DNA of 64,000 bases from a bacterium (GTDB lineage Bacteria > Bacteroidota > Bacteroidia > UKL13-3), in assembly GCA_034439755.1 (NCBI GenBank), contig JAWXAZ010000140.1:13789-77788 (forward strand). The letters run 5' to 3'. The notes under the pieces were generated by a model, which was given only the letters and a program-made list of their open reading frames with translations, had not been told where the DNA came from and did no database searches. Numbering within the stretch: position 1 is the first letter of the stretch; every line of letters starts with the position of its first letter. Made by a program: the position numbers and the translations under genes. Below are positions 1 to 64,000 of the stretch, piece after piece.

Positions 1-196
1 GGGCAATTATTATTATGTATTAAGCTCTTTCAAAATTTCTAAAAGCGCCGATTTACATTTTAAAATCAGCTATTTATCACGAAACAACAATCAAGACAAT
101 AGCAAACTTGAGCTTTACAAGGAAATGGAATTTAAATGTCAGTTAAGAATTAAAATACGTGGTGAATAAATAAAATATTTTTTAATTTCATTTCTT

Positions 197-204
197 TACT
201 TTTG
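197..204 (+). promoter_or_regulatory. candidate Bacteroidota -7 promoter box (TACTTTTG, matches TAnnTTTG)
   Basis: Exact match to the TAnnTTTG -7 consensus known for Bacteroidota primary-sigma promoters. It lies 26 nt upstream of the ATG at 231. Confidence 0.3.
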
Positions 205-230
205 CGCTAAAATTAAGAAAACCAACAATC

Positions 231-1484
231 ATGGATTTATTTGAAAAATTAAAGAAAAAAATTGGCCCTCTTGGTCAGTACGCCGATGATGCCTATGGAT
301 ATTATATGTTTCCAAAATTGGAAGGGGAAATTGGTCCAGAAATGGATTTTCGTGGACAAAAAATGCTTAATTGGAGTTTGAATAATTACTTAGGTTTAGC
401 CAATCACCCAGAGGTTAGAAAAGTGGATGCCGAAGCTGCCGAAAAATTTGGTTTAGGTTACCCAATGGGTGCAAGGATGATGAGTGGAAATTCTGTTTAT
501 CATGAGCAATTGGATAATGAGTTAGCGGCATTTGAATCGAAGGAAGATGCTGTTCTATTGAACTATGGATACCAAGGCATGGTAAGTGCCATTGATGCCC
601 TAGTAGATCGCCACGATGTAATTGTATATGATGCAGAAAGTCATGCTTGTATTGTTGATGGCGTGCGTTTACACATGGGCAAGCGATTTGTGTTTGAGCA
701 CAACGACATGGAAAGCTTAGAAAAGCAATTGCAAAGAGCCACCAGGCTTACCCAGGAATCGGGTGGTGCAATTTTGGTGATTACCGAAGGTGTATTTGGT
801 ATGACAGGTGCGCAGGGTAATTTAAAAAGTATTGTAGCTTTAAAAGAAAAATATAATTTTAGGTTATTTGTTGACGATGCACACGGATTTGGCACCATGG
901 GAAAAACAGGTGCTGGAACGGGAGAAGAGCAAAATTGCCAGGATGGAATTGACTTATATTTTGGAACATTTGCTAAATCTATGGCATTAATTGGAGGATT
1001 TATTGCGGCCGATAAAGAAGTCGTAAAATTTTTAAGGTACAATTTACGTTCACAGATATATGCTAAATCTGTTCCTATGCCAATTGTAATTGGTGCATTA
1101 AAGCGCTTGGATTTAATTCGCAACAATCCCTCCTTTAGAGATAATTTATGGAAAATTGTGAATGCTTTACAGAGTAAGTTAAAAGCAGAAGGATTTGATT
1201 TGGGCCGTACCAATTCACCTGTTTCGCCAGTGATTATGCATGGTACCGTGGCAGAATCAACTTCGGTGGTGCACGATTTGAGGGAAAATTACCATATTTT
1301 CTGTTCGGTTGTGGTGTATCCAGTTATTCCTAAAGGAATGATTTTATTGCGGTTAATTCCAACTGCAGTGCATAATTTGGATCAAGTAGATAGAACAATT
1401 AGTGCATTCAAAGAAATAAGAGAGAAGCTGCAAAGCGGCGCTTATAATACCGAGAAAGTGATAAACATGGCTGATAAAAATTAA
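231..1484 (+). CDS. PLP-dependent alpha-oxoamine synthase family enzyme (KBL/AONS/serine palmitoyltransferase-like)
   Basis: 417 aa. Family-typical segments NNYLGLANHPEV, DDAHGFG and the PLP-lysine motif GTFAKS. Substrate cannot be assigned from sequence. Confidence 0.8.
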   Translation: MDLFEKLKKKIGPLGQYADDAYGYYMFPKLEGEIGPEMDFRGQKMLNWSLNNYLGLANHPEVRKVDAEAAEKFGLGYPMGARMMSGNSVYHEQLDNELAAFESKEDAVLLNYGYQGMVSAIDALVDRHDVIVYDAESHACIVDGVRLHMGKRFVFEHNDMESLEKQLQRATRLTQESGGAILVITEGVFGMTGAQGNLKSIVALKEKYNFRLFVDDAHGFGTMGKTGAGTGEEQNCQDGIDLYFGTFAKSMALIGGFIAADKEVVKFLRYNLRSQIYAKSVPMPIVIGALKRLDLIRNNPSFRDNLWKIVNALQSKLKAEGFDLGRTNSPVSPVIMHGTVAESTSVVHDLRENYHIFCSVVVYPVIPKGMILLRLIPTAVHNLDQVDRTISAFKEIREKLQSGAYNTEKVINMADKN

Positions 1485-1487
1485 ATT

Positions 1488-1952
1488 ATGATGAGAATAA
1501 AAATCCTTGCCTTACTTCTTTTTACGTTCACATTTAGCTCTTTTAAGGGAGATGATGAAATAAAGTGGCTCGACTTTAACAAGGGCTACGAATTAGCTAA
1601 GAAGAAAAACAAAATGATGCTGGTTGATGTATACACCGAATGGTGTGGATGGTGCAAACGCATGGATAGAGATGCTTATGCAAAACCCAATATAATTGGA
1701 ATAGTGAACAGTGATTTTGTGGCGGTAAAATTCAACCCCGAAATTAAGGATATCACGTATCATTATGAGGGCAAAAATTACACAGGCGAGCAATTAGCTG
1801 GGGTAATAAGCAATTATCAAATTAGTGGTTACCCTACTACCATTTTCATGTATCCAAAAGGAAAGAAAATGGAGGTAATGTCTGGGTATAAAAATGCCGA
1901 TCAATTGGCGCCTATTTTAGCCGACATAAAGATGAAATTTAGCAAAAAGTAA
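1488..1952 (+). CDS. secreted thioredoxin-fold protein (CxxC)
   Basis: 154 aa. N-terminal hydrophobic signal sequence and a WCGWC redox motif. Starts 4 nt after the upstream stop. Confidence 0.7.
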   Translation: MMRIKILALLLFTFTFSSFKGDDEIKWLDFNKGYELAKKKNKMMLVDVYTEWCGWCKRMDRDAYAKPNIIGIVNSDFVAVKFNPEIKDITYHYEGKNYTGEQLAGVISNYQISGYPTTIFMYPKGKKMEVMSGYKNADQLAPILADIKMKFSKK

Positions 1953-1976
1953 TAGCATTTTTTAAAAAACTTTCAT

Positions 1977-2017
1977 AAAAAAGGTCACTTACTATGGAGT
2001 AGGTGACCTTTTTTTTT
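1977..2017. terminator. bidirectional rho-independent terminator
   Basis: Stem GGTCACTTACT (1983-1993) / AGTAGGTGACC (1998-2008) with one G-U pair and a 4-nt loop. An A-run lies on the left and a 9-T run on the right. It sits between convergent genes. Confidence 0.7.
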
Positions 2018-2062
2018 AGACAAATCAATTTCAAAAATGCATTGGTTCAGACCGAAAAAAAA

Positions 2063-2929
2063 TTAGATATGCTTTTCTGCGTGGTACGATGAGCGCACCA
2101 AGACACCCGATTCAACATAATTAAACCCTTTGGCCAGACCAACTTCTTTGTAAAAAGCAAATTGTTCTGGGGTAATAAATTCTTCTACATTTAAATGCAT
2201 TTTGGTAGGTTGAAGGTATTGCCCCAAGGTTATTACATCGCAGCCATGAGCGAGCAAATCGTCCATAACTTCTAGCACTTCCTCTTGGGATTCTCCTAAG
2301 CCAAGCATGATGCCAGATTTGGTTCTTAAGCCGCGCTCTTTTGTTCTCCTAATTTGTTCTAAACTGCGCTCATATTTGGCCTGAGGGCGCACTTTTCTAT
2401 ACAACCTTTTCACGGTTTCCATGTTATGAGAAACCACCTCGGGCCTTTCATCAATTACTTGATAGAGCAAATCCCAATTGGTTAAAAAGTCTGGAATTAA
2501 GGTTTCCATGGTGGTACCCCTACTTTCTTGCTTTACCAAACGAATGGTATCGGCCCAAACTTTTGCGCCCTTATCTGGCAATTCATCGCGGTTTACACTG
2601 GTAATTACCGCATGCTTTACATTCATTAATTTAATGGCCTCTGCCACACGCCTGGGCTCATCTAGGTCGTAAGTATTGGCCCTTCCCGTGGCAACTGCGC
2701 AAAAAGAACAACTGCGGGTACAGGTATTGCCTAAAATCATGAATGTGGCGGTACCTTCTCCCCAGCACTCGCCCATATTAGGACAATTTCCGCTTTCGCA
2801 AATGGTATGCAACTTATGCTCATCCACCAATTTTCTAACGCGCCTATAATTTTCCCCAGTGGGTAATTTTACTTTAAGCCAAGATGGCTTTTTTACTTTT
2901 TCTTCTCCTAAAACCGGTAATTCAATCAT
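2063..2929 (-). CDS. lipA: lipoyl synthase
   Basis: 288 aa. Both LipA cysteine clusters are present: [12 protein letters not shown] and radical-SAM [10 protein letters not shown]. Confidence 0.95.
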
Positions 2930-2930
2930 T

Positions 2931-3686
2931 CTATTTTCTATTTCCCCAACTATAACTCACATAAAATCCCGCGAGCAATTGATCGTAATTTGTCTTTGCC
3001 ATTATTGGAATGCCGTTCATAAATGCATCTACAGTAACTCCTGCCTCTAGGCACCTAATTTCGTCGCTATACTGCCCCCACTCTACCTGAAAGCCAGCTC
3101 TTCCAAATCCACCTACCTGCAATTTAGTTTCGCTTAATCCCTTAGTAAAAGTAGAATTTCCATAAATTTTATAGATATCAGAATGCTTTTGAGGGTCGTA
3201 TCTTTCGCTTACCAAATAACCTTCACTAGGCGAGTTATCGAACTGATAATAAACCTCAATATAAACGGGCTTTAAAAAAGCAGTAGTAACGCCCACATCA
3301 TAAACAAAATTGATCCCTATGGCATTTTTATAAGGTCTGTCTGTAATAGTAATGGTTTGTCCAAAGCTATTTCGCATTAGATAAACCACGTTCAATCTAC
3401 CAAAAGTATATTGCGTTTGGTTCTCTGTAAAACCTTGCCTTCTATCCTCCTTTGGGTGCCTAATTCTACTAATGTCGAGCTCCCAATGATTTTGTTCCTT
3501 CCCCGTTTTATGCCAACCCAAGCGGTAAAAAGCGCCGCGCGATTTAAACGAGTTTAAGCCAATACCATACAAGTTACTTTTGGTATACATAAGCTGCGGC
3601 TGCGTAATAGGCGCATTTTGCCCGAGAACTAATTTTGTAGTTCCAATAAGGAGGCAAATAAAAAAGTAATGTCTGAACCTATTCAA
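2931..3686 (-). CDS. hypothetical secreted protein, probably an outer-membrane beta-barrel
   Basis: 251 aa. Has a signal peptide and alternating aromatic/polar beta-strand-like pattern, ending in YSWGNRK. Lies 1 nt upstream of lipA on the same strand. No family recognised. Confidence 0.4.
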
Positions 3687-3718
3687 TTTCTTAACTTTGT
3701 TTCAAATTTAATAAAAAC

Positions 3719-4135
3719 ATGCCAACTTCAGAAGTAATTTATCAAGGCGAATTACGATGTAATGCCACACATATACAATCGGGCAATATAATTGTGACAG
3801 ATGCCCCAACCGATAACCAAGGAAAAGGAGAAGCATTTTCTCCAACAGACCTGCTTGCAACGTCTTTGGGCGTATGCATGGTAACCATCATGGGCATAGA
3901 GGCAAACAAGCGAAAAATCAACATTGATGGCACACAATTAAGCATACAAAAAACAATGGGAACACTACCAAGAAGGGTAGTAAAAATTGAAGTAGAAATA
4001 AAAATTCCAAACCGGAATTTAAGCGCAAGGGACATTGCGGCTATTGAAGAAGCCGGATTAAACTGCCCTGTTGCCAAAAGTTTACATCCCGATTTAATTC
4101 AAGATATAACGTTCTCTTACTTCCTAGAAAGTTAG
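3719..4135 (+). CDS. OsmC/Ohr family peroxiredoxin-like protein
   Basis: 138 aa. OsmC-type segments SPTDLLATSLGVCM and GLNCPVAKSL carry the two conserved Cys. Confidence 0.8.
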   Translation: MPTSEVIYQGELRCNATHIQSGNIIVTDAPTDNQGKGEAFSPTDLLATSLGVCMVTIMGIEANKRKINIDGTQLSIQKTMGTLPRRVVKIEVEIKIPNRNLSARDIAAIEEAGLNCPVAKSLHPDLIQDITFSYFLES

Positions 4136-4255
4136 GCTAATTGAAGGAAGTTGGAAATGAAACTTTGGGCAACTGCCCTTACATGCACTTAAACTCAATA
4201 GAGCCAATAATGCCAGACCAAACAATAACTTTTTCATTTTACTAATTATTAACTA

Positions 4256-5476
4256 TTGAACTCAACGAGCAGCCTTTCTAAACTATTGCAAGAAATTGAT
4301 TTGGGTATTTTTTTGACCCAAAACAAACACTTATCAGCAGAAAAATTCTTACTCCAGGGCAAAGATAATACAAAAGAGTTAAATTGGCTACTTGCCGAGC
4401 AACTCAATTTACACCTCAAAGCCCAACGCAAACTTCCTCAATTTGCTCAAAATCATTGCTGGTTTACTTCAAAAAGTTATGAACAAGCCAGTGGGGAAGC
4501 CACCGCCCTATTCAAATCCGAATTGGTTCAGGGCAAACGTTTATTAGATTTATCTGGCGGCTTAGGGGTTGATGATTGGGCCTTTTCTAGCTTCTTTAAA
4601 GAAATTATTTCTTTAGATCCCGACAATTTTCTCAATGAATTGGTGAGATTTAATTATACAAAACTAGACATTGAAACGATTAAGCGCCTCGATTCCACCG
4701 CAGAAGATTTCCTTTTAAGACAAGATATTGGCCATTTTGATTTAATTTATTTGGATGCCGATAGACGGTCGGCTCAAACAAAATCGTTTTCCTTGGATCA
4801 TGATTCGCCCAATTTTTTATTGCTTCACGCAAGGTGCATGGAATTAAGCGATACCGTAATGCTTAAACTCTCGCCCATGTTAGATCTTGCTTACTTACGA
4901 CAGAATTTGGCCGGACTTCAAAAATTAATCATTTTAGGCGATAAAAACGAGGTAAAGGAGATTATAGCTCTTATTGGGAAAACACCTAATAAAACCATCG
5001 AAATAGAGGCCGTATTGCTGCAAGAAAATCAAGATACTATGCGTTTTTCAAATATGCAAAATAAGGCTACAAATGTTAATAATTATATTGGGTTAAACAC
5101 CCCAGAGGATTTTAAAAAATACCTCTTCGAACCCCATCCATGCATTATTAAAGCAGGGCTTTCAAAAGCCTACTCGCAATATTTCGGTCTCAACCAAATA
5201 GCCATTTCCAGTTATTTATATACAGGTGCCATTTTGCCACAAAATTTTATGGGCAGAGCCTTTGAAATTGTGCAGGTATTTGCGTACTCAAAATCCAAGC
5301 TTAGCCTTTATATCAAAGAGCAAAAATTGGTTCAGGCCAATATTACCAAAAGAAACTTTAAACAGACGGTTCAAGAAATCAGAAAAACATTTAAACTCGC
5401 CGATGGCGGTTCAGACTACCTATTTTTCACCACCGACGCAAACGGCATTCGATTGGTTTTTCACGCTATTAAATGA
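4256..5476 (+). CDS. class I SAM-dependent methyltransferase with a long C-terminal extension
   Basis: 406 aa. SAM motif I LLDLSGGLGVDDW and DLIYLDADRR. The start is a TTG taken from the ORF track, so the exact start is uncertain. Confidence 0.6.
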   Translation: MNSTSSLSKLLQEIDLGIFLTQNKHLSAEKFLLQGKDNTKELNWLLAEQLNLHLKAQRKLPQFAQNHCWFTSKSYEQASGEATALFKSELVQGKRLLDLSGGLGVDDWAFSSFFKEIISLDPDNFLNELVRFNYTKLDIETIKRLDSTAEDFLLRQDIGHFDLIYLDADRRSAQTKSFSLDHDSPNFLLLHARCMELSDTVMLKLSPMLDLAYLRQNLAGLQKLIILGDKNEVKEIIALIGKTPNKTIEIEAVLLQENQDTMRFSNMQNKATNVNNYIGLNTPEDFKKYLFEPHPCIIKAGLSKAYSQYFGLNQIAISSYLYTGAILPQNFMGRAFEIVQVFAYSKSKLSLYIKEQKLVQANITKRNFKQTVQEIRKTFKLADGGSDYLFFTTDANGIRLVFHAIK

Positions 5477-5947
5477 CGAATTTTAGTTAATTAAGCACTC
5501 GATTTACGTCTTGTTTAAAAATTTTGCTTTGGTTGATAGTTTGTTTTAAAATTTCATCTAACGATAATTATGGCAGGTATCCCAAAACATCATTATGTTC
5601 ATGCGATTGAGATAGATTTTATAGATAAGTAAATTTTACGGTATCAACAGTGCTTATCGGATATTTTTTCTATTTGTTTTTGGGCACATCCGAGGATTCT
5701 CAAAGACCAATTTCAATAATACTAAGGTAGGTATTTATATCCAAAATTTCTAGTATAGGGTAAGAAGCATGTTGTACAAAAATTTGGGGGAATCATTAAA
5801 AACTTATCCTATTTTTTGAAGTTATATATTCTCTTAAATTAATTATTTTTGTTTATCAAATCAAAGTAAACAAGCATAATATAAAAGATTACTTTTTATC
5901 AATTTAGAATACATTATGATACGAACATGAATACGTTCCACAAATAG

Positions 5948-6255
5948 CAACAATGTTGTAACTTTGAATTTCCAGGTGATTTTTTGGAACAGGAATTAGA
6001 GCTTGTTGTATTCAAAAAACACGAAGGCTTAGTGGAAGAAAAAAAGAACTTATCTAATAAATATAGCGGAGTTTTTATGAAGGAACATACAGGAAGTTTT
6101 AACCAACACGCTCAACAAATTCTTAAAGAATGGGGAAATTACTAAAAGACAACCCTGTAATTTCAAATTTCTTCTCAGGGAGGCTAAGTGAAAAAGGATT
6201 GGATTTTATGGCAATGGTTTTAGACCAAAGTCCAAACTATTTCCATTTCCCTTAA
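5948..6255 (+). pseudogene. possible decayed VapB/VapC(PIN)-like toxin-antitoxin remnant
   Basis: An open frame at 5948-6145 has no good start codon and ends ...NKYSGVFMKEHTGSFNQHAQQILKEWGNY. It overlaps by 16 nt a 41-codon ORF (6130-6255) that starts MGKLLKDNPVISNFF, which resembles a PIN N-terminus (LLDTNVIS) and then stops prematurely. Confidence 0.2.
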
Positions 6256-6359
6256 CCTCATTGTTCTTCTCCTAACCATTAAAGGAGAAGCGGTATACAA
6301 GTGTAACAAGGAACATACCTAATTAAGTATTAATGCCGATTTAGGAAAGCAATTTGGTG

Positions 6360-7616
6360 TTAAACTTTATTGGGATAAATTTTTAATTTTTGGCCTTTGG
6401 AGACTTTGCTACCTTTGATAGTTTTATTGTTCCAGCGCTTTAGATCGGCCACGGAGACATCGAATTTTTTGGCAATTTTGGCTAAATAATCGCCGCTTTT
6501 TACTTGGTAAATTACTTTGTTGCCTGTTTGCTTTTTCTGAGCTTCTCGGTTCAGCGCAATCATTTCTTTACTTGCTCTAATATTGATGTTGGTATCGCTT
6601 CTTAAAGCGGCCACCCTAACGGCATGGTTGTATGGCAAGGTTAACATCACCCCATTTCCGTTAAAGGGAATAACACCCCTCTTTAATGCAGGATTATATT
6701 GTTTTATTTCTTCTGGTGTTATGCCCAATGACAAGGCCAACTTTTCTATGGAAGTGCTGTTTTCAACCATTACAGTATCCAAATGAAAATACATATCATC
6801 TTCGGCTGGATAGATATTGTGCTCGCTTGCATAATTCATCACATAGGCAGCGGCAATAAAGGCTGGCACATATCCCCGTGTTTCTTTAGGTAAGTAAGGC
6901 ATAATCTCCCAAATATTGGTTTTGCCACCAGACTTGCGTATGGCCTTGTTTACATTACCTGGTCCGCAATTGTAACTTGCAATTACCAAAAGCCAATCGT
7001 GGTAAATTCTATACGAATTCTTGAAATATAAAACAGATGCCTCGGTTGACTTAATAATATCTTTTCTGTCGTCAATGTAATTATCGGTTTTTAAACCATA
7101 CATTCTTCCAGTTGGCGCCATAAATTGCCATAATCCAGCGGCACCCACAGGCGAAATAGCACGTTGGTTCAAAGCGCTCTCTATAACAGCCAAATATTTA
7201 AACTCCATGGGAATATTTTCGCGGTCGAAAACTTCCTCAAAAATAGGGAAATAGAATTTTGAAGTAGAAAGCACCTTGCTAACCAAAGCCCTGCGGCGGT
7301 TTGCATATAAATCAATATAGGCCCTAACTTGCTGATTGTACTCTAATGGAATTTCAGTTTCTAATAAACTTAATCGAAAGGCATAAGTAGAATCGGAATA
7401 AACCGGAACCTCACCTTTGTTAAAACCATAAATATTCATTTCCCCCGGGTCTGTCTTAGGGTATAATTTATCTCGCCAATGAAGGGTATTGCTATCTATT
7501 TTTGCAACAGCCAATTCATGGCTTGATCCCATTCCAACGCTCAAAGGTTGGGCATGTAATCCCAACACAAGGAAGAGAGATACAGAAACGAATAATATAA
7601 TTTTTTTATAAACCAT
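6360..7616 (-). CDS. lytic murein transglycosylase with C-terminal LysM domains (MltD-like)
   Basis: 418 aa. Signal peptide, SLT catalytic segment AVIESALNQRAISPVGAAGLWQFM, and LysM repeats (YQVKSGDYLAKIAKKFDVSVADLKRWN). Confidence 0.85.
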   Translation of the reverse strand: MVYKKIILFVSVSLFLVLGLHAQPLSVGMGSSHELAVAKIDSNTLHWRDKLYPKTDPGEMNIYGFNKGEVPVYSDSTYAFRLSLLETEIPLEYNQQVRAYIDLYANRRRALVSKVLSTSKFYFPIFEEVFDRENIPMEFKYLAVIESALNQRAISPVGAAGLWQFMAPTGRMYGLKTDNYIDDRKDIIKSTEASVLYFKNSYRIYHDWLLVIASYNCGPGNVNKAIRKSGGKTNIWEIMPYLPKETRGYVPAFIAAAYVMNYASEHNIYPAEDDMYFHLDTVMVENSTSIEKLALSLGITPEEIKQYNPALKRGVIPFNGNGVMLTLPYNHAVRVAALRSDTNINIRASKEMIALNREAQKKQTGNKVIYQVKSGDYLAKIAKKFDVSVADLKRWNNKTIKGSKVSKGQKLKIYPNKV

Positions 7617-7808
7617 GCCGTATTATTAACAACTCAAAAACCAAATATAAATCTATTATTTATGGTACTTTCAATTTATGCAAATATAAGTATCCACAGC
7701 TATATAACCTAACAGACAAAAAGTGAGCACTTTACAAGACAATCGAGATTGAAATAGCTTAGTTTTCAACAAAATTTCTCAACTTGCAAAAAATAACCAC
7801 TGCCAACT

Positions 7809-8864
7809 TTGCTGTTTTTTCAACGACTCCTTTTGCCCCTTTCCTTTATTTACCAAGGTATTTTACGCCTAAGGAATCATTTATATGATTCTGGATTCTT
7901 TGGAAGCACCGAATTTGACATTCCAACGATCAATGTGGGCAATTTAGCGTTCGGCGGTACAGGAAAAACGCCCCATATTGAATATTTGATTCGGCTTTTG
8001 CAAAACCAATACCGTGTTGCAGTGCTTAGTAGGGGTTATAAAAGGAAGACAATTGGCTACGTATTTGCCCAAGAAGATGCCACCCCATTTAGCATTGGCG
8101 ATGAACCTTTTCAGATATATAGCAAGTTTTCACAAGTTGAAGTAGCGGTTAGCGAGAACAGGGTTTTAGGCATTCCCAGTTTGTTAATGGATGCACCTTA
8201 TACCGATCTTATTTTATTGGATGATGCTTACCAACATAGAGACCTTAAACCAGGCTTAAATATTTTGTTAACAGAGCAACACAAACTTTATGTAGACGAT
8301 TTTCTGGTTCCTTCGGGATATTTAAGAGAATATGCCGAGGCAAGTAATAGAGCCGATATTATTGTGGTAACAAAATGCGACCCCAATTTAAGTATAAGCA
8401 ACCAGCAACAAATTACCCGAAAATTAAAGCCACTTTCGCATCAAAAAGTGTACTTTTCTTTTATTCAATACGGACAAATTACCCCTTTTTTTGAAGGACA
8501 ATCCATACCCAAAAAATCAGCAGTTTTGGCCTTGGCAGGCATTGCCAATCCGCAAATTTTTGAAGCTTACCTTAAGCAGAAATATGAGCAGGTTTGGCTA
8601 ATGGCATTCCCCGATCATCATTTGCTAACGGATATCGAAATTAACAAGGTTTTTATCGATTTTGACTTGATGCCACAGCAAGAAAAAATCATTGTTTGCA
8701 CCGAGAAAGATTATCAAAAATTAATTCAGGCTCCATACGGAGACCAATTAAAGAAATATCCTTTTTTTTACTTACCCATTGAAGTTGTCTTTTTTGAAGA
8801 AGATAAAGGTAACTTTGATCAAAATATCACACATTATGTTGAGCGGAACAGAAGCTACCATTAA
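7809..8864 (+). CDS. lpxK: tetraacyldisaccharide 4'-kinase
   Basis: 351 aa. P-loop [12 protein letters not shown], and LSRGYKRK and LLDDAYQH segments typical of LpxK. TTG start. Confidence 0.9.
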
Positions 8865-9645
8865 GCACCTTTCTCCTTATTACAACCAAGCAAAAATTGG
8901 CATTATTTTAGGAACGGGCTTGGGTGCCTTGGTAAATGACATTGAAATAGAATACAGCATTCCTTATGATGAAATACCCCATTTTCCGGTGAGCACGGTG
9001 GAAAGTCACCAAGGCAAGTTGCTCTTTGGTAAATTAAGCGGGGTACCCGTGATTGTGATGCAAGGTAGGTTTCATTATTACGAAGGATATGCCATGCAAG
9101 AAGTGACTTTTCCGGTTAGGGTAATGAAACTTTTGGGTGTAAATACGTTAGTTATTTCCAATGCTTCGGGCGGGGTGAATCCCAATTTTGCGGTAAGCGA
9201 TTTGATGGTGGTAAATGACCACATAAACCTAATGCCAGAGCACCCATTGAGAGGGAAAAATGATGCCAATTTAGGACCGAGATTTCCAGACATGAGTGAT
9301 GCCTATGATGCCAAACTGATAGTATTGGCAAAAGAAGTGGGCAAAGAATTAGGCATTTCTTTGCAAGAAGGCGTGTACACCGCGGTTCAAGGTCCAACTT
9401 TAGAAACGCAGGCAGAATACAAATACCTGCGCATCATTGGTTCAGACACAGTGGGCATGAGCACCGTACCAGAAAATATTGTGGCCAGACACATGGGCAT
9501 GCGCGTATTTGCTATATCTGTAATTACCGATTTGGGCGTGCCCGGTTTAATCAAAAAAATTAGCCTGCAAGATGTGCTTAATGCAGCCGCTATTGCTGAA
9601 CCAAACATGACGCGATTGATAAGCGAAATGATAAAACGTATGTGA
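8836..9645 (+). CDS. purine nucleoside phosphorylase (trimeric PNP/PunA type)
   Basis: [30 protein letters not shown] and VGMSTVPE motifs. I prefer the ATG at 8836 ([12 protein letters not shown]) over the track start at 8779. This gives a 29-nt overlap with lpxK. Confidence 0.85.
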
Positions 9646-9673
9646 TTAGGTGTGAATAACCTATTTTTGTAAG

Positions 9674-10306
9674 ATGGATATAAGCTCGGCAGTATATAAA
9701 ACAAGTGCAAACAGCCTCAAGGATTGCCCAAAAGTGGAATTACCAGAGTATGCATTTATAGGCAGAAGTAATGTAGGCAAATCATCGTTGATAAACATGT
9801 TGGTTCAGCGCAAAGAACTGGCACGTACTTCTGGCACGCCTGGTAAGACCATTAGCATGAATTTCTTTTGTGTAAATGAAGAATGGAATTTGGTGGATTT
9901 GCCAGGTTATGGTTATGCAAAAAGATCGAAAGACCTAAGGAGTTCGTGGGAAAAAACCTTGTGGAATTACTTAGAAAAAAGAGATAATTTGGTGGTGCTT
10001 TTTGCCTTGATAGATTCGCGCATTGAGCCACAGGAAAGGGATTTAGACTTTGTAAACTTATTAGGCGAAAAAGGTATTCCTTTTAAGTTGGTCTTTACTA
10101 AATTAGACAAACTTAAACAGGCCAAAGCCGATGAAAACATTGAGTTGTTTAAGGAAAAATTGCTTGAGACTTGGGAGGAATTACCACCCATATTTTTAAC
10201 CTCTGCTTTAGACAAAAGAGGAAGAACGGAGTTGTTGAAGGACATCCAAAAAATGAACAAAGACTACCATAAAATTTTAAAGTTAAAAGATGCGCAAATG
10301 AGGTAG
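9674..10306 (+). CDS. engB: ribosome biogenesis GTPase YsxC/EngB
   Basis: 210 aa. G1 GRSNVGKSSLIN, G3 DLPGYGYA, G4 TKLDK. Confidence 0.9.
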   Translation: MDISSAVYKTSANSLKDCPKVELPEYAFIGRSNVGKSSLINMLVQRKELARTSGTPGKTISMNFFCVNEEWNLVDLPGYGYAKRSKDLRSSWEKTLWNYLEKRDNLVVLFALIDSRIEPQERDLDFVNLLGEKGIPFKLVFTKLDKLKQAKADENIELFKEKLLETWEELPPIFLTSALDKRGRTELLKDIQKMNKDYHKILKLKDAQMR

Positions 10307-12544
10307 TTATTTTAGGTTATACCTAAAGCCCAAAACCACATTTCTACCCATCATGGGTGCATAATTATAACTTGGATCGAATTGGTACTTATTGGGATTA
10401 CTTTGTGCATCACCTGCCGTTTTGTTGAAAGGATCCCACCACCTCAAAATTGGATTTTGAGGCAAGAAATTTCCCAGATTTCTCACACTGCCAAAACACT
10501 CAAAACCACTGCCCCATTTCTTGGTAATTTGCAAATGATGTAGGCTGAACCAAGGCGAATATGCTGGTCTAAAATCATTGGGAACAACGGGCAATCGCAT
10601 TGGACCATAGACTTGGGCGGTATAATCTATTACCATATTGAGACGTTTAAAAGTGTATGCCACCTGGTAGGTTCCAGAAAATTTTGGGGCATGCATTTGC
10701 ATTTGTTTTTCCATGATTCCATTCGAATCTGCATTTAAAGAATACACCTCCATTAAAGTGAAACCCGCATTTATTTTCAAAGGAAAAACAAAGTTCCAGC
10801 CGGTATTCAAAGTAAGGCCTTGGGAGATGGCATGACCATTTAAATTTTGGTAATATATTTTGCTGGCATCGGTATCATAATCGGGCACAATTTTATTGCC
10901 AAACCAAGTATAAAATGCGGTGATATCCCATTCAAAAAAACCAGCAGGCAAATTATGCCAACGCGAATAATTTACATTCACATTCCAACTGTTTTCGGGC
11001 TTTATATTAGGCGCAACAATTACCTCCCGCGCGCCCGACAATGCTGCATGATCTTCTGTAAAAATATTCACCACCCTAAATCCGTTTCCAGCACTGAGTC
11101 GCAGCGTTTGGGTAGAACCAAAATTGACTTTATAATTTGCTCTTGGGGAGAAAATAAGCCCGTGCCAAGAATAATGATCGGCACGCGCACCTAAAAGCAA
11201 AGTTTGATTGGATGTGAGGGCAATTTCATCTTGCACAAATACACCTGGAATAACCATTTTTTTAAAAACATCTGCCTGACCACCAATAGGCGCATTGTCT
11301 TGGTAATTAGAAACTCGCAATGCTGCTCCCATAAGCGTTTGGTGCCTTATGCCTATTTTTTTTTCTAGCAATAATTGGTTAAATGCACTCCATTGTTGGG
11401 CAATAAAATAGCTTTGTCCGTAAGCCGAATTTTGGTCGTGAATATTCCACGACAATTGGTATTTAAAGGCTTGTTTAGCTATTAAAAAAGGATGTGATAC
11501 AAGAAGCTCCGCGCGTTTGGTATAAATAGATTCGCCATACACGCTATCGCCACCTCTAAAGGCCTTGTTATAAGTAAGCTCCCCAGCCATTCTATCCTCG
11601 TAATACACGCGGGCAGCAAGACTAGTTCTCAACTTTTCTGTTCTATTCCAGGTCAATTTTCCAAAAACAGAAACCCTTTTTTGCAAGGTAATATCTGTAA
11701 AATTATCCTTATTTATATCTACCCTATTTTGAAAATAAAACAGATTGCCACTTAATAAGGTCGATACTTTTCCAAACCTTTTTGCATAACCCACATCTAA
11801 GTTTTGTTCCTTGTATGAAGAAGCATAATAGTTGAGGCTAAACCGCGGAGCCGTTTCGGGCGATTTGGTAATTACGTTTATTAGTCCGCCCACCGCTTCG
11901 CTGCCATATAAAGTAGCAGCAGGACCCTTTACCACCTCCACCTTTTCTATCATGCTATTTGGAATTCCGCTTAAGCCATAAACGGTAGACAAGGCACTAA
12001 TGATGGGCATTCCATCTATGAGCACCAAAGTATAAGGACCATCTAAGCCATTGATATGAATATCGCCGGTATTGCACACATTGCAATTTAGTGTAGGTTG
12101 CACGCCATTGATCATTTGCAAAGACTCAAACAAACTGTTGCTAGGCGTTTTCTTAAAAAACTGATGTCCGTATATTTCCACTGGCACAGGAGACGATGAT
12201 TTGCTTACCTCGCGCATGGTTCCGCTAATGGTGAGCTCTTTTAGACTGGTGTTTAAGGGCACCAATTCTATGCGCAATTCTTTTTCTTTTTCGGGCTGAA
12301 CCAATATCTTTTGTCGCTCATAGCCTATTACAGAAACCTGAAGTTGAAAGGTTCCTGCTGGTATATTTTTAAGCATAAAAGCACCCTGCTCATCACTTAA
12401 AGTAGTTTTATTTAAAGTAGCTATGCCAATGGTGGCAAAAGAGACAGGCTGTTTATTGGCCATTACTTTACCTTTTATGGCAAAGGTTTGGGCATGTGTG
12501 AATGCACTCGAAAGGAGAAAAATGACAAATAATAACTGTTTCAT
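10307..12544 (-). CDS. TonB-dependent receptor with N-terminal carboxypeptidase-regulatory-like domain
   Basis: Signal peptide MKQLLFVIFLLSSAFTHAQ and plug motif VEVVKGPAATLYGSEAVGGLINVITK, followed by a long beta-barrel. ATG at 12544 is preferred over the TTG at 12553. Its stop codon directly abuts the engB stop. Confidence 0.85.
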   Translation of the reverse strand: MKQLLFVIFLLSSAFTHAQTFAIKGKVMANKQPVSFATIGIATLNKTTLSDEQGAFMLKNIPAGTFQLQVSVIGYERQKILVQPEKEKELRIELVPLNTSLKELTISGTMREVSKSSSPVPVEIYGHQFFKKTPSNSLFESLQMINGVQPTLNCNVCNTGDIHINGLDGPYTLVLIDGMPIISALSTVYGLSGIPNSMIEKVEVVKGPAATLYGSEAVGGLINVITKSPETAPRFSLNYYASSYKEQNLDVGYAKRFGKVSTLLSGNLFYFQNRVDINKDNFTDITLQKRVSVFGKLTWNRTEKLRTSLAARVYYEDRMAGELTYNKAFRGGDSVYGESIYTKRAELLVSHPFLIAKQAFKYQLSWNIHDQNSAYGQSYFIAQQWSAFNQLLLEKKIGIRHQTLMGAALRVSNYQDNAPIGGQADVFKKMVIPGVFVQDEIALTSNQTLLLGARADHYSWHGLIFSPRANYKVNFGSTQTLRLSAGNGFRVVNIFTEDHAALSGAREVIVAPNIKPENSWNVNVNYSRWHNLPAGFFEWDITAFYTWFGNKIVPDYDTDASKIYYQNLNGHAISQGLTLNTGWNFVFPLKINAGFTLMEVYSLNADSNGIMEKQMQMHAPKFSGTYQVAYTFKRLNMVIDYTAQVYGPMRLPVVPNDFRPAYSPWFSLHHLQITKKWGSGFECFGSVRNLGNFLPQNPILRWWDPFNKTAGDAQSNPNKYQFDPSYNYAPMMGRNVVLGFRYNLK

Positions 12545-12576
12545 GAGCGACAAATGTCGGACATTTTTAGGAAAAA

Positions 12577-12614
12577 CAAAATATATTTTTAGATTAATCT
12601 AAAAATATATTTTG
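12577..12614. repeat. 38-bp perfect palindrome in a divergent promoter region
   Basis: CAAAATATATTTTTAGATT|AATCTAAAAATATATTTTG is perfectly self-complementary. It lies 32 nt upstream of the TonB-receptor ATG and 63 nt upstream of the aroE ATG. Confidence 0.9.
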
Positions 12615-12677
12615 ACAAGCCTAGCTTCCATATAATACATATATAAAAAAGTATATTTGTAGATAATTGAATTGAGA

Positions 12678-13754
12678 ATGAATCTAAAATTTGGCCTGAT
12701 AGGGCATCCTTTGCACAACCAGTTTTCGGTGAATTACTTTACGCGCAATTTTGAGGAGGCGGGATTAGCATATAGCTATGAGAATTTTGATTTGGCTACA
12801 GAGGAGGAATTGAGGGCATTTATTTCAGCGCTCAAAACTTTAGGGGATCCATATTTGGGTGGGCACAATTTAAATGTACCTAATAACGATGGAATAACTT
12901 TACAAGGGAGCGAAATTGGCGGTACTAATTTGGAGGGGCAAAGTTTGCACGGGCAAAGCTTGCACGAGCAACGTTTGCATGGGCATAGTTTGGAGGAGCA
13001 ACATTTGGAGGGGCAAAGTTTGGAGGAGCAACGTTTGGAGGGGCAACGTTTGCACGGGCAACGTTTGCATGAGCAAAGTTTGGAGGAGCAAAGTTTGGAG
13101 GGGCATAGTTTGGAGGGGCATAGTTTGGAGGGGCAAAGTTTGGGTGGCTCTAATTTTGTTGGAGCTAGTTTTGGCGGATTAAATGTGACGAAGCCTTATA
13201 AGGAAAAGGTACTTTCAATGATGGATGAATTATCCATAGAGGCTGAGGTTTGTGGGGCGGTTAATTGCATTCAATTTTTGCCAAATGGCGTTTTAAAAGG
13301 GCATAATACCGACGTATATGGATTTAATATTTCCTTGCAACAATTCTTAGGTTTGGACCGAAAAAAAAGGGCTTTAATTTTTGGAAATGGCGGTGCGGCA
13401 AAAGCGGTTTGTTATGTTTTAAATGAACTATCCATACCTTATCATTTGGTTACGCGGAGCTTGATAAAACAAGAGAATGAGTTAAATTATTCTGAGCTTA
13501 CCTTAGCATTAATTAAGCAGCATGAGTTGTTAATTAATGCAAGTTCGGTGGGCATGTACCCTAATGAAGATCAATGTTTGCCTATTCCATTTGAAGGCAT
13601 TGGTAAGGCACATTTTTGTTATGATTTAATTTATTTACCAGAGAAAACCACGTTTCTATTGGAGGCAGAAAAGCGCGGTGCTAGGGTTAAAAATGGCTTA
13701 GACATGTTGCATTTACAGGCCGATGAGGCATATAGAATTTGGATGGATGCTTAA
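12678..13754 (+). CDS. aroE: shikimate dehydrogenase carrying a ~110-aa pentapeptide-repeat insertion
   Basis: AroE motifs FGLIGHPL, GGLNVTKPYK, HNTDVYG and the NADP loop GNGGAAKAV are all in one frame. ATG at 12678 is preferred over TTG at 12672. The repeat insertion lies between the N-terminal segment and the NVTKPYK motif. Confidence 0.85.
   Translation: MNLKFGLIGHPLHNQFSVNYFTRNFEEAGLAYSYENFDLATEEELRAFISALKTLGDPYLGGHNLNVPNNDGITLQGSEIGGTNLEGQSLHGQSLHEQRLHGHSLEEQHLEGQSLEEQRLEGQRLHGQRLHEQSLEEQSLEGHSLEGHSLEGQSLGGSNFVGASFGGLNVTKPYKEKVLSMMDELSIEAEVCGAVNCIQFLPNGVLKGHNTDVYGFNISLQQFLGLDRKKRALIFGNGGAAKAVCYVLNELSIPYHLVTRSLIKQENELNYSELTLALIKQHELLINASSVGMYPNEDQCLPIPFEGIGKAHFCYDLIYLPEKTTFLLEAEKRGARVKNGLDMLHLQADEAYRIWMDA
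12858..13187 (+). repeat. in-frame 15-bp tandem repeat (22 units; 14 near-identical core units at 12933-13142)
   Basis: The core unit consensus is GAGGGGCAAAGTTTG, encoding (E/H)(G/E)Q(S/R)L. Five degenerate units lie upstream and three downstream, and the last is the native GGLNV. Direct reading of the sequence. Confidence 0.95.
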
Positions 13755-13772
13755 TCTTTAATACTATTGCAC

Positions 13773-14732
13773 ATGGGCTTGTTTTACACTTATTGCAAAT
13801 ATAATACACGGTTAACATCGCATTTATTTTATGAGAACATTAGAATTGGGGGCATAGAAAATATTCCTTTACACAAGCCTGTGGTATTGGCACTAAACCA
13901 TCCCAACTCGTTTTTGGATGCGGTAATTGTAGGCGCGGTAATTGATAGGCCAACGCATTTTTTAGCACGTGGCGATGCTTTTAAAAGCAATGTTGCGCGG
14001 CCCATTTTACATTCTTTAAACATGTTGCCTGTTTTTCGATTGTCGGAGGGAAAGGAGAACTTAAGCAAGAATACGGAAACTTTTGATGCTTGTCAGAACA
14101 TCCTAGAAGAGCGAAAGGTGGTGATTATTTTTGCAGAGGGATTAAGTGAGAACAATTGGGATTTACGGTCTTTAAAAAAGGGTCCGGCTAGAATTTCGAT
14201 AAAGGCTTGGAGCAGCGATACGCCTGCTAAAGACATTGTAATTGTGCCCGTAGGATTAACCTATGAACATTATAAAGGTGCTGGAAAAAACATCTTGGTA
14301 AACTTTGGAAAACCCATAGAAAGACAAGACTTTGAGGGCATTCAAAATGAGGCGCAGTTTGTGCGTACTTTTAATGAAAGGTTATTTGGCGAGTTAGGTA
14401 AACTGGCCTATATAGCCCCTTCAATGAAAGAAGGCGACGCTCAATATACGAATTTTAGACAGACCTTTAGGCGACTTTGCCGGGGCGAAAAGGATGGCAT
14501 ACAACTGTTATCAAAACTAAACGCGCAATTGGATCAAACCGAAAAAAGAAGGTTTATACCATTTATAAAAAGCAGTCTTTTGTTTGCCCCTTTATACGCA
14601 TTAAGCACTTGGTTAACGCCCAAAATAGTGAAACAATCTTTGTTTTTTGATTCTATTTCTTTTGGATTGGTGATGTTCCTGTGGCCCTTTTATTTATTGG
14701 GCTTGGGCTTGCTTTTAGCTTGTCTATTTTAG
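13773..14732 (+). CDS. lysophospholipid (1-acyl-sn-glycerol-3-phosphate) acyltransferase family protein
   Basis: HX4D motif NHPNSFLDA, FAEG block (IIFAEGLS) and a C-terminal transmembrane segment. ATG at 13773 is preferred over TTG at 13767. Confidence 0.75.
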   Translation: MGLFYTYCKYNTRLTSHLFYENIRIGGIENIPLHKPVVLALNHPNSFLDAVIVGAVIDRPTHFLARGDAFKSNVARPILHSLNMLPVFRLSEGKENLSKNTETFDACQNILEERKVVIIFAEGLSENNWDLRSLKKGPARISIKAWSSDTPAKDIVIVPVGLTYEHYKGAGKNILVNFGKPIERQDFEGIQNEAQFVRTFNERLFGELGKLAYIAPSMKEGDAQYTNFRQTFRRLCRGEKDGIQLLSKLNAQLDQTEKRRFIPFIKSSLLFAPLYALSTWLTPKIVKQSLFFDSISFGLVMFLWPFYLLGLGLLLACLF

Positions 14733-15772
14733 TCCCTAATTTTGTTTAGCCCCAACAAAGAAACCATCCAATTAGGTAGCGGTTTATGCTGACCTCTTTT
14801 CTTTAGGTCTAGGTACCAGCCAAACTTTTTTAGAATAGGCACCTTATGGGTTTCAACCATTTCAATGAGGGTACCATCGGGGTCTTCTACGTAGGCAAAC
14901 CTTCCGCCCGATTCGCCCATATCGAAGGTATCGCCGCTATCTACAGTCAAATTATAATTAAATTTTCTTAAATTAAGTTTGAGGCGCTCCATATTAGGCA
15001 CATCAAAACACAGATGAATAAAGCCTAAATCGCCCCAATACCTATTTTCGAATAATTTAATTGGTGTTCTATCTAAGGCTTGTATTAATTCGATTTGAAT
15101 ATCGCCCAACAAATGGCTAAATGGCGCGGAGTTTGGATTTTTAAAAAACAGCAAAGCCCTTCTAAACCTTTGATTCTTGTAAGCTTCACCCAGATCGTTG
15201 AAAGTACCAGTAACATCATAGAGCACCTCATTTATACCTAATCCGTTTTGGTAAAAAGCAATTGAAATATCAATGTTATTCACGCCAATAATTGCCCCAC
15301 AGAATCCACCTTGCATAAATTCTTTTGCCTTGAACCAAGACTTATCTTTTACAACTTGATATTGGTTTCCGGCAGGGTCTTTTAGCAAAAAAGTTTTATG
15401 TCCATTTGGATCCTCCATGGGCGTTGTGCAATCGTTGTTATTTTTAATAATTTCGGAAGCCTTTTTAGGGTTGTTAGATTTAAGTTTAACGGCATTAATT
15501 CCTAAATCGCCCCACTGCATGGAAGGGCCGGCAACCGACTTTCTGCTGGTAAATTGCCAAATTTCTGCGCCACCCCCACCATTCATATTCATGGCCAGGA
15601 TGGCTCTTCTGCTATGTACTTCTCCCCCAGTGTAAAGTGTCATTAAAGGCGCTTTTGCCTCATCATCGAAAATTTGAACATTTATGCCAAAAACAGTTCT
15701 TAGCCATTTAAAAGTTTGGGGAGAATCTTGACAACCAATACCTACCTGTTGAATTCCAGAAATAAACGCCAT
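14729..15772 (-). CDS. VOC (glyoxalase/dioxygenase) superfamily protein, two-domain
   Basis: 347 aa. Repeated beta-alpha-beta-beta-beta-like modules with VOC-type segments (GIQQVGIGCQD, FIHLCFDVPN). Its stop overlaps the convergent acyltransferase stop (TTAG). Confidence 0.55.
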   Translation of the reverse strand: MAFISGIQQVGIGCQDSPQTFKWLRTVFGINVQIFDDEAKAPLMTLYTGGEVHSRRAILAMNMNGGGGAEIWQFTSRKSVAGPSMQWGDLGINAVKLKSNNPKKASEIIKNNNDCTTPMEDPNGHKTFLLKDPAGNQYQVVKDKSWFKAKEFMQGGFCGAIIGVNNIDISIAFYQNGLGINEVLYDVTGTFNDLGEAYKNQRFRRALLFFKNPNSAPFSHLLGDIQIELIQALDRTPIKLFENRYWGDLGFIHLCFDVPNMERLKLNLRKFNYNLTVDSGDTFDMGESGGRFAYVEDPDGTLIEMVETHKVPILKKFGWYLDLKKRGQHKPLPNWMVSLLGLNKIRD

Positions 15773-15779
15773 ATTTTAC

Positions 15780-16577
15780 TTAAGATAATTTTAATTTTTT
15801 AACCAATTTAAAGAAGAAATAAGGAAGCAGTTTCCTTAAAATTATAAGCACCATTTCTTGCTGAACCACATAAATTTTTCGCTTATTTTTAGCAATACCC
15901 GCTACAATTTTGGCGGCACAAACTTCGGCAGGAATGCCATTTATTTGTCCGGCATCCATAACTTGATGTTGGGTGCCATCTGCTTTTAGGGCCGATTCTG
16001 AAATATTAGTTTGTATTCTACCCGGAGATACCGTTGTAAAATGGATATTTTTACGGGTATTCTCTAAGAACCACGACTCAAAAAATCCCTCCAAAGCATG
16101 CTTGGAAGCAGAATAAGCGCTGCGCTGAGGAAAACCAAAGGTACCCACAACAGAGCTAATTAAGACAATGTTTGCATGGGTAGAATTTATCAATAAAGGC
16201 CAAAGGCTTTTTGTTAAACCAACTTGGCCAAAAAAATTAACCTCCATAATTCTGCGATCAACCGCCAAGGAGGTTTCCTCTGCTTGGGAACGCTGACTAA
16301 TTCCAGCATTATTAACCAGCACATCAATCACCTTAAACTTTTGGAACAGCTTTTCTGCAAAGTCTTTGATGGAGGCTTCACTGGCAATATCCAAAAAAAA
16401 ACAATCGCATTTGGCGCCATTTTTAATACAAACTTGCATTACATCCTGCAATTTATCTAGGTTTCTGGCAGCCAAAATTAAATGAGAGCCAGGCTGAGCC
16501 ATTTGCTGAGCCAAGGCTTTTCCTATGCCAGAGGAGGCACCGGTAATGACAATGGTTTTATTTGAAAAATACTGCAT
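15780..16577 (-). CDS. short-chain dehydrogenase/reductase (SDR)
   Basis: 265 aa. TGASSGIGKALA cofactor loop, NNAG, and catalytic YSASKHAL. Confidence 0.85.
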   Translation of the reverse strand: MQYFSNKTIVITGASSGIGKALAQQMAQPGSHLILAARNLDKLQDVMQVCIKNGAKCDCFFLDIASEASIKDFAEKLFQKFKVIDVLVNNAGISQRSQAEETSLAVDRRIMEVNFFGQVGLTKSLWPLLINSTHANIVLISSVVGTFGFPQRSAYSASKHALEGFFESWFLENTRKNIHFTTVSPGRIQTNISESALKADGTQHQVMDAGQINGIPAEVCAAKIVAGIAKNKRKIYVVQQEMVLIILRKLLPYFFFKLVKKLKLS

Positions 16578-16631
16578 CGGCTAATTTTTTCACAGGATGG
16601 CAAAATACGAGATAGACCGAGATTTTTAGCA

Positions 16632-17237
16632 TTAATTTTTAAACAATTCAAGTTGTTCATTTAACAACCTAAATGTCATGCGGTGCAAATTAGTTGGACC
16701 AAACTCTTTAATGGCCTTTCTATGTTTAATGGTTGGGTAACCTTTATTTTGGTTCCAACCATATTGAGGAAACATGGCATGCAGTTCTTCCATATAATCG
16801 TCGCGGTAAGTTTTGGCCAAAATGGAAGCCGCGGCAATATTTTGGAAACGCGCGTCACCCTTGATCTCGCAGCGATGTGGAATTTTGCCATAAGGAATAA
16901 ACCGATTGCCATCAATTAACAACAAACTCGGAACAATAGTTAATTTATCTAAAGCACGGTGCATGGCCATAAAAGACGATTTAAGAATATTATACTTATC
17001 AATTTCTTTGTTATCTAAAGAGGAAACCGCCCAGGCCAAAGATTTTTCTTCAATTTCCAAACGCAATTCTTTGCGGTCTTTCTCACTTAATTTTTTAGAA
17101 TCGTTTAAGCCTTTGATATTTTTTTTTGGATCAAGAATAACAGCTGCCGCAAATACTGGTCCGGCTAAACAACCCCTTCCAGCCTCATCGCAGCCAGCTT
17201 CTGGTAACATCTTTTGAAAAGTTTTTAGCAAGGCCAT
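16632..17237 (-). CDS. rnhB: ribonuclease HII
   Basis: 201 aa. GCDEAGRGCLAGPVFAAAV, DSKKLS and SILAK motifs. Confidence 0.92.
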   Translation of the reverse strand: MALLKTFQKMLPEAGCDEAGRGCLAGPVFAAAVILDPKKNIKGLNDSKKLSEKDRKELRLEIEEKSLAWAVSSLDNKEIDKYNILKSSFMAMHRALDKLTIVPSLLLIDGNRFIPYGKIPHRCEIKGDARFQNIAAASILAKTYRDDYMEELHAMFPQYGWNQNKGYPTIKHRKAIKEFGPTNLHRMTFRLLNEQLELFKN

Positions 17238-17337
17238 CTTGCAATTATAAGATTTTTTTCAAAATTGATTTTAGAACTATGATACAATAATATATACGAA
17301 TCAATAAATTTACCGCGTTAAAGCCACGCGGCCCGCA

Positions 17338-18792
17338 ATGAAAAAAACGTTTATTACAAATTTCATCTTGCTCATGTCGGTTAACTTGCTCATTAAACCC
17401 TTTTGGATTTTGGGCATAGATCGAGGAGTTCAAAATGCTGTTGGATACGAGCAGTATGGCTTGTATAGCAATTTGTTTGCTTTTTCAATGCTGCTTATTA
17501 CGCTGCTCGATTTAGGCATAAACAACTATACCTCCTCTAATATTGCAAAAGACCCAGAAAGCCTCAACAAAGAATTTGCGGCTTTAACCACCTTTAAATT
17601 AGGGTCGAGCTTAGTTTACCTCACCTTAACTTTGGGCATTGGCACCCTAATGGGCTACCCCATAGACAGGTTACAACTCTTGTTAATACTTGGGTTCAAC
17701 CAAATTCTATCTTACTTTTATTCTTTTTTTAGAAGCATTGTGGGCGGATTGCAACTATTTAAAACCGACGCATTGTTATCGGTGGTAGACAGAAGTTTAA
17801 TGATTTTGCTATGCGGGTTAATGCTTTGGTTTGGGTTGTTCAGCATAAGCATCCCAGCCTTTATTTTGGCTCAAACCGTGGCCTATTCTACCGCAGTGGC
17901 CATTTCATTTTTTGTAATAAAACCGCATTTGCACACGCTAATTTGGAAACTCGATTTTAGCCATTTTAAGGTGGTGATAATTAAAATGTTTCCATACGCC
18001 TTGTTATCTTTACTAATGACATTTTACACCAGGTTAGATGTAGTGCTTATTCCCAAATTGGTGGCAGATGGCGATATGCAAAATGGCATTTACGCCTCGG
18101 CCTATCGCTTGTTGGAGGCCGCAAATATGATGGCCGCCCTTGTGGCCATGCTCCTGCTTCCTATGTTTTCGAAGATGATAGCTGCCAAAGAAAATTTGAA
18201 TTCATTGGTTCAATTTAGCACCGGACTCATGCTAATTCCGGCCTTTGCCTTTTGCCTCATTGCATTTGGGTATCAAGACCCTATAATTCATTTGTTAAAC
18301 CACCACAGCAACGATTACGCGGCCTGGGTTTTTGGCTTGGTTATTCTATGTTTTTTTCCGCTGTGCATCATGTATATTTACGGTACCTTGTTAACCGCCA
18401 ATGGTAATTTTAAAATTCTAAACATTTTGGCGGCTATTGCATTGATTTTGAATCTTGGGCTCAACTTTTGGCTCATCCCAATTTACAAAGCTTATGGGGC
18501 AGCCATTGCAGCTATAAGCACACAAGCATTCATAGGTTTTAGCAACCTCCTTTTTGGTATCAAAATTCTCAAAATTCGGTTTGAACCAAAATTTATTACC
18601 CGGTTTTTCGTTTCCCTCTTATTCATTGGTATTTTATTGTTTGTGACCCTTAAATTGGAATTCACTTGGTGGCAAGCCTCCATTTCAATTATTTTAGGCA
18701 CATTGGGAAGCATGTTTGGTCTCAAAATACTTGATTTTAAACAAGGTTTAGAGCTTCTTAAGGGTAGACAAGCCGAAAAAGGGGGTTTATGA
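17338..18792 (+). CDS. polysaccharide/oligosaccharide flippase (Wzx/MOP superfamily)
   Basis: 484 aa and almost entirely hydrophobic, with about 12-14 predicted transmembrane helices. Length and topology are typical of Wzx-like flippases. Confidence 0.6.
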   Translation: MKKTFITNFILLMSVNLLIKPFWILGIDRGVQNAVGYEQYGLYSNLFAFSMLLITLLDLGINNYTSSNIAKDPESLNKEFAALTTFKLGSSLVYLTLTLGIGTLMGYPIDRLQLLLILGFNQILSYFYSFFRSIVGGLQLFKTDALLSVVDRSLMILLCGLMLWFGLFSISIPAFILAQTVAYSTAVAISFFVIKPHLHTLIWKLDFSHFKVVIIKMFPYALLSLLMTFYTRLDVVLIPKLVADGDMQNGIYASAYRLLEAANMMAALVAMLLLPMFSKMIAAKENLNSLVQFSTGLMLIPAFAFCLIAFGYQDPIIHLLNHHSNDYAAWVFGLVILCFFPLCIMYIYGTLLTANGNFKILNILAAIALILNLGLNFWLIPIYKAYGAAIAAISTQAFIGFSNLLFGIKILKIRFEPKFITRFFVSLLFIGILLFVTLKLEFTWWQASISIILGTLGSMFGLKILDFKQGLELLKGRQAEKGGL

Positions 18793-18823
18793 GGTATTTT
18801 TTATATTTTTGCTGCGTAACGAT

Positions 18824-19834
18824 ATGAACAAGAAAAAAAAACAATATTACTTCGAGCTAATTGATGTATTTCATTTCATAGTTAGGTGGAGAAAAAAACT
18901 GATAATCATTTGTGGCATTTCGGCCATTTTATCCATACTCATTTCTAGTCCATGGGTAATAAGACCAAAATACCAATCTACCGCGGTATTTTACCCGTCA
19001 ACCAACAACTCCATCTCCTCTGCCTTGCTTACAGACAGTAGGGTAAAACAAAAAGACCCATTAGAATTTGGAGAGCAAGTTGCCGCACAACAATATGTGC
19101 AAATATTGGAATCGGATTACCTTAAATTGAAAGTAATTAACCGTTACAATTTGGCAGAACACTACCGCATAGACCCAAGCGATGGGGAAAAAAATTACAA
19201 AATGGGCAAAATGTACGACAAGAACATCAGTTTTCGTAAAACACCATATGCCTCCATTGAAGTAAGTGTTTTGGACGAAAAGCCAGAGATTGCTGCCGAA
19301 GTAGCCAATGGCATTGTGATGATTTTGGACAGTGTTAAGACGGAAGTTCAACGTAAAATGGCCATGCAGGCCTTTCACATTATTGAAACTGAGTACAAAC
19401 GCAAGGAAGAAGAAGTAAATTCCATTAAAGTTAGGATGCAAGAATTGGGTGCTAAAGGCGTTTATAATGTGGAAGAGCAATCGAAAGCCATTACCGAATT
19501 AATAGGCAAAAACGGGATGAATGAAAATATTCGCCAACAACAAAATAACTTGGCACAATATGGTGCAGAATCACAATCTTTATACAATACATTAGAGCTT
19601 CAAGTAGAGCAAATGAATGAGTTGAAAAAGAAATTGGATCAGGCCAAAATTGACGTAGAAGGTAATTTGAGTAATGTATTTATTTTACAAAATGCTTCTC
19701 CTGCCGAAAGAAAAACATACCCAATTCGTTCCTTAATTGTGTTGGGTGCTATTTTAGGTTCATTCATTTTAGCTTGTATTGTGTTGTTGTTTGTTGAGAA
19801 ATTTCAACATCAAAAAGACAATTTTATTTCTTAG
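18824..19834 (+). CDS. polysaccharide chain-length determinant (Wzz-like) protein
   Basis: One N-terminal and one C-terminal transmembrane helix flank a long coiled-coil-rich soluble region. ATG at 18824 is preferred over TTG at 18809. Confidence 0.5.
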   Translation: MNKKKKQYYFELIDVFHFIVRWRKKLIIICGISAILSILISSPWVIRPKYQSTAVFYPSTNNSISSALLTDSRVKQKDPLEFGEQVAAQQYVQILESDYLKLKVINRYNLAEHYRIDPSDGEKNYKMGKMYDKNISFRKTPYASIEVSVLDEKPEIAAEVANGIVMILDSVKTEVQRKMAMQAFHIIETEYKRKEEEVNSIKVRMQELGAKGVYNVEEQSKAITELIGKNGMNENIRQQQNNLAQYGAESQSLYNTLELQVEQMNELKKKLDQAKIDVEGNLSNVFILQNASPAERKTYPIRSLIVLGAILGSFILACIVLLFVEKFQHQKDNFIS

Positions 19835-19839
19835 TAAAC

Positions 19840-21291
19840 TTGAATCTCGAAGCAAAACAAAAATGGCTTATTGGGTCTGGAATACTTTTTATTCTGCTCA
19901 ACACCATTGGCATTGCCTTTGAATTTTATTGGACTCCGGCCTTGCCTGCTCTGGCCTTGTTATCCCTTCTGGCTTTATTAAGATTAGATGTATTAATTAT
20001 TATTCTGGTTTTCTTGGTTCCACTTTCCATTAACATTGAAAATGTGGTGTTGGGCATGGGCTTATCATTGCCATCGGAACCTCTTATTATTGGAATTTTC
20101 TTGTTGGTGGTCTATAAATTTATTATAGATGGAGAGTATGATTTTAGGGTATTAAAACATCCCATCACCATTGCCATTATACTTAACATGACCTGGATTT
20201 TGGTAACTTCTTTTACCAGCATGGAAAAGGTGGTAAGCATTAAATTTTTCTTGTCGAGATCTTGGTTCTTGGTGGTATTTTATTTCTTGGCGGTTGTGCT
20301 ATTTAGGAAAATAGATTATATAAAAAATTACCTCTGGGCTTATATGATTCCCTTAGCCTTTGTGATTATTTTCACCTTAATAAAACACAGTGAGGACGAC
20401 TTTTCTCAAATTACTTCATTTGAGATTATGGCACCGTTTTATATTGCCCATGGCATTTATGCCGCGGCCATTGCCTTCTTTATTCCCATGCTGTTTATAT
20501 GGGTAATTTTTGGGTTTAAATTGAACCTAAATTTTGGCAGTCTTTTGGCGGTTGTGTTTTTATTGTTGCTATTTTTCTTTGGATTGGTATTGAGTTATAC
20601 CCGAGCAGGTTGGGTTAGTTTGGCTGCTGCAACAATGTTTGGTGCTGCGTTGTTTTTGCGGTTAAGGCTGTGGCATATGATGAGCATTTTAGCCATTGTT
20701 GCTTCCTTTATCTTGGTTAATTTTGATGATATTTTTTATCAACTGTATCAAAACAAACAGAACTCTGCAGAGGGTTTTGAAAAGCATTTAGAATCTGTTT
20801 CTAATGTTAGGAATGATGTGTCGAATTTAGAGCGTGTAAACAGGTGGGCGGCGGCAATCAATATGGTTAAAGAAAAACCATTCGTAGGTTTTGGTCCGGG
20901 AGCCTATTCATTTACCTATGCGCCATACCAAGACCCCGAGTTTAAAACGCCTATTACAACAGCCTTTGGCGACCAAGGTCATGCTCACTCTGAGTATTTA
21001 AATCCATTGGCAGAAAGTGGATGGATGGGATTGATAACGTTTTTAATTATACTCTATTTTGTTTTTAAAAGGGGTTTATTTTTGGTTTACCACGGGCGCA
21101 CCTTTGAGATAAGAATGTTGAGTGCTGGTATGTTGTTGGGATTGGTTACTTATTTGGCCCACGGATTATTAAATAGCTACAGTGAGCAAGATAAAATTGC
21201 GGTTTTATTTTGGGGGTTTATTGCTGTTATAACAGCCTTAGATATTTATCACCAGCCCTTGCCAGCGGCAGAAGATTTAGAAGAGGAATGA
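19840..21291 (+). CDS. O-antigen ligase/polymerase family membrane protein (Wzy_C domain)
   Basis: 483 aa and polytopic. Wzy_C-like segment SYTRAGWVSLAAA, followed by a large loop containing GFGPGAY...HAHSEYL. Confidence 0.65.
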   Translation: MNLEAKQKWLIGSGILFILLNTIGIAFEFYWTPALPALALLSLLALLRLDVLIIILVFLVPLSINIENVVLGMGLSLPSEPLIIGIFLLVVYKFIIDGEYDFRVLKHPITIAIILNMTWILVTSFTSMEKVVSIKFFLSRSWFLVVFYFLAVVLFRKIDYIKNYLWAYMIPLAFVIIFTLIKHSEDDFSQITSFEIMAPFYIAHGIYAAAIAFFIPMLFIWVIFGFKLNLNFGSLLAVVFLLLLFFFGLVLSYTRAGWVSLAAATMFGAALFLRLRLWHMMSILAIVASFILVNFDDIFYQLYQNKQNSAEGFEKHLESVSNVRNDVSNLERVNRWAAAINMVKEKPFVGFGPGAYSFTYAPYQDPEFKTPITTAFGDQGHAHSEYLNPLAESGWMGLITFLIILYFVFKRGLFLVYHGRTFEIRMLSAGMLLGLVTYLAHGLLNSYSEQDKIAVLFWGFIAVITALDIYHQPLPAAEDLEEE

Positions 21292-21416
21292 TATTATAAC
21301 TTTAACCTAAAATAACAATATTACTTATGCGAACTAAGCATACAAGAAGGTTGTGCAGGGTAGTATTTTATGGTTTAACTTTAAGCAAAAATAGTAACAC
21401 AAGAAAGTTTGGCAGA

Positions 21417-22487
21417 TTAGCTTTTTCGATTGATGCTTAAACGCAAGCTAATAATGTTGCTCATGCCAATTAATCCTTGGTTAAAGGCATTGCTTAAGGC
21501 GTAATCTATGGCTAAATTTTTCAATTGAATTCCCATACCTAAACTAGGCATTCCATTTAAAGTTTTTTGTCCGTTAAAATCGGTCACGCGTTGCAAGGTG
21601 CTATAACCACCCCTCAAGAAAATAAAATCGTTGTACCCAAATTCTATTCCAACTCTTGGGTCTAAATTGAGGATAGAACTGCTTATTAACACATTTCGTT
21701 GTCCGTCTGTTGTTAAATCTAAATTCACCTCAGGCAAAATGGTAAACTTTGGGTTCTTCAATTCAAATTTTCTGGCCACACCAAAAGTAAATCTAGGCAG
21801 GGTAAGCTCTAATCCTCCCTCTGGAACAGTATTTCCGGAGGCCACTAATTGCTTCTTATCCTCTTCCGACATTTTATAGGTCCAGGCATTAAATGTAGTA
21901 GTTACATCTCTGGCCATCATTGCATACTTCCAATTGTTGTGCGAATAATTTACCGAAGCATCTAATCCAAAACCCCAAGCTCCACCAAATTCGCCCACAA
22001 CCCGCCTAATAATTTTCACATTACCACCTAACTCTAGCCCCTCAATTTTTGTCTTGGTGGCATACGACCCAACAAAGGCATAATCTACAGCAGAAAAGCT
22101 CCTAATGAGAGAATAATTTATTTGTCCATCTTGCATGAGGTACAAGGTATTGGGAATTCCATCTACTCCAAATCTAATGAAACTAATAGCCGCAGAAGAA
22201 TTTTCATTTAGTTTGAACCCAACACAACCATAATCGTGTTTTGCAATACCTGCAAATTGTTCGTTGTGCATGGCAGCAATTTGCACATTGTCTTTCATGT
22301 TTAGCAAGCCAGTAGGATTCCAATAACTAGCCGTTACATCGTTGGTACTTGCAATTACAGAACCACCCATAGCCATTGCCCTGCCACCAATGCCTATATT
22401 TAAAAACTCATTGCTATATTTTAGCGTTTGAGCCCAAATGGATTGGTTTAGACAGAAACCTAATAACAGAAAAAAATATCTTCTCAT
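21417..22487 (-). CDS. PorV/PorQ-family outer-membrane beta-barrel (T9SS-associated family)
   Basis: 356 aa. Signal peptide, N-terminal GIGGRAMAMGGS...YWNPTGL segment typical of the FadL-like PorV/PorQ family, and beta-barrel periodicity. Confidence 0.5.
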   Translation of the reverse strand: MRRYFFLLLGFCLNQSIWAQTLKYSNEFLNIGIGGRAMAMGGSVIASTNDVTASYWNPTGLLNMKDNVQIAAMHNEQFAGIAKHDYGCVGFKLNENSSAAISFIRFGVDGIPNTLYLMQDGQINYSLIRSFSAVDYAFVGSYATKTKIEGLELGGNVKIIRRVVGEFGGAWGFGLDASVNYSHNNWKYAMMARDVTTTFNAWTYKMSEEDKKQLVASGNTVPEGGLELTLPRFTFGVARKFELKNPKFTILPEVNLDLTTDGQRNVLISSSILNLDPRVGIEFGYNDFIFLRGGYSTLQRVTDFNGQKTLNGMPSLGMGIQLKNLAIDYALSNAFNQGLIGMSNIISLRLSINRKS

Positions 22488-23173
22488 TTAAACACTTCTT
22501 TTAGTTGGAACAAAATACTTTGTGCATTTTTAAATGCAGTTGATTCTAGCTCCCATACACACTCCTGAATGACAATTTTGTTGGCCATTGATAATTCTGG
22601 TAAACCAGCTTTTATCATTATTCTAGTTAACGAAAATGCAAAAAGGTTATTATCTGGGTAATTGCGAATATAAGCAGCTTTGCGAAAATGTTCAAAAAAT
22701 CTCATAAAGCGATCCTCTTCTTGGTGGGTATGCAATGAAATAAAGGCACGAATGTCATTGACATGAATCAAATTTAAATCGGCATAAAAATCTAATCCAA
22801 CTTTGGCTTTATGCCGAACCAAGATTCTATCTACCAGCATTTCGAACAACACATGTCCAATAAACCAGCGGCGTTCTACTGTGCCTTGAAATTGCGCTTG
22901 TTTCAAAACATCGGTGCAAATTTCTGTCCCCCATTTAAAAAATTCTGAGGCATGAAACAGCTTATCTGCTTGATAATGTTGCAGACAACCTAGCGCCAAA
23001 GGATTTAAATGCGCGTAAATTTGGGCATCTAATTTTCCTGGCTGTTTCACAAATCCCCTCGACAAATCTGGAAAAACCAAGCCCAAAGTATAAAGCGGAT
23101 TTTCCCCTTTTTGGTGAACGTAATAGTGTGATAGGTAATTCAAATTGGACCTAAATAAAAACAAAGAAAACAA
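22484..23173 (-). CDS. ACP phosphodiesterase (AcpH/DUF479)-like protein
   Basis: Resembles E. coli AcpH: (M)NYLSHYY vs [19 protein letters not shown], and the HYQADKLFH histidine cluster. The true start may be the TTG at 23143. There is a 4-nt overlap with the downstream barrel gene. Confidence 0.5.
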
Positions 23174-23244
23174 TAAAGAAGATGCTTTTGTTTATTTTTT
23201 CAAAAATCTCTCACAGAACCTTTCAAAAAACTTATTTTCGCGGT

Positions 23245-24531
23245 ATGACAAATTTTGTGGAAGAAATGCTATGGCGTGGCATGTTGCACGACATGATGCC
23301 TGGAACGGAGGAGCTTTTATTGAAGGAAATAACTTCTGGATATATTGGGTTTGACCCAACTGCCGATAGTTTACATGTGGGACATTTAACCCAAATTATG
23401 ACCCTCATTCATTTTCAGCGTGCGGGGCATAAACCTTATGTTTTGGTGGGTGGAGCAACGGGCATGGTTGGCGACCCAAGTGGCAAATCGAGTGAACGTA
23501 ATTTGCTTTCGGAGGCTATTCTATTTCACAATGTGGCCTGCATAGAGGCGCAACTTTCAAAGTTTTTAAACTTTTCGGAAGGGGCAAATGCGGCGGTAAT
23601 GGTTAATAATTACGACTGGTTTAAGGGATATAGTTTCTTAGAATTTATTAGAGATGTGGGCAAACACATTACGGTAAATTATATGATGGCCAAAGATTCT
23701 GTAAAGAAAAGATTAGAGGGTGAAACGGGAATGAGCTTTACAGAATTCTCGTATCAATTGGTTCAGGGCTACGATTTTTACTACTTATGGAAGGAACACA
23801 ATTGCAAGATTCAAATGGGCGGAAGCGACCAATGGGGCAATATAGTAACTGGAACTGAATTAATTAGGCGCAAATCGCAAGGAGAGGCCTATGCCATTAC
23901 CACAAATTTGATAAAAAAATCGGATGGCACTAAATTTGGGAAAACAGAGAGCGGCGCAATTTGGCTCGACCCAAAAAGGACCTCGTCTTATAAATTTTAT
24001 CAGTTTTGGCTGAACGCGAGTGATGAAGATGCGGCCACATGGATTCGCATTTTTACCCTATTGGGCAAAATAGAAATTGAGGCTTTGGAGGCTGAGCATG
24101 CTTTGGCGCCACATATCAGAACTTTGCAAAAAGCATTGGCCAAGGAGATAACCATTAAGGTGCACTCCGAAGAAGCTTATAATACGGCCATTGAGGCCAG
24201 CAATATTTTGTTTGGCAATTCAACGGCAGAGGCATTTACATCTTTATCAGAAGAAACTTTTTTAGAGATTTTTGATGGCGTTCCACAATTTCAGTTGTCG
24301 AAAAATGAGTTAGCCAATGGCATAGCGGTACTTGATTTATTGGCAGAAAAAACGCAAGTTTTCCCTAGCAAAAGCGAGGCAAAAAAAATGCTTCAAGGTG
24401 GTGGTGTAAGCATGAACAAACATAAAATAGCCGACTTAAATTTAACGGTGAATGCTAGCCACTTAATGAATGAGAAATACTTAATGATTCAAAAAGGAAA
24501 GAAGAACTATTTTCTATTAATTTTTGCATAA
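23245..24531 (+). CDS. tyrS: tyrosine--tRNA ligase
   Basis: Class I HIGH motif (SLHVGHL), KMSKS-equivalent KFGKT, and a C-terminal S4 domain. ATG at 23245 ([12 protein letters not shown]) is preferred over the track start at 23182. Confidence 0.93.
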
Positions 24532-25439
24532 TGGTGATGAAGAAAATGAAAACAATTGGGCCAAAAGACCTTCCTTTGGGCGAGTTTCACAATGCCTTAT
24601 TAACAGCGGTTGCGCCTAGGCCAATTTGTTTTGCCAGCACCATAGATAAGGATGGCAATGCGAATTTAAGTCCGTTTAGTTTCTTTAATATTTTTGGTTC
24701 AAACCCAACCCGTTTTATTTTTTCTCCTGCGCGCAGGGTGCGGGATAATACCATAAAACATACGTTGGAAAATGTGATGGCCCACAAAGAGGTTGTAATA
24801 AACATGGTTAATTATGCCATGGTGCAACAAATGAGTTTGGCCAGTTGTGAGTACCCAAGAAATGTAAGTGAATTTGAAAAGGCAGGCCTCACGCCCATTG
24901 CTTCGCAAATGGTAAAACCGTATAGGGTTATGGAAAGTCCGGTTCAATTTGAGTGCAAGGTAGTCGATATCATTGAAACTGGAAAAGAAGGTGGTGCAGG
25001 AAATTTAATTATAGCAGAGATGTTGCTCATGCATATTTCGCCTGATGTGTTGATGGCCGATGGAAAAATTGACCAGCATAAAATGGATTTAGTGGGCAGA
25101 TTGGGTAGCGATTGGTATGTAAGGGCTAGTGGAAATGCGTTGTTTGAGGTGGCAAAGCCAGCTAAGAATTTGGGCATTGGCTTTGACCAACTGCCAGAAC
25201 CAATAAGGAATAGTAAAATATTAACAGGCAATAATTTGGGTATGCTGGCCAATGTGGAGCAATTGCCAGATGGGGATAGTGTGGCCATTTATCAAAGGAT
25301 GAACAAGGAATTGCAAGCTATTTTGAGTTTGGATATTGACAAAGAAACTAAGAATGCAAACATTCAAAAATTGGCTCAACACCTGTTAAATGAGGGTAAA
25401 GTGGTAGATGCTTGGAAGGCGTTGCTGAGCAGTGTCTAA
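24531..25439 (+). CDS. flavin reductase-like (FMN-binding split barrel) protein with C-terminal extension
   Basis: 302 aa. Flavin_Reduct-type N-terminus: AVAPRPICFASTIDKDGNANLSPFSFFN. Confidence 0.6.
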   Translation: MVMKKMKTIGPKDLPLGEFHNALLTAVAPRPICFASTIDKDGNANLSPFSFFNIFGSNPTRFIFSPARRVRDNTIKHTLENVMAHKEVVINMVNYAMVQQMSLASCEYPRNVSEFEKAGLTPIASQMVKPYRVMESPVQFECKVVDIIETGKEGGAGNLIIAEMLLMHISPDVLMADGKIDQHKMDLVGRLGSDWYVRASGNALFEVAKPAKNLGIGFDQLPEPIRNSKILTGNNLGMLANVEQLPDGDSVAIYQRMNKELQAILSLDIDKETKNANIQKLAQHLLNEGKVVDAWKALLSSV

Positions 25440-25629
25440 AAATGCTGTCTATTTTTGGAGAATGGATTCCACTTTTTAGAACACTATTCACTAAGCACAA
25501 TGAGGTTAAAACAGGCTAAAAGTTTTTACTAACTATAAATCAGACTTTTATAAAAATTAAAAATCAATTAAACGATTTTGGCAAAGTATTGGTAATAGGA
25601 GTATTATCTAAAATCATTTTACTTGATAT

Positions 25630-25666
25630 AAAAAAACCAATCTACTTGCCATAGATTGGTTTTTTT
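25630..25666. terminator. bidirectional rho-independent terminator
   Basis: Stem ACCAATCTA (25636-25644) / TAGATTGGT (25652-25660) with a 7-nt loop. An A-run lies on the left and a T-run on the right. It sits between the convergent flavin reductase and yidC genes. Confidence 0.75.
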
Positions 25667-25687
25667 ACTTTATACCGTTTTGAAGTT

Positions 25688-27511
25688 TTACTTCTTACCC
25701 ATTTTATCGGTATCAAAACCACGCTTCTTAGCCATATCTTCTAGCTTTTGCTGGAACTTAGATTTTGTAATAGGCTTTTTCTTGTTCTCTTGAATTTGGG
25801 CATGCAAGGCTTTATCATCTACAAATTGGCGAATAAGCAATTGCTGACCAATGGTAAATAGGTTCGACAAGAAATAATAATAGGTTAAACCGCTGGCGTA
25901 GTTATTAAAGAAACCAAGGAACATGAGTGGCATTAGATAAGAAATGGTTTTCATTTGTCCGGTTACGCCTGTCATTTGGTTGTTATACATGGTATAAACC
26001 AAAGTAGAAACTGTCATTAACAAGGTAAACAAACTCACGTGATCGCCATAAAAAGGAATGCTGAATCCGAGGTTAAAAATACTATCGTAACTAGAAAGGT
26101 CATCGCTCCACAAGAAAGCTTTCTGACGTAATTCAAATGCACTTGGAAAGAATTGGAACATGGCAATAAGGATTGGCATTTGAAGAACTACAGGAAGGCA
26201 ACCACCCATTGGGTTAACACCTGCCTTGCGATAAAGCTTCATATTTTCTTGTTGCATTTTGGCCATATCATCGCCATATTTTACTTTTATCTCATCAATT
26301 TCGGGCTTCAACACACGCATTTTTGCAGAAGATTGGTAAGATTTATAAACCAAAGGGAATAGGATGGTCTTAACAATGAGGGTTAATAAAAGAATGATGA
26401 TACCAAAATTAGAAAGGTATTGACCTAAGAAATAGAATACATTTACGGTCAGTAATTTATTTACCCAGCCAAAAATACCCCAACCCATTGGCACAACCTT
26501 TTCTAGGTTAATGTTAAGGGCTTTTAAAGTTTTATAATGGTTTGGTCCAAAATAAAACTGCATGGCATAAGATTCTTTTTCATTGTGGGTGTAGGTTAAG
26601 CCAATATTTGAGCTTAAGATTTTTACATATTTCTTAGATTCATCAAGCTTAGCTTCAAGGCCTGCATTATCAAAGTTTTGCATTCCAATTAAGGAAATAT
26701 TAAAGTATTGCTGTTTATAGGAAATCCACTGAATTGGTGTTTTAACATCTTCTTTGTCGCCTTCGGTTTCGCTTAAGAACTCAGGATCTTCATTGGGGTA
26801 TCTGTAATAAATAGTCGAAGTTTTCTCCTCTGCCTCATGCGTCTTTTCTTGTTGCAATAAATTTTGTTTCCAGGTTAAGTCTAAGAAATTATTGTTATTG
26901 GCAATTACATTATTCATACCAACCAAGTTGATTTTAAAATCAACCAAATTATTATTTTCGTTTAAGCCAATAAAGTGCTCAATATATTGTCCATCGGCCA
27001 GGTTCACACTCATGGTAACACTCTTGCCATCTTCGGCCAATTTTGGCGTAAAATATAAATCCTTGGTAGAAATTGCCTTGGCATCTTTTGTTGCAAAGCC
27101 ATAAGAGAAATCGTTGCCCTTACCATCTACCAATAACAAAGGAGAGCCATCTGCACGGAGGTATTTTTTTAGCTCAACTTGAAAGATTCTTCCCCCTTTA
27201 TTAACTACCTTAACTTTAATTTCTTCGTTTTCGAGGGTGGTATAAGCCTCATTTCCTTCAGAGAAATTGGCAAATGTGCCATAAGCATTTTGCTTGGCGT
27301 TGCTATCCACTTTTATTTCCTTGGCGGCAGCAATTTCTTCGGTCTGAACCAAAGTTGCGGCGATGCTATCGTTTTGAAGGCGAACCAGTGCCAATGAATC
27401 TTGTCTAAATTTACTGGCGTCTATCTCTACTTGAGAAGGTTGATTGATGTATGCAAAAGTGATTAGGATCAAAAAAATAAGTCCTAATCCGATGATCGAA
27501 TTTCTATCCAT
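25688..27511 (-). CDS. yidC: membrane protein insertase YidC (long Bacteroidota form)
   Basis: 607 aa. N-terminal transmembrane helix, large periplasmic domain, and a conserved C-terminal core (GVNPMGGCLPVVLQMPILIAMF). Confidence 0.92.
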   Translation of the reverse strand: MDRNSIIGLGLIFLILITFAYINQPSQVEIDASKFRQDSLALVRLQNDSIAATLVQTEEIAAAKEIKVDSNAKQNAYGTFANFSEGNEAYTTLENEEIKVKVVNKGGRIFQVELKKYLRADGSPLLLVDGKGNDFSYGFATKDAKAISTKDLYFTPKLAEDGKSVTMSVNLADGQYIEHFIGLNENNNLVDFKINLVGMNNVIANNNNFLDLTWKQNLLQQEKTHEAEEKTSTIYYRYPNEDPEFLSETEGDKEDVKTPIQWISYKQQYFNISLIGMQNFDNAGLEAKLDESKKYVKILSSNIGLTYTHNEKESYAMQFYFGPNHYKTLKALNINLEKVVPMGWGIFGWVNKLLTVNVFYFLGQYLSNFGIIILLLTLIVKTILFPLVYKSYQSSAKMRVLKPEIDEIKVKYGDDMAKMQQENMKLYRKAGVNPMGGCLPVVLQMPILIAMFQFFPSAFELRQKAFLWSDDLSSYDSIFNLGFSIPFYGDHVSLFTLLMTVSTLVYTMYNNQMTGVTGQMKTISYLMPLMFLGFFNNYASGLTYYYFLSNLFTIGQQLLIRQFVDDKALHAQIQENKKKPITKSKFQQKLEDMAKKRGFDTDKMGKK

Positions 27512-27595
27512 TTTGTTAATTAAAGCGGGGCGAAAATAGGTAAATACCTGAAATTATTCACAGAAGATTGCTTAGGAATTTTGCTTTAGGGTTTA

Positions 27596-29206
27596 TTATC
27601 GTTGACTGTAGGTAACTGCAGCTTTTACAAATTTCACAAATAAAGGGTGTGGGTTCAGAACGGTACTTTTATATTCTGGATGAAATTGCACCCCAATAAA
27701 ATAAGGATGACTCTTAATTTCAACTATTTCTGCCAATTTTGTATCTGGGTTGATGCCTGTAATTTGCATGCCGTTTACCTCAAAATCTTTTATATAATCG
27801 TTGTTAAATTCGTAACGATGGCGGTGGCGTTCATTCACTTTAGATTTTTCGTAAGCACTATAGGCTTTAGAACCTTTGGTTAATTCACACACGTAGGACC
27901 CCAAACGCATGGTTCCTCCCTTTTTGGTAATTTTCTTTTGATCAGACATCATGTCTATTACGGCATGTTTGGTTTTGGGATTCATTTCGGTGCTGTGGGC
28001 ATCTTTCCAACCAATAACATTACGGGCAAATTCGATTACGGCCATTTGCATTCCTAGGCATATTCCAAAGAAAGGAATATTGTTTTCACGGGCATATTTA
28101 ATGGCCAATATTTTACCTTCAATTCCCCTATCCCCAAATCCTGGAGCAACTAAAATTCCATCTAATTCACCTAGTTTTTGGCCTAAATTATCGTCGGCTA
28201 AAAGTTCGCTGTGAATATATTGCACGCGCACCCTAGCTTCATTGGTAGCACCCGCATGAATAAACCCTTCGATAATCGATTTATAAGCATCTGGTAGTTC
28301 AATATACTTTCCAATTAAACCTATCCTAACCTCATGTTTGGGATTTTTATGTCGGGTTAAAAACGTCTTCCAGCTTTCTAAATCGGGTTCATTCTTGGCA
28401 CTTAATTTCAATTTAGATAGTACGGTTTTATCTAACTTTTCCTTTAACATCATTAAAGGAACATCATAAATAGTGGGAACATCCAAAGCCTCAATTACCG
28501 AGTTTGAATCTACGTTACAGAACAGGGCAATTTTCTTACGCATTTCTTTGGTAATGGCATGTTCTGTTCTACATACTAAAATATCTGGCTGCACGCCACT
28601 CTCTAGCAACAATTTTACACTGTGCTGGGTAGGTTTTGTTTTTAACTCTTTGGTTGAACTTAAGTAAGGCAATAGGGTTAAATGAATGACCAATGCATCC
28701 TCTTCTTTTTGCTCCCATAATAACTGTCGAACCGATTCGATATAAGGAAGTGACTCTATATCGCCAACGGTACCGCCAATTTCGGTGATGATGATTTCAT
28801 ATTCGCCCGTTTCTCCAAGCAATTTAATGCGGCGTTTTATTTCATCGGTAATATGCGGAATAACTTGAACCGTTTTGCCAAGGTATGCACCCTCTCTTTC
28901 TTGGTTAATAACGTGCTGGTAAATTCTACCGGTGGTAACATTATTGGCTTGTGAAGTAGGGTTGTTTAAAAATCTTTCGTAATGACCCAAATCTAAATCG
29001 GTTTCGGCACCATCTTCTGTTACAAAACACTCTCCATGTTCGTAAGGATTCAGTGTTCCAGGATCAACATTGATATAAGGATCTAGTTTCTGAATGGTTA
29101 CGGTATACCCTCTTGCTTGCAATAACTTAGCTAAAGAAGCAGCGATAATTCCTTTGCCTAAAGACGATGTAACTCCGCCTGTAACGAAAATATATTTTGG
29201 TGTCAT
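27596..29206 (-). CDS. pyrG: CTP synthase
   Basis: 536 aa. MTPKYIFVTGGVTSSLGKG N-terminus and the glutamine amidotransferase domain GICLGMQ...HRHRYE. Confidence 0.97.
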   Translation of the reverse strand: MTPKYIFVTGGVTSSLGKGIIAASLAKLLQARGYTVTIQKLDPYINVDPGTLNPYEHGECFVTEDGAETDLDLGHYERFLNNPTSQANNVTTGRIYQHVINQEREGAYLGKTVQVIPHITDEIKRRIKLLGETGEYEIIITEIGGTVGDIESLPYIESVRQLLWEQKEEDALVIHLTLLPYLSSTKELKTKPTQHSVKLLLESGVQPDILVCRTEHAITKEMRKKIALFCNVDSNSVIEALDVPTIYDVPLMMLKEKLDKTVLSKLKLSAKNEPDLESWKTFLTRHKNPKHEVRIGLIGKYIELPDAYKSIIEGFIHAGATNEARVRVQYIHSELLADDNLGQKLGELDGILVAPGFGDRGIEGKILAIKYARENNIPFFGICLGMQMAVIEFARNVIGWKDAHSTEMNPKTKHAVIDMMSDQKKITKKGGTMRLGSYVCELTKGSKAYSAYEKSKVNERHRHRYEFNNDYIKDFEVNGMQITGINPDTKLAEIVEIKSHPYFIGVQFHPEYKSTVLNPHPLFVKFVKAAVTYSQR

Positions 29207-29412
29207 AATGTTTTTAAAATGTAGTCACCAAAAACGGATATAAACTAATGGAAATCATTGATCTAAAGAGATTTAGAGCAAATTTTCAATGAAGAAAAGT
29301 TCAACCGTAATTGAGTTCTTACGGGGCACAAAAATAGGTTACAAAGGCTCATGAACAAAGGTTAAAGGCCGATTGTTTTCAAAAAGTTGTTCACAAAAGG
29401 TGCAATCGCAAC

Positions 29413-30792
29413 TTATATCTCGCGATTTACATCCCACTGCTCCATATAATCGGAAACTCGTTTTAAGAAGCTACCACCCAAAGAGCCATCCACCACCCTA
29501 TGGTCGTAGCTTAAGCTTAAGAACATCATGTGCCTAATGGCAATCACATCGCCCATTGAGGTTTCTAAAACGGCTGGCTTTTTCTTGATACTGCCTGTTG
29601 CCATAATGGCCACTTGAGGCTGATTAATAATGGGTGTTCCCATTAAATTTCCAAATCCGCCTACATTGGTTAGGGTAAAAGTACCCCCTTGAATATCGTC
29701 TGGAACTAATTTATTGTTACGCGCTCTATTGGCAAGGTCGTTAACCGATTTTGTTAACCCAATTAGGTTCATCATATCTGCACCCTTTATTACAGGAACA
29801 ATTAAGTTTCCGCTAGGCAAGGCAGCGGCCATTCCAATATTGATTGCTTTTTTCTTAATAATATTGGTTCCATCTATAGAAACGTTTATCATCGGAAAAT
29901 CTTTGATTGCCCTTGCCACACATTCAATAAACATTGGTGTGAAGGTGATTTTTTCGCCTTCTCTTTTTTCGTATACTTTCTTGGCTTTTTCTCTCCAAAC
30001 CACCATATTGGTTACATCTGCTTCCACAAAAGAAGTAACATGCGGACTGGTATGCTTGCTCATAACCATGTGGTCGGCAATTAGCTTGCGCATGCGATCC
30101 ATTTCAATAATTTCATCGCCGCCAGAAAGGCTAACAGGAGGTTTTGGTGCAGGAGAGGTTCCAGTGCTTGGCTTGGCTGCTGGTGTTGTTGAAACTACTG
30201 ATGCAACAGGTTCAGTTGGAGCAACAGGCGCAGAAACAGGCGCAGAAGCCGTTACAGCTGGTGCTACAGAAACATTGCCTCTATTTTGAACAAGAGATAA
30301 TACATCTCTTTTCGTTACCCTACCTTCGGCACCAGTACCTTGGATAGATTCCAACTCGGCCATGCTGATATTTTCTGTGCGGGCAATATTAAGAACTAAA
30401 GGAGAATAAAATCTATTTCCGCCAGCATTGCTCACGGTTTGTTGCGCAGCTGAAATGCTTTGTTCTACTTGCTCAACAACTTGTTTAACCTCTACAGCTG
30501 CTTCAATCTTTGGTGCGGCAGCCATCACTGGCGCAGAGACCGCTGCCGAACCCTCAAGTTCAATAATTGCAATTGGCGCATTAACTGGCACCACATCACC
30601 CTCATTAAATAAACGCTTAATCAATTTTCCGGCCTTTGGAGAAGGAACCTCCGAATCAACTTTATCGGTAGCAATTTCAAGGACAGTTTCATCCACCGCA
30701 ATGGAATCACCCTCGTTTTTTGTCCAACGAATAATGGTTGCTTCTGCAATACTTTCGCCCATTTTGGGCATCACCAATTGAAATTCAGACAT
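29413..30792 (-). CDS. 2-oxoacid dehydrogenase E2 component (dihydrolipoamide acyltransferase)
   Basis: 459 aa. Lipoyl domain (EIATDKVDSEVPSP), Ala/Pro-rich linkers, E1/E3-binding domain, and catalytic DHRVVDG. Confidence 0.88.
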   Translation of the reverse strand: MSEFQLVMPKMGESIAEATIIRWTKNEGDSIAVDETVLEIATDKVDSEVPSPKAGKLIKRLFNEGDVVPVNAPIAIIELEGSAAVSAPVMAAAPKIEAAVEVKQVVEQVEQSISAAQQTVSNAGGNRFYSPLVLNIARTENISMAELESIQGTGAEGRVTKRDVLSLVQNRGNVSVAPAVTASAPVSAPVAPTEPVASVVSTTPAAKPSTGTSPAPKPPVSLSGGDEIIEMDRMRKLIADHMVMSKHTSPHVTSFVEADVTNMVVWREKAKKVYEKREGEKITFTPMFIECVARAIKDFPMINVSIDGTNIIKKKAINIGMAAALPSGNLIVPVIKGADMMNLIGLTKSVNDLANRARNNKLVPDDIQGGTFTLTNVGGFGNLMGTPIINQPQVAIMATGSIKKKPAVLETSMGDVIAIRHMMFLSLSYDHRVVDGSLGGSFLKRVSDYMEQWDVNREI

Positions 30793-30882
30793 AGCGTTTA
30801 TTTTGGGTAAATTTTCCGACGGGCAAATTTACCCTAAAATCCCAATTGACAAAACTTTTCTGGCACCCATTCACGCAAAGTC

Positions 30883-32769
30883 CTATTTCTCAATCGATGA
30901 CCATTCCAATTGCAAATCTACCAGCTTCCTGTAGGTACCCTTTTCTTTGGCCATTAGCTCCTCATGGGTACCCATTTCCTGAACCGATCCATGGTCTATA
31001 ACAATAATCTTATCTGCATTTCGCACAGTAGAAAGTCGGTGGGCAATCACAAAACTGGTTCTATTTTTCATCAAATTATCCAATGCTTCCTGAACCAATT
31101 TCTCGCTCTCACTGTCTAAAGAACTCGTAGCTTCATCCAATAACAATATGGCAGGATCTTTTAAAATAGCCCTTGCAATGGCAATCCTTTGACGCTGTCC
31201 GCCACTCAATTTAATGCCACGCTCCCCAACAATGGTTTCGAATCCCTCTGGAAACTTTAAAATAAAATCTAAGGCATTGGCACTTTTGGCAGCAGCAGCA
31301 ATTTCTTCTTGAGTGGCATTTGGTTTTCCATAAGCTATGTTTTCCTTTATGGTTCCACCAAAAAGAATCACATCTTGTGGTACAAAAGCAATTTGCTTTC
31401 TTAGCTCGGTAATGCCCAAATCCTTGCTATCCATTTCATCAAAATAGATAGACCCATTTGTAGGTTCATAAAATTTCAATAACAAAGACGCGAGGGTACT
31501 TTTACCGGCGCCACTTGGTCCTACCAAGGCAACTTGTTCGCCTTTATTTACCAATAAATTAATGTGATGTAATACCTCAATATCTTTTCTAGAAGGGTAA
31601 CTAAATGCCACATCTGTAAAGCGAACCTTGCCAACTAATTTATGTTTAACGGGTTCATTATTTTCTACCAAATCTACAGGTTCACCTGTTTGTCTTAATA
31701 ATTCGCGCACCCTTTGAGTAGCGCCTAATGTTTTTTGCAATTGGCTAAACATATCGGCAAATCCAGCAAAAGTGCCGCCCACAAAGGCAGAAAAGATCAC
31801 AAACATGGTTAAATCTCCCGCACTTAACTCCCCATTTTTTATCATGCCAGCGCCATACCACATCACAAAAGCAATGGCACCAAAAACACTAAAAATCATA
31901 AAACTCACAAAAGCTCCTCGGTAACGGGCGTTAGAAATGGCAGTCTGCACCACGCCATTGATACTTTTTCCATACCTGCCCATTTCGTGCGATTCGCTGG
32001 TAAAAGCCTTCACAATAGAAATACCTTGGAAAGTTTCTTGCACAATGGTTCCACTTTCTGCCAATTGGTCTTGTGCTTTTCTCGACATTTTGCGAATGCG
32101 AACCCCAAAAACCACGGCAACTACGGCAATTAAAGGCACCACTGCCAACATCACCAAAGCCAATTCTGTGCTAATCCAAAAGATAAAACTTAAACCAATT
32201 ATTAAGGTAAAAATGCCACGTAAGAATTCGGCCAAAGTAAATGAAATGGCATCCTGAATTTGAGATAAATCAGCGCTAATTCGGTTGCTTAAATCGCCCA
32301 CCCTTTGCTCACTAAAAAAGCTCATAGGCATGCTCAACAATTTACCATATAAATCGCTGCGCATATTGGCCAAAGACTTCTCCCCCACTTCGGTAAGCAG
32401 GTATATTCGCATAAAAGAAAATACGGTTTGAACCGATAGCTGAATAAAAAGTAAAATAAGGATGGTGTTTAAACTCCACTGAACTGTTTTAAGGTTAAAC
32501 CCCAAAGCATCGGCACCCATATTGCTTTGAGGCAATTGAAACTGGGCTCCAGGTGCCGCTGCATCAATCATTTTGCCTAATAGAAAAGGGAAAACCATGG
32601 TACTCAATGCCGACAAAGCAATGAACAACATACTTAGCATAAACTTTCCTTTATAAGGCTTAATATACTCAAAAAGAGAAAGTGCTTCTCCTAATGTTTC
32701 CTTGCTAATCTTTGCCTTTTCGGGCTCCTGTTTAAGGTCGCCATTGCTATTAAAACTTCTCTTTGCCAT
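30883..32769 (-). CDS. ABC transporter, fused permease/ATPase (MsbA-like exporter)
   Basis: Six-helix transmembrane domain followed by Walker A GPSGAGKST, signature LSGGQRQR and Walker B ILLLDEATS. ATG at 32769 is preferred over TTG at 32778. Confidence 0.88.
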   Translation of the reverse strand: MAKRSFNSNGDLKQEPEKAKISKETLGEALSLFEYIKPYKGKFMLSMLFIALSALSTMVFPFLLGKMIDAAAPGAQFQLPQSNMGADALGFNLKTVQWSLNTILILLFIQLSVQTVFSFMRIYLLTEVGEKSLANMRSDLYGKLLSMPMSFFSEQRVGDLSNRISADLSQIQDAISFTLAEFLRGIFTLIIGLSFIFWISTELALVMLAVVPLIAVVAVVFGVRIRKMSRKAQDQLAESGTIVQETFQGISIVKAFTSESHEMGRYGKSINGVVQTAISNARYRGAFVSFMIFSVFGAIAFVMWYGAGMIKNGELSAGDLTMFVIFSAFVGGTFAGFADMFSQLQKTLGATQRVRELLRQTGEPVDLVENNEPVKHKLVGKVRFTDVAFSYPSRKDIEVLHHINLLVNKGEQVALVGPSGAGKSTLASLLLKFYEPTNGSIYFDEMDSKDLGITELRKQIAFVPQDVILFGGTIKENIAYGKPNATQEEIAAAAKSANALDFILKFPEGFETIVGERGIKLSGGQRQRIAIARAILKDPAILLLDEATSSLDSESEKLVQEALDNLMKNRTSFVIAHRLSTVRNADKIIVIDHGSVQEMGTHEELMAKEKGTYRKLVDLQLEWSSIEK

Positions 32770-32869
32770 CAGGCGCAAATATAAGCACCCTTATTTTGCA
32801 TTTCATTTATATCGATGAACAATTAAAATTCGATGGTAAAAAAAAATTTTTATTTACACGTATTTTATT

Positions 32870-32877
32870 TATTTTTG
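32870..32877 (+). promoter_or_regulatory. candidate -7 promoter box (TATTTTTG) for the toxin-antitoxin operon
   Basis: Matches TAnnTTTG. It lies 18 nt upstream of the antitoxin ATG at 32896. Confidence 0.3.
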
Positions 32878-32895
32878 TACGTAATAATAGATTCC

Positions 32896-33150
32896 ATGAA
32901 AAGCCAGAATAAAATAAAACTTACCCTAAGTTGCAATCCAAGCATCATAGAAGAAGCCAAAGAATTTGTTAATAACGAAAAAGAATCCCTATCGTCTATC
33001 GTAGAAGATTTTTTGGCAACCTATATTGCCGTTAAAAAAAATAAGAAAAACGGCATATATGCCTTTCATGCACCAGAAATTGAAAAATTAGCAGGTAGCT
33101 TTAAATTAGGTGATCACAAGAATTACAAAAAGGAGTATAAAGTTAAATGA
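32896..33150 (+). CDS. type II antitoxin (DUF6364-like, partner of the PIN toxin)
   Basis: 84 aa from the ATG at 32896 (MKSQNKIKLTLSCNPSIIEEAKEF...SLSSIVEDFL). There is a 4-nt ATGA overlap with the downstream PIN gene. Confidence 0.65.
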   Translation: MKSQNKIKLTLSCNPSIIEEAKEFVNNEKESLSSIVEDFLATYIAVKKNKKNGIYAFHAPEIEKLAGSFKLGDHKNYKKEYKVK

Positions 33151-33569
33151 GAAAGGTTTTTGTTGATGCCAATATTATAGTAGACTGGCTCAATGCAGAT
33201 TCAACACAAAACAAATTATGCTCCGATTGTCTTCAAATCATTAAATCGCTTTACAGTAAGCCTATGGTTTCACCTGTTAGCATTGCCATTGTGTTTTATT
33301 TAGTAAGTAAAAAAGTAAAAGACAAAAGCAAAGTGAAGCGCATTTTAACGGAAGCATTTGGCCATTTTAACATTACCAGTGAGAGCCAACAAACATTAAA
33401 TAAAGCATTTTCCTCACACTATTTAGACTTGGAAGATGCAATTCAATATTACTCGGCTATGGAAGCTGGAGCAGATGCTATACTTACTTTTAATGGCTTT
33501 GATTACCTCTATTCAAATATTCCTATTTTACATCCCGAAGAATTCTTGCAATTGCACAGCCTAAAGTAA
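33147..33569 (+). CDS. PIN-domain ribonuclease toxin (VapC-like)
   Basis: 140 aa. PIN N-terminus MRKVFVDANIIVDWL, and later acidic positions (LDLEDAIQY, GADAILTFN). Confidence 0.75.
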   Translation: MRKVFVDANIIVDWLNADSTQNKLCSDCLQIIKSLYSKPMVSPVSIAIVFYLVSKKVKDKSKVKRILTEAFGHFNITSESQQTLNKAFSSHYLDLEDAIQYYSAMEAGADAILTFNGFDYLYSNIPILHPEEFLQLHSLK

Positions 33570-33579
33570 ATTCAAATAT

Positions 33580-34353
33580 TTATTCAAAACGGAGGTGTTT
33601 CACCGATTCACCTGAATCTCGCAATTCAATGAGGGAATCAATGCCAATTTCCAAATGTTTGGCAACATAGCTATTGGTAACACCTTGATCGCTTTTTGAT
33701 GTTTTTACACCCTCTGGAACCATTGGATTATCGCTTACCAAAAGCAATGCTCCTTTTGGAATTTCATTCACAAAACCAGTAATAAAAATGGTTGCGGTTT
33801 CCATGTCAATTCCCATGGCACGGGTCTTTCTCAAATACGCTTTAAACTCTTCATCGTGCTCCCAAACTCTTCTATTGGTAGTATAAACCGTCCCTGTCCA
33901 GTAATCCAATTCGTGTTTTACGATACTGGCCGAAACAGCTTTTTGCAACCTAAAAGAGGGCAATGCAGGAATTTCTTGCATGATATAATCATTGCTAGTT
34001 CCTTCACCCCTAATGGCAGCAATAGGCAAAATTAAATCGCCAATTTTTGTCACCTTTTTTAAACCACCACACTTCCCTAAAAAGAGAGCGGCCTTTGGAT
34101 GCACCGCACTTAATAAGTCCATACAAGTTGCGGCCATAGCACTTCCCATACCAAAATTTATGATGGTGATATTATCGGCTGTGGCGGTTTGCATGGGTTT
34201 ATCTCTTCCCATCACTTCTACCCCAAATCGCTGGGCAAAAAGATCAACGTATAAAATGAAATTGGTCAATAAAATATATTCACCAAATTCGGTTAAGGGT
34301 CTTCCAGTATAGCGAGGTAGCCAATCGTTTACAATTTCTTCTTTTGTCTTCAT
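33580..34353 (-). CDS. AMP nucleosidase-like protein, catalytic (PNP/UDP-fold) domain only
   Basis: 257 aa. Collinear with the C-terminal catalytic half of E. coli Amn (LLTNF..YV, GMGSAMAAT, GKCGGL, GIDMETATI, LLVSDNP, HLEIGI). The N-terminal regulatory domain is absent. Confidence 0.8.
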   Translation of the reverse strand: MKTKEEIVNDWLPRYTGRPLTEFGEYILLTNFILYVDLFAQRFGVEVMGRDKPMQTATADNITIINFGMGSAMAATCMDLLSAVHPKAALFLGKCGGLKKVTKIGDLILPIAAIRGEGTSNDYIMQEIPALPSFRLQKAVSASIVKHELDYWTGTVYTTNRRVWEHDEEFKAYLRKTRAMGIDMETATIFITGFVNEIPKGALLLVSDNPMVPEGVKTSKSDQGVTNSYVAKHLEIGIDSLIELRDSGESVKHLRFE

Positions 34354-34388
34354 GGAAGCAATATAATGATTAGGATGCTTGATTCCAA

Positions 34389-35870
34389 TTAAGCACCATC
34401 ATTCATGCCTTTAAACATGCCACTCATAAGGTCGGTAAATTCAAATCCTTTTACCAAAGGGTTCTTGCTTAACTGACTAAATTCTGCCAAACCATGCAAG
34501 ACCAATTCCATTAAAATAACCTTTTCGTGCTCTGGCGATTCTGGATATTTTATCTTCACCAATTCGGACAAACCCTCTACTGTTAGCAGTGATTTCAAAT
34601 AATTTTCATCGGTGCTTTGGTTCAAACAGTTAACTGAATAGCCATCGTTGAACCAATTTAAAATTAATTCGTAGGGGTTGCCTTGCTTGGCTTTTTTGGC
34701 TTTTTCTGGATTGGTAAATTTTTCCAAGAACATGGTTCTAATGGCTTTACCAATTAAATTTTGCGCCACATTTTGCGAACCTTCCAGCTCTCCTTCGTAC
34801 ACCAATTCTACCTTACCAGTTATGCTTGGCAGCACCCCAAACATATCACTAATTCTTGCATGGGTATGCTTTTCTTTGTTGAGCAACATTCTGCGCTCCG
34901 AAGTACTGTATAAGTTCTCTAAAGCGCTAATGGTTAATCGCGCAGAAACACCACTTTTTTGGTCCACCCAATCGCTGGTGCGTGCTTCCATTGCGATGTG
35001 TTCTATAAGATCGAGCAACAGGTCATTCACCACCACACTTTCTCTTTGCATAGGCGTAATATGCGCTTCTTGTGTGGTAACCGATTTAGCCAATTGAATG
35101 GTCTTTGGGTAATGGGTTAAAATTTGGCTATCAATCCTATCTTTTAAAGGCGTAACAATGCTTCCCCTATTGGTATAATCTTCTGGATTTGCTGTAAAAA
35201 CAAACTGCACATCCAATGGCAACCTCAATTTAAATCCGCGAATTTGAAGGTCGCCTTCTTGCAAAATATTAAACAAAGAAACCTGAATGCGCGCCTGCAA
35301 ATCGGGCAATTCATTGATCACAAATAAGCACCTGTTGCTACGTGGAATTAAACCAAAATGGATTACACGCTCATCGTTGTAATGCATCTTTAAAGTTGCG
35401 GCTTTTATGGGATCCACATCGCCTATTAAATCGGCTACAGACACATCTGGCGTGGCTAATTTCTCTGTGTACCTATCTTTTCGTGGCATCCATTCAATGG
35501 GTGTTTTAGCGCCCATTTCCTCAATTAAATTATGGGCAAATCTGCTCAAAGGATTTAAAGGATCATCGTTAATTTCGCTGCCAGAAACAACCGGAATAAA
35601 CTCATCTAATAAGTTTACCATGAGTCTGGCAATGCGTGTTTTTGCTTGTCCTCTTAATCCCAATAAAATAATGTTATGTTGAGATAAAATAGCCGTTTGC
35701 AATTGCGGCAAAACGGTATCGTCGTAACCCTGCACGCCTGTGAAAGGATTGATGCCCTCTTGCAAAAAATGAATGAGGTTATCCCTCATTTCTTGTTTAA
35801 CTGTTTTAGAAACGTACGCAGAAGCCTTAAGCTGCCCTAGCGTTTTAATTTTAAGGTGGTTATTTTTCAT
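34389..35870 (-). CDS. MoxR/ChlI-like AAA+ ATPase (family often auto-annotated as sigma-54-interacting or Mg-chelatase)
   Basis: 493 aa. Walker A LLGLRGQAKT (MoxR-style AKT), a Walker B-like CLFVINELPDL, and the sensor region FVFTANPEDYTNRG. Confidence 0.7.
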   Translation of the reverse strand: MKNNHLKIKTLGQLKASAYVSKTVKQEMRDNLIHFLQEGINPFTGVQGYDDTVLPQLQTAILSQHNIILLGLRGQAKTRIARLMVNLLDEFIPVVSGSEINDDPLNPLSRFAHNLIEEMGAKTPIEWMPRKDRYTEKLATPDVSVADLIGDVDPIKAATLKMHYNDERVIHFGLIPRSNRCLFVINELPDLQARIQVSLFNILQEGDLQIRGFKLRLPLDVQFVFTANPEDYTNRGSIVTPLKDRIDSQILTHYPKTIQLAKSVTTQEAHITPMQRESVVVNDLLLDLIEHIAMEARTSDWVDQKSGVSARLTISALENLYSTSERRMLLNKEKHTHARISDMFGVLPSITGKVELVYEGELEGSQNVAQNLIGKAIRTMFLEKFTNPEKAKKAKQGNPYELILNWFNDGYSVNCLNQSTDENYLKSLLTVEGLSELVKIKYPESPEHEKVILMELVLHGLAEFSQLSKNPLVKGFEFTDLMSGMFKGMNDGA

Positions 35871-35874
35871 TCAA

Positions 35875-36972
35875 TTATCTAAGGTTCTTTTTTCTGTTCT
35901 TTTCAAAATCTTCGAATATAAAATCGCCCAAGCCGTTAAGGTTGCTGTAATATGCTTTTCCTTTATTTGTTTCGGTAAATTCTCTTACAAACTCCTGCAA
36001 ATAAGGATCGCTGGCAATCATAAACGTGGTGATGGGAATATTTAAACGCCTAGCTTGAGCCGCCATGGTTAAGGTTTTGTTGATAATTTTTTTATCTAAG
36101 CCAAAGCTGTTTTGGTAGTATCCAGTACCTTCTTTTAAACAGGTAGGTTTACCATCTGTAATCATAAATATTTGCTTGTTTATATTTTTTCTTTTCCGCA
36201 ATAAATCGAGGGCAAGTTCTAAGCCGGCATAGGTATTTGTGTGGTAGGGCCCAACTTGCAAATAGGGCAAATCTTTTACTTCGATAGGCCAAGCATCGTT
36301 GCCAAAAACAAGGATGTCCAACGTGTCTTTTGGGTATCGTGTTTTAATTAACTCGGCCAAGGCCATGGCCACTTTTTTTGCTGGTGTAATTCTATCCTCC
36401 CCATATAAAATCATGCTATGAGAAATATCAATCATGAGCACTGTTGAGGTTTGTGTTTTTAGATCCTTTTCGCGAATTTCTAAATCATCTTCGGTTAATT
36501 TAAAATCATCGATACCATGATTTATTTGCGCATTGTGAATGCTTGCAGTAAGGTCGATTTGATCCAAGGAATCGCCAAAAGAAAACTTCCTAATATCACT
36601 ATTTAGTTCATCGCCCACGCCAGTTTTTGAAGTGGCGTGATTTCCTTTACCCCCCTTTTTTAACTTCCCAAACACCTCATCTAAACTTCTTTTTCGAATG
36701 GTTTGATTTGTCTTTGAAGTAGGATTGAGCAATCCATCTTGCGGATTCTCATTAATAAAACCTTTGTCTTTTAATTCCTGAATAAAGTTACCCATTCCAT
36801 AGGCATTGTTGGTTAGGTTATGTTGTTTATCAAGTTGGTTCAGCCAGTCTAAAGCCTCTGCCACATCTCCATTGGCGTATTGTAACAGTTGCAGAAATAG
36901 GCTCAGCAATTGTTCAAAGCCCTTTTCTTCTTCTGGACCAGGTATGAATTTTGAAAAATTAAATCCTTTCAT
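35875..36972 (-). CDS. von Willebrand factor A (vWA) domain protein
   Basis: MIDAS motif LMIDISHSM (DxSxS) plus downstream T and D positions (ITDGKPT). ATG at 36972 is preferred over the track start at 37005. Its stop lies 4 nt from the AAA+ start. Confidence 0.75.
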   Translation of the reverse strand: MKGFNFSKFIPGPEEEKGFEQLLSLFLQLLQYANGDVAEALDWLNQLDKQHNLTNNAYGMGNFIQELKDKGFINENPQDGLLNPTSKTNQTIRKRSLDEVFGKLKKGGKGNHATSKTGVGDELNSDIRKFSFGDSLDQIDLTASIHNAQINHGIDDFKLTEDDLEIREKDLKTQTSTVLMIDISHSMILYGEDRITPAKKVAMALAELIKTRYPKDTLDILVFGNDAWPIEVKDLPYLQVGPYHTNTYAGLELALDLLRKRKNINKQIFMITDGKPTCLKEGTGYYQNSFGLDKKIINKTLTMAAQARRLNIPITTFMIASDPYLQEFVREFTETNKGKAYYSNLNGLGDFIFEDFEKNRKKNLR

Positions 36973-37063
36973 ATAGGCAAACAAATTATGGTTTAGCAGG
37001 CACAAAACAGCATTTTTAAGTAAAAATTAACAGCACTTGCTACTTTCTACCTATTTTTGCACA

Positions 37064-38083
37064 ATGAAACTACCTATTGTAATACTGTTGAGTCTGCTTA
37101 TTTGTTTTGAAGCGGAGGCACAAAAAGGAAAAAAGATTTGCATAGCCTTTTATAATCAGGAGAATCTATTTGATACAATAGACACACCCAACAAATTTGA
37201 CGAAGAATTTTTACCCAATGGTACGTATCGTTGGACAAGTGAAAAATATAACAACAAAGTTGAAAACATGGGGAAGGTTATTGCGGCCATGAATGAAGGC
37301 AAAGGTCCAGATTTTTTAGGCATGTGCGAAGTTGAAAATGATATTGCCATTAGCGGTCTGACCCAAACGCTTGCTAGAAAAAAAATAGAGTACGGGTTAA
37401 TTTGGTTCGACAGTCAGGATGAGAGAGGGATTGACAATGCCTTGCTATACAAGAAAAATTTGGTAAAGAAAGCCAGCGGCCATTTATACAAAATTGATAC
37501 TGCTGGTTTGGGTGGAGACAATACCCGTGGCATCTTAATGTGCGACTTTATATTGCAGAACAATGCCCGAATTGTAATGTTTGTAAACCATTGGCCAAGC
37601 AGACGTGAGGGAGAAAAAGAAAGTGAATACAAGCGTATTTTTGTGGCAAAAAGATTGAGACAGATTTGCGATAGTTTGCAACAAAAAGATCCAAGCGTGG
37701 CCATAATTTCTATGGGCGATTATAACGACTACCCAGACAATGTAAGCATAAAAGAAGTGATGCAGGGCAAAGCCAGTATAGACGAAACGGGTAATGCCGA
37801 TTATTTTAACCCTATGAATGCGCTATTAAAAAAGGGTGAAGGTTCATACAAACACAGAGGTGAATGGAATTTTCTAGATCAATTTTTAATGAATAGAAAT
37901 CTCTTGAAAGATGGGACAAAAATAAACTATGTAAACGAATCGGCAGCCGTTTTTAAAGAAGAATGGATGTTAGAAACAGAAGATAAATATAAAGGCAATC
38001 CCAAGCGCACTTTTGGTGGCAAGAAATACTTAAATGGCTACAGCGATCATTTACCCGTTTATCTGTATTTGATACTAAAATAA
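37064..38083 (+). CDS. secreted endonuclease/exonuclease/phosphatase (EEP) family protein
   Basis: Signal peptide MKLPIVILLSLLICFEAEA, EEP blocks FYNQENLFD, LGMCEVEN and GDYND, and a C-terminal SDHLPV. ATG at 37064. Confidence 0.7.
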   Translation: MKLPIVILLSLLICFEAEAQKGKKICIAFYNQENLFDTIDTPNKFDEEFLPNGTYRWTSEKYNNKVENMGKVIAAMNEGKGPDFLGMCEVENDIAISGLTQTLARKKIEYGLIWFDSQDERGIDNALLYKKNLVKKASGHLYKIDTAGLGGDNTRGILMCDFILQNNARIVMFVNHWPSRREGEKESEYKRIFVAKRLRQICDSLQQKDPSVAIISMGDYNDYPDNVSIKEVMQGKASIDETGNADYFNPMNALLKKGEGSYKHRGEWNFLDQFLMNRNLLKDGTKINYVNESAAVFKEEWMLETEDKYKGNPKRTFGGKKYLNGYSDHLPVYLYLILK

Positions 38084-38088
38084 GGGCA

Positions 38089-38760
38089 ATGAATTTAACG
38101 GTTGTAGAGAATGAATTGGGTCAAAAAACCCTGTATAGAGCAGATATACAAGAAACCTATCATTCTATTCACGGAGCCATAGCAGAGAGCAAACATGTAT
38201 TTATTGAGGCAGGGCTTAAGTATTGGCTAAATAGATCCGTAAAGCAGCAATTGTCTATTTTAGAGGTTGGTTTTGGAACCGGATTAAATGCCATGCTTAC
38301 CTTACTTGAGAGCAATGTGCAAGACAATGAAGTTTGGTATACCGCCTTAGAAACTTTGGCCCTACCCTATTCCTTAATTGCCAAATTAGAATATCAAAAA
38401 GAGTTGAGCTTAGAAAATGAAAAGTTATTTTCTGACATGCATTTGGGAGACTGGGAAGTTGATTTGCCTTTGACAGCCAATTTTGTGTTATATAAGACCT
38501 TAAATCCCATTGAAACATTTCTATCTAATAAGACATACGACCTCATTTATTTTGATGCATTTGGTCCGGATAAACAATCGGAACTTTGGCAACCAGAAAT
38601 CTTCAAAAAAATATTTGGGTTAATGAATTCGGGCGGCGTATTTGTTACATATTCTGCAAAAGGCGATGTAAGGAGAAGCTTGCTAGCAGCAGGCTTTGAG
38701 GTAACTAAACTAGAAGGACCACCCCATAAAAGACACATGTTAAGAGCCATAAAACATTAA
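38089..38760 (+). CDS. mnmD: tRNA (mnm5s2U34) methyltransferase, stand-alone MnmD (MnmC methyltransferase domain)
   Basis: 223 aa. ILEVGFGTGLN SAM motif and DLIYFDAFGPDKQSELW, typical of the MnmC methyltransferase half. Confidence 0.75.
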   Translation: MNLTVVENELGQKTLYRADIQETYHSIHGAIAESKHVFIEAGLKYWLNRSVKQQLSILEVGFGTGLNAMLTLLESNVQDNEVWYTALETLALPYSLIAKLEYQKELSLENEKLFSDMHLGDWEVDLPLTANFVLYKTLNPIETFLSNKTYDLIYFDAFGPDKQSELWQPEIFKKIFGLMNSGGVFVTYSAKGDVRRSLLAAGFEVTKLEGPPHKRHMLRAIKH

Positions 38761-38763
38761 AGG

Positions 38764-39828
38764 ATGAACCAAAAAGAATATGATTATTTAATTGTTGGTG
38801 GCGGAATTGCGGGCTTAATGCTGTCACATCAAATGAGTAAGGCAGGTAAAACATTTTTAGTAATGGATGATGTTAAGGACATAACATCGAGCAAAATTGC
38901 GGCGGGCATGTTTAACCCCATAAGTGGCAAGCGAATGAGTGTAAATTGGAAAGCAGAAGAATTATTAGCTTCACTTATTAGCAACTTTAAAGAAATGTCT
39001 GTGCTATTAAACCTTGAGTTTATTTACACCGCAAATATTTTACAAGCCTTTGGCAATGTAAAAGAATCAAATGATTTTGGAGCAAAATTAGATAGACCAG
39101 AATTTTCTAAATACATAGCATTGGAGGCGCAAGATGACCAATCCTTACTAAGTGAATTTGGCAGATTTGAGGTGCTTGGATCAGGGTGGGTTAAGACAAA
39201 AGAATGGATTGAAACGTATCAAAATTACTTGGTTCAGCAAGAAAAATTGGTTTATGCAAAAATAATTTATGCTATGCTACAATACCAGAATAATGCTTGG
39301 AATTACGAGAATAAGCAGTTTAAAAAAATCATTTTTTGTGAAGGCTATTTAAACCAAAAAAATCCGTATTTCAATTGGCTTCCTTTTAAACTTTGTAAAG
39401 GGGAGGTATTACTTATAAAATGTGAAGGTTTAAACCAAAACTACATTTACAAAAGGGGTGTGTATTTGGTTCACCAAGAAAAAGATATTTACAAAGTTGG
39501 GGCGACTTATGAGTGGGATTATGAGCATGAAAATGCAACCAATAAAGGAAAAGAAAGTTTAATTGAAAAGGTAAAGCAAATGATAGCACTTCCCTTTGAG
39601 GTAATAGATCAAATGGCTGGCATAAGGCCTACAACAAGAGACAGGGCAGCTATTTTGGGAGCGCACCCCAGCAAAAAAGGCCTCTATATTTTCAACGGAT
39701 TGGGCACAAAAGGAATTTTGCAAGCACCCTATTTGAGCGAACAATTGTTTGGTTTTTTAGAGCAAGAGGAAGCCTTACCAAAGGAGGTTGATATTAATAG
39801 GTTTAAGGAATATTTTGCGCTTGGGTAA
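38764..39828 (+). CDS. FAD-dependent oxidoreductase (DAO family; possibly the MnmC oxidoreductase half)
   Basis: 354 aa. Dinucleotide-binding YDYLIVGGGIAGLML. It starts 3 nt after mnmD. Confidence 0.65.
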   Translation: MNQKEYDYLIVGGGIAGLMLSHQMSKAGKTFLVMDDVKDITSSKIAAGMFNPISGKRMSVNWKAEELLASLISNFKEMSVLLNLEFIYTANILQAFGNVKESNDFGAKLDRPEFSKYIALEAQDDQSLLSEFGRFEVLGSGWVKTKEWIETYQNYLVQQEKLVYAKIIYAMLQYQNNAWNYENKQFKKIIFCEGYLNQKNPYFNWLPFKLCKGEVLLIKCEGLNQNYIYKRGVYLVHQEKDIYKVGATYEWDYEHENATNKGKESLIEKVKQMIALPFEVIDQMAGIRPTTRDRAAILGAHPSKKGLYIFNGLGTKGILQAPYLSEQLFGFLEQEEALPKEVDINRFKEYFALG

Positions 39829-40370
39829 TTTATGCTTTACGAAATTTTAAGGTGTTTTTTCATATTTATCAAGAATTGTTTTTAATTTGTTGTAATCTGT
39901 TTCTGATTTAAGCAATATTTCATACTTAAATTCCTTTTTTTGATTGCGAAATTAAATGGTATTAACTCCCAGATTAGTTGTAAAGGCTCCTATCGATAAA
40001 AAGAGAATATAATTGCTCCGTAATTCATAACCTGTATTCGAAAATTTTACATTACACTCTTAATTTATGGCTCTATGTGGAATATAGTGGGTAGAATTAG
40101 GACTAATATGCCTGCGTGATTTAAAGGCTCTGGATTTAAGTTAAGCAACCAATTATCACAAGCCTTTTACCCTTTTTTGTTCATGTTGATACAAATCCTC
40201 AATCAGATGAAAAGGCATGAAGTGTATTTGTACTTTGGCGGTGCATGGCTATGGGTTGGTCTGCTGCGAAAATATAAGTAATTTCTTAACCAGTGGTGCT
40301 AAATTTGGGGAGTAGCATACCCAAAAACATTTCCGCTTGTTATCAATTAATCATTGGTTAAATTGCTGGC

Positions 40371-41363
40371 ATGGAATGGACCATAGAAAAAATCAAACTC
40401 GACTTAAAATACACTTGGAAAATATCTAGGAATGTTAGCACTTACAAGGAAAATCTACTTGTACAGTGTGGGCATTTTGGGCATTTTGGGTTGGGTGAAG
40501 TTGCGCCTAATATTAGGTATGATGAAACGCCAGAGAATTTGTTGGCAGAGTTTTATGCAATGCAGGATGCTTTAAAAGATTGTCCTAGTACTTTACCAGA
40601 ATTTGAGCTTTGGCTCTCGGGATTTAAGATTCACAATGCCTTGAGATTTGGCATAGAATCTGCTTTTATTCATTGGCTGGTTAAGGATAAAAATACCACT
40701 ATATATGACTTGCTAAACATAGCTAAACCCAATAAAGTGGCAAGCTGCTATACCTTGCCAATTATGGATGAGAGTGATATTGAAAACTTTTACCGCACTT
40801 ATAAATTACATCGATTTAATTATTTAAAGGTTAAGGTAAATGACGCGGCGGCATTGGATATGATTAAAGAAATTTGCAAGCTTGGCACACACAAAATAAT
40901 GATTGATGCCAATGAGGCGTGGAAGGATTTAGATGAATTGTTGCGGTTTATTCCAAGGCTAAATATCTATCCAATTGAGTTTATAGAGCAACCCATGCCT
41001 GCACACATGGTTGCCGAATACATGGAATTAAAGAAGCATAGCGAGCTATGTATTATGGGCGATGAAAGTGTGTTGAATTTGCCTGATTTTGACTTATTAG
41101 AAAAGCAGTTTCATGGAGTAAATATGAAATTAATGAAAGCCGGAGGTTATGTGAATGGACTCAGAATATTGAGAGAGGCTAAGGCGCGTGGCATGCGCAC
41201 CATGATTGGTTGTATGGTAGAAACAACTTTGGGAATTAAGAGTGCATGGAGCCTTTGTGCGGAGGCTGAGTATGCCGATTTAGATGGTTGCTTAATAGTG
41301 GGCAATGAGCCATTTCATTTGTTGAAAGAAGACAATGGTTTATTTGAAGAAACGGAGCAATAA
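40371..41363 (+). CDS. dipeptide epimerase (enolase superfamily, L-Ala-D/L-Glu epimerase-like)
   Basis: 330 aa. KVKV catalytic lysines, metal ligands in DANEAW / IEQP / GDES, and a second catalytic Lys in MKLMKAGG. Confidence 0.7.
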   Translation: MEWTIEKIKLDLKYTWKISRNVSTYKENLLVQCGHFGHFGLGEVAPNIRYDETPENLLAEFYAMQDALKDCPSTLPEFELWLSGFKIHNALRFGIESAFIHWLVKDKNTTIYDLLNIAKPNKVASCYTLPIMDESDIENFYRTYKLHRFNYLKVKVNDAAALDMIKEICKLGTHKIMIDANEAWKDLDELLRFIPRLNIYPIEFIEQPMPAHMVAEYMELKKHSELCIMGDESVLNLPDFDLLEKQFHGVNMKLMKAGGYVNGLRILREAKARGMRTMIGCMVETTLGIKSAWSLCAEAEYADLDGCLIVGNEPFHLLKEDNGLFEETEQ

Positions 41364-41842
41364 TGGAAACAAGCAGCATCGCTGATATAAAAAAAGAACT
41401 CAATCAGTTACAAACACCCGAATTGATTGACCTCTGTTTAAAAATGGCCAAATTTAAAAAAGCCAATAAGGAATTAGCGCACTATATTTTGTTTGAATCT
41501 GTGCGTGAAGATCAATACATACAAAAGGCAAAAGAAGAAATTAGTTTGCGCTTTGAAGAGATGCCCAAAAACAGTTTATTCTTTACCACAAAATATATTC
41601 GTAAAACACTTCGCATAGCCATGCAGTATGCGCAATACAGCAAATTGGTTCAGACCGAAATTGAATTGTTGTTACACTTCTGTTTTGAGTTAAATGAGCG
41701 AAAATCTTACTGGAAAAAATACCAAGCCATCGAAGGAATTTATGAACGACAAATAGAAAAAGTTAAAAAGGATTTATTGAAAGTGCATGAAGATTTAAGG
41801 TACGATTATGAGCGAATTTTGGAACAATTAATTAGCGGATAA
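41363..41842 (+). CDS. hypothetical all-helical protein
   Basis: 159 aa with no recognisable motif. Its start overlaps the epimerase stop (TAATG). Its 3' end overlaps convergent nnr by 11 nt. Confidence 0.4.
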   Translation: METSSIADIKKELNQLQTPELIDLCLKMAKFKKANKELAHYILFESVREDQYIQKAKEEISLRFEEMPKNSLFFTTKYIRKTLRIAMQYAQYSKLVQTEIELLLHFCFELNERKSYWKKYQAIEGIYERQIEKVKKDLLKVHEDLRYDYERILEQLISG

Positions 41843-43346
41843 ACCGAAGCTCATCCACAAAATCGCCAGCTATGCAATTGACATAATTTTTGCACTTTAA
41901 AGAGTTGGCCAAGGCACCATGTAAATACACCCCATAGGTTGCAGCATCAATAGAATTGAGGCCTTGCGCTAACATGGCAGTTATGATTCCAGATAACACA
42001 TCGCCACTACCGGCCGTGGCCAAAAGTGAATTGCCAGAGGAGTTAAAACTCACTTTTCCATTGGCATCAATTACTTGGGTATAAGTGCCTTTTAACACAA
42101 TAACAATTTGATAGGCAATGGCATTTTTTATAGCAGTTTGCAACCGCTCATACGCATGTTGATGTGCGCCAAAAAGCCTATCAAACTCCTTGGCATGTGG
42201 CGTAATGATGCTGTTTTTAGGAAAGCAAAAATTTGAATTTTGTTGCATGAGCACCGCGCAGGCATTGAGTGCATCGGCATCAATTACCAGTGGTGTTTCT
42301 ACCTGGCTGAACCAAGTGCCAAAAGATTTTATGGTACCAGAATGCAAGCCCATTCCGGGTCCTACACAAACAGCCGCATAAGATGAAATTACGGGAAAGT
42401 TTCTTAATTCGTTAAGCTCCACATCTGGCAAAACCATTACTTCTGGCAAGGCCGTTTGAAAAATCTGATAACCAATTTTGGGTATGTGGGCAGTAACCAA
42501 TCCCGCTCCTGCTCTCAGTGCCGCGCGAGAAGCCAGTAATGCCGCACCCACTTTACCTTCGCTTCCACCGATAATGAGGGCATGACCTTTTTGCCATTTA
42601 TAGGAAAATTTTGAGTCCTTGGGTTTGTTTATTTTGTTTGGGTTTAGCCAATATAAATCACTTTCGGTTTGATCCAAAAACGCAGGCAACAAATCGATAT
42701 CGATGATAAAAAAATTGCCCACCCTATTGCCCGATTCAGGAAACAAAAAACTTGATTTAGGCACTTGAAAAGTATAGGTTCTATGGGCCTCAAAAACGGT
42801 AGCATCTAAATTTTTACAAGCCTCGTTAGCATCTGCAAACAAGCCAGATGGCAGGTCGATAGCGAGTTTAACGGCATTCTTTAAATTGAGAAATAAAATT
42901 AAATCTTTGGCAAATCCGCTTACAGGCGTGTTTAATCCCGTTCCAAACAAAGCATCAATGATGATATCCGCATCATTGATACTGGGCAAATCACTGACAT
43001 CACTTAACAAAATTGGATTGATATCAATTGCTTGGCAACGCAACAAATTAAGTTCAAAATCTTCTGTACCTTTTTCCTTTTGGTTCAGGATAAAAACGTT
43101 TACCTGATAACCAGAACTTTTTAAATACCGGGCAATAACGAGGCCATCTCCTCCATTGTTTCCTTGCGCGCAAAACACTTGGAAAGACTTATTAACGAGC
43201 TTAGAAAAATCTTGATTCAAATGCTGAATTAAGAGGTGAAAGCACCTAGCCGCAGCGCGCTCCATAAGTCCCAAACTACTTACAGGTTCGTGTGCAATGG
43301 TAAATTGATCCCATTGTTGAATTTGATTTTTAGTTAAGATTTTCAT
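41832..43346 (-). CDS. nnr: bifunctional NAD(P)H-hydrate repair enzyme (epimerase + ADP-dependent dehydratase)
   Basis: 504 aa. YjeF-N motif GNNGGDGLV and the C-terminal kinase-fold GSGDVLSG. Confidence 0.88.
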   Translation of the reverse strand: MKILTKNQIQQWDQFTIAHEPVSSLGLMERAAARCFHLLIQHLNQDFSKLVNKSFQVFCAQGNNGGDGLVIARYLKSSGYQVNVFILNQKEKGTEDFELNLLRCQAIDINPILLSDVSDLPSINDADIIIDALFGTGLNTPVSGFAKDLILFLNLKNAVKLAIDLPSGLFADANEACKNLDATVFEAHRTYTFQVPKSSFLFPESGNRVGNFFIIDIDLLPAFLDQTESDLYWLNPNKINKPKDSKFSYKWQKGHALIIGGSEGKVGAALLASRAALRAGAGLVTAHIPKIGYQIFQTALPEVMVLPDVELNELRNFPVISSYAAVCVGPGMGLHSGTIKSFGTWFSQVETPLVIDADALNACAVLMQQNSNFCFPKNSIITPHAKEFDRLFGAHQHAYERLQTAIKNAIAYQIVIVLKGTYTQVIDANGKVSFNSSGNSLLATAGSGDVLSGIITAMLAQGLNSIDAATYGVYLHGALANSLKCKNYVNCIAGDFVDELRFIR

Positions 43347-43457
43347 TGCTGGTTTCGAAGGTAAAAAATAATGAAAGAAAATAAACCTTAAAAGATACTT
43401 AGATAAAAGATACTTAGATAAAAGAGGGAAATTGTAATTAAAAAAGTCCCTATTGCC

Positions 43458-44039
43458 CTATGGCAATTTTTCTTGCGCATAGGCAATGGCCACTTCCTCT
43501 AGCTCGGCATACCATGCAGCGCCAAACCTGCTAATTAGCGGATCTTTAAGGAATTTAAAAACGGGCACTTTTTCTTGTTTTCCGAGTGTGCAAGCCGCTT
43601 TGCAAATATCCCAGCGGTGGTAATTTAACGCATCATAATCGCCCACTTTAATAACCCTAATTGGGTATAAATAACAAGAACTGGGCTTTCTAATTTCCGA
43701 TTTGCCATCTAGAAAACTTTTTTCAATGCCGCAACTAAGCAAACCATGCTCATCTCTTTTAACAAAATTACATTCGCCAGTAGGAAGACAAGTGGTAACC
43801 CATTCGCCATCTTCATCAATTTCAAACCCACCACGTTTTTCAATGTCCTTCAAAGAATCTTCACTTAGGTATGGTTTTATGAGGGGAAAAGCCTTTTCAA
43901 TTCTCGATTTTTCTTCTAAGGTAACAGGAGCGCCGGCATCGCCTTCAATGCAGCAAGATCCTTTACAGGCGCTGAGGTTGCAGATAAACTCTTGGTCGAA
44001 TAAGTCTTCTGAGACCAGCGTATTTCCAATAATAATCAT
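43458..44039 (-). CDS. DUF3109-family cysteine-rich protein
   Basis: 193 aa. FICNLSACKGSCCIEGDAGAP cluster plus further conserved Cys (CLPTGECNF, CYLYP, CKAAC). Confidence 0.6.
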   Translation of the reverse strand: MIIIGNTLVSEDLFDQEFICNLSACKGSCCIEGDAGAPVTLEEKSRIEKAFPLIKPYLSEDSLKDIEKRGGFEIDEDGEWVTTCLPTGECNFVKRDEHGLLSCGIEKSFLDGKSEIRKPSSCYLYPIRVIKVGDYDALNYHRWDICKAACTLGKQEKVPVFKFLKDPLISRFGAAWYAELEEVAIAYAQEKLP

Positions 44040-44350
44040 ATAGTTAGTAGCGCAAAATTATTTTTTAGTAGCGTAAAGTCATATAGTTAGAACTGTAAAA
44101 TTCATGTATTTAGTAGCGCAAAATTATTTTTTAGTAGCGTAAAGTCATAATGTTAGAACGGTAAATTCATGTATTTAGTAGCGTAAAATTATTTTTTAGT
44201 AGCGTAAAGTCATATAGTTAGAACTGTAAAATCATGTATTTAGTAGCGCAAAATTATTTTTCAGTAGCGTAAAGTCATATAGTTAGAACTGTAAAATCAT
44301 GTATTTAGTAGCGCAAAATTATTTTTTAGTAGCGTAAAGTCATATAGTTA
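44036..44350. repeat. intergenic tandem repeat, ~65-bp unit x ~4.8 copies
   Basis: Units start at 44044, 44110, 44175, 44240 and 44305 (period 66/65/65/65). The array is bounded at both ends by TCATATAGTTA. Each unit contains TAGTAGCGYAAA twice. Confidence 0.95.
44053..44060 (-). promoter_or_regulatory. candidate -7 promoter box (TAATTTTG on the minus strand) for the DUF3109 gene, re-copied in the upstream repeat units
   Basis: The reverse complement of CAAAATTA is TAATTTTG, which matches TAnnTTTG. It lies 13 nt upstream of the ATG at 44039. The same box recurs in units 2, 4 and 5, and unit 3 has TAATTTTA. Confidence 0.35.
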
Positions 44351-44449
44351 AGCAAGGAATTTGGTGCATTTTTGTGGTGGCAAATTAGCGATTTTGAGTC
44401 AACATTCCTTTATTCTTTTATCCTTCAATAAGCGTATCTTTGAGGCGAA

Positions 44450-45520
44450 ATGACAAATATGGTCAAAACAGATATTCGATCACTTAACTTGGATCAGATT
44501 AAAGATGCCTTTATTGCCAATGGCGACAAGGCATTTAGGGGATTGCAGGTATATGAATGGCTTTGGAAAAAAGCTTGCACAGATTTTAATCAAATGACCA
44601 ATTTGGGCATTGAAACACGAGAATGGTTACAGCACAATTTTGTGATAAACGACATTGCAACGGTAGACAAGCAAGTGAGCAATGATGGTACTATTAAGAG
44701 TGGTTTTAGGTTGCATGATGGCCATTTGGTAGAAGGCGTTTTAATTCCGGCAGACGAAAGAATGACGGCTTGTGTTTCTTCACAAGTTGGTTGCAGTTTA
44801 ACCTGTAAATTTTGTGCAACGGGTAAGATGGAGCGCGAACGTAATTTAACTTCAGGTGAGATTTACGACCAGGTTGTGCAGATTAGAAACTGGGCCATGC
44901 ATCATTTCCAGAAGCCTCTTACAAACATTGTTTTTATGGGAATGGGTGAACCCTTGCTTAATTATGCAAATGTATTAAAGGCCATCGATAAAATTACATC
45001 TCAAGATGGGTTGGGAATGGCCGCAGACCGCATTACAGTTTCTACCGCAGGAATAGCTAAAATGATACGGAAACTAGCCGACGATGAAGTGCGGTTTAAT
45101 TTGGCCTTAAGTTTACATGCTGCCAATGATGCGAAACGCAATATGATAATGCCCATTAACGAAAGCAATAGTTTGAAAGAAGTTGGAGAAGCCTTAAAAT
45201 ATTTTCATTTAAAAACAAAAAAGCGGGTAACCTTTGAATACATTGCCTTTAAAAATTTTAACGAAAGCATTCAGGATGCAAAAGAGTTGCTAGCCTTTTG
45301 CAAAAAGTTTCCGGCTAAAGTAAATGTGATTGAATATAATTCCACTGGTGATGGTCAATTTGAAAAAGCCGATTCCGATAAAATTGACCAGTTTTGCGCT
45401 TACTTAGAAAAAAATGGCGTGGTGGCAAAGGTTAGGCGCAGTAGAGGCAAAGACATTGACGCCGCATGCGGACAGTTAGCCAATAAAAAACATGAAGAAG
45501 CCTTGTTTCAAGAAGGTTAA
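44450..45520 (+). CDS. rlmN: 23S rRNA/tRNA adenine-C2 methyltransferase RlmN (radical SAM)
   Basis: 356 aa. Radical-SAM CSLTCKFCATG, MGMGEPL, and the C-terminal DIDAACGQL. Confidence 0.93.
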   Translation: MTNMVKTDIRSLNLDQIKDAFIANGDKAFRGLQVYEWLWKKACTDFNQMTNLGIETREWLQHNFVINDIATVDKQVSNDGTIKSGFRLHDGHLVEGVLIPADERMTACVSSQVGCSLTCKFCATGKMERERNLTSGEIYDQVVQIRNWAMHHFQKPLTNIVFMGMGEPLLNYANVLKAIDKITSQDGLGMAADRITVSTAGIAKMIRKLADDEVRFNLALSLHAANDAKRNMIMPINESNSLKEVGEALKYFHLKTKKRVTFEYIAFKNFNESIQDAKELLAFCKKFPAKVNVIEYNSTGDGQFEKADSDKIDQFCAYLEKNGVVAKVRRSRGKDIDAACGQLANKKHEEALFQEG

Positions 45521-45531
45521 AAAACAAGGAT

Positions 45532-46611
45532 ATGAAAAAAATATTTTTCGCAATTTTGCTATTAAACTTATATTCATGCAAAGAATCTGTTGAGAAATTT
45601 AAACCCACTTATGCCAGCATAACAGAATCTGTTTATGCCTCAGGGGTTGTAAAATCGGCAAAGCAATACAATGTATTTGCCAAGGCAAGCGGTAGCATTG
45701 AAACTATTTATGTGAAAGAAGGCGACATGGTAAAAAAAGGCAACCCATTGATTTCGCTTTCAAATGAAGTTTCTAGGTACAACATGGAAAATGCCAAGTT
45801 AAACGCAGCATATTCAGATGCGCAAAGTAACCAAGACAAGCTTAATGAAGCTAGGCAGTTTGAGGAATTGCAGAAAAGCAAAATGAAATTAGACTCCTCT
45901 ATGTGGGCAAGACAACAACGCCTGTGGGATCAAAATGTGGGAACCAAAGTAGAATTAGAGCAAAGAGAATTGAACTATAAAAACTCAAAAAGTGGGTATC
46001 AATCGGCTAGGGTTCGCCATGAAGATTTGAAAAAACAAATCGCTTTAGGTTCGAACCAAAGCAAAAACTTGCTCAGTATATCCAAAAAAATGGAGAGCGA
46101 TTTTACCATAAAAAGTGAAATTGACGGCATGGTATTTAGTTTGCAAAAGGAAATTGGCGACATGGTTACACCCCAGGTTGCGGTTGCTTTAATTGGCGAT
46201 CCAACAAAATTTATTTTGGAGATGCAAGTAGACGAATACGACATTTTTAAGGTGACTATTGCACAAAGGGTATTTGTGAAAATGGACAGTTATAAAGGAA
46301 AAGTGTTTGAAGCCAAGATTAACAAGATATCGCCGGTTATGAATGAACGATCGAAGACCTTTTTAGTTGAAGCCGCCTTTATAGACCAACCCTCTAAACT
46401 TTTTCCTTATATTACTTTTGAAGGAAATATTGAGATCAATACAAAGCAGAAGGCTTTGTTAATTCCTAGAAATTTGATGTTAAACGACTCCACCGTTAAA
46501 AGAGCAAACGGGGAATTGGTACAGATAAAAACAGGTTTAATGGATGCCCAATTTGCAGAAATTATTTCGGGGTTAACAGAAAATGACGAGTTAATTTTAC
46601 CTAAGAAATGA
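45532..46611 (+). CDS. efflux transporter periplasmic adaptor (HlyD/MacA family)
   Basis: 359 aa. Lipoprotein-like signal (LLLNLYSC), barrel-sandwich plus coiled-coil hairpin layout, and a 4-nt overlap with the permease gene. Confidence 0.7.
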   Translation: MKKIFFAILLLNLYSCKESVEKFKPTYASITESVYASGVVKSAKQYNVFAKASGSIETIYVKEGDMVKKGNPLISLSNEVSRYNMENAKLNAAYSDAQSNQDKLNEARQFEELQKSKMKLDSSMWARQQRLWDQNVGTKVELEQRELNYKNSKSGYQSARVRHEDLKKQIALGSNQSKNLLSISKKMESDFTIKSEIDGMVFSLQKEIGDMVTPQVAVALIGDPTKFILEMQVDEYDIFKVTIAQRVFVKMDSYKGKVFEAKINKISPVMNERSKTFLVEAAFIDQPSKLFPYITFEGNIEINTKQKALLIPRNLMLNDSTVKRANGELVQIKTGLMDAQFAEIISGLTENDELILPKK

Positions 46612-47867
46612 ATTTAAAATTGTTGTATGAAATTTCATTTTCGCTCCTCATGGCGAGGTGGAAACAAACCCTTGTGGCAGCAATTGGCGTAACCTTTGGC
46701 ATAACTATGTTTGTTGCCTTATTGAGCTTTATGTCGGGTTTAAATGGCCTATTGGATGGATTAATTTTAAATAGGACAGCCCATATTCGCTTATACAACG
46801 AAATTAAACCCACTGCCGTGCAAGCGGTAGATCAATATTATAACAACCCGCAACAACATAATTTTATTCATTCTGTTAAGCCTAATAACAAGGGTTTAAA
46901 AATTCGCAATTCGGAAGCCATTATTGATGCCTTAAAAAAAGACAATCGAATTTTGGGCATTGCCCCTAAAATAAACACACAAGTTTTTTATCAAGTGGGT
47001 ACCATTAATTTAACGGGCTCCATTAACGGGGTAGATGTATATGAAGAAAACAGGTTATTTAAGTTTGGTGATTATGTGGTAAAGGGCAATTACATTGACT
47101 TGCAAAATACCCCAAACAGCATCATTCTTGGTATAGGAGCGGCACAAACAATGCTTGTTAACATTGGCGATATTGTAAATATTACCAGTATTAATGGGAA
47201 TAAAATTCCACTTAAGGTAGTTGGTTATTTCCAGTCGGGCATACAAGATATAGACAAGGTGCAAAGCTATACTTCCTTAAAAACTGCTCAAAAAATACTG
47301 GGCGAATCGAACAATTACCTCACCGATATTCAGGTTAAGTTGAACAATATTTTATGGGCACCCGAGATGGCCAAAGAAATGCAAAGGCAATTTGATTTAG
47401 ATGCCTTAGACATACAAACAGCAAACTCGCAATTTGAAACTGGGAGCAAGGTTAGAAATATCATCTCCTATTCTGTAGGCATTACCCTTTTGATTGTGGC
47501 AGGATTTGGCATTTACAATATTTTGAACATGATGATCTATGAAAAAATGGATACCATAGCCATTATGAAAGCAACAGGATTTAACGGAAAAGATGTGAAA
47601 AGAATTTTCATTTCTATTGCCTTAAGCATTGGAATTTTTGGCGGATTATTTGGGTTGTTATTTGGATTTGGCCTCTCTGTTTTGATAGACAATGCGCCCT
47701 TTGAAACGGCATCGTTGCCTACCATTAAAACTTTTCCTGTAACGTATAATCCACTTTTCTATATTGTTGGTATTATATTTTCTATTGTTACCACCTATTT
47801 CGCGGGTTACTTTCCATCCAAAAAGGCAAGTAAAATTGATCCAGTAGTTATTATAAGAGGCAAGTAA
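46608..47867 (+). CDS. ABC transporter permease (FtsX/MacB-type)
   Basis: 419 aa. N-terminal transmembrane helix, a large periplasmic MacB_PCD-like domain, and three C-terminal FtsX helices. Confidence 0.75.
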   Translation: MNLKLLYEISFSLLMARWKQTLVAAIGVTFGITMFVALLSFMSGLNGLLDGLILNRTAHIRLYNEIKPTAVQAVDQYYNNPQQHNFIHSVKPNNKGLKIRNSEAIIDALKKDNRILGIAPKINTQVFYQVGTINLTGSINGVDVYEENRLFKFGDYVVKGNYIDLQNTPNSIILGIGAAQTMLVNIGDIVNITSINGNKIPLKVVGYFQSGIQDIDKVQSYTSLKTAQKILGESNNYLTDIQVKLNNILWAPEMAKEMQRQFDLDALDIQTANSQFETGSKVRNIISYSVGITLLIVAGFGIYNILNMMIYEKMDTIAIMKATGFNGKDVKRIFISIALSIGIFGGLFGLLFGFGLSVLIDNAPFETASLPTIKTFPVTYNPLFYIVGIIFSIVTTYFAGYFPSKKASKIDPVVIIRGK

Positions 47868-47868
47868 C

Positions 47869-48570
47869 ATGAGCAATATTGTATTAGAAGCAAAGAATAT
47901 CATTAAACACTTTTATGACCCAATTGACATAAAGGTATTGAACAACATCAGCTTTAAGCTATCAAAGGGTGAATTTGCCTCTATTACAGGAAAATCGGGC
48001 TGCGGCAAGTCAACTTTGTTGTACATATTATCTACCATGGATACAAATTATGAGGGCCATTTATGGATAGACCAAATTGAAATGGGCCATAAAAATGAGA
48101 AAGCATTGGCTCGGGTTAGAAACGAAAAAATTGGTTTTGTTTTTCAATTTCATTATTTGCTCAATGAATTTTCGGTATTAAGAAATGTGATGTTGCCAGG
48201 CGAAAAATTAGCCAAGCTTTCAAAGCAAGAATTGGAGCACCAAGCTTACGAGAAATTAAAAATTCTAGGCATAGAAAATGAGGCTTTAAAAAAGCCCAAT
48301 CAGTTGAGTGGCGGCCAAAAGCAGCGCGTTGCCATAGCAAGGGCGCTCATCAATAACCCCATTATTATTATGGGCGATGAACCAACAGGCAATTTAGACA
48401 AGAAGAACGGAGACATAGTTTTTGATATCTTTAAAGAACTGGCCGAAGTGTATAACCAAACCCTCTTAATTGTAACACATGATATTGATTTTGCGAGCAA
48501 GACACACCGCATCATAGAAATGGAAGATGGTAAAATATTGAATACGCCTAGTTTAAGCGCATCAATTTAA
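47869..48570 (+). CDS. ABC transporter ATP-binding protein (MacB/LolD-type)
   Basis: 233 aa. Walker A GKSGCGKSTLL, signature LSGGQKQRVAIARAL, Walker B IIMGDEPTGNLD. Confidence 0.92.
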   Translation: MSNIVLEAKNIIKHFYDPIDIKVLNNISFKLSKGEFASITGKSGCGKSTLLYILSTMDTNYEGHLWIDQIEMGHKNEKALARVRNEKIGFVFQFHYLLNEFSVLRNVMLPGEKLAKLSKQELEHQAYEKLKILGIENEALKKPNQLSGGQKQRVAIARALINNPIIIMGDEPTGNLDKKNGDIVFDIFKELAEVYNQTLLIVTHDIDFASKTHRIIEMEDGKILNTPSLSASI

Positions 48571-50293
48571 AAACAGTTTCACTTCCCGATTCATTTTTAA
48601 TCTTTAAAAAATAAATTCCTATCGGAAAATCATTTGGCGAAAATTGATGTTGCGCTTTTGGTTTGGTTGAAGATAACATGCACTTTCCATTAACATCTAA
48701 GACCTCAAAACTCACCAGTTGATTAGAAGCATTCAACAACATTAAATCGCCTTTACCATGTGCAAAACCCTCGCTGTTTATAAGCTTTAAGCCCTTTTCT
48801 AATTCTTTGGCCGAACCAAATCCAGTTACCAAAAAACCCCTTTGCACCATTCGCGGTTTAAGGATGTTAAAATGCGCATATCCATTTAGCAAACTATCTG
48901 TTTGGATCAACAAATCGGCAGCGTCTTGCATGGTCATATTGTTGCCATAACTGTACACAGAATTTAACAACAAACGCGTTATAATATCTCTTCCTAAATC
49001 CTCACTTAAATCATTGAGCATGCTGCTCCAAATAAGAGAAGAAGTATAAAAATCGCCACTCAAATCCTTGGGATATACGTTTGTACTGTTGGCATCTCGA
49101 CCCGACCAAAATTCATTGTGTCCATCCCAATTAAAGACCCATCTCCAGTTATAAGAACTAATTGCCTTTGAATATTGACACGCCATAAAATCGCAATTGG
49201 CCTCCTCTATAGCCAACCGTTCGTTGCCATTTACGGTGTTTGGTGCCAGAAAATAATTGATGCCATGGGTATATTCATGGATAATTACATCGGCATCCTC
49301 GGCATCTGGAACCCCGCCAGTGCCATAGTATAAGGAGGGGTTTAAGGTTGAATAAGAGAACCTCGATTGATCTTGACCTTGATACGCTGTGGGGTCTGTT
49401 AAAATGGCCTGCATGCCCGTTAAAGGCAAGGCAATTGTCTTTAAGTAATTGCGATATGTCTCTACATGATAGAGCACATTAAACTCTCTAAATTCGGTTT
49501 GACTTCTATTAAAAGAAAAGTTGGCATGGGTAGATTGAAACACCTTTTGCGAAGGTGATTCCAAATCTTGCATAATTAAGTAAGGCGATGCTGCATAAAA
49601 GGTATCATTAGAAAATTTCAATGTGGTAGAAAACACCTTCATTTGGCCAGCTAATTCGGCGGTGTTTAAGCCATTGCTATGCTTCCATAAACCATCTTGA
49701 CCATAAGATTTTTCGGCAGAAGTAAGTGGATCGGGATTAAAAATAGTGGTTTTAATAAGGGTATCTTTTTTCACAAATAAATCGAGCATGCGGGTAAAAA
49801 CTACCGAACCTTTTTCATCCTTCAATATTTCTTCCATTTCTCCTAAGGCATTTTTTTCCTTGGCATATTGTAGCAATTTAAAAGACTGTTTGTGCCAATA
49901 AAAACAAAGAGTTTGGTCTGAACCAAAAGCATTTACCGTTGAAATTGACAAGACAGTATGTATTGGTATAAAGGAATTAAACTTGCTTAATACAGTGCCA
50001 TCAAAGGCGATGTTAACTTTATAAAAAGCACCATACACTTTATATCCTAGGTGAAATTGAACAAACTGGTAATGCTTGGCAAAGCTACTGGTCTGAACCG
50101 ATTCTAGCTGGTAGGAATTTTGATTTTGACTTAACCAAGAACAGGTTGATAACAAATCATGCTCGGCTTGTTGGCGTGTGGGGTCAACAGAAACCATGGC
50201 TTGGTTCAAACCGAAACCAAATGATTTAAAAGAACTGTTGCTTAGCCCAAAAAAGGCCAACATAACCAAGAGAATTTTTATACTTTTTTTCAT
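48548..50293 (-). CDS. T9SS-secreted zinc metalloprotease (fungalysin/M36-like HEYTHG)
   Basis: 581 aa. Signal peptide, IIHEYTHG zinc site with a downstream EEANCDF glutamate block, and a C-terminal T9SS sorting-domain-like tail (GIYFLKIKNESGSETVFKLMRLN). Confidence 0.65.
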   Translation of the reverse strand: MKKSIKILLVMLAFFGLSNSSFKSFGFGLNQAMVSVDPTRQQAEHDLLSTCSWLSQNQNSYQLESVQTSSFAKHYQFVQFHLGYKVYGAFYKVNIAFDGTVLSKFNSFIPIHTVLSISTVNAFGSDQTLCFYWHKQSFKLLQYAKEKNALGEMEEILKDEKGSVVFTRMLDLFVKKDTLIKTTIFNPDPLTSAEKSYGQDGLWKHSNGLNTAELAGQMKVFSTTLKFSNDTFYAASPYLIMQDLESPSQKVFQSTHANFSFNRSQTEFREFNVLYHVETYRNYLKTIALPLTGMQAILTDPTAYQGQDQSRFSYSTLNPSLYYGTGGVPDAEDADVIIHEYTHGINYFLAPNTVNGNERLAIEEANCDFMACQYSKAISSYNWRWVFNWDGHNEFWSGRDANSTNVYPKDLSGDFYTSSLIWSSMLNDLSEDLGRDIITRLLLNSVYSYGNNMTMQDAADLLIQTDSLLNGYAHFNILKPRMVQRGFLVTGFGSAKELEKGLKLINSEGFAHGKGDLMLLNASNQLVSFEVLDVNGKCMLSSTKPKAQHQFSPNDFPIGIYFLKIKNESGSETVFKLMRLN

Positions 50294-50296
50294 TTA

Positions 50297-50914
50297 TTAA
50301 TCTATCAAAACGGCTAACTCAATGGGCGCCAAAAAACCAAAAGACTGCAACGATTCTAGAACCTTGGCTTTATCGGTTGAACATACATCAAAGGTAATAC
50401 CTGGCGTGGAGGATTGTATATCTGGAAAAAACTTTAGTTGATTTTGTTTGCAAATTCGAATAATCTCGTGGTGCAAAGTATAATCGCAGGGTTGAAAAGT
50501 TCTATGATACAATTTTTTCTCTACCACCGATGCATGCTCTAAAGCCATACTTGCAGAGGTACCATACGCATAAATCAAACCAGGAACGCCCAATAATTTT
50601 CCGCCAAAATATCTTACAACAGCCATCAACACAAAAGTTAGTTTTTTCTCTTGAAGGGTTCTCAAAATAGGTCGCCCTGCCGTTCCAGAAGGCTCGCGGT
50701 CGTCCGAACTTTTTTCAAATTCTCCATCATAACCTAAAACGTAAGCCCAACAAACATGGGCCGCAGCATGGTGTTCCTTTCTTAACAATTTTAAAATTTC
50801 TCGGGCTTCCTCCTCATCTTTTACTGGAAAAGCAAAAGCTAAAAAACGACTGCCCTTATCCTTGAATTCGCCTTTATATAATTGCCCTAAAGTTAAATAA
50901 GAATCTGGCAGCAT
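50297..50914 (-). CDS. YigZ/IMPACT family protein
   Basis: 205 aa. KGSRFLAFAFPV...HAAAHVCWAYVLG...SDDREPSGTAGRPIL signature. Confidence 0.8.
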   Translation of the reverse strand: MLPDSYLTLGQLYKGEFKDKGSRFLAFAFPVKDEEEAREILKLLRKEHHAAAHVCWAYVLGYDGEFEKSSDDREPSGTAGRPILRTLQEKKLTFVLMAVVRYFGGKLLGVPGLIYAYGTSASMALEHASVVEKKLYHRTFQPCDYTLHHEIIRICKQNQLKFFPDIQSSTPGITFDVCSTDKAKVLESLQSFGFLAPIELAVLID

Positions 50915-51771
50915 TACGAAAATGAAATCAAAAGAATGGCCAAAATTGAAAGCAATAAACCCAACATATTTTTACGCGTTAGGTTTTCTTTAAAGGCCAA
51001 AAAAGCCAACAAAGTGCTACCAGCAACTATGCCTATATTGTTAATTGGAAATATAAAGGTAGACTCGAATCGCGAAAGCGTTTCAACCAAAAAATACATG
51101 CTAAAATAGTTGGGAATGCCTAATAAAACACCCCACAAGACAGACTTCAAATTAAGCTGAATCTTTTTCATCCACACTTGAATGCTTAAAAAAACAAGTC
51201 CAAAGCTCCCTGCAAAAAAGAAAGTAGCAGTAACAATATCTTCGGCGGTAAAGGCAGGCACATAATTAGTTTGGAGATATTTCAACAAGGTATCTATTAA
51301 ACCACTTCCCACAAAAACCACCATAGGCAAGTAAAATAAATGTCCGTTTTTTGCCTTATCTTTTTCATTGTTGCTTATAAAATAGACCGCAATTAAAGAG
51401 CAAATAATTCCCATAGATTTAACCCAACCCATTTGCTCATTATAAAAAAAATAAGCCACTAAAACAGGGATAACAACCGACAATTTGGCCGACACCATGC
51501 TTGCCGACATGCTTATTTTCTGGGCGGTGAGAGCAATAAAATAAAAAATACTAATAAACAGAAATCCGAGGCCAGCAGTTATCCAAATCCACTCGGATTG
51601 CCATACTTGGGCTTGATAAATTTTATGGGAAGAAAAATAGGTTCCCACAAGACAACAAGTTAAATAATTAAAGACAATGGCCAAAAACGTATCTACTTTT
51701 TTGATTTCAAAAATCTTAAAAAAACTAACCGTAATGGTTGAGAAAACAATGCTAAGAATTAAGTAAATCAT
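50914..51771 (-). CDS. DMT/EamA-type integral membrane transporter
   Basis: 285 aa, with about 10 hydrophobic helices in a two-fold repeat layout. There is a 1-nt overlap with yigZ and a 4-nt overlap with ribD. Confidence 0.5.
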   Translation of the reverse strand: MIYLILSIVFSTITVSFFKIFEIKKVDTFLAIVFNYLTCCLVGTYFSSHKIYQAQVWQSEWIWITAGLGFLFISIFYFIALTAQKISMSASMVSAKLSVVIPVLVAYFFYNEQMGWVKSMGIICSLIAVYFISNNEKDKAKNGHLFYLPMVVFVGSGLIDTLLKYLQTNYVPAFTAEDIVTATFFFAGSFGLVFLSIQVWMKKIQLNLKSVLWGVLLGIPNYFSMYFLVETLSRFESTFIFPINNIGIVAGSTLLAFLAFKENLTRKNMLGLLLSILAILLISFS

Positions 51772-52823
51772 AGGTTAAAATATTGCCTCATTTTTACGCC
51801 ATCTATTTCCTCTTGCTCGCCTAAACTACCGCCAATTGTGGGCGCCACAACACCCGTAGAAATATGCTTTGGCGAATAAAAAACAATGGCCTCATCCCAA
51901 AGAAGTTGTTCAACCACTGTATTCAACAATTTTGCGCCACCCTCAATCACCAAACTTTGAACCCGTTCATGATGCAATTTAGCCAACATTTGTGCTAACC
52001 AATCGCTAGAAAAATCCACCTTCAAATAATGCAAATTATCCTTTATTAAATCCTTAGAACCATTCACAATAAAAGTCTTTTGAGGGGCATTAAACACCTT
52101 TAAATCCAAGGGCAATCGCAACTTTTGATCCAATACCACCCTAGCGGGCGCTCTTCCCTCCCAAGCGCGCGCATCCAAAGCCGGATTATCGAGCTCAACC
52201 GTATGCGTTGCCACCATAATGGCATCTTCTTGCGTGCGCCATTTGTGCACCAATTTCTGAACCAAAAATCCCGTAATATGTCGCTCCTTTTCAAATTGCT
52301 CTTTCGACATTTTTGTAGCGTCTGGAGACAAGAATCCATTTAAAGTTTGCGCCCATTTTAAAATAACATAAGGCCTATGTTTTGTATAACTGCAAATAAA
52401 ACGCTTATTTAAAGCCAGGCATTTATCTTCTAAAACACCCACGCTAACCTTTATCCCTGCATTCCTAAGCAATTCAACCCCTTTACCTGCCACCAAAGGA
52501 TTTGGATCGCGCATGCCCACCACTACTTCTGGTATGTTATGCGCTATAATTAAATTGGCACAAGGTGGTGTTTTTCCATAATGAAAACAAGGCTCCAAAT
52601 TCACATATAAAACAGCCTCCTTTAACAAACTTTTATCCTTAACATTTTCAATGGCATTTACCTCTGCATGGGCCATACCAAACTGGTGATGCCAGCCTTC
52701 GCCAATAATTTTTCCATGTGCAACAACAACCGCCCCTACCATTGGATTAGGTGCCACCTTGCCAGAACCCAATCGAGCAAGTTCTAAACACCTTTCCATC
52801 CATACATTTTCTTGAAACATCAA
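51768..52823 (-). CDS. ribD: bifunctional riboflavin biosynthesis deaminase/reductase
   Basis: 351 aa. Deaminase zinc motifs HAEVNAI and PCFHYGKTPPC, and a C-terminal reductase domain. Confidence 0.92.
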   Translation of the reverse strand: MMFQENVWMERCLELARLGSGKVAPNPMVGAVVVAHGKIIGEGWHHQFGMAHAEVNAIENVKDKSLLKEAVLYVNLEPCFHYGKTPPCANLIIAHNIPEVVVGMRDPNPLVAGKGVELLRNAGIKVSVGVLEDKCLALNKRFICSYTKHRPYVILKWAQTLNGFLSPDATKMSKEQFEKERHITGFLVQKLVHKWRTQEDAIMVATHTVELDNPALDARAWEGRAPARVVLDQKLRLPLDLKVFNAPQKTFIVNGSKDLIKDNLHYLKVDFSSDWLAQMLAKLHHERVQSLVIEGGAKLLNTVVEQLLWDEAIVFYSPKHISTGVVAPTIGGSLGEQEEIDGVKMRQYFNL

Positions 52824-52859
52824 AGGCGAATTTAGGAATTCCTACAAGAAATAAAAGGC

Positions 52860-52897
52860 AAAAAAAAACGCCAAATAAAAATTTATCTGGCGTTTTT
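52860..52897 (-). terminator. rho-independent terminator of pruA
   Basis: Stem ACGCCAAATAAA (52868-52879) / TTTATCTGGCGT (52882-52893) with one mismatch. On the minus strand it is followed by a 9-U run (A-run 52860-52868). It begins 4 nt after the pruA stop. Confidence 0.75.
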
Positions 52898-52900
52898 GTA

Positions 52901-54529
52901 TTAAGCTTCCTTCATAAAATCATACGAATATGCAACCGGTGGCACAAACGTTTCTTTGATGGTTCGCATGCTTACCCAACGCATCAAGTTTATCATTGCA
53001 CCCGCTTTATCATTGGTACCACTGGCCCTTGCACCCCCAAAAGGCTGCTGACCAACTACCGCACCCGTAGGCTTATCATTGATATAAAAATTACCCGCTG
53101 CATTTCTCAATTTCCAGGTGGCCAATTCAATTGCGTACCTGTCTTGAGCCAAAATTGCGCCTGTTAAAGCATATTCAGATGTACCATCCAATAAATCTAA
53201 AGTTTCCTCAAACTTATTTTCATCGTACACATAAATGGTTAACACTGGCCCAAATAACTCCTCACACATGGTGGTATATTTTGGGTTGCTGGTAACAATA
53301 ATAGTTGGGTCAATAAACCAGCCTTTCGACTTATCATACGTACCACCCGCAATTATTTCACAACTCGCATCCTTCTTTGCATCATCAATATATTGCGCCA
53401 ATTTATCAAACGATTTTTCATCGATAACCGCATTCACAAAATTCCTAAAATCCTCAACCGGACCAACCCTAAAGCCAGCCATTTCACGCACCAATTTTGC
53501 CTTAACCGCAGGCCACAAATTAGCAGGAACATAAGCCCTAGAAGCGGCAGAACATTTTTGTCCTTGGTATTCAAACGAGCCCCTCAACAAGGCAGTTACC
53601 AATACTTCGGTTTGAGCCGAGGCGTGTGCGATAACGAAATCCTTGCCGCCAGTTTCGCCTACAATTCTAGGATAGGTTTTAAATTTATGAATGTTATTAC
53701 CAATGGTTTTCCAGATACTTTGGAATACCCCCGTAGAACCCGTAAAGTGAATGCCAGCAAAATCTGCGTGGTTAAAAATCACCTCCGCAGCAACTGGTCC
53801 GCTCGGATAAATTAAATTAATTACACCATCTGGCACACCCGCCAATTTAAAAATCTCCATTAACACATTGGCAGAATACACTTGCGTATTGCTTGGCTTC
53901 CAAACCACCACATTGCCCATCATGGCAGCCGAGGTAGGCAAATTACCTGCAATGGCCGTAAAATTAAACGGAGTAAGTGCGTATATAAAACCCTCTAATG
54001 GCCTGTATTCAATTCTATTCCAAATGCCCTTTGCCGATTGCGGCTGTTCAGCGTAAATCTGACTCATGAAAGACACATTGAATCTTAAAAAATCAATGAA
54101 TTCGCATGCACTGTCAATTTCTGCCTGGTAGGCATTTTTGCTCTGACCTAGCATGGTTGCGGCATTCAACTTAGCGCGAAAGGGGCCGGCAATTAAATCT
54201 GCAGCCTTCAAAAATATAGCAGCTCTTTGTTCCCAAATCATGGCTTCCCACTTTGGCTTAGCTTCTAAAGCAGCGTTTATGGCCATGGTAACATGACTGG
54301 CATCACTCACATGAAACTTTCCTAAAACATGTTGATGATCGTGGGGAGGCCTAATATCTACCGTTACCCCACTTTTAATTTCTTTACCTCCAATATACAT
54401 GGGTATGTCTATAGATAAAGACCTTGCTTCTTGAATGGCATCCTTCAATGCTTTTCTTTCGGCGCTACCAGGAGCGTAATTTAATACCGGTTCATTAACC
54501 GGAACAGGAACCTTAAAAAAACCGTTCAT
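52901..54529 (-). CDS. pruA: L-glutamate gamma-semialdehyde (1-pyrroline-5-carboxylate) dehydrogenase
   Basis: Aldehyde dehydrogenase catalytic motifs VGETGGKDF and GQKCSAASR, with length and ends typical of PruA. ATG at 54529 (MNGFFKVP) is preferred over the track start at 54556. Confidence 0.85.
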   Translation of the reverse strand: MNGFFKVPVPVNEPVLNYAPGSAERKALKDAIQEARSLSIDIPMYIGGKEIKSGVTVDIRPPHDHQHVLGKFHVSDASHVTMAINAALEAKPKWEAMIWEQRAAIFLKAADLIAGPFRAKLNAATMLGQSKNAYQAEIDSACEFIDFLRFNVSFMSQIYAEQPQSAKGIWNRIEYRPLEGFIYALTPFNFTAIAGNLPTSAAMMGNVVVWKPSNTQVYSANVLMEIFKLAGVPDGVINLIYPSGPVAAEVIFNHADFAGIHFTGSTGVFQSIWKTIGNNIHKFKTYPRIVGETGGKDFVIAHASAQTEVLVTALLRGSFEYQGQKCSAASRAYVPANLWPAVKAKLVREMAGFRVGPVEDFRNFVNAVIDEKSFDKLAQYIDDAKKDASCEIIAGGTYDKSKGWFIDPTIIVTSNPKYTTMCEELFGPVLTIYVYDENKFEETLDLLDGTSEYALTGAILAQDRYAIELATWKLRNAAGNFYINDKPTGAVVGQQPFGGARASGTNDKAGAMINLMRWVSMRTIKETFVPPVAYSYDFMKEA

Positions 54530-54621
54530 AAATGAGCTTATTTGAATATGGCTCAAATATACAAACTAAATATTGGCTCCCCAATGTATCCTATAAAATC
54601 AAGTAAAATATTGAACGCAAA

Positions 54622-55653
54622 CTATTCTCTAAACACCTGATGTGTATTGCCATTACCACACTGGCCATCAACTTCATCATAGGTAATTTTAGCCAAATCT
54701 CTAATAATATCCTCTTTTGCCTTTAAGTTGGCTCCTTTAGTCATTATACCCAAAATAAATGGCTTTTTATGGTGAAAAACCAGCGCAAAATGATGCAACT
54801 GAATCGACTCTAAATTACTGCTATTGATGCGCTCATCGCGTTTTCCATATTTCTGTGCTACCACCACGTTGCTTGGAATTCCAGCCCTAATTCCTTTATC
54901 GAACTTTGCTTGAGAAAGCAACTTTAGCGCCTTTTCAGACATTTCCTTATTTAAAAAAGAGGCATTATACAATATCCTAAAAATTCCAGCATAGGCCTTT
55001 ACCGTAACAAAGTTTGTATTCTCATTAAATTTTGTTCCTACATGCATATTTAAGTCGTCAATTGTTTTATAAACCATGCTATCCCCAACCAATTGAAGCA
55101 AAAGCAAACTCGCCGCATTATCAGAGTAGCAAATCATTTGAGTAAGCAAATCATCTACCAAATAATATTTACCGTCTTCCTTTTTAAACCCAGCCTCCTC
55201 CTCTATTCCTCCCATCATTTTTGCCGAATAGGTAACACCCAATTTTAACACACCAGGATCAGTTTCTGCCCGCTTTAACAAAGTAATCATTAATGGCACT
55301 TTAAATAAGCTAGCGGGACTAAAAGTTTCACGTTCATTTATACCTGTCCACAATCCATTATTTAGATCTCTAAAATAATAACTTACAAATAAATCTGGAT
55401 GTATTTTTTTTTCCGACTGAATGCGATTTTCAATTTTTGAACGAAAAGAATTTAGCTCGCTATAATCTAATCCCAATTGTTCAAAATAAGGCAAAGTTGG
55501 ATTAATGAGGCTGTTGCTAAAAGGCAAATTTTGTACATTATTTTGAACTTGAATTCCAGCTTTCTTTTTAGGTTGTTTAGGCAAAAAATAACCAACTAAA
55601 AGACCCATAACAAGCAGTAAAAAAGCAAAAATATATTGCGAAATTTTATTCAT
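54622..55653 (-). CDS. membrane-anchored serine hydrolase, class A beta-lactamase-related
   Basis: 343 aa. N-terminal transmembrane helix, SxxK (ASLFK), SDN (YSDNAAS), and the KTG-position variant KYG. Confidence 0.6.
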   Translation of the reverse strand: MNKISQYIFAFLLLVMGLLVGYFLPKQPKKKAGIQVQNNVQNLPFSNSLINPTLPYFEQLGLDYSELNSFRSKIENRIQSEKKIHPDLFVSYYFRDLNNGLWTGINERETFSPASLFKVPLMITLLKRAETDPGVLKLGVTYSAKMMGGIEEEAGFKKEDGKYYLVDDLLTQMICYSDNAASLLLLQLVGDSMVYKTIDDLNMHVGTKFNENTNFVTVKAYAGIFRILYNASFLNKEMSEKALKLLSQAKFDKGIRAGIPSNVVVAQKYGKRDERINSSNLESIQLHHFALVFHHKKPFILGIMTKGANLKAKEDIIRDLAKITYDEVDGQCGNGNTHQVFRE

Positions 55654-55842
55654 TTTAAACTATTAATATCTTCAATTCTATAGGTTTTAAGGCAACTCAG
55701 CAAACAGAATCTAATAATTAATTTTCTTTTAATCAAAATAAATTCAATATAGCATAAAGACTATAATTACATCCTTTAAATTCAAGGCATTAGCCATTTA
55801 TTAATATTTTCTAAATTAATAAATGCTTAAAGAAAAAGGAGG

Positions 55843-56496
55843 CTATAAAGGGTATTTTAAAGATGCAATAACGATATCAACCGGCTCATTTTTTACTGGA
55901 TGTACAAACCTTAATTCGGTTGATTGAAGTGCAATATAATTATCTTCAAAAGGAAAACTTGCTCCATATTTTTTATCCCCTAAAATGGGACAACCCATGG
56001 CCGATAATTGTGCTCTAATTTGATGCTTTCTCCCTGTAAGCAATTCAATTTTTAACAAAGAATGTTTGCCCTTGCTAACGAGCAAACTGTAGTTCAATTG
56101 AGCCTTTTCAGAACCTTTTACTTCCGAGGTAAAAGCCTTGGTAAAGTTTTTATTTTCGTCTCTTCTAAGCCAATGAGTTAACAAGCCACTTTGGGAGGGC
56201 AATTTATTTTCTACCCAAACTTCATATATTTTCTCGACTTTTCTATGTTGAAAAATCTCATTCATGCGCACCAATGACTTGCTTGTTTTGGCAAATAACA
56301 CAATGCCTTCTACAGGCATATCTAACCTATGAATTACGCCTAAAAAAATAGCACCTGGCTTATCGTAGGTTACTTTGATATAAGCCTTCACTTCGTCCTC
56401 TAGCGACAAGGGTTTACCGGGTTCGGGCTGTACAGTTTGACCCGATTTCTTAAATGCAGCAATTAAGTGATTATCCTCAAATAAAATCTCTACCAT
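55843..56496 (-). CDS. RluA-family pseudouridine synthase
   Basis: 217 aa. Catalytic HRLDMPVEGIVLFAKT and GRKHQIR motifs. Confidence 0.82.
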   Translation of the reverse strand: MVEILFEDNHLIAAFKKSGQTVQPEPGKPLSLEDEVKAYIKVTYDKPGAIFLGVIHRLDMPVEGIVLFAKTSKSLVRMNEIFQHRKVEKIYEVWVENKLPSQSGLLTHWLRRDENKNFTKAFTSEVKGSEKAQLNYSLLVSKGKHSLLKIELLTGRKHQIRAQLSAMGCPILGDKKYGASFPFEDNYIALQSTELRFVHPVKNEPVDIVIASLKYPL

Positions 56497-56550
56497 AACA
56501 TAATTATTGGATCAAAAAGAAACCAAAAGGTTTTAAAGATAAACCGCCTC

Positions 56551-57366
56551 TTAATATTGTTCCTTCTGGTTAGGAAAATCAACTGATTTTACATCGGCCA
56601 CATAATGCTCAACCGCCGTTTTAATTTCGTCATATAAATTTAAATATCTGCGCAAGAATTTAGGCGAAAAATCTTTGTTTATGCCCAACATATCATGGCT
56701 TACCAAAACTTGTCCGTCTACATCGGGACCAGCGCCAATGCCTATCACAGGCACTTTAACCATTTGAGAAACCTGCTTAGCCAACTTAGAAGGAATTTTT
56801 TCTAATACAATGGCAAAGCAACCTGCTTCCTCTAAAAGTCGTGCATCGTGCAACAATTTCTGAGCCTCGGCATCTTCCTTTGCCCTTACTTCATAAGTCC
56901 CAAATTTATAAATGCTTTGAGGGGTTAGTCCCAAATGCCCCATCACAGGAATACCGGCAGTTAAAATCCGTTTAATAGATTCAACAACCTCCTCGCCACC
57001 TTCTAATTTTACGGCATGCGCCTCGGCCTCTTTCATAATGCGGATTGATGAAATTAAGGCTTCTTTAGAATTGCCTTGGTATGAACCAAAAGGCAAGTCG
57101 ACCACTACCAATGACCTGTCTACAGCCCTAATAACCGAGGCTGCATGAGAAATCATTTCATCCAAAGTTATTGGCAAAGTGGTTTCGTGACCGTGCATCA
57201 CATTGGATGCCGAATCGCCCACCAATAAAACATCCACTCTAGCGGCATCAAAAATTTTAGCCATGCTATAGTCGTAAGCCGTTAGCATAGAGATTTTTTC
57301 TCCACGCATTTTCATTTCAATAAGGGTATGCGTGGTAACCTTTTTAACTTCTTTGTGAATACTCAT
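56551..57366 (-). CDS. panB: 3-methyl-2-oxobutanoate hydroxymethyltransferase
   Basis: [25 protein letters not shown] and KLEGG motifs. ATG at 57366 is preferred over the track start at 57387. Confidence 0.92.
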
Positions 57367-57468
57367 GCAAATAAAATTGAAATTCAAAGGTAGCCATAAA
57401 ACCTAAAATCAAATTCTGTTGACTAAGTATTTTTGAAAGACAAACTTTTTTATCTTAAATTGCACACA

Positions 57469-58431
57469 ATGAAATTATTTAAAACACTATTATTCATTAC
57501 CTTACTTTTACCATTAGGATGCAAAAATGATATAGACATTAATGCGCCCTACAAAGATGTAGCCATTGTATATGGTTTTTTGGATCAAAACGAACCCATA
57601 CAATATATAAGAATCCAAAAATTATATCAAAACTCGAGCACCTCAAACACCAGTGAGGGCGCCAATATTGCCGATTCTTTGTATTTTGATTCATTGGTGG
57701 TAAAGTTGGTTAATATAGTAACGAAGGACACTTTTACCTGTATTAAAGTGGATTCAATTCCTAAAAATTTGGGCTTTTTCTCTTCGGCCAAAAACACCCT
57801 TTATGCCTGTACTTTTCCAAAAAATAATTTAGCAAATGAATTGTTTGAGTTAAGAATTTTTTACCCTAAAAAGAATGCCCTTTTTATTTCAAGAACCAAT
57901 ATAGTTAAAGACGCTGTTATTCCTTTTAGAAAAGTAGTGTTAAAAACAGTTCCAGCCAACCACATCTTTTCTTTTAAATTTACTACCGCCAAAAATGCTG
58001 CTATGTACGACTTAACCATTCGGTATTTTTATAAAGAGATGGATGCAGCCGACAACAGTATTTATGAAATAAAACACATAGATTACTCGGTAGCAAAAGG
58101 CAAATTGTATCCAGCAGAATCGGATCGAACCGAAAATATTGGCAGCAGAACCTACATAGACTACCTTAAATTAAGGATACCCAACGATGTTACTAAAAAG
58201 CGTACAAGCATTGGCATTACCTACATGGCTTATGGCGGATCAGAAGAGTTTCAAACCATGCTCGATTTAAGCAGCCCTAACCTTTCCATAGCCCAAAAGA
58301 ACCCAGAATTTTCTAATATATCTAATGGCTTAGGAATTTTCACAAGCAGAAACTATGTTTCTACGATAATGGAAATTGACCCCTTTACAGTTTCCTTATT
58401 GGGCGATGAATTACCAAACTTTATCGATTAA
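57469..58431 (+). CDS. hypothetical lipoprotein (DUF4249-like?)
   Basis: Lipoprotein signal MKLFKTLLFITLLLPLGC. ATG at 57469. The family assignment is only an impression from the N-terminal pattern. Confidence 0.4.
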   Translation: MKLFKTLLFITLLLPLGCKNDIDINAPYKDVAIVYGFLDQNEPIQYIRIQKLYQNSSTSNTSEGANIADSLYFDSLVVKLVNIVTKDTFTCIKVDSIPKNLGFFSSAKNTLYACTFPKNNLANELFELRIFYPKKNALFISRTNIVKDAVIPFRKVVLKTVPANHIFSFKFTTAKNAAMYDLTIRYFYKEMDAADNSIYEIKHIDYSVAKGKLYPAESDRTENIGSRTYIDYLKLRIPNDVTKKRTSIGITYMAYGGSEEFQTMLDLSSPNLSIAQKNPEFSNISNGLGIFTSRNYVSTIMEIDPFTVSLLGDELPNFID

Positions 58432-58568
58432 ACTGTCATATTTTCTGCCATAGGGGCAGCATTTATTCCTCTATAAAATTAAAATCTGCCAGAAAATGGT
58501 CAAAACTGCCGAGAAAATAGCTTGGCATTTTGCTTGCTATGTTGAGGCAAAGAAAGAAATTTAATTTT

Positions 58569-60467
58569 ATGAGCAAAATAATTGGAATCGACTTAGGAAC
58601 AACCAACTCTTGCGTTTCTGTAATGGAAGGTAATGAGCCTGTTGTTATTGCAAACAGTGAAGGAAGAAGAACAACTCCTTCTATTGTAGCATTTTTAAAA
58701 GATGGTGAACGAAAGATTGGAGACCCTGCAAAAAGACAGGCTGTTACCAACCCTATCAACACCATTTACTCTATTAAACGCTTTATGGGTCACACCTACT
58801 CTGAGATAAGTGATGAAACCACAAAGGTTCCTTACAAAGTTGAAAAGGGCGATAACAATACGCCTCGTGTAAACATTGATGGAAGAATGTACACCCCTCA
58901 AGAAATTTCGGCCATGGTTCTTCAAAAAATGAAGAAAACTGCTGAAGATTATTTGGGAACAGAGGTGAAAGAAGCCGTAATTACGGTACCTGCTTATTTT
59001 AACGATGCACAACGTCAGGCTACCAAAGAAGCGGGCGAGATTGCGGGTTTAACAGTTCGCAGGATTATTAACGAACCTACTGCTGCTGCCCTTGCTTATG
59101 GTATGGACAAAAAAGGAAAAGACATGAAAATTGTGGTTTTCGATTGCGGTGGTGGTACACACGACGTTTCTGTTTTAGAATTAGGTGATGGTGTATTTGA
59201 GGTTAAATCTACCGATGGCGATACGCACTTAGGTGGAGATGATTTTGACAATGCTATCATAGCTTGGATGGCCGATGAATTTAAAGCAGACGAAGGCATT
59301 GATTTGCGTTTAGACCCTATGGCCTTGCAGCGCTTAAAAGAAGCGGCAGAAAAGGCTAAAATCGAGTTATCAAGTTCGGCTCAAACCGAAATTAACTTAC
59401 CCTATGTTACCGCAACCGCTAGCGGCCCTAAGCACTTAGTTAAGACTTTAACGCGTGCAAAATTTGAGCAATTGGTAGATAGCTTAATTAAGCGCACCAT
59501 TGAACCTTGCAAGAGTGCCATGAAAAACGCAGGATTAAGCACCAGCGATATCGACGAAGTTATTTTGGTAGGTGGTTCAACTCGTATTCCAGCAATTCAA
59601 GCTGCGGTTGAGGCATTCTTTGGTAAAGCTCCTTCTAAAGGTGTAAATCCAGATGAGGTTGTTGCAATTGGTGCGGCCATTCAAGGTGGTGTTTTAACTG
59701 GAGAGGTAAAAGATGTTTTGCTTTTGGATGTTACTCCTTTGAGTTTAGGCATTGAAACAATGGGTGGCGTTATGACCAAATTAATTGAGTCGAACACAAC
59801 CATTCCAAGCAAGCGCAGCGAAGTATTTTCAACGGCTTCAGACAACCAGCCTTCGGTAGAGATTCATGTATTGCAAGGCGAGCGTCCAATGGCAAATCAA
59901 AACCGCTCAATTGGTCGTTTCCACCTTAGCGATATTCCACCTGCACAACGCGGAGTTCCTCAAATTGAGGTTACTTTCGACATTGATGCAAATGGTATTT
60001 TGCATGTAAGCGCAAAAGATAAAGGAACGGGCAAAGAGCAAAAAATTAGAATTGAAGCAAGTTCTGGCTTAAGCGATGCAGATATTGAAAGAATGAAGCG
60101 CGAAGCTGAGACCAATGCCGATGAGGATAAAAAAGCCAAGGAAGAGGTTGAGAAAATTAACCAAGCAGATAGCTTAGTTTTTCAAACCGAAAAGCAAGTG
60201 AAGGAATATGGCGATAAAATTCCTGCAGATAAAAAGGAAAAAATTGAATCGGCTTTAACTGATTTGAAAAAAGCCCATGCAGAGAAAAATATTCCAGCAA
60301 TAGACGCTTCAATGGAAGCGCTAAATGCCGCTTGGCAAGAAGCCAGTCAGGATATTTACGCAGCGCAACAAGCTTCTGGCGAACAGCCAGGTGCAGAGCA
60401 AGGCAATGAGCCAGCTCCAGATGCGGGCAACAATGTTCAAGATGTAGAATTCGAAGAGGTAAAGTAA
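58569..60467 (+). CDS. dnaK: molecular chaperone DnaK (Hsp70)
   Basis: [22 protein letters not shown]-equivalent [25 protein letters not shown] at 58569 is preferred over the track start at 58530. Confidence 0.98.
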
Positions 60468-60485
60468 TTTCCTAATCTTATATAA

Positions 60486-60523
60486 AACAGCCAATGCAAA
60501 TTTTGTATTGGCTGTTTTCGTTT
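60486..60523 (+). terminator. rho-independent terminator of dnaK
   Basis: Perfect 10-bp stem AACAGCCAAT (60486-60495) / ATTGGCTGTT (60507-60516), followed by TTCGTTT. It begins 19 nt after the dnaK stop. Confidence 0.7.
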
Positions 60524-60544
60524 AATCAGCTTAAGTTTGTTTCA

Positions 60545-61129
60545 ATGAAAGCAAAAATTTTATTGTTCGTATTTTTTTTCGGTCTGAACCAATTAATGGC
60601 GCAGTCAAAAAACAAGCCTCCCTTTTATAAGCAGCCCAATGGCTATGCGTATATCCCTCAAAAGGGAAATATGCCTGGTTTTTATGTAATGAAGGAGCCC
60701 GTTACCAAAACTGCCTTTAATGAATACCTCAATAATTTGTATGTTAAAAATAATTTTATTGAAGTAAATACAAATAAATCGGCCATTACCAACGACCATT
60801 ACCGCGACACAAAATATCTGATACTTTCTAACCCCACTCCAATTGAGTTGTATGCAGCCTACTTATCCTATAAAATGAGCGATTCTATTACCATTGTAAG
60901 GGTTTTTCCTATAAGCGAATCTATGTGGAAACAAATGAAAGCTCCTGCCTATACAAAGAATGCAAGCACTAAAAATCCGTATGGGTTAATCTTCTTTTCT
61001 GAAGTTTACGAATATAAAGTTAATTCTAAAGGAACCTTATTTGCACCCAAAGATAACAACGGCTACGAAAGGGCAACCTTTAGACTTGCTTTATCTTATA
61101 TACCACGACAAACATCCATAAAAAAATGA
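60545..61129 (+). CDS. hypothetical secreted protein (weak SUMF1/FGE-like resemblance)
   Basis: Signal peptide MKAKILLFVFFFGLNQLMAQ. FYVMKEPVTKTAFNEY is reminiscent of FGE-sulfatase domains. ATG at 60545, because the track start at 60494 lies inside the dnaK terminator. Confidence 0.35.
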   Translation: MKAKILLFVFFFGLNQLMAQSKNKPPFYKQPNGYAYIPQKGNMPGFYVMKEPVTKTAFNEYLNNLYVKNNFIEVNTNKSAITNDHYRDTKYLILSNPTPIELYAAYLSYKMSDSITIVRVFPISESMWKQMKAPAYTKNASTKNPYGLIFFSEVYEYKVNSKGTLFAPKDNNGYERATFRLALSYIPRQTSIKK

Positions 61130-61428
61130 TCAAGCACATCGTATTCTGGAAACTTAAAGAACATGCAAATGGCATGTCAAAAGAAGAAAATGCCTTAGCA
61201 ATAAAAGAAAAACTCGAGTCGCTTAAAGGCAAAATTGAGGGCTTAATTCAAATTGAAGTAGGCATAGATTTTCTTGGATCAGCCGAAAGTGCCAACCTTG
61301 CTCTATATAGCGAATTTGAAAGCAAAGAGGCATTAGATTTCTACCAACAACACCCACTCCACAAAGCCGTTATGCCCTTTATTGCCGAAGCCCGCAGCGA
61401 ACGCAGGGTAGTAGATTTTAACTCATAA
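61126..61428 (+). CDS. Dabb (stress-responsive alpha/beta barrel) family protein
   Basis: 100 aa. MIKHIVFWKLKE start, and the HPLH segment (YQQHPLHKAV) typical of Dabb domains. There is a 4-nt overlap with the upstream gene. Confidence 0.75.
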   Translation: MIKHIVFWKLKEHANGMSKEENALAIKEKLESLKGKIEGLIQIEVGIDFLGSAESANLALYSEFESKEALDFYQQHPLHKAVMPFIAEARSERRVVDFNS

Positions 61429-61441
61429 TTCAAAAGCAAGA

Positions 61442-64000
61442 CTAATCAACAATAAGCTTGCGATAGGTGTAATGGTTGTTACTGCTTACTTTTAGTAGGT
61501 AAACACCCCTTCCTAACTCAGCAATATTTATTTTATGGCCAGATTCCAATTGCGTGCTTAAAACCAATTTTGCCTGCACATCATATAAAGCAATTTCTGC
61601 ATTACCTCCATTTATCCAACTCAAAGTAACCTCGTTGCTTGCAGGGTTTGGATACAACTCAAGTCCCATTGAATTTACAGATTCTTGTAAACCAGATGCC
61701 ACAACATTTACGGATATGCTAATGCTACCCAAGCAATCACTTGCCGTATAGGCATCCATCCTAATTACTTTGGCACCAGCCGATCCAAAAACATGGTTAA
61801 AAACCTTATTCGTTGTAGCAAAAGTATCACCTTCAATAAACCAATTCCTCCTTACTGTATTGCTGCTTGTATCTGTAAGTACAATTTGTAAATTGGTTTT
61901 TGAAAAGGTATAACCAACATTAGGCAATTCCGAAACATTTAAAGTAACATTATTGGTAAAAACACCACAACCAGAAATTGAATCTAATGTTTGCGCACCT
62001 ACAACTGTTCCATTCGGAAAACTGGGATCAATATTTACTGGGCCGTATCCAAAATTAGGTTTAATTCGGCTAGCAAATTCAGTTCGATTTGAACCAACAA
62101 CGTAATAATATTTCACTTTATTAATTATTGAACCTATATTATTAAAACTGAATGATATTTGATCATTCTTGCAATATTCACTTTTATCTGAGTTCAATTT
62201 GGCATTTAACCAATTCAAATTAACTACTGATATAAAAAAACTGGTATCCTTTACTGAACAACTTGCATTTGCCGAATCCATAACCAAAACCCTGTATTGA
62301 AAGTCACCTGAATTAGTTATAATATCAAAAGTATCACGCTTTAACCAAACGGTACTTAAATTAAGGGTAACATTAGTATATTTATAATATGGATTTACAG
62401 CATTTGCTGAGACCACTCTAATCATCTTATCTTTTGGAAGGCTGTTAGAACAAACATATCTTGGAGCTGTTACGGATAAAGTTAAAGGTGTGCAATTGAT
62501 ACTTATGCAGGTTTTGTTGCTATTTAATGAAAATAAACATGGAGCCCCTGTAGCATTTCTTGCAAAAGCTGTTATTTGTGTGTTTGGGTTCAAACCATTA
62601 ATTACATGGGTATTTCCTTGACTTGGGTCAAAATAAGTTTTGCCACTATCTAAACTAATTTGAGGATTATTGCCAGAAATTGTAAAAGTTATTGAGCTTG
62701 GCGTGCTTAAACCACAAGCTATGCTTGGTGCATTTGGTTTGCTAGAAATAGTGACCGCTTTCACCACAGGATCGCTGCTGCAAGTTCCGTTTGAACCTAT
62801 GATAAATATATTTGTAAAACTAGAAGTCACAGCAAATTTTCTAGTACTATTGGCACTTGAATCAATTAAGGCCGAACCAAAATAATATTTGTAATTCTGT
62901 AGGCCTGGTGTTGCTACAATTTCAATACTATCACCTATGCACAAAGTATTGCTCGAAAGTGTTGCACTCAAAGTAGGCTTGGAAGAAACCGACATAGTAA
63001 CAGCCGAACTATTGGTAAAACAATTTGCTGCTGCAGCGCTAACCCTAACAGAATATGGTCCGGCAGCACCCACCTTTATGGTTTGTGTAGTTTGGTTTCC
63101 GGGGCTCCATAAATAAGATAAATTTGTACCAGTATTAGCAGTTAAGGTTACAGAATCGCCCCCACAAATTGTTTGATTAATGGCAGGTATTATAGCTGCC
63201 GTTGGCTTGGCTACCACCTGCAATGTAAGTTGGGCATTGGTAGAAGTACCACTTGCATTTGTTGCCCTGAACCTAATGGTAAAAAAGCCAGCATTGTTAA
63301 ACTTAATTTTAGGATTCTGCAAAGTAGAACTAGCTGGACTATTACCTAAAAAATCCCAAGCATAACTTATTGGGGTATTGGTTGCAGTGCCCGTAAATTG
63401 AATTGAATCCCCAGCGCAAAACACCGCAGGAGTTGCTGGAGAAGTAATTGTAGCAACTGGCAAATTTCCACCACTAACTGTAAATGTTTTAAGATATATT
63501 ACATCACCACCCGTTCCACTATTTGAGTTGGTAGCATTTAAAGCCACATAAAATGTAACCGTTCCAACACTAGGATTAGGAGCCGTCCAATTGTAAGTCC
63601 AGCTGGTTTGTGAATTACCAGTGAGGGTATGGCCCAAATAGGTTTTTCCACCGCCACCAACCATTGCTTGGCTGCCAGTTCCAGAAGTAAAAGAACCTGC
63701 CATTGCATTGCTTGGTGAAAGTGCTATTAATTGAAAACCATTCTTGGCGGTTGCTGCTGAGCCGGCATTCAAGGTAAGAGAATAATTGGTTCCTGATGCA
63801 TAGCCTCCACTTGGCAAACCGGTTAATGAAATTGCATCAAAAGCCGAACCAGAAGTGACTGCAGTTCCAGCGTGGCAATTTGTACAATTGCCTTCGCTAG
63901 GAGCGCCGGTTAAACCTGCCGATGGTCCGCCTGAGTTAGTATAGGTTACAGTTGATAATCCAACCAAAATGGCTAAAAATGCAAATTTCAGCCAAACACG
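61442..64000 (-). CDS. large T9SS-sorted multidomain surface protein (N-terminal CxxCH domain, PKD/Ig-like repeats, T9SS C-terminal domain); 5' end outside the window
   Basis: The frame stays open to position 64000 (…RVWLKFAFLAILVGLS is a signal-peptide core), so the start codon lies beyond the window. It has a PKD-like YAWDFLGN domain, repeated CxGDSxxL Ig-like modules, and a C-terminal LELYPNPASNEVTL...GVYLLKV sorting domain. Confidence 0.75.
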   Translation of the reverse strand, partial: RVWLKFAFLAILVGLSTVTYTNSGGPSAGLTGAPSEGNCTNCHAGTAVTSGSAFDAISLTGLPSGGYASGTNYSLTLNAGSAATAKNGFQLIALSPSNAMAGSFTSGTGSQAMVGGGGKTYLGHTLTGNSQTSWTYNWTAPNPSVGTVTFYVALNATNSNSGTGGDVIYLKTFTVSGGNLPVATITSPATPAVFCAGDSIQFTGTATNTPISYAWDFLGNSPASSTLQNPKIKFNNAGFFTIRFRATNASGTSTNAQLTLQVVAKPTAAIIPAINQTICGGDSVTLTANTGTNLSYLWSPGNQTTQTIKVGAAGPYSVRVSAAAANCFTNSSAVTMSVSSKPTLSATLSSNTLCIGDSIEIVATPGLQNYKYYFGSALIDSSANSTRKFAVTSSFTNIFIIGSNGTCSSDPVVKAVTISSKPNAPSIACGLSTPSSITFTISGNNPQISLDSGKTYFDPSQGNTHVINGLNPNTQITAFARNATGAPCLFSLNSNKTCISINCTPLTLSVTAPRYVCSNSLPKDKMIRVVSANAVNPYYKYTNVTLNLSTVWLKRDTFDIITNSGDFQYRVLVMDSANASCSVKDTSFFISVVNLNWLNAKLNSDKSEYCKNDQISFSFNNIGSIINKVKYYYVVGSNRTEFASRIKPNFGYGPVNIDPSFPNGTVVGAQTLDSISGCGVFTNNVTLNVSELPNVGYTFSKTNLQIVLTDTSSNTVRRNWFIEGDTFATTNKVFNHVFGSAGAKVIRMDAYTASDCLGSISISVNVVASGLQESVNSMGLELYPNPASNEVTLSWINGGNAEIALYDVQAKLVLSTQLESGHKINIAELGRGVYLLKVSSNNHYTYRKLIVD

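Follow-up and report, generated by a model that had tools for sequence, protein, structure and literature searches.

The shikimate dehydrogenase gene and its repeat insert

The window analysed here, meaning the whole stretch of 64,000 nucleotides, derives from an uncultured Bacteroidota bacterium and carries an aroE gene into which a tandem array of five-residue units is inserted (table 1). Units were read in 15-base steps over 12843-13202, in frame with aroE; in this reading VGASF is followed by native GGLNV TKPYK. The first-pass annotation had described an array of 22 units lying in the aroE frame, with FGLIGHPL upstream and GGLNVTKPYK, HNTDVYG and GNGGAAKAV downstream. Both the frame, in one uninterrupted ORF, and the number of units (110 aa) hold. 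The array had been placed at 12858-13187, however, and its best placement lies one unit leftward. GGLNV at 13173-13187, previously taken for the final array unit, is native instead, while GDPYL belongs to the insert, and the degenerate units number six upstream and two downstream by the corrected placement rather than five and three.

Table 1. Features of the aroE region, in window coordinates
Feature	Position	Strand	Remarks
aroE, shikimate dehydrogenase, 358 aa	12678-13754	+	ATG at 12678; alternative TTG at 12672; uninterrupted ORF
Lineage-specific insert	12843-13172	+	330 bp, 22 pentads, residues 56-165
Six degenerate 5' units (GDPYL GGHNL NVPNN DGITL QGSEI GGTNL)	12843-12932	+	in aroE frame
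Core array of 14 units, (E/H)(G/E)(Q/H)(S/R/H)L	12933-13142	+	consensus GAGGGGCAAAGTTTG = EGQSL
Two degenerate 3' units (GGSNF, VGASF)	13143-13172	+	both canonical pentapeptide type
Native GGLNVTKPYK	13173-13202	+	strand beta3 and catalytic Lys K175 (codon 13200-13202); conserved in all homologues
78-aa ORF (MPLQT... repeats)	12900-13136	-	array read on opposite strand
88-aa ORF (VWRGK... repeats)	12916-13182	+	different + frame, repeat sequence

At the DNA level, TRF reports a tandem array with a period of 15 bp at 12929-13143 (14.3 copies, 84% matches, no indels, score 255), and a two-unit consensus gave seven matches at up to three mismatches against none in 100 shuffles. The 14 core units had been called near-identical, which overstates their likeness: they comprise 11 distinct sequences, with a mean identity of 88% to the consensus and 82% between pairs. 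Variation is restricted to 7 of the 15 positions, the eight invariant ones including the fourfold-degenerate GGG position and TTG. The encoded residues are limited to E, L, Q, G, S, H and R, with a net charge of -10 and nine His. Core codons are uniform (Gly is GGG in 9/9 cases and Leu is TTG in 14/14), whereas those of the edge units are mixed, in agreement with the suggestion of a core that is younger than the edges, or more homogenised; in two sampled host genes GGG is the rarest Gly codon (4/39) and TTA is commoner than TTG. The degenerate edge units share 5-10 of 15 bases with the core consensus. A hydrophobic residue (L/F/I/V) recurs at every fifth position over 20 consecutive pentads (12888-13187), 19 of them in the insert and the last being the native GGLNV. 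The two side ORFs noted previously are present and are by-products of the repeat; the minus-strand one, which arises because the periodic sequence has no stops, is no gene.

Orthologues of 248 aa occur in the same gene neighbourhood in related genomes, and the insert corresponds to exactly 330 extra bases, or 110 codons. Protein and DNA alignments with these relatives (P0002-P0004, L006, L008 and L009) show a single clean 110-codon gap; amino acid identity to P0002-P0004 is 61, 61 and 60% over the aligned full length and 63-65% in the best local alignment. Gene order is shared on both sides (TonB-dependent receptor, aroE, acyltransferase, glyoxalase-like, SDR, RNase HII), and the promoter region with its AAAAAGTATATTTG motif is conserved. 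The segment from residue 38 to N169 measures 131 aa here against 20-23 aa in 118 homologues. The insert lies between helix alpha2 and strand beta3, flanked by positions equivalent to residues 64 and 65 of PDB 1nvt. The alignment with orthologues thus confirms an insertion point directly N-terminal to GGLNVTKPYK. The description of the array as sitting directly before the catalytic motif is correct in sequence but not by topology, where it enters at the N-terminal end of beta3; judging from the topology of the AroE fold, this end would be the one far from the active-site cleft.

The array is missing from every relative found (118 homologues aligned; 80 best GTDB loci). The matches at these 80 best GTDB species loci span 546-762 bp, and therefore none contains the insert. 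The 90% protein cluster has one member, and the sequences in collections amount to one Logan contig plus the metagenome-assembled genome (MAG), which has the locus tag prefix SGJ00 and in which the protein is MDZ4669097.1. A degenerate two-unit DNA pattern retrieved no match from GTDB genomes and four from JGI metagenomes (L002-L005), all unrelated to the aroE array: L002 is a CACTTGCAGGGGCAA satellite, non-coding, whose contig is rich in repeats; L003 matched once, by chance; and the remaining two, L004 and L005, are repeats of other kinds. No EGQSL-type protein was found among the best 150 matches listed from 1.84 billion cluster representatives, within which an array of such a unit would be expected to rank. 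A word-indexed protein search with the insert alone as query was uninformative, having missed the parent protein itself. Furthermore, we found no paper relevantly linking pentapeptide repeats with shikimate dehydrogenase and none mentioning SRR6448212.

Fold and origin of the insert

We consider it probable that the insert is a lineage-specific coding minisatellite, tolerated and near-neutral, in a functional-looking aroE. In this scenario a 15-bp unit would have been amplified within the alpha2-beta3 surface loop of the orthologous gene through replication slippage and/or unequal recombination; since the unit equals five codons, any unit count stays in frame. The array would persist as an acidic, His/Gln/Glu-rich low-complexity appendage, presumably neutral. 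Two layers can tentatively be distinguished, namely older degenerate edges, canonical and pentapeptide-like, and a younger or homogenised 14-unit core of EGQSL type which would have drifted from the pentapeptide consensus. A tolerated slippage product is most likely, rather than a new functional domain.

The first-pass annotation had envisaged a beta-helix-like appendage. Put explicitly, the insert might represent a folded pentapeptide-repeat domain (an Rfr-type right-handed quadrilateral beta-helix) of about 5.5 coils with its own function, projecting from the substrate-binding domain, with protein binding, oligomerisation or scaffolding as candidate functions. The hydrophobic residue at every fifth position across 20 consecutive units is consistent with such a fold, as are the canonical edge units GGTNL, GGSNF and VGASF; the i-2 residues of the edge units (T, S, A, S, I) show the small inward-facing feature. 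Searches with phmmer match the insert to solved (natural) and designed pentapeptide-repeat proteins at E = 2e-10 to 1e-6, as well as to thousands of such proteins, bona fide Pfam Pentapeptide proteins head the matches in the 1.84 billion representatives, and NCBIfam recovers HetL at 1.6e-5 and PipB2 at 3.1e-5. However, the HetL score of 24.5 bits is far under its cut-off of 260, and Pfam PF00805 (Pentapeptide) reaches only 11.8 bits against a cut-off of 20.2 (E = 0.19). In the core the i-2 residue is Gln in 11 units and His in three, that is, in 14/14, while in 14,335 pentads of 149 matched proteins this position holds Ala in 63%, Val/Thr/Ser in 22% and either Gln or His in 1.5%. Among the matched proteins, extended runs with a large polar i-2 residue are confined to repeats of non-Rfr type, for example EGQPL, EGEPV and AERLE. 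Two AlphaFold2 runs returned disorder plus helix and no beta-helix, which is weak evidence because the insert had no alignment depth; the same holds for its pLDDT (32-75 in the full-protein model, mean 59 when modelled alone) and for the lack of a PDB fold match to the insert model. Additionally, 5.5 coils would separate the two ends by about 25 A, yet both rejoin one loop. Taken together, the sub-threshold PF00805 score, the i-2 residues and the models speak against a beta-helix-like appendage. The 14-unit core, to judge from its residues and from modelling, probably forms no quadrilateral beta-helix, the structure of the insert may be flexible or non-beta-helical, and we regard the folded domain as unlikely.

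The array might instead be under selection, as an appendage that is acidic, rich in His and tunable in length, carried by an essential enzyme of the shikimate pathway, a proposal to which we attach a low probability. It could serve as a stalk, as a beta-helix of non-canonical type, or as a module that binds a metal or a partner. If true, expansion of a minisatellite within a catalytic domain would here be giving rise to a new domain, with older edges already pentapeptide-like and a core still evolving. A neutral minisatellite has to be reconciled with 110 residues kept in an essential enzyme without stop or frameshift, which fits selection, with the retention of the periodic Leu and of the period-5 hydrophobic pattern of the edges, which fits a selected structure or function, and with the phmmer link to pentapeptide-repeat proteins given above.

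In a further scenario, the loop captured part of a pentapeptide-repeat gene, either foreign or paralogous, after which only the core expanded locally. The edge units are canonical pentapeptides, unlike the core, and core GC is 52% against 38% for gene and window. Yet the high core GC reflects the composition of one 15-mer, and a hand count from the sequence puts the edges at about 40%, which is host-like. The best protein matches (1.84 billion representatives), the GTDB genomes and the JGI contigs yielded no donor with the unit. Moreover, gene order is intact with no mobile-element genes beside aroE, and the native junction of the relatives (...NL-GGLNV) already has the pentad pattern. Capture is therefore improbable in our assessment.

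As for the history of the units within a locally amplified minisatellite, all four combinations occur at four of six biallelic site pairs (hand count over the 14 core units), because of which we infer that units were exchanged; the core variants read as a mosaic that would need several mutations together with exchange between units. The array had also been proposed to have grown out of GGLNV, a claim that could not be sustained. The candidate duplicate of native GGLNVTKPYK at the 5' edge, GGHNLNVPNN, with which it shares TTAAATGT, was rejected at p = 0.05-0.11 (codon shuffles, local alignments), and in a first test of native-segment duplication 646/2000 shuffles reached the score. Other candidates were likewise set aside. 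A 60-bp periodicity (four pentads, one coil) gave lower percent matches than period 15 in TRF, and a 6-7-unit block duplication had P = 0.22 in a permutation of unit order. For positive selection at exposed positions, hand counts gave about six nonsynonymous and two synonymous variable sites, the neutral site ratio being about 4.6:1, and hence no sign of such selection. Finally, a diversity-generating retroelement was discarded, the variable positions not being adenine-specific.

State of the enzyme and of the assembly

The PF08501 match, the invariant residues and the AroE fold model place the array inside a bona fide aroE, as previously claimed. Pfam PF08501 scores above its gathering threshold (63.4 bits against 27, E = 2.3e-17) in two stretches around the insert. 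The NCBIfam equivalog TIGR00507, with a cut-off of 200.2 bits, is missed at 162.6 bits with the insert; removing the insert in silico raises the score to 170.4 bits in a single end-to-end stretch, and the insert-free orthologue P0003 reaches 166.4. Since the latter is also low, the sub-threshold score is a trait of this Bacteroidota clade and not of the insert. Across 119 AroE sequences, 25/25 invariant columns are kept in the insert-bearing protein, among them G167, T171, P173, K175, N196, N210, D212, G236/G238/G239, R260 and Q347. N169, V170, T211 and A240, all present here, are conserved in at least 90% of the same sequences. In the AlphaFold2 model both AroE domains have pLDDT >90 outside the insert, with a strand at residues 164-170, and Foldseek matches this model to AroE crystal structures at E = 1e-21, TM 0.78-0.84 (target-normalised) and rmsd 2.2-2.8 A. 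The AroE catalytic residues are thus retained, and so is the fold as modelled. Amino acid identity to relatives is 61% compared with 66% between two insert-free relatives, and the corresponding gap is larger for neighbouring genes; by this measure the divergence of aroE is not accelerated. No known RNA family was found over 12300-14000.

The enzyme is predicted to fold and very probably still works, given that the loop would enter beta3 far from the cleft. That this is instead a decaying copy, inactivated by the insertion while another aroE or ydiB in the genome supplies the activity, is very unlikely: the NCBI product name of the insert-bearing protein, 'hypothetical protein', would fit decay, and so might the low TIGR00507 score were it not common to insert-free orthologues, but the 1,077-bp frame is unbroken, the invariant catalytic and cofactor residues and the rate of divergence are as described, the gene stands at the orthologous place and its promoter region is conserved, and no second aroE was found within the 64-kb window.

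An assembly or sequencing artefact, which the short-read metagenomic source of the genome and the possibility that both available assemblies come from the same reads might suggest, is scarcely credible, given that an independent Logan assembly of SRR6448212, made with a different assembler, is identical across 11,170 bp with the array included, that all 31-mers in 12800-13250 are unique and de Bruijn assembly at the array is therefore unambiguous, that the aroE halves flanking the array resume in one frame, and that an artefact would not yield stop-free edge units with a period-5 pattern. The 15-bp array is real and in frame in aroE, where it is inserted in an orthologous gene, and it is unique within the searched collections.

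Significance and closest known systems

If the tolerated minisatellite is the right explanation, a loop of strongly conserved length (21 +/- 1 residues in 118 homologues), in the core domain of an essential enzyme, absorbs 110 repeat residues with the catalytic residues intact, and the locus shows a period-5, Leu-centred repeat arising or expanding in place. The automatic annotation as 'hypothetical protein' would then also be accounted for. The case might be of some use for the study of protein-repeat birth and insertion tolerance and for AroE loop engineering. It reveals no new system or mechanism, and would gain greater weight only if the array were folded, functional or length-variable in populations.

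Bacterial coding minisatellites and VNTRs offer the closest parallel. Like them, the aroE array consists of head-to-tail in-frame units, here of 15 bp or five codons, with a homogenised centre, degenerate edges and stop-free frames on both strands. Slippage or unequal crossing-over usually leaves such a homogenised centre between degenerate edges. Surface, adhesin or contingency genes are where coding minisatellites typically occur; here, by contrast, the host is an essential biosynthetic enzyme, and the array interrupts its catalytic N-terminal domain. The hallmark of a VNTR is that its length varies among strains; the aroE array is known from one sequence.

With pentapeptide repeat proteins (PF00805; Np275/Np276, MfpA, Qnr, HetL) the insert shares the period of five, the central Leu/Phe and a frequent Gly at i+2, and its edges have T/S/A at i-2, N/S, and L/F. 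The core differs in having Gln/His at i-2 and Ser/Arg at i-1 instead of Ala and Asp/Asn, and the insert sits within a loop of an enzyme, being neither a stand-alone nor a terminal domain. PARCEL elements, too, are tandem coding repeats within genes, with conserved hydrophobic positions and variable hydrophilic ones. Their units, however, span 25 residues with dyad-symmetric DNA and have spread horizontally among many taxa, mostly in membrane-targeted ORFs of unknown function; the aroE unit has five residues, is not palindromic and is confined to one gene of one lineage. Finally, compared with canonical AroE (TIGR00507; E. coli 1NYT, M. jannaschii 1NVT), the protein has the same two domains, carries the NVTxPxK and NTD motifs as well as the GxGGA loop, and retains Lys and Asp as catalytic residues; it differs by 110 extra residues between the positions equivalent to 64 and 65 of 1NVT.

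The array as an insertion into aroE

The array is an insertion into an orthologous aroE. The nearest proteins to the aroE product, in a collection of 5.8 billion, are shikimate dehydrogenases of 248 aa (identity 63-65% for the best local alignments and 60-61% along the whole aligned length), and protein and DNA alignments with the orthologues contain a single clean gap of exactly 110 codons. The gene order is common to the window and the contigs of relatives on both sides: SLT/LysM, LpxK, PNP, GTPase, TonB-dependent receptor (-), aroE (+), acyltransferase (+), glyoxalase-like (-), SDR (-), RNase HII (-), Polysacc_synt and Wzz. Native-equivalent sequence stops at ...ALKTL (residue 55) and restarts at GGLNVTKPYK (residue 166), and thus the insert is best placed one unit to the left of 12858-13187, the extent proposed in the first-pass annotation, whose count of 22 units stands. 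In the AroE of M. jannaschii (1NVT) the site is flanked by residues 64 and 65, which are adjacent there. Because of the insert the HMM match of the product is split, with Pfam Shikimate_dh_N matched in two stretches, and the TIGR00507 score is 162.6 bits, below a cut-off that the whole clade also misses. NCBI names the product 'hypothetical protein' and the insert-free orthologues shikimate dehydrogenase.

The intergenic promoter region upstream of aroE is conserved in relatives and contains the motif AAAAAGTATATTTG, which we take to be the TAnnTTTG -7 element of Bacteroidota promoters. This divergent region, bounded by the TonB-dependent receptor gene (-) and aroE (+), also holds a perfect palindrome, most of which is kept in the relatives' loci L006, L008 and L009. 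The palindrome encloses the end of the Logan contig (at 12585) and may be an operator or bidirectional regulatory site.

Coordinates of the insert, of neighbouring features and of other repeats
Feature	Coordinates	Strand	Description
Palindrome	12577-12614		38 nt, no spacer, CAAAATATATTTTTAGATT/AATCTAAAAATATATTTTG
aroE ORF	12672/12678-13754	+	358-aa protein
Insert, best placement	12843-13172		330 bp, in frame
Six degenerate 5' units			aroE frame: GDPYL GGHNL NVPNN DGITL QGSEI GGTNL
Period-15 array (TRF)	12929-13143		14.3 copies, 84% matches, 0 indels, score 255
14 core units	12933-13142		aroE frame: (E/H)(G/E)(Q/H)(S/R/H)L
Two degenerate 3' units			GGSNF VGASF, then native GGLNV TKPYK
Side ORF	12900-13136	-	
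Side ORF	12916-13182	+	
G tracts	13100-13144	+	3' end of core, coding strand; four G3-4 tracts 8-11 nt apart
15-bp repeat	43389-43425		perfect, 2.5 copies (TAAAAGATACTTAGA), between ORFs 41832-43346 (-) and 43458-44039 (-)
65-bp tandem repeat	44034-44350		4.9 copies, 93% matches, reiterated TAGTAGCG(T/C)AA motif; fills gap of divergent ORFs 43458-44039 (-) and 44450-45520 (+)
ORF of metagenome locus L004 (Ga0316204_10000441)	1540-3162	-	in-frame N-terminal pentad repeats HNLDEHNLDEHNLD, then SKLAPSKLAPGKLATSKLAP

Anatomy and origin of the array

The two-unit consensus has seven matches at no more than three mismatches and none in 100 dinucleotide shuffles. No higher-order period was found in the array, the 60-bp TRF row having fewer matches than the 15-bp row, nor did a unit-order permutation test on the core reveal higher-order structure (P = 0.22). 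The 14 core units comprise 11 distinct sequences, with a mean identity of 88% to the consensus GAGGGGCAAAGTTTG and 82% pairwise. Seven positions vary (1, 3, 5, 9, 10, 11, 12); the other eight, among them the whole TTG and the fourfold-degenerate third base of GGG, are the same in every unit. In two sampled host genes (aroE minus its insert, and the next gene downstream) GGG is the rarest Gly codon (4/39) and TTA is commoner than TTG. The codon identity of the core therefore reflects common descent or homogenisation of the units rather than amino-acid selection. The earlier description of the core as young holds if widened to young or homogenised, but at this pairwise identity and with so many variants the units are not near-identical. 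All four combinations are seen in four of six pairs of common biallelic core sites (hand count), so either units have been exchanged or the same mutations have recurred.

Agreement of the edge units with the core consensus is limited to 5-10 of 15 bases; their codons are mixed, and their GC content, which we counted from the sequence, is close to that of the host gene at about 40%. The higher GC of the core (52% vs 38%) is just the composition of a single 15-mer. The alphabet of the core has seven letters (E, L, Q, G, S, H, R), with a net charge of -10, nine His and low complexity. The two side ORFs named in the first-pass annotation are both present; they represent nothing more than the repeat in other frames, where it lacks stops as well.

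Tandem arrays that evolve by slippage or unequal exchange are expected to have a homogeneous centre flanked by degenerate edges. We propose that a 15-bp unit expanded in the alpha2-beta3 loop through slippage or unequal recombination, any copy number of which would stay in frame. The G tracts at the 3' end of the core form a long-loop G-quadruplex motif in a regular-expression scan, and this predicted motif might contribute to replication slippage. As to the source of the unit, the pentad pattern is present already at the native junction of relatives (...NL-GGLNV), and the 5' edge GGHNLNVPNN resembles the native GGLNVTKPYK, with a common 8-mer TTAAATGT; at p = 0.05-0.11 against codon shuffles, growth of the array from the native GGLNV codons, as previously suggested, is not confirmable.

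The substrate site in the alpha/beta domain of AroE lies at the C-terminal strand ends. With strand beta3 modelled by AlphaFold2 at residues 164-170, the loop would join beta3 at its N-terminal end, one strand length from Lys175. Thus the insert, correctly described as lying directly before the catalytic motif in sequence, would be far from the cleft in space, judging from the known AroE fold. In our view the enzyme probably tolerates the array without benefiting from it.

Fold of the insert and state of the enzyme

A folded or functional appendage is a doubtful reading. It would fit the presence of L, F, I or V at every fifth residue across 20 consecutive pentads (the native GGLNV being one), the canonical pentapeptide type of the edge units, phmmer matches of the insert to solved and designed pentapeptide-repeat proteins (E = 2e-10 to 1e-6) and weak NCBIfam matches to HetL and PipB2; the top matches checked among 10,684 from HMMER are bona fide Pfam Pentapeptide proteins of GANLE type. 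Nevertheless, the insert fails two tests of membership in the pentapeptide family. Its score with the Pfam Pentapeptide model is 11.8 bits, below the gathering score of 20.2, and the inward-pointing i-2 residue of the core is Gln (11) or His (3) in 14/14 units, vs 1.5% for both together across the 149 best HMMER matches (14,335 pentads; Ala 63%, Val/Thr/Ser 22%). Long runs with a large polar i-2 belong to repeats other than the right-handed quadrilateral beta-helix (Rfr), such as EGQPL, EGEPV and AERLE. With no alignment depth for the insert, AlphaFold2 models no beta-helix in the full protein, giving pLDDT <50 at residues 62-103 and 143-154 and a helix at 105-141 (pLDDT 54-75); for the insert alone, equally without depth, it gives a helix at 45-91 of a 125-residue piece (protein 95-141; mean pLDDT 59, pTM 0.30), a model with no fold match in the PDB. 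The Pfam score and the i-2 residues speak against the beta-helix-like appendage of the first-pass annotation; the models are weak evidence on the fold. A selected, length-tunable appendage, that is, domain birth by minisatellite expansion, seems unlikely. In a HMMER-matched protein of 550 aa, P0197, the EGQPL pentad recurs about 28 times almost without change; the protein is 59% identical to the aroE core and is extensin-like in Pfam, not Pentapeptide. EGQxL period-5 repeats thus occur outside Rfr-type proteins too.

Capture of a foreign fragment is improbable. Searches with a degenerate two-unit DNA pattern, for which we estimate about 0.04 matches by chance, gave no match in GTDB genomes and only unrelated repeats in JGI metagenomes. 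The L004 ORF, a chance find with this pattern, we take by eye from its GTPase motifs to be a putative CysN-type sulfate adenylyltransferase GTPase; if so, a housekeeping enzyme would here carry 15-bp coding repeats independently of aroE.

The enzyme part of the product looks healthy, judging from its sequence and model. All 25 invariant columns of a 119-sequence alignment are kept (including T171, K175, N196, N210, D212, G236/G238/G239, R260 and Q347), as are N169 and T211, conserved in at least 90% of the sequences. From the same alignment AlphaFold2 models both AroE domains at pLDDT >90, superposing on AroE crystal structures with a target-normalised TM of 0.78-0.84. Removing the insert in silico restores an end-to-end TIGR00507 match of 170.4 bits, vs 166.4 for the insert-free orthologue P0003, and the sub-threshold score is therefore a clade feature, not damage. 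AroE identity is 61% between the window and relatives and 66% between two insert-free relatives, a gap proportionally larger in the neighbouring genes (75 vs 83%, 66 vs 78%, 88 vs 92%, 90 vs 96%), and this comparison gives no sign of accelerated decay. With no second aroE within the 64-kb window either, a decaying copy is very improbable.

Occurrence and comparison with known systems

The array is real and, so far, unique. The independent Logan assembly of SRR6448212 is identical to the window across 11,170 bp, array included, and all 31-mers between 12800 and 13250 are unique, leaving no ambiguity for a de Bruijn assembler; an artefact is hardly credible. NCBI has the identical protein as MDZ4669097.1 ('MAG: hypothetical protein SGJ00_14615 [bacterium]'), the sole member of its cluster. 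The stretch between residue 38 and the NVT Asn measures 131 residues here and 20-23 in 118/118 other homologues of the 119-sequence alignment. The 80 best loci from 185,579 GTDB species representatives, whose matches cover 546-762 bp, are all without extra length; the nearest of them, from uncultured Bacteroidota, reach at most 56% identity. The absence of the insert from relatives, a check proposed at first pass, is thereby confirmed in both sets. Among the best 150 HMMER matches from 1.84 billion cluster representatives there is no other EGQSL-type protein, the sole high-identity match (59%) being an EGQPL extensin-like repeat.

A literature search found nothing relevant linking pentapeptide repeats with shikimate dehydrogenase. 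PARCELs, whose 25-residue palindromic units spread horizontally (PMC2996958), are unrelated to the aroE array. Pentapeptide-repeat proteins are alike in period and central Leu, although the array is not a demonstrable member of their family. The array operates in the manner of a coding minisatellite or VNTR and adds a new instance to this known type of feature; what makes it unusual is its location in the catalytic domain of an essential enzyme and its length compared with a loop otherwise fixed in size.

Follow-up and report, generated by a model that had tools for sequence, protein, structure and literature searches.

A 65-bp tandem array at the start codon of a DUF3109 gene in an uncultured Bacteroidota, a probable young minisatellite

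Introduction

Bacterial intergenic minisatellites, or variable-number tandem repeat (VNTR) loci, are used for MLVA typing. Among other intergenic repeats, mycobacterial interspersed repetitive units (MIRUs) are units of 40-100 bp that occur at many loci of one genome, lie within operons, and carry small ORFs overlapping the flanking start and stop codons. In Bacteroidota, phase variation is known chiefly via DNA inversion. To our knowledge, the phase-variable promoter repeats described so far have units of 1-9 bp. Two short-unit systems are the closest described cases of repeats located ahead of a start codon. The clbR-clbB VNTR in the colibactin island of Escherichia coli consists of an 8-bp unit present in 2-20 copies in a 5' untranslated region (UTR) and affects expression about 2-fold (PMC7364221). 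In the hmw1A/hmw2A genes of Haemophilus influenzae, a 7-bp simple sequence repeat forms a long RNA hairpin that is cut by RNase III (PMC12721329).

Here, we analyze a tandem array with a much longer unit in the spacer between two divergent genes of an uncultured Bacteroidota. An earlier note, made from the DNA alone, described this array as re-copying the start-codon context of one of the genes together with a consensus -7 promoter box, which proved essentially right, and proposed several regulatory roles for it. The array is probably a young, lineage-specific, higher-order minisatellite that was generated by slippage at the start of the DUF3109 gene and that has no conserved function.

Results

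Genomic context and architecture of the array

The window, that is, the whole 64-kb stretch of DNA analyzed here, comes from an 83,426-bp metagenome contig of an uncultured Bacteroidota, whose nearest named relative by DUF3109 is 'Bacteroidetes bacterium B1(2017)' (84% amino acid identity). The array separates a gene for a DUF3109 protein from a divergently transcribed rlmN gene (Table 1). DUF3109 proteins are Cys-rich and widespread, and the mycobacterial homolog Rv0495c has been tied to redox homeostasis; the latter link is from bioRxiv 10.1101/2023.08.22.554105. Matches to homologs at 98-100% coverage support the start codon of the DUF3109 gene (N-terminus MIIIGN), and both gene starts in the earlier note, as well as the 410-bp spacer between them, were correct. 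The array takes up 311 of these 410 bp; no ORF spans it and, lying between the two ATGs, it is non-coding.

Tandem Repeats Finder reported a period of 65 at positions 44034-44350, with 4.9 copies that match at 93% and contain no indels (score 569), so that the repeat of ~65 bp and ~4.8 copies noticed previously is real; a second row gave a period of 43 with 70% matches. In a separate repeat search, successive copies were 66, 65, 65, and 65 bp apart. When the unit phase is set to start at TCATATAGTTAG, the array resolves into the pieces listed in Table 1, with 1-6 differences in 65 positions between units. As previously described, TCATATAGTTA bounds the array at both ends, and the left copy contains the start codon. 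In unit 2, a C-to-T change in the first 12-mer produces TAATTTTA on the minus strand, which places an A at -5 of the promoter box, where G is near-invariant (PMC6847099).

The 12-mer TAGTAGCGYAAA has 10 matches with at most one mismatch in the 64-kb window, all of them within the array, compared to 0.59 expected by chance, and none of 100 shuffles reached 10. The count of ten given in the earlier note was thus accurate; the spacing was not, because instead of ~24 and ~41 bp, we measured an alternation of 21 bp (within a unit) and 44-45 bp. When the 65-bp unit is shifted cyclically by 22 or 43 positions, it agrees with the unshifted unit at 35 of 65 positions, around the 99.9th percentile of 2000 shuffles, and is therefore a degenerate triplet of ~22-bp sub-repeats (TCATATAGTTAGAACTGTAAAA; TCATGTATTTAGTAGCGCAAAA; T-AT-TTTTTAGTAGCGTAAAG).

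Several known types of repeats were considered and dismissed on the basis of this architecture. The array contains no inverted repeats and occupies a single locus, unlike REP, BIME, MITE, or Correia-type elements. The stretches that separate the 12-mers also recur from unit to unit, leaving no unique spacers of the kind that define a CRISPR array. A MIRU-like interspersed repeat does not fit either, given that there is one locus in 64 kb, no ORFs for in-frame coupling, and a divergent orientation of the flanking genes.

Table 1. Positions in the window of the array, its pieces, the flanking genes, and the candidate promoter elements
Feature	Position	Strand	Description
DUF3109 (PF11307) gene	43458-44039	-	ATG at 44039; codons 1 and 2 make up the left edge of the array
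Whole tandem array	44036-44350	.	truncated 43-bp unit, four 65/66-bp units, and terminal 11-bp partial copy
Unit 0	44036-44078	.	43 bp; without the 22-bp GAACTGTAAAATCATGTATTTA segment; holds the real DUF3109 start codon (CAT 44037-44039)
Unit 1	44079-44144	.	66 bp; one T extra
Unit 2	44145-44209	.	65 bp; most divergent, 5-6 differences from the other units
Unit 3	44210-44274	.	65 bp; second 12-mer is CAGTAGCGTAAA
Unit 4	44275-44339	.	65 bp; identical to the consensus
Terminal partial copy TCATATAGTTA	44340-44350	.	11-mer; the sequence then leaves the repeat (AGCAAGG, not GAACTGT)
Proximal candidate -7 box TAATTTTG	44053-44060	-	13 nt before the DUF3109 ATG; A-rich run just upstream
Further TAATTTTG copies	44119-44126, 44249-44256, 44314-44321	-	79, 209, and 274 nt from the DUF3109 ATG
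Variant TAATTTTA	44184-44191	-	144 nt from the DUF3109 ATG; A replaces G at -5
Orthologous DUF3109 -7-like box TAATTTGC	44380-44387	-	TAnnTTGY type; 340 nt from the ATG, 58 nt in L003
Candidate rlmN -7 box TATCTTTG	44435-44442	+	7 nt ahead of the rlmN ATG; not within the array
rlmN (RlmN_N and Radical_SAM domains)	44450-45520	+	ATG at 44450; divergent from DUF3109

The array is confined to one lineage

Using the DUF3109 or RlmN proteins, we retrieved the corresponding loci of eight related lineages. The divergent rlmN-DUF3109 pair is kept in all eight, with spacers of 85-129 bp: 127 bp in L003 (93% amino acid identity in DUF3109), 124 bp in L004, 129 bp in L006, 85 bp in L007, 114 bp in each of L075, L076, and L077, and 112 bp in L078. 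Neither the array, nor the 12-mer, nor any AGTAGCGYAAA-like motif is present in the spacers of these eight relatives. The nearest relatives found share 93% (DUF3109) and 88% (RlmN) amino acid identity with the proteins encoded in the window; the protein clusters of both flanking genes have one member each, and no second occurrence of either protein was found outside SRR6448212 in the collections searched.

When the array is collapsed to unit 0, the window aligns with the L003 spacer over its full length. L003 contains a single TCATATTTTTAAGCGCGTAAAA followed by TCATGG and, as the counterpart of the 12-mer, one different sequence, AAGCGCGTAAA. The excess length of the spacer in the window (410 - 127 = 283 bp) corresponds to a 21-bp internal duplication plus 66, 65, 65, and 65 bp, leaving a single base unaccounted for. 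In comparison with L003, the two genes are 82-83% identical, with 56-64% identity at third codon positions, and in the spacer to the right of the array, 78 of 92 aligned positions agree (85% identity). This part of the spacer is better kept than third codon positions, as would be expected of constrained promoter DNA. Between units there are 1-6 differences, compared to ~40% divergence from L003 at third codon positions; the amplification is therefore much younger than the split between the two lineages. By this comparison, the array is both lineage-specific and young, a feature that the earlier note had overlooked.

No similarity to phages, plasmids, or mobile elements was found, and the 65-bp unit was not detected elsewhere in the window, in 185,579 species-representative genomes, in JGI metagenomes, or in IMG/VR contigs. 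The suggestion that the unit might belong to a dispersed family accordingly found no support in these collections, where it is a one-locus repeat. A mobile, phage, or plasmid origin was rejected for lack of matches and because the alignment of the collapsed array with the single-copy spacer of L003 points to local duplication.

The array is present in the reads

Proteins identical to those encoded in the window were found elsewhere only in the Logan assembly of SRR6448212, where the two genes are on separate contigs. One of these contigs (L001) ends at window position 44073, together with the last 31-mer to include the unique base at the junction of ATAGTTAG with TAGCG; the other (L002) starts with the first 31-mer that includes the unique A at the junction of TAGTTA with AGCAAGG. 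Because Logan breaks where a k=31 graph must break at a true repeat, both junctions and the branching between them are present in the SRR6448212 reads. The tandem array is real; the unit number is that of one short-read metagenome contig and may be wrong.

It is conceivable, then, that the repeat exists but that its five copies reflect the path taken by the assembler around a cycle in the graph, perhaps across mixed strain variants. The metagenomic source of the sequence is compatible with this possibility, as are the failure of the Logan assembly to cross the array and the clustering of 5-6 private differences in unit 2; some of the differences between units could be strain variants stitched together. 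Both unique junctions, however, appear independently in Logan contigs that break exactly where the k=31 graph branches, and the four distinguishable unit variants come in a consistent order. Furthermore, de Bruijn assemblers generally tend to collapse tandem repeats, not to inflate them. We therefore consider an artefactual copy number quite improbable.

Promoter boxes within and around the array

The primary sigma factor of Bacteroidota recognizes a -7 element, TAnnTTTG, refined to TAHHTTTG, at positions -12 to -5 (PMC6847099, PMC9723704), in which the G at -5 is near-invariant; the -33 element is weak, with AT-rich motifs near -18 and -28 (PMC6847099). In F. psychrophilum, the median 5' UTR is 24 nt long, and a TAnnTTGY variant class of the box is present (PMC9723704). 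Bacteroidetes genes lack Shine-Dalgarno sequences, and AUG is depleted near their starts (PMC6847099). A scan for sigma-70-type promoters is uninformative for Bacteroidota. In the window, TAnnTTTG boxes cluster 4-33 nt before gene starts (of 21 boxes located in the 150 nt ahead of 51 crude gene calls, 14 fall in this range). The background amounts to 31 such boxes in 8368 intergenic bases, counting both strands, so that one box aimed at a given gene is expected in ~12% of 65-bp intergenic segments.

As the earlier note had recognized, four units carry TAATTTTG on the minus strand, and the third box in the series is a G-to-A variant. At 13 nt from the DUF3109 ATG, the proximal box is well placed, typical of this genome with its cluster at 4-33 nt, and predicts a transcription start near 44048 with a leader of ~9 nt. 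The box is absent from L003 and appears to have been born inside the repeat and then copied. The four boxes hence represent one event, not four, and more generally, being copies by descent, the ten 12-mers and the four -7 boxes are not independent observations.

A second DUF3109-directed element, TAATTTGC, lies beyond the array, and this box along with the next 8 bases (caccacaa) is identical in the window and L003. One or two DUF3109-directed -7-like boxes are present in all seven relatives examined, and in each relative one box falls 44-88 nt ahead of the start codon; in L075, the second such box is 8 nt from the ATG. The orthologous TAATTTGC box presumably represents the ancestral DUF3109 promoter. 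Located between this box and the ATG, the array occupies what would be the ancestral 5' leader of DUF3109, a point that the earlier note also passed over. On the other side of the spacer, TATCTTTG is found at the same 7 nt from the rlmN ATG in L003, L075, L077, L078, and L004, and L006 has TATATTTG at 6 nt. The putative rlmN box is thus conserved and untouched by the array, which had likewise escaped the earlier note.

These arrangements raise the question of whether the array is a selected device. Stacked promoters with copy-number-dependent expression, as the earlier note envisaged, are possible, and the array may plausibly have a regulatory effect on DUF3109. Under an adaptive scenario, the array would be a promoter VNTR, a contingency-type locus in which every unit would contribute a sigma-A promoter, additional leader, or both, such that gain and loss of units tunes DUF3109. 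The four exact TAATTTTG boxes aimed at DUF3109, each with an A-rich run upstream, are in line with this scenario, as are the typical distance of the proximal box from the start and the inherent instability of near-perfect 65-bp units. The location of the array between the orthologous box and the ATG is also comparable to those of the clbR VNTR (PMC7364221) and the hmw1A repeats (PMC12721329). Selection for the array would also fit the consensus -7 box with its upstream A-rich run in every unit, and the fact that four near-identical units have been kept. Against this scenario, the boxes are copies by descent of an element that has a ~12% chance of occurring in a single 65-bp intergenic stretch, and none of the eight relatives has such a device at DUF3109. 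Every unit would add two upstream AUGs to transcripts from the distal boxes, in contrast to the depletion of AUG near Bacteroidetes starts (PMC6847099). The 65-bp unit also falls outside the 1-9 bp range of contingency loci, to which the known phase-variable promoter repeats belong. On balance, we regard an adaptive promoter VNTR as unlikely.

A more specific version holds that the locus stacks promoters, each 65-bp unit of the VNTR contributing a complete sigma-A -7 element and a decoy start context. If so, gain and loss of units would alter both the number of promoters and the upstream-AUG load on the DUF3109 mRNA. We know of no description of this type of contingency locus in Bacteroidota, and we consider this version distinctly unlikely.

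Protein binding and replication

The direct repeats invite comparison with iterons or operators. In such an arrangement, a regulator or initiator would bind cooperatively to the ten TAGTAGCGYAAA sites, which are two helical turns apart within the unit. The number of sites and the 21-bp intra-unit spacing agree with this possibility, which was raised in the earlier note, and arrays with the same 10-mer core, a 21-bp period, and a 63/64-bp higher-order period exist at other loci in Bacteroidota metagenome-assembled genomes (MAGs). We retrieved the latter by scanning species-representative genomes and JGI metagenomes with the pattern GTAGCGYAAA-N11-GTAGCGYAAA, which yielded 17 and 50 loci, respectively. 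The retrieved loci, none of which contains the 65-bp unit, turned out to be assorted 21-bp tandem repeats in coding as well as non-coding DNA; their GC content ranges from 25 to 72%, and the bases next to the 10-mer are not conserved. Many are in Bacteroidota MAGs, and some have the higher-order period of 63/64 bp (L008, L010, L020, L021, and L054). In viral contigs, three composition-matched control cores retrieved 3, 4, and 4 loci with 21-bp-spaced pairs, compared to 4 for the real core. Given that the control cores did equally well in viral contigs and that the gene contexts are inconsistent, a Bacteroidota family of 21-bp arrays built on GTAGCGYAAA was rejected as chance retrieval; the pair pattern simply samples the many natural 21-bp tandem duplications.

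The remaining evidence also runs counter to a binding array. The motif is missing from the spacers of all eight relatives, L003 having the single, differing AAGCGCGTAAA. Outside the array, the 12-mer has 9 two-mismatch hits in the window compared to ~10 expected, and without a surplus of near-matches in the window, a regulon was rejected as well. A search of the spacer for DnaA boxes found none, and near-matches to the DnaA box in the whole window are below chance. A rep gene is likewise missing, as is any similarity to plasmids or phages. A replication origin was rejected on the same grounds: no GC-skew turn was observed at the position of the array, the spacer lacks DnaA boxes, and the neighbors are rlmN and DUF3109, with no initiator gene. 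We conclude that a protein-binding array is very improbable, and the iteron-like regulator array of the earlier note found no support in the comparison with the eight relatives, the near-match counts in the window, and the search of the spacer for DnaA boxes.

RNA structure and coding potential

The array is probably inside a transcribed leader, and each unit contains short ATG-initiated ORFs; these features could suggest a repeat-encoded structured small RNA, a riboswitch-like leader, or a leader peptide. Folding of both strands is, however, weaker than that of shuffled sequences: the minimum free energy (MFE) of the minus-strand transcript is -20.1 compared to a shuffle mean of -26.6 (z +1.75), and that of the plus strand is -42.2 compared to -49.2 (z +2.10). 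Rfam yielded no match to the array at the gathering score or at E<=1, and the array contains no inverted repeats. A structured RNA or riboswitch is largely refuted by the weak folding and the lack of an Rfam match, and with it the repeat-encoded small RNA proposed earlier. The mini-ORFs (MTLRY*, MILQF*, MNLPF*, and MNFTVLTI*; 5-8 codons) are not conserved, changing from unit to unit, and because 65 is not a multiple of 3, the reading frame is broken across units, which speaks against the leader peptide that had also been suggested. Of the short ORF previously placed in the first two units, ATGAATTTTACAGTTCTAACTATATGA was found in one unit only, and the next unit reads ATGAATTTACCGTTCTAA. Altogether, we find an RNA or peptide product of the repeat extremely improbable.

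Proposed history and consequences of the array

The features of the array agree best with a young minisatellite, the history of which we infer from the alignments. The array would have originated by replication slippage or unequal exchange acting on the DUF3109 start codon and the DNA immediately ahead of it. The ancestor would have had a single 22-bp proto-unit with TCAT microhomology on either side, an arrangement that is still visible, in single copy, in L003. This proto-unit would have given rise to three sub-repeats, ~65 bp in all, that subsequently diverged, and the resulting 65-bp block would then have been amplified about four more times. The product would be non-coding DNA that is neither a conserved protein-binding element nor a conserved RNA element.

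The expansion would have had consequences for the adjacent promoters. The ancestral box of DUF3109 would have moved from ~58 to 340 nt from the ATG (a 283-bp displacement), and a transcript starting from the displaced box would include two upstream AUGs per unit, approximately nine in all, which would be unfavorable in Bacteroidota. Most likely, the new proximal TAATTTTG box, 13 nt from the ATG, drives DUF3109, although which -7 box is used is something we infer from sequence; the distal copies would be redundant by-products. The expression of rlmN would be unaffected given its conserved box 7 nt from the ATG. Because perfect 65-bp tandem copies are prone to recombination and slippage, the copy number is expected to vary, and any tuning of DUF3109 expression that results would be a side effect, with no selected switch.

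Discussion

As a purely neutral minisatellite, the array would be of little consequence in itself. It would be a clean example of the birth of a tandem array from a start-codon-proximal proto-repeat, of how an old promoter can be displaced and a new one formed, and of why loci of this kind break short-read assemblies. The locus would gain in importance if the unit number varied and tuned DUF3109; it would then amount to a long-unit promoter VNTR in a phylum whose phase variation is known chiefly via DNA inversion.

Among the known systems, iterons resemble this array in having a short core that is directly repeated at a spacing of about two helical turns, but the present locus lacks an initiator gene, DnaA boxes in the spacer, an unwinding element, conservation in relatives, and similarity to plasmids or phages. 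MIRUs have units of similar size, and the edge of the present array overlaps the adjacent start codon; however, MIRUs are dispersed, lie in operons, and contain in-frame ORFs for translational coupling, whereas the present unit occupies a single locus and its frame is broken. The clbR VNTR resembles the array more closely in being a tandem repeat in a divergent spacer and, presumably, in lying within the 5' untranslated region of one gene, but its 8-bp unit contains no promoter element, and polymorphism and an effect on expression have been demonstrated for that VNTR only. In hmw1A/hmw2A, as is predicted here, the repeat tract lies between the promoter and the start codon and is transcribed as part of the leader; the unit there is 7 bp long and the RNA forms a hairpin, in contrast to the present array, for which no structure is predicted. 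Relative to both the clbR and hmw1A repeats, this array is distinguished by a long unit, a putative promoter box in each unit, and the lack of RNA structure.

The closest correspondence is with intergenic VNTRs, which consist of head-to-tail units of tens of base pairs in non-coding DNA, with high identity between units, presence in one lineage but not in a close relative, and an origin by local slippage. The array has the hallmarks of a minisatellite: a high-identity head-to-tail unit of at least 10 bp, a non-coding site, and an origin by local duplication. It departs from typical members of the class, which is named for copy-number polymorphism, in that presence or absence between lineages is the only variation seen here, and in the internal three-part (~22 bp) substructure of its unit. 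With these distinctions, the array is best filed with bacterial intergenic VNTRs and minisatellites, as a genuine but ordinary member.

The rlmN promoter and its spacer

The rlmN-proximal part of the spacer that separates rlmN from the divergent DUF3109 gene (positions 44351-44449), which lies outside the 65-bp array, is 85% identical to its counterpart in L003, the closest of the related loci with the same gene pair, compared with 56-64% identity at the third codon positions in the two neighboring genes. This difference indicates purifying selection on the non-repeat part of the spacer. The same segment contains a -7 box for rlmN, TATCTTTG (44435-44449 region), located 7 nt ahead of the ATG. 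Of the seven relatives examined, five (L003, L004, L075, L077, and L078) have an identical box at the same distance, whereas L006 carries TATATTTG 6 nt from the ATG, and L007, alone among the seven, has no rlmN -7 box. Because the -7 box spans -12 to -5 and ends 7 nt before the ATG, the rlmN mRNA is predicted to have a leader of only some 3 nt, which would make it almost leaderless.

Repeats and insertions in the neighborhood

Immediately past the DUF3109 stop codon, the spacer contains a perfect 15-bp tandem repeat (2.5 copies of TAAAAGATACTTAGA; 43389-43425), a second lineage-specific tandem duplication flanking this gene, besides the 65-bp array. This downstream spacer is 111 bp long, compared with 32 bp in L004 and 54 bp in L006. 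In L007, DUF3109 and the yjeF-like gene are separated by an inserted small gene pair (3147-3679), one member of which encodes a ParE_toxin domain.

Elsewhere in the window, another 15-bp tandem repeat, with 14.3 copies of the consensus TTTGGAGGGGCAAAG (12929-13143), is found in frame within a plus-strand ORF encoding a 360-aa shikimate-dehydrogenase-like protein (12672-13754). The resulting five-residue repeats (LEGQS/LHGQS...), about 70 residues in all, divide the Shikimate_dh_N domain match into two stretches, an unusual insertion for a housekeeping enzyme.

Arrays with a common core in other Bacteroidota

The GTAGCGYAAA core was not enriched over three composition-matched control cores in the comparison within viral contigs. 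Nine of the 17 genome matches in the scan for pairs of this core were from Bacteroidota (a raw count, the control cores having been run in viral contigs). Bacteroidota MAG contigs contain long non-coding 21-bp tandem arrays, with up to 23 copies and a 63/64-bp higher-order period. The core is common to the 65-bp array and the 21-bp arrays of five loci retrieved by the scan.

21-bp tandem arrays containing the GTAGCGYAAA core
Locus	Coordinates
L020	7130-7624
L054	1020-1439
L010	1041-1224
L021	1-258
L008	70-223
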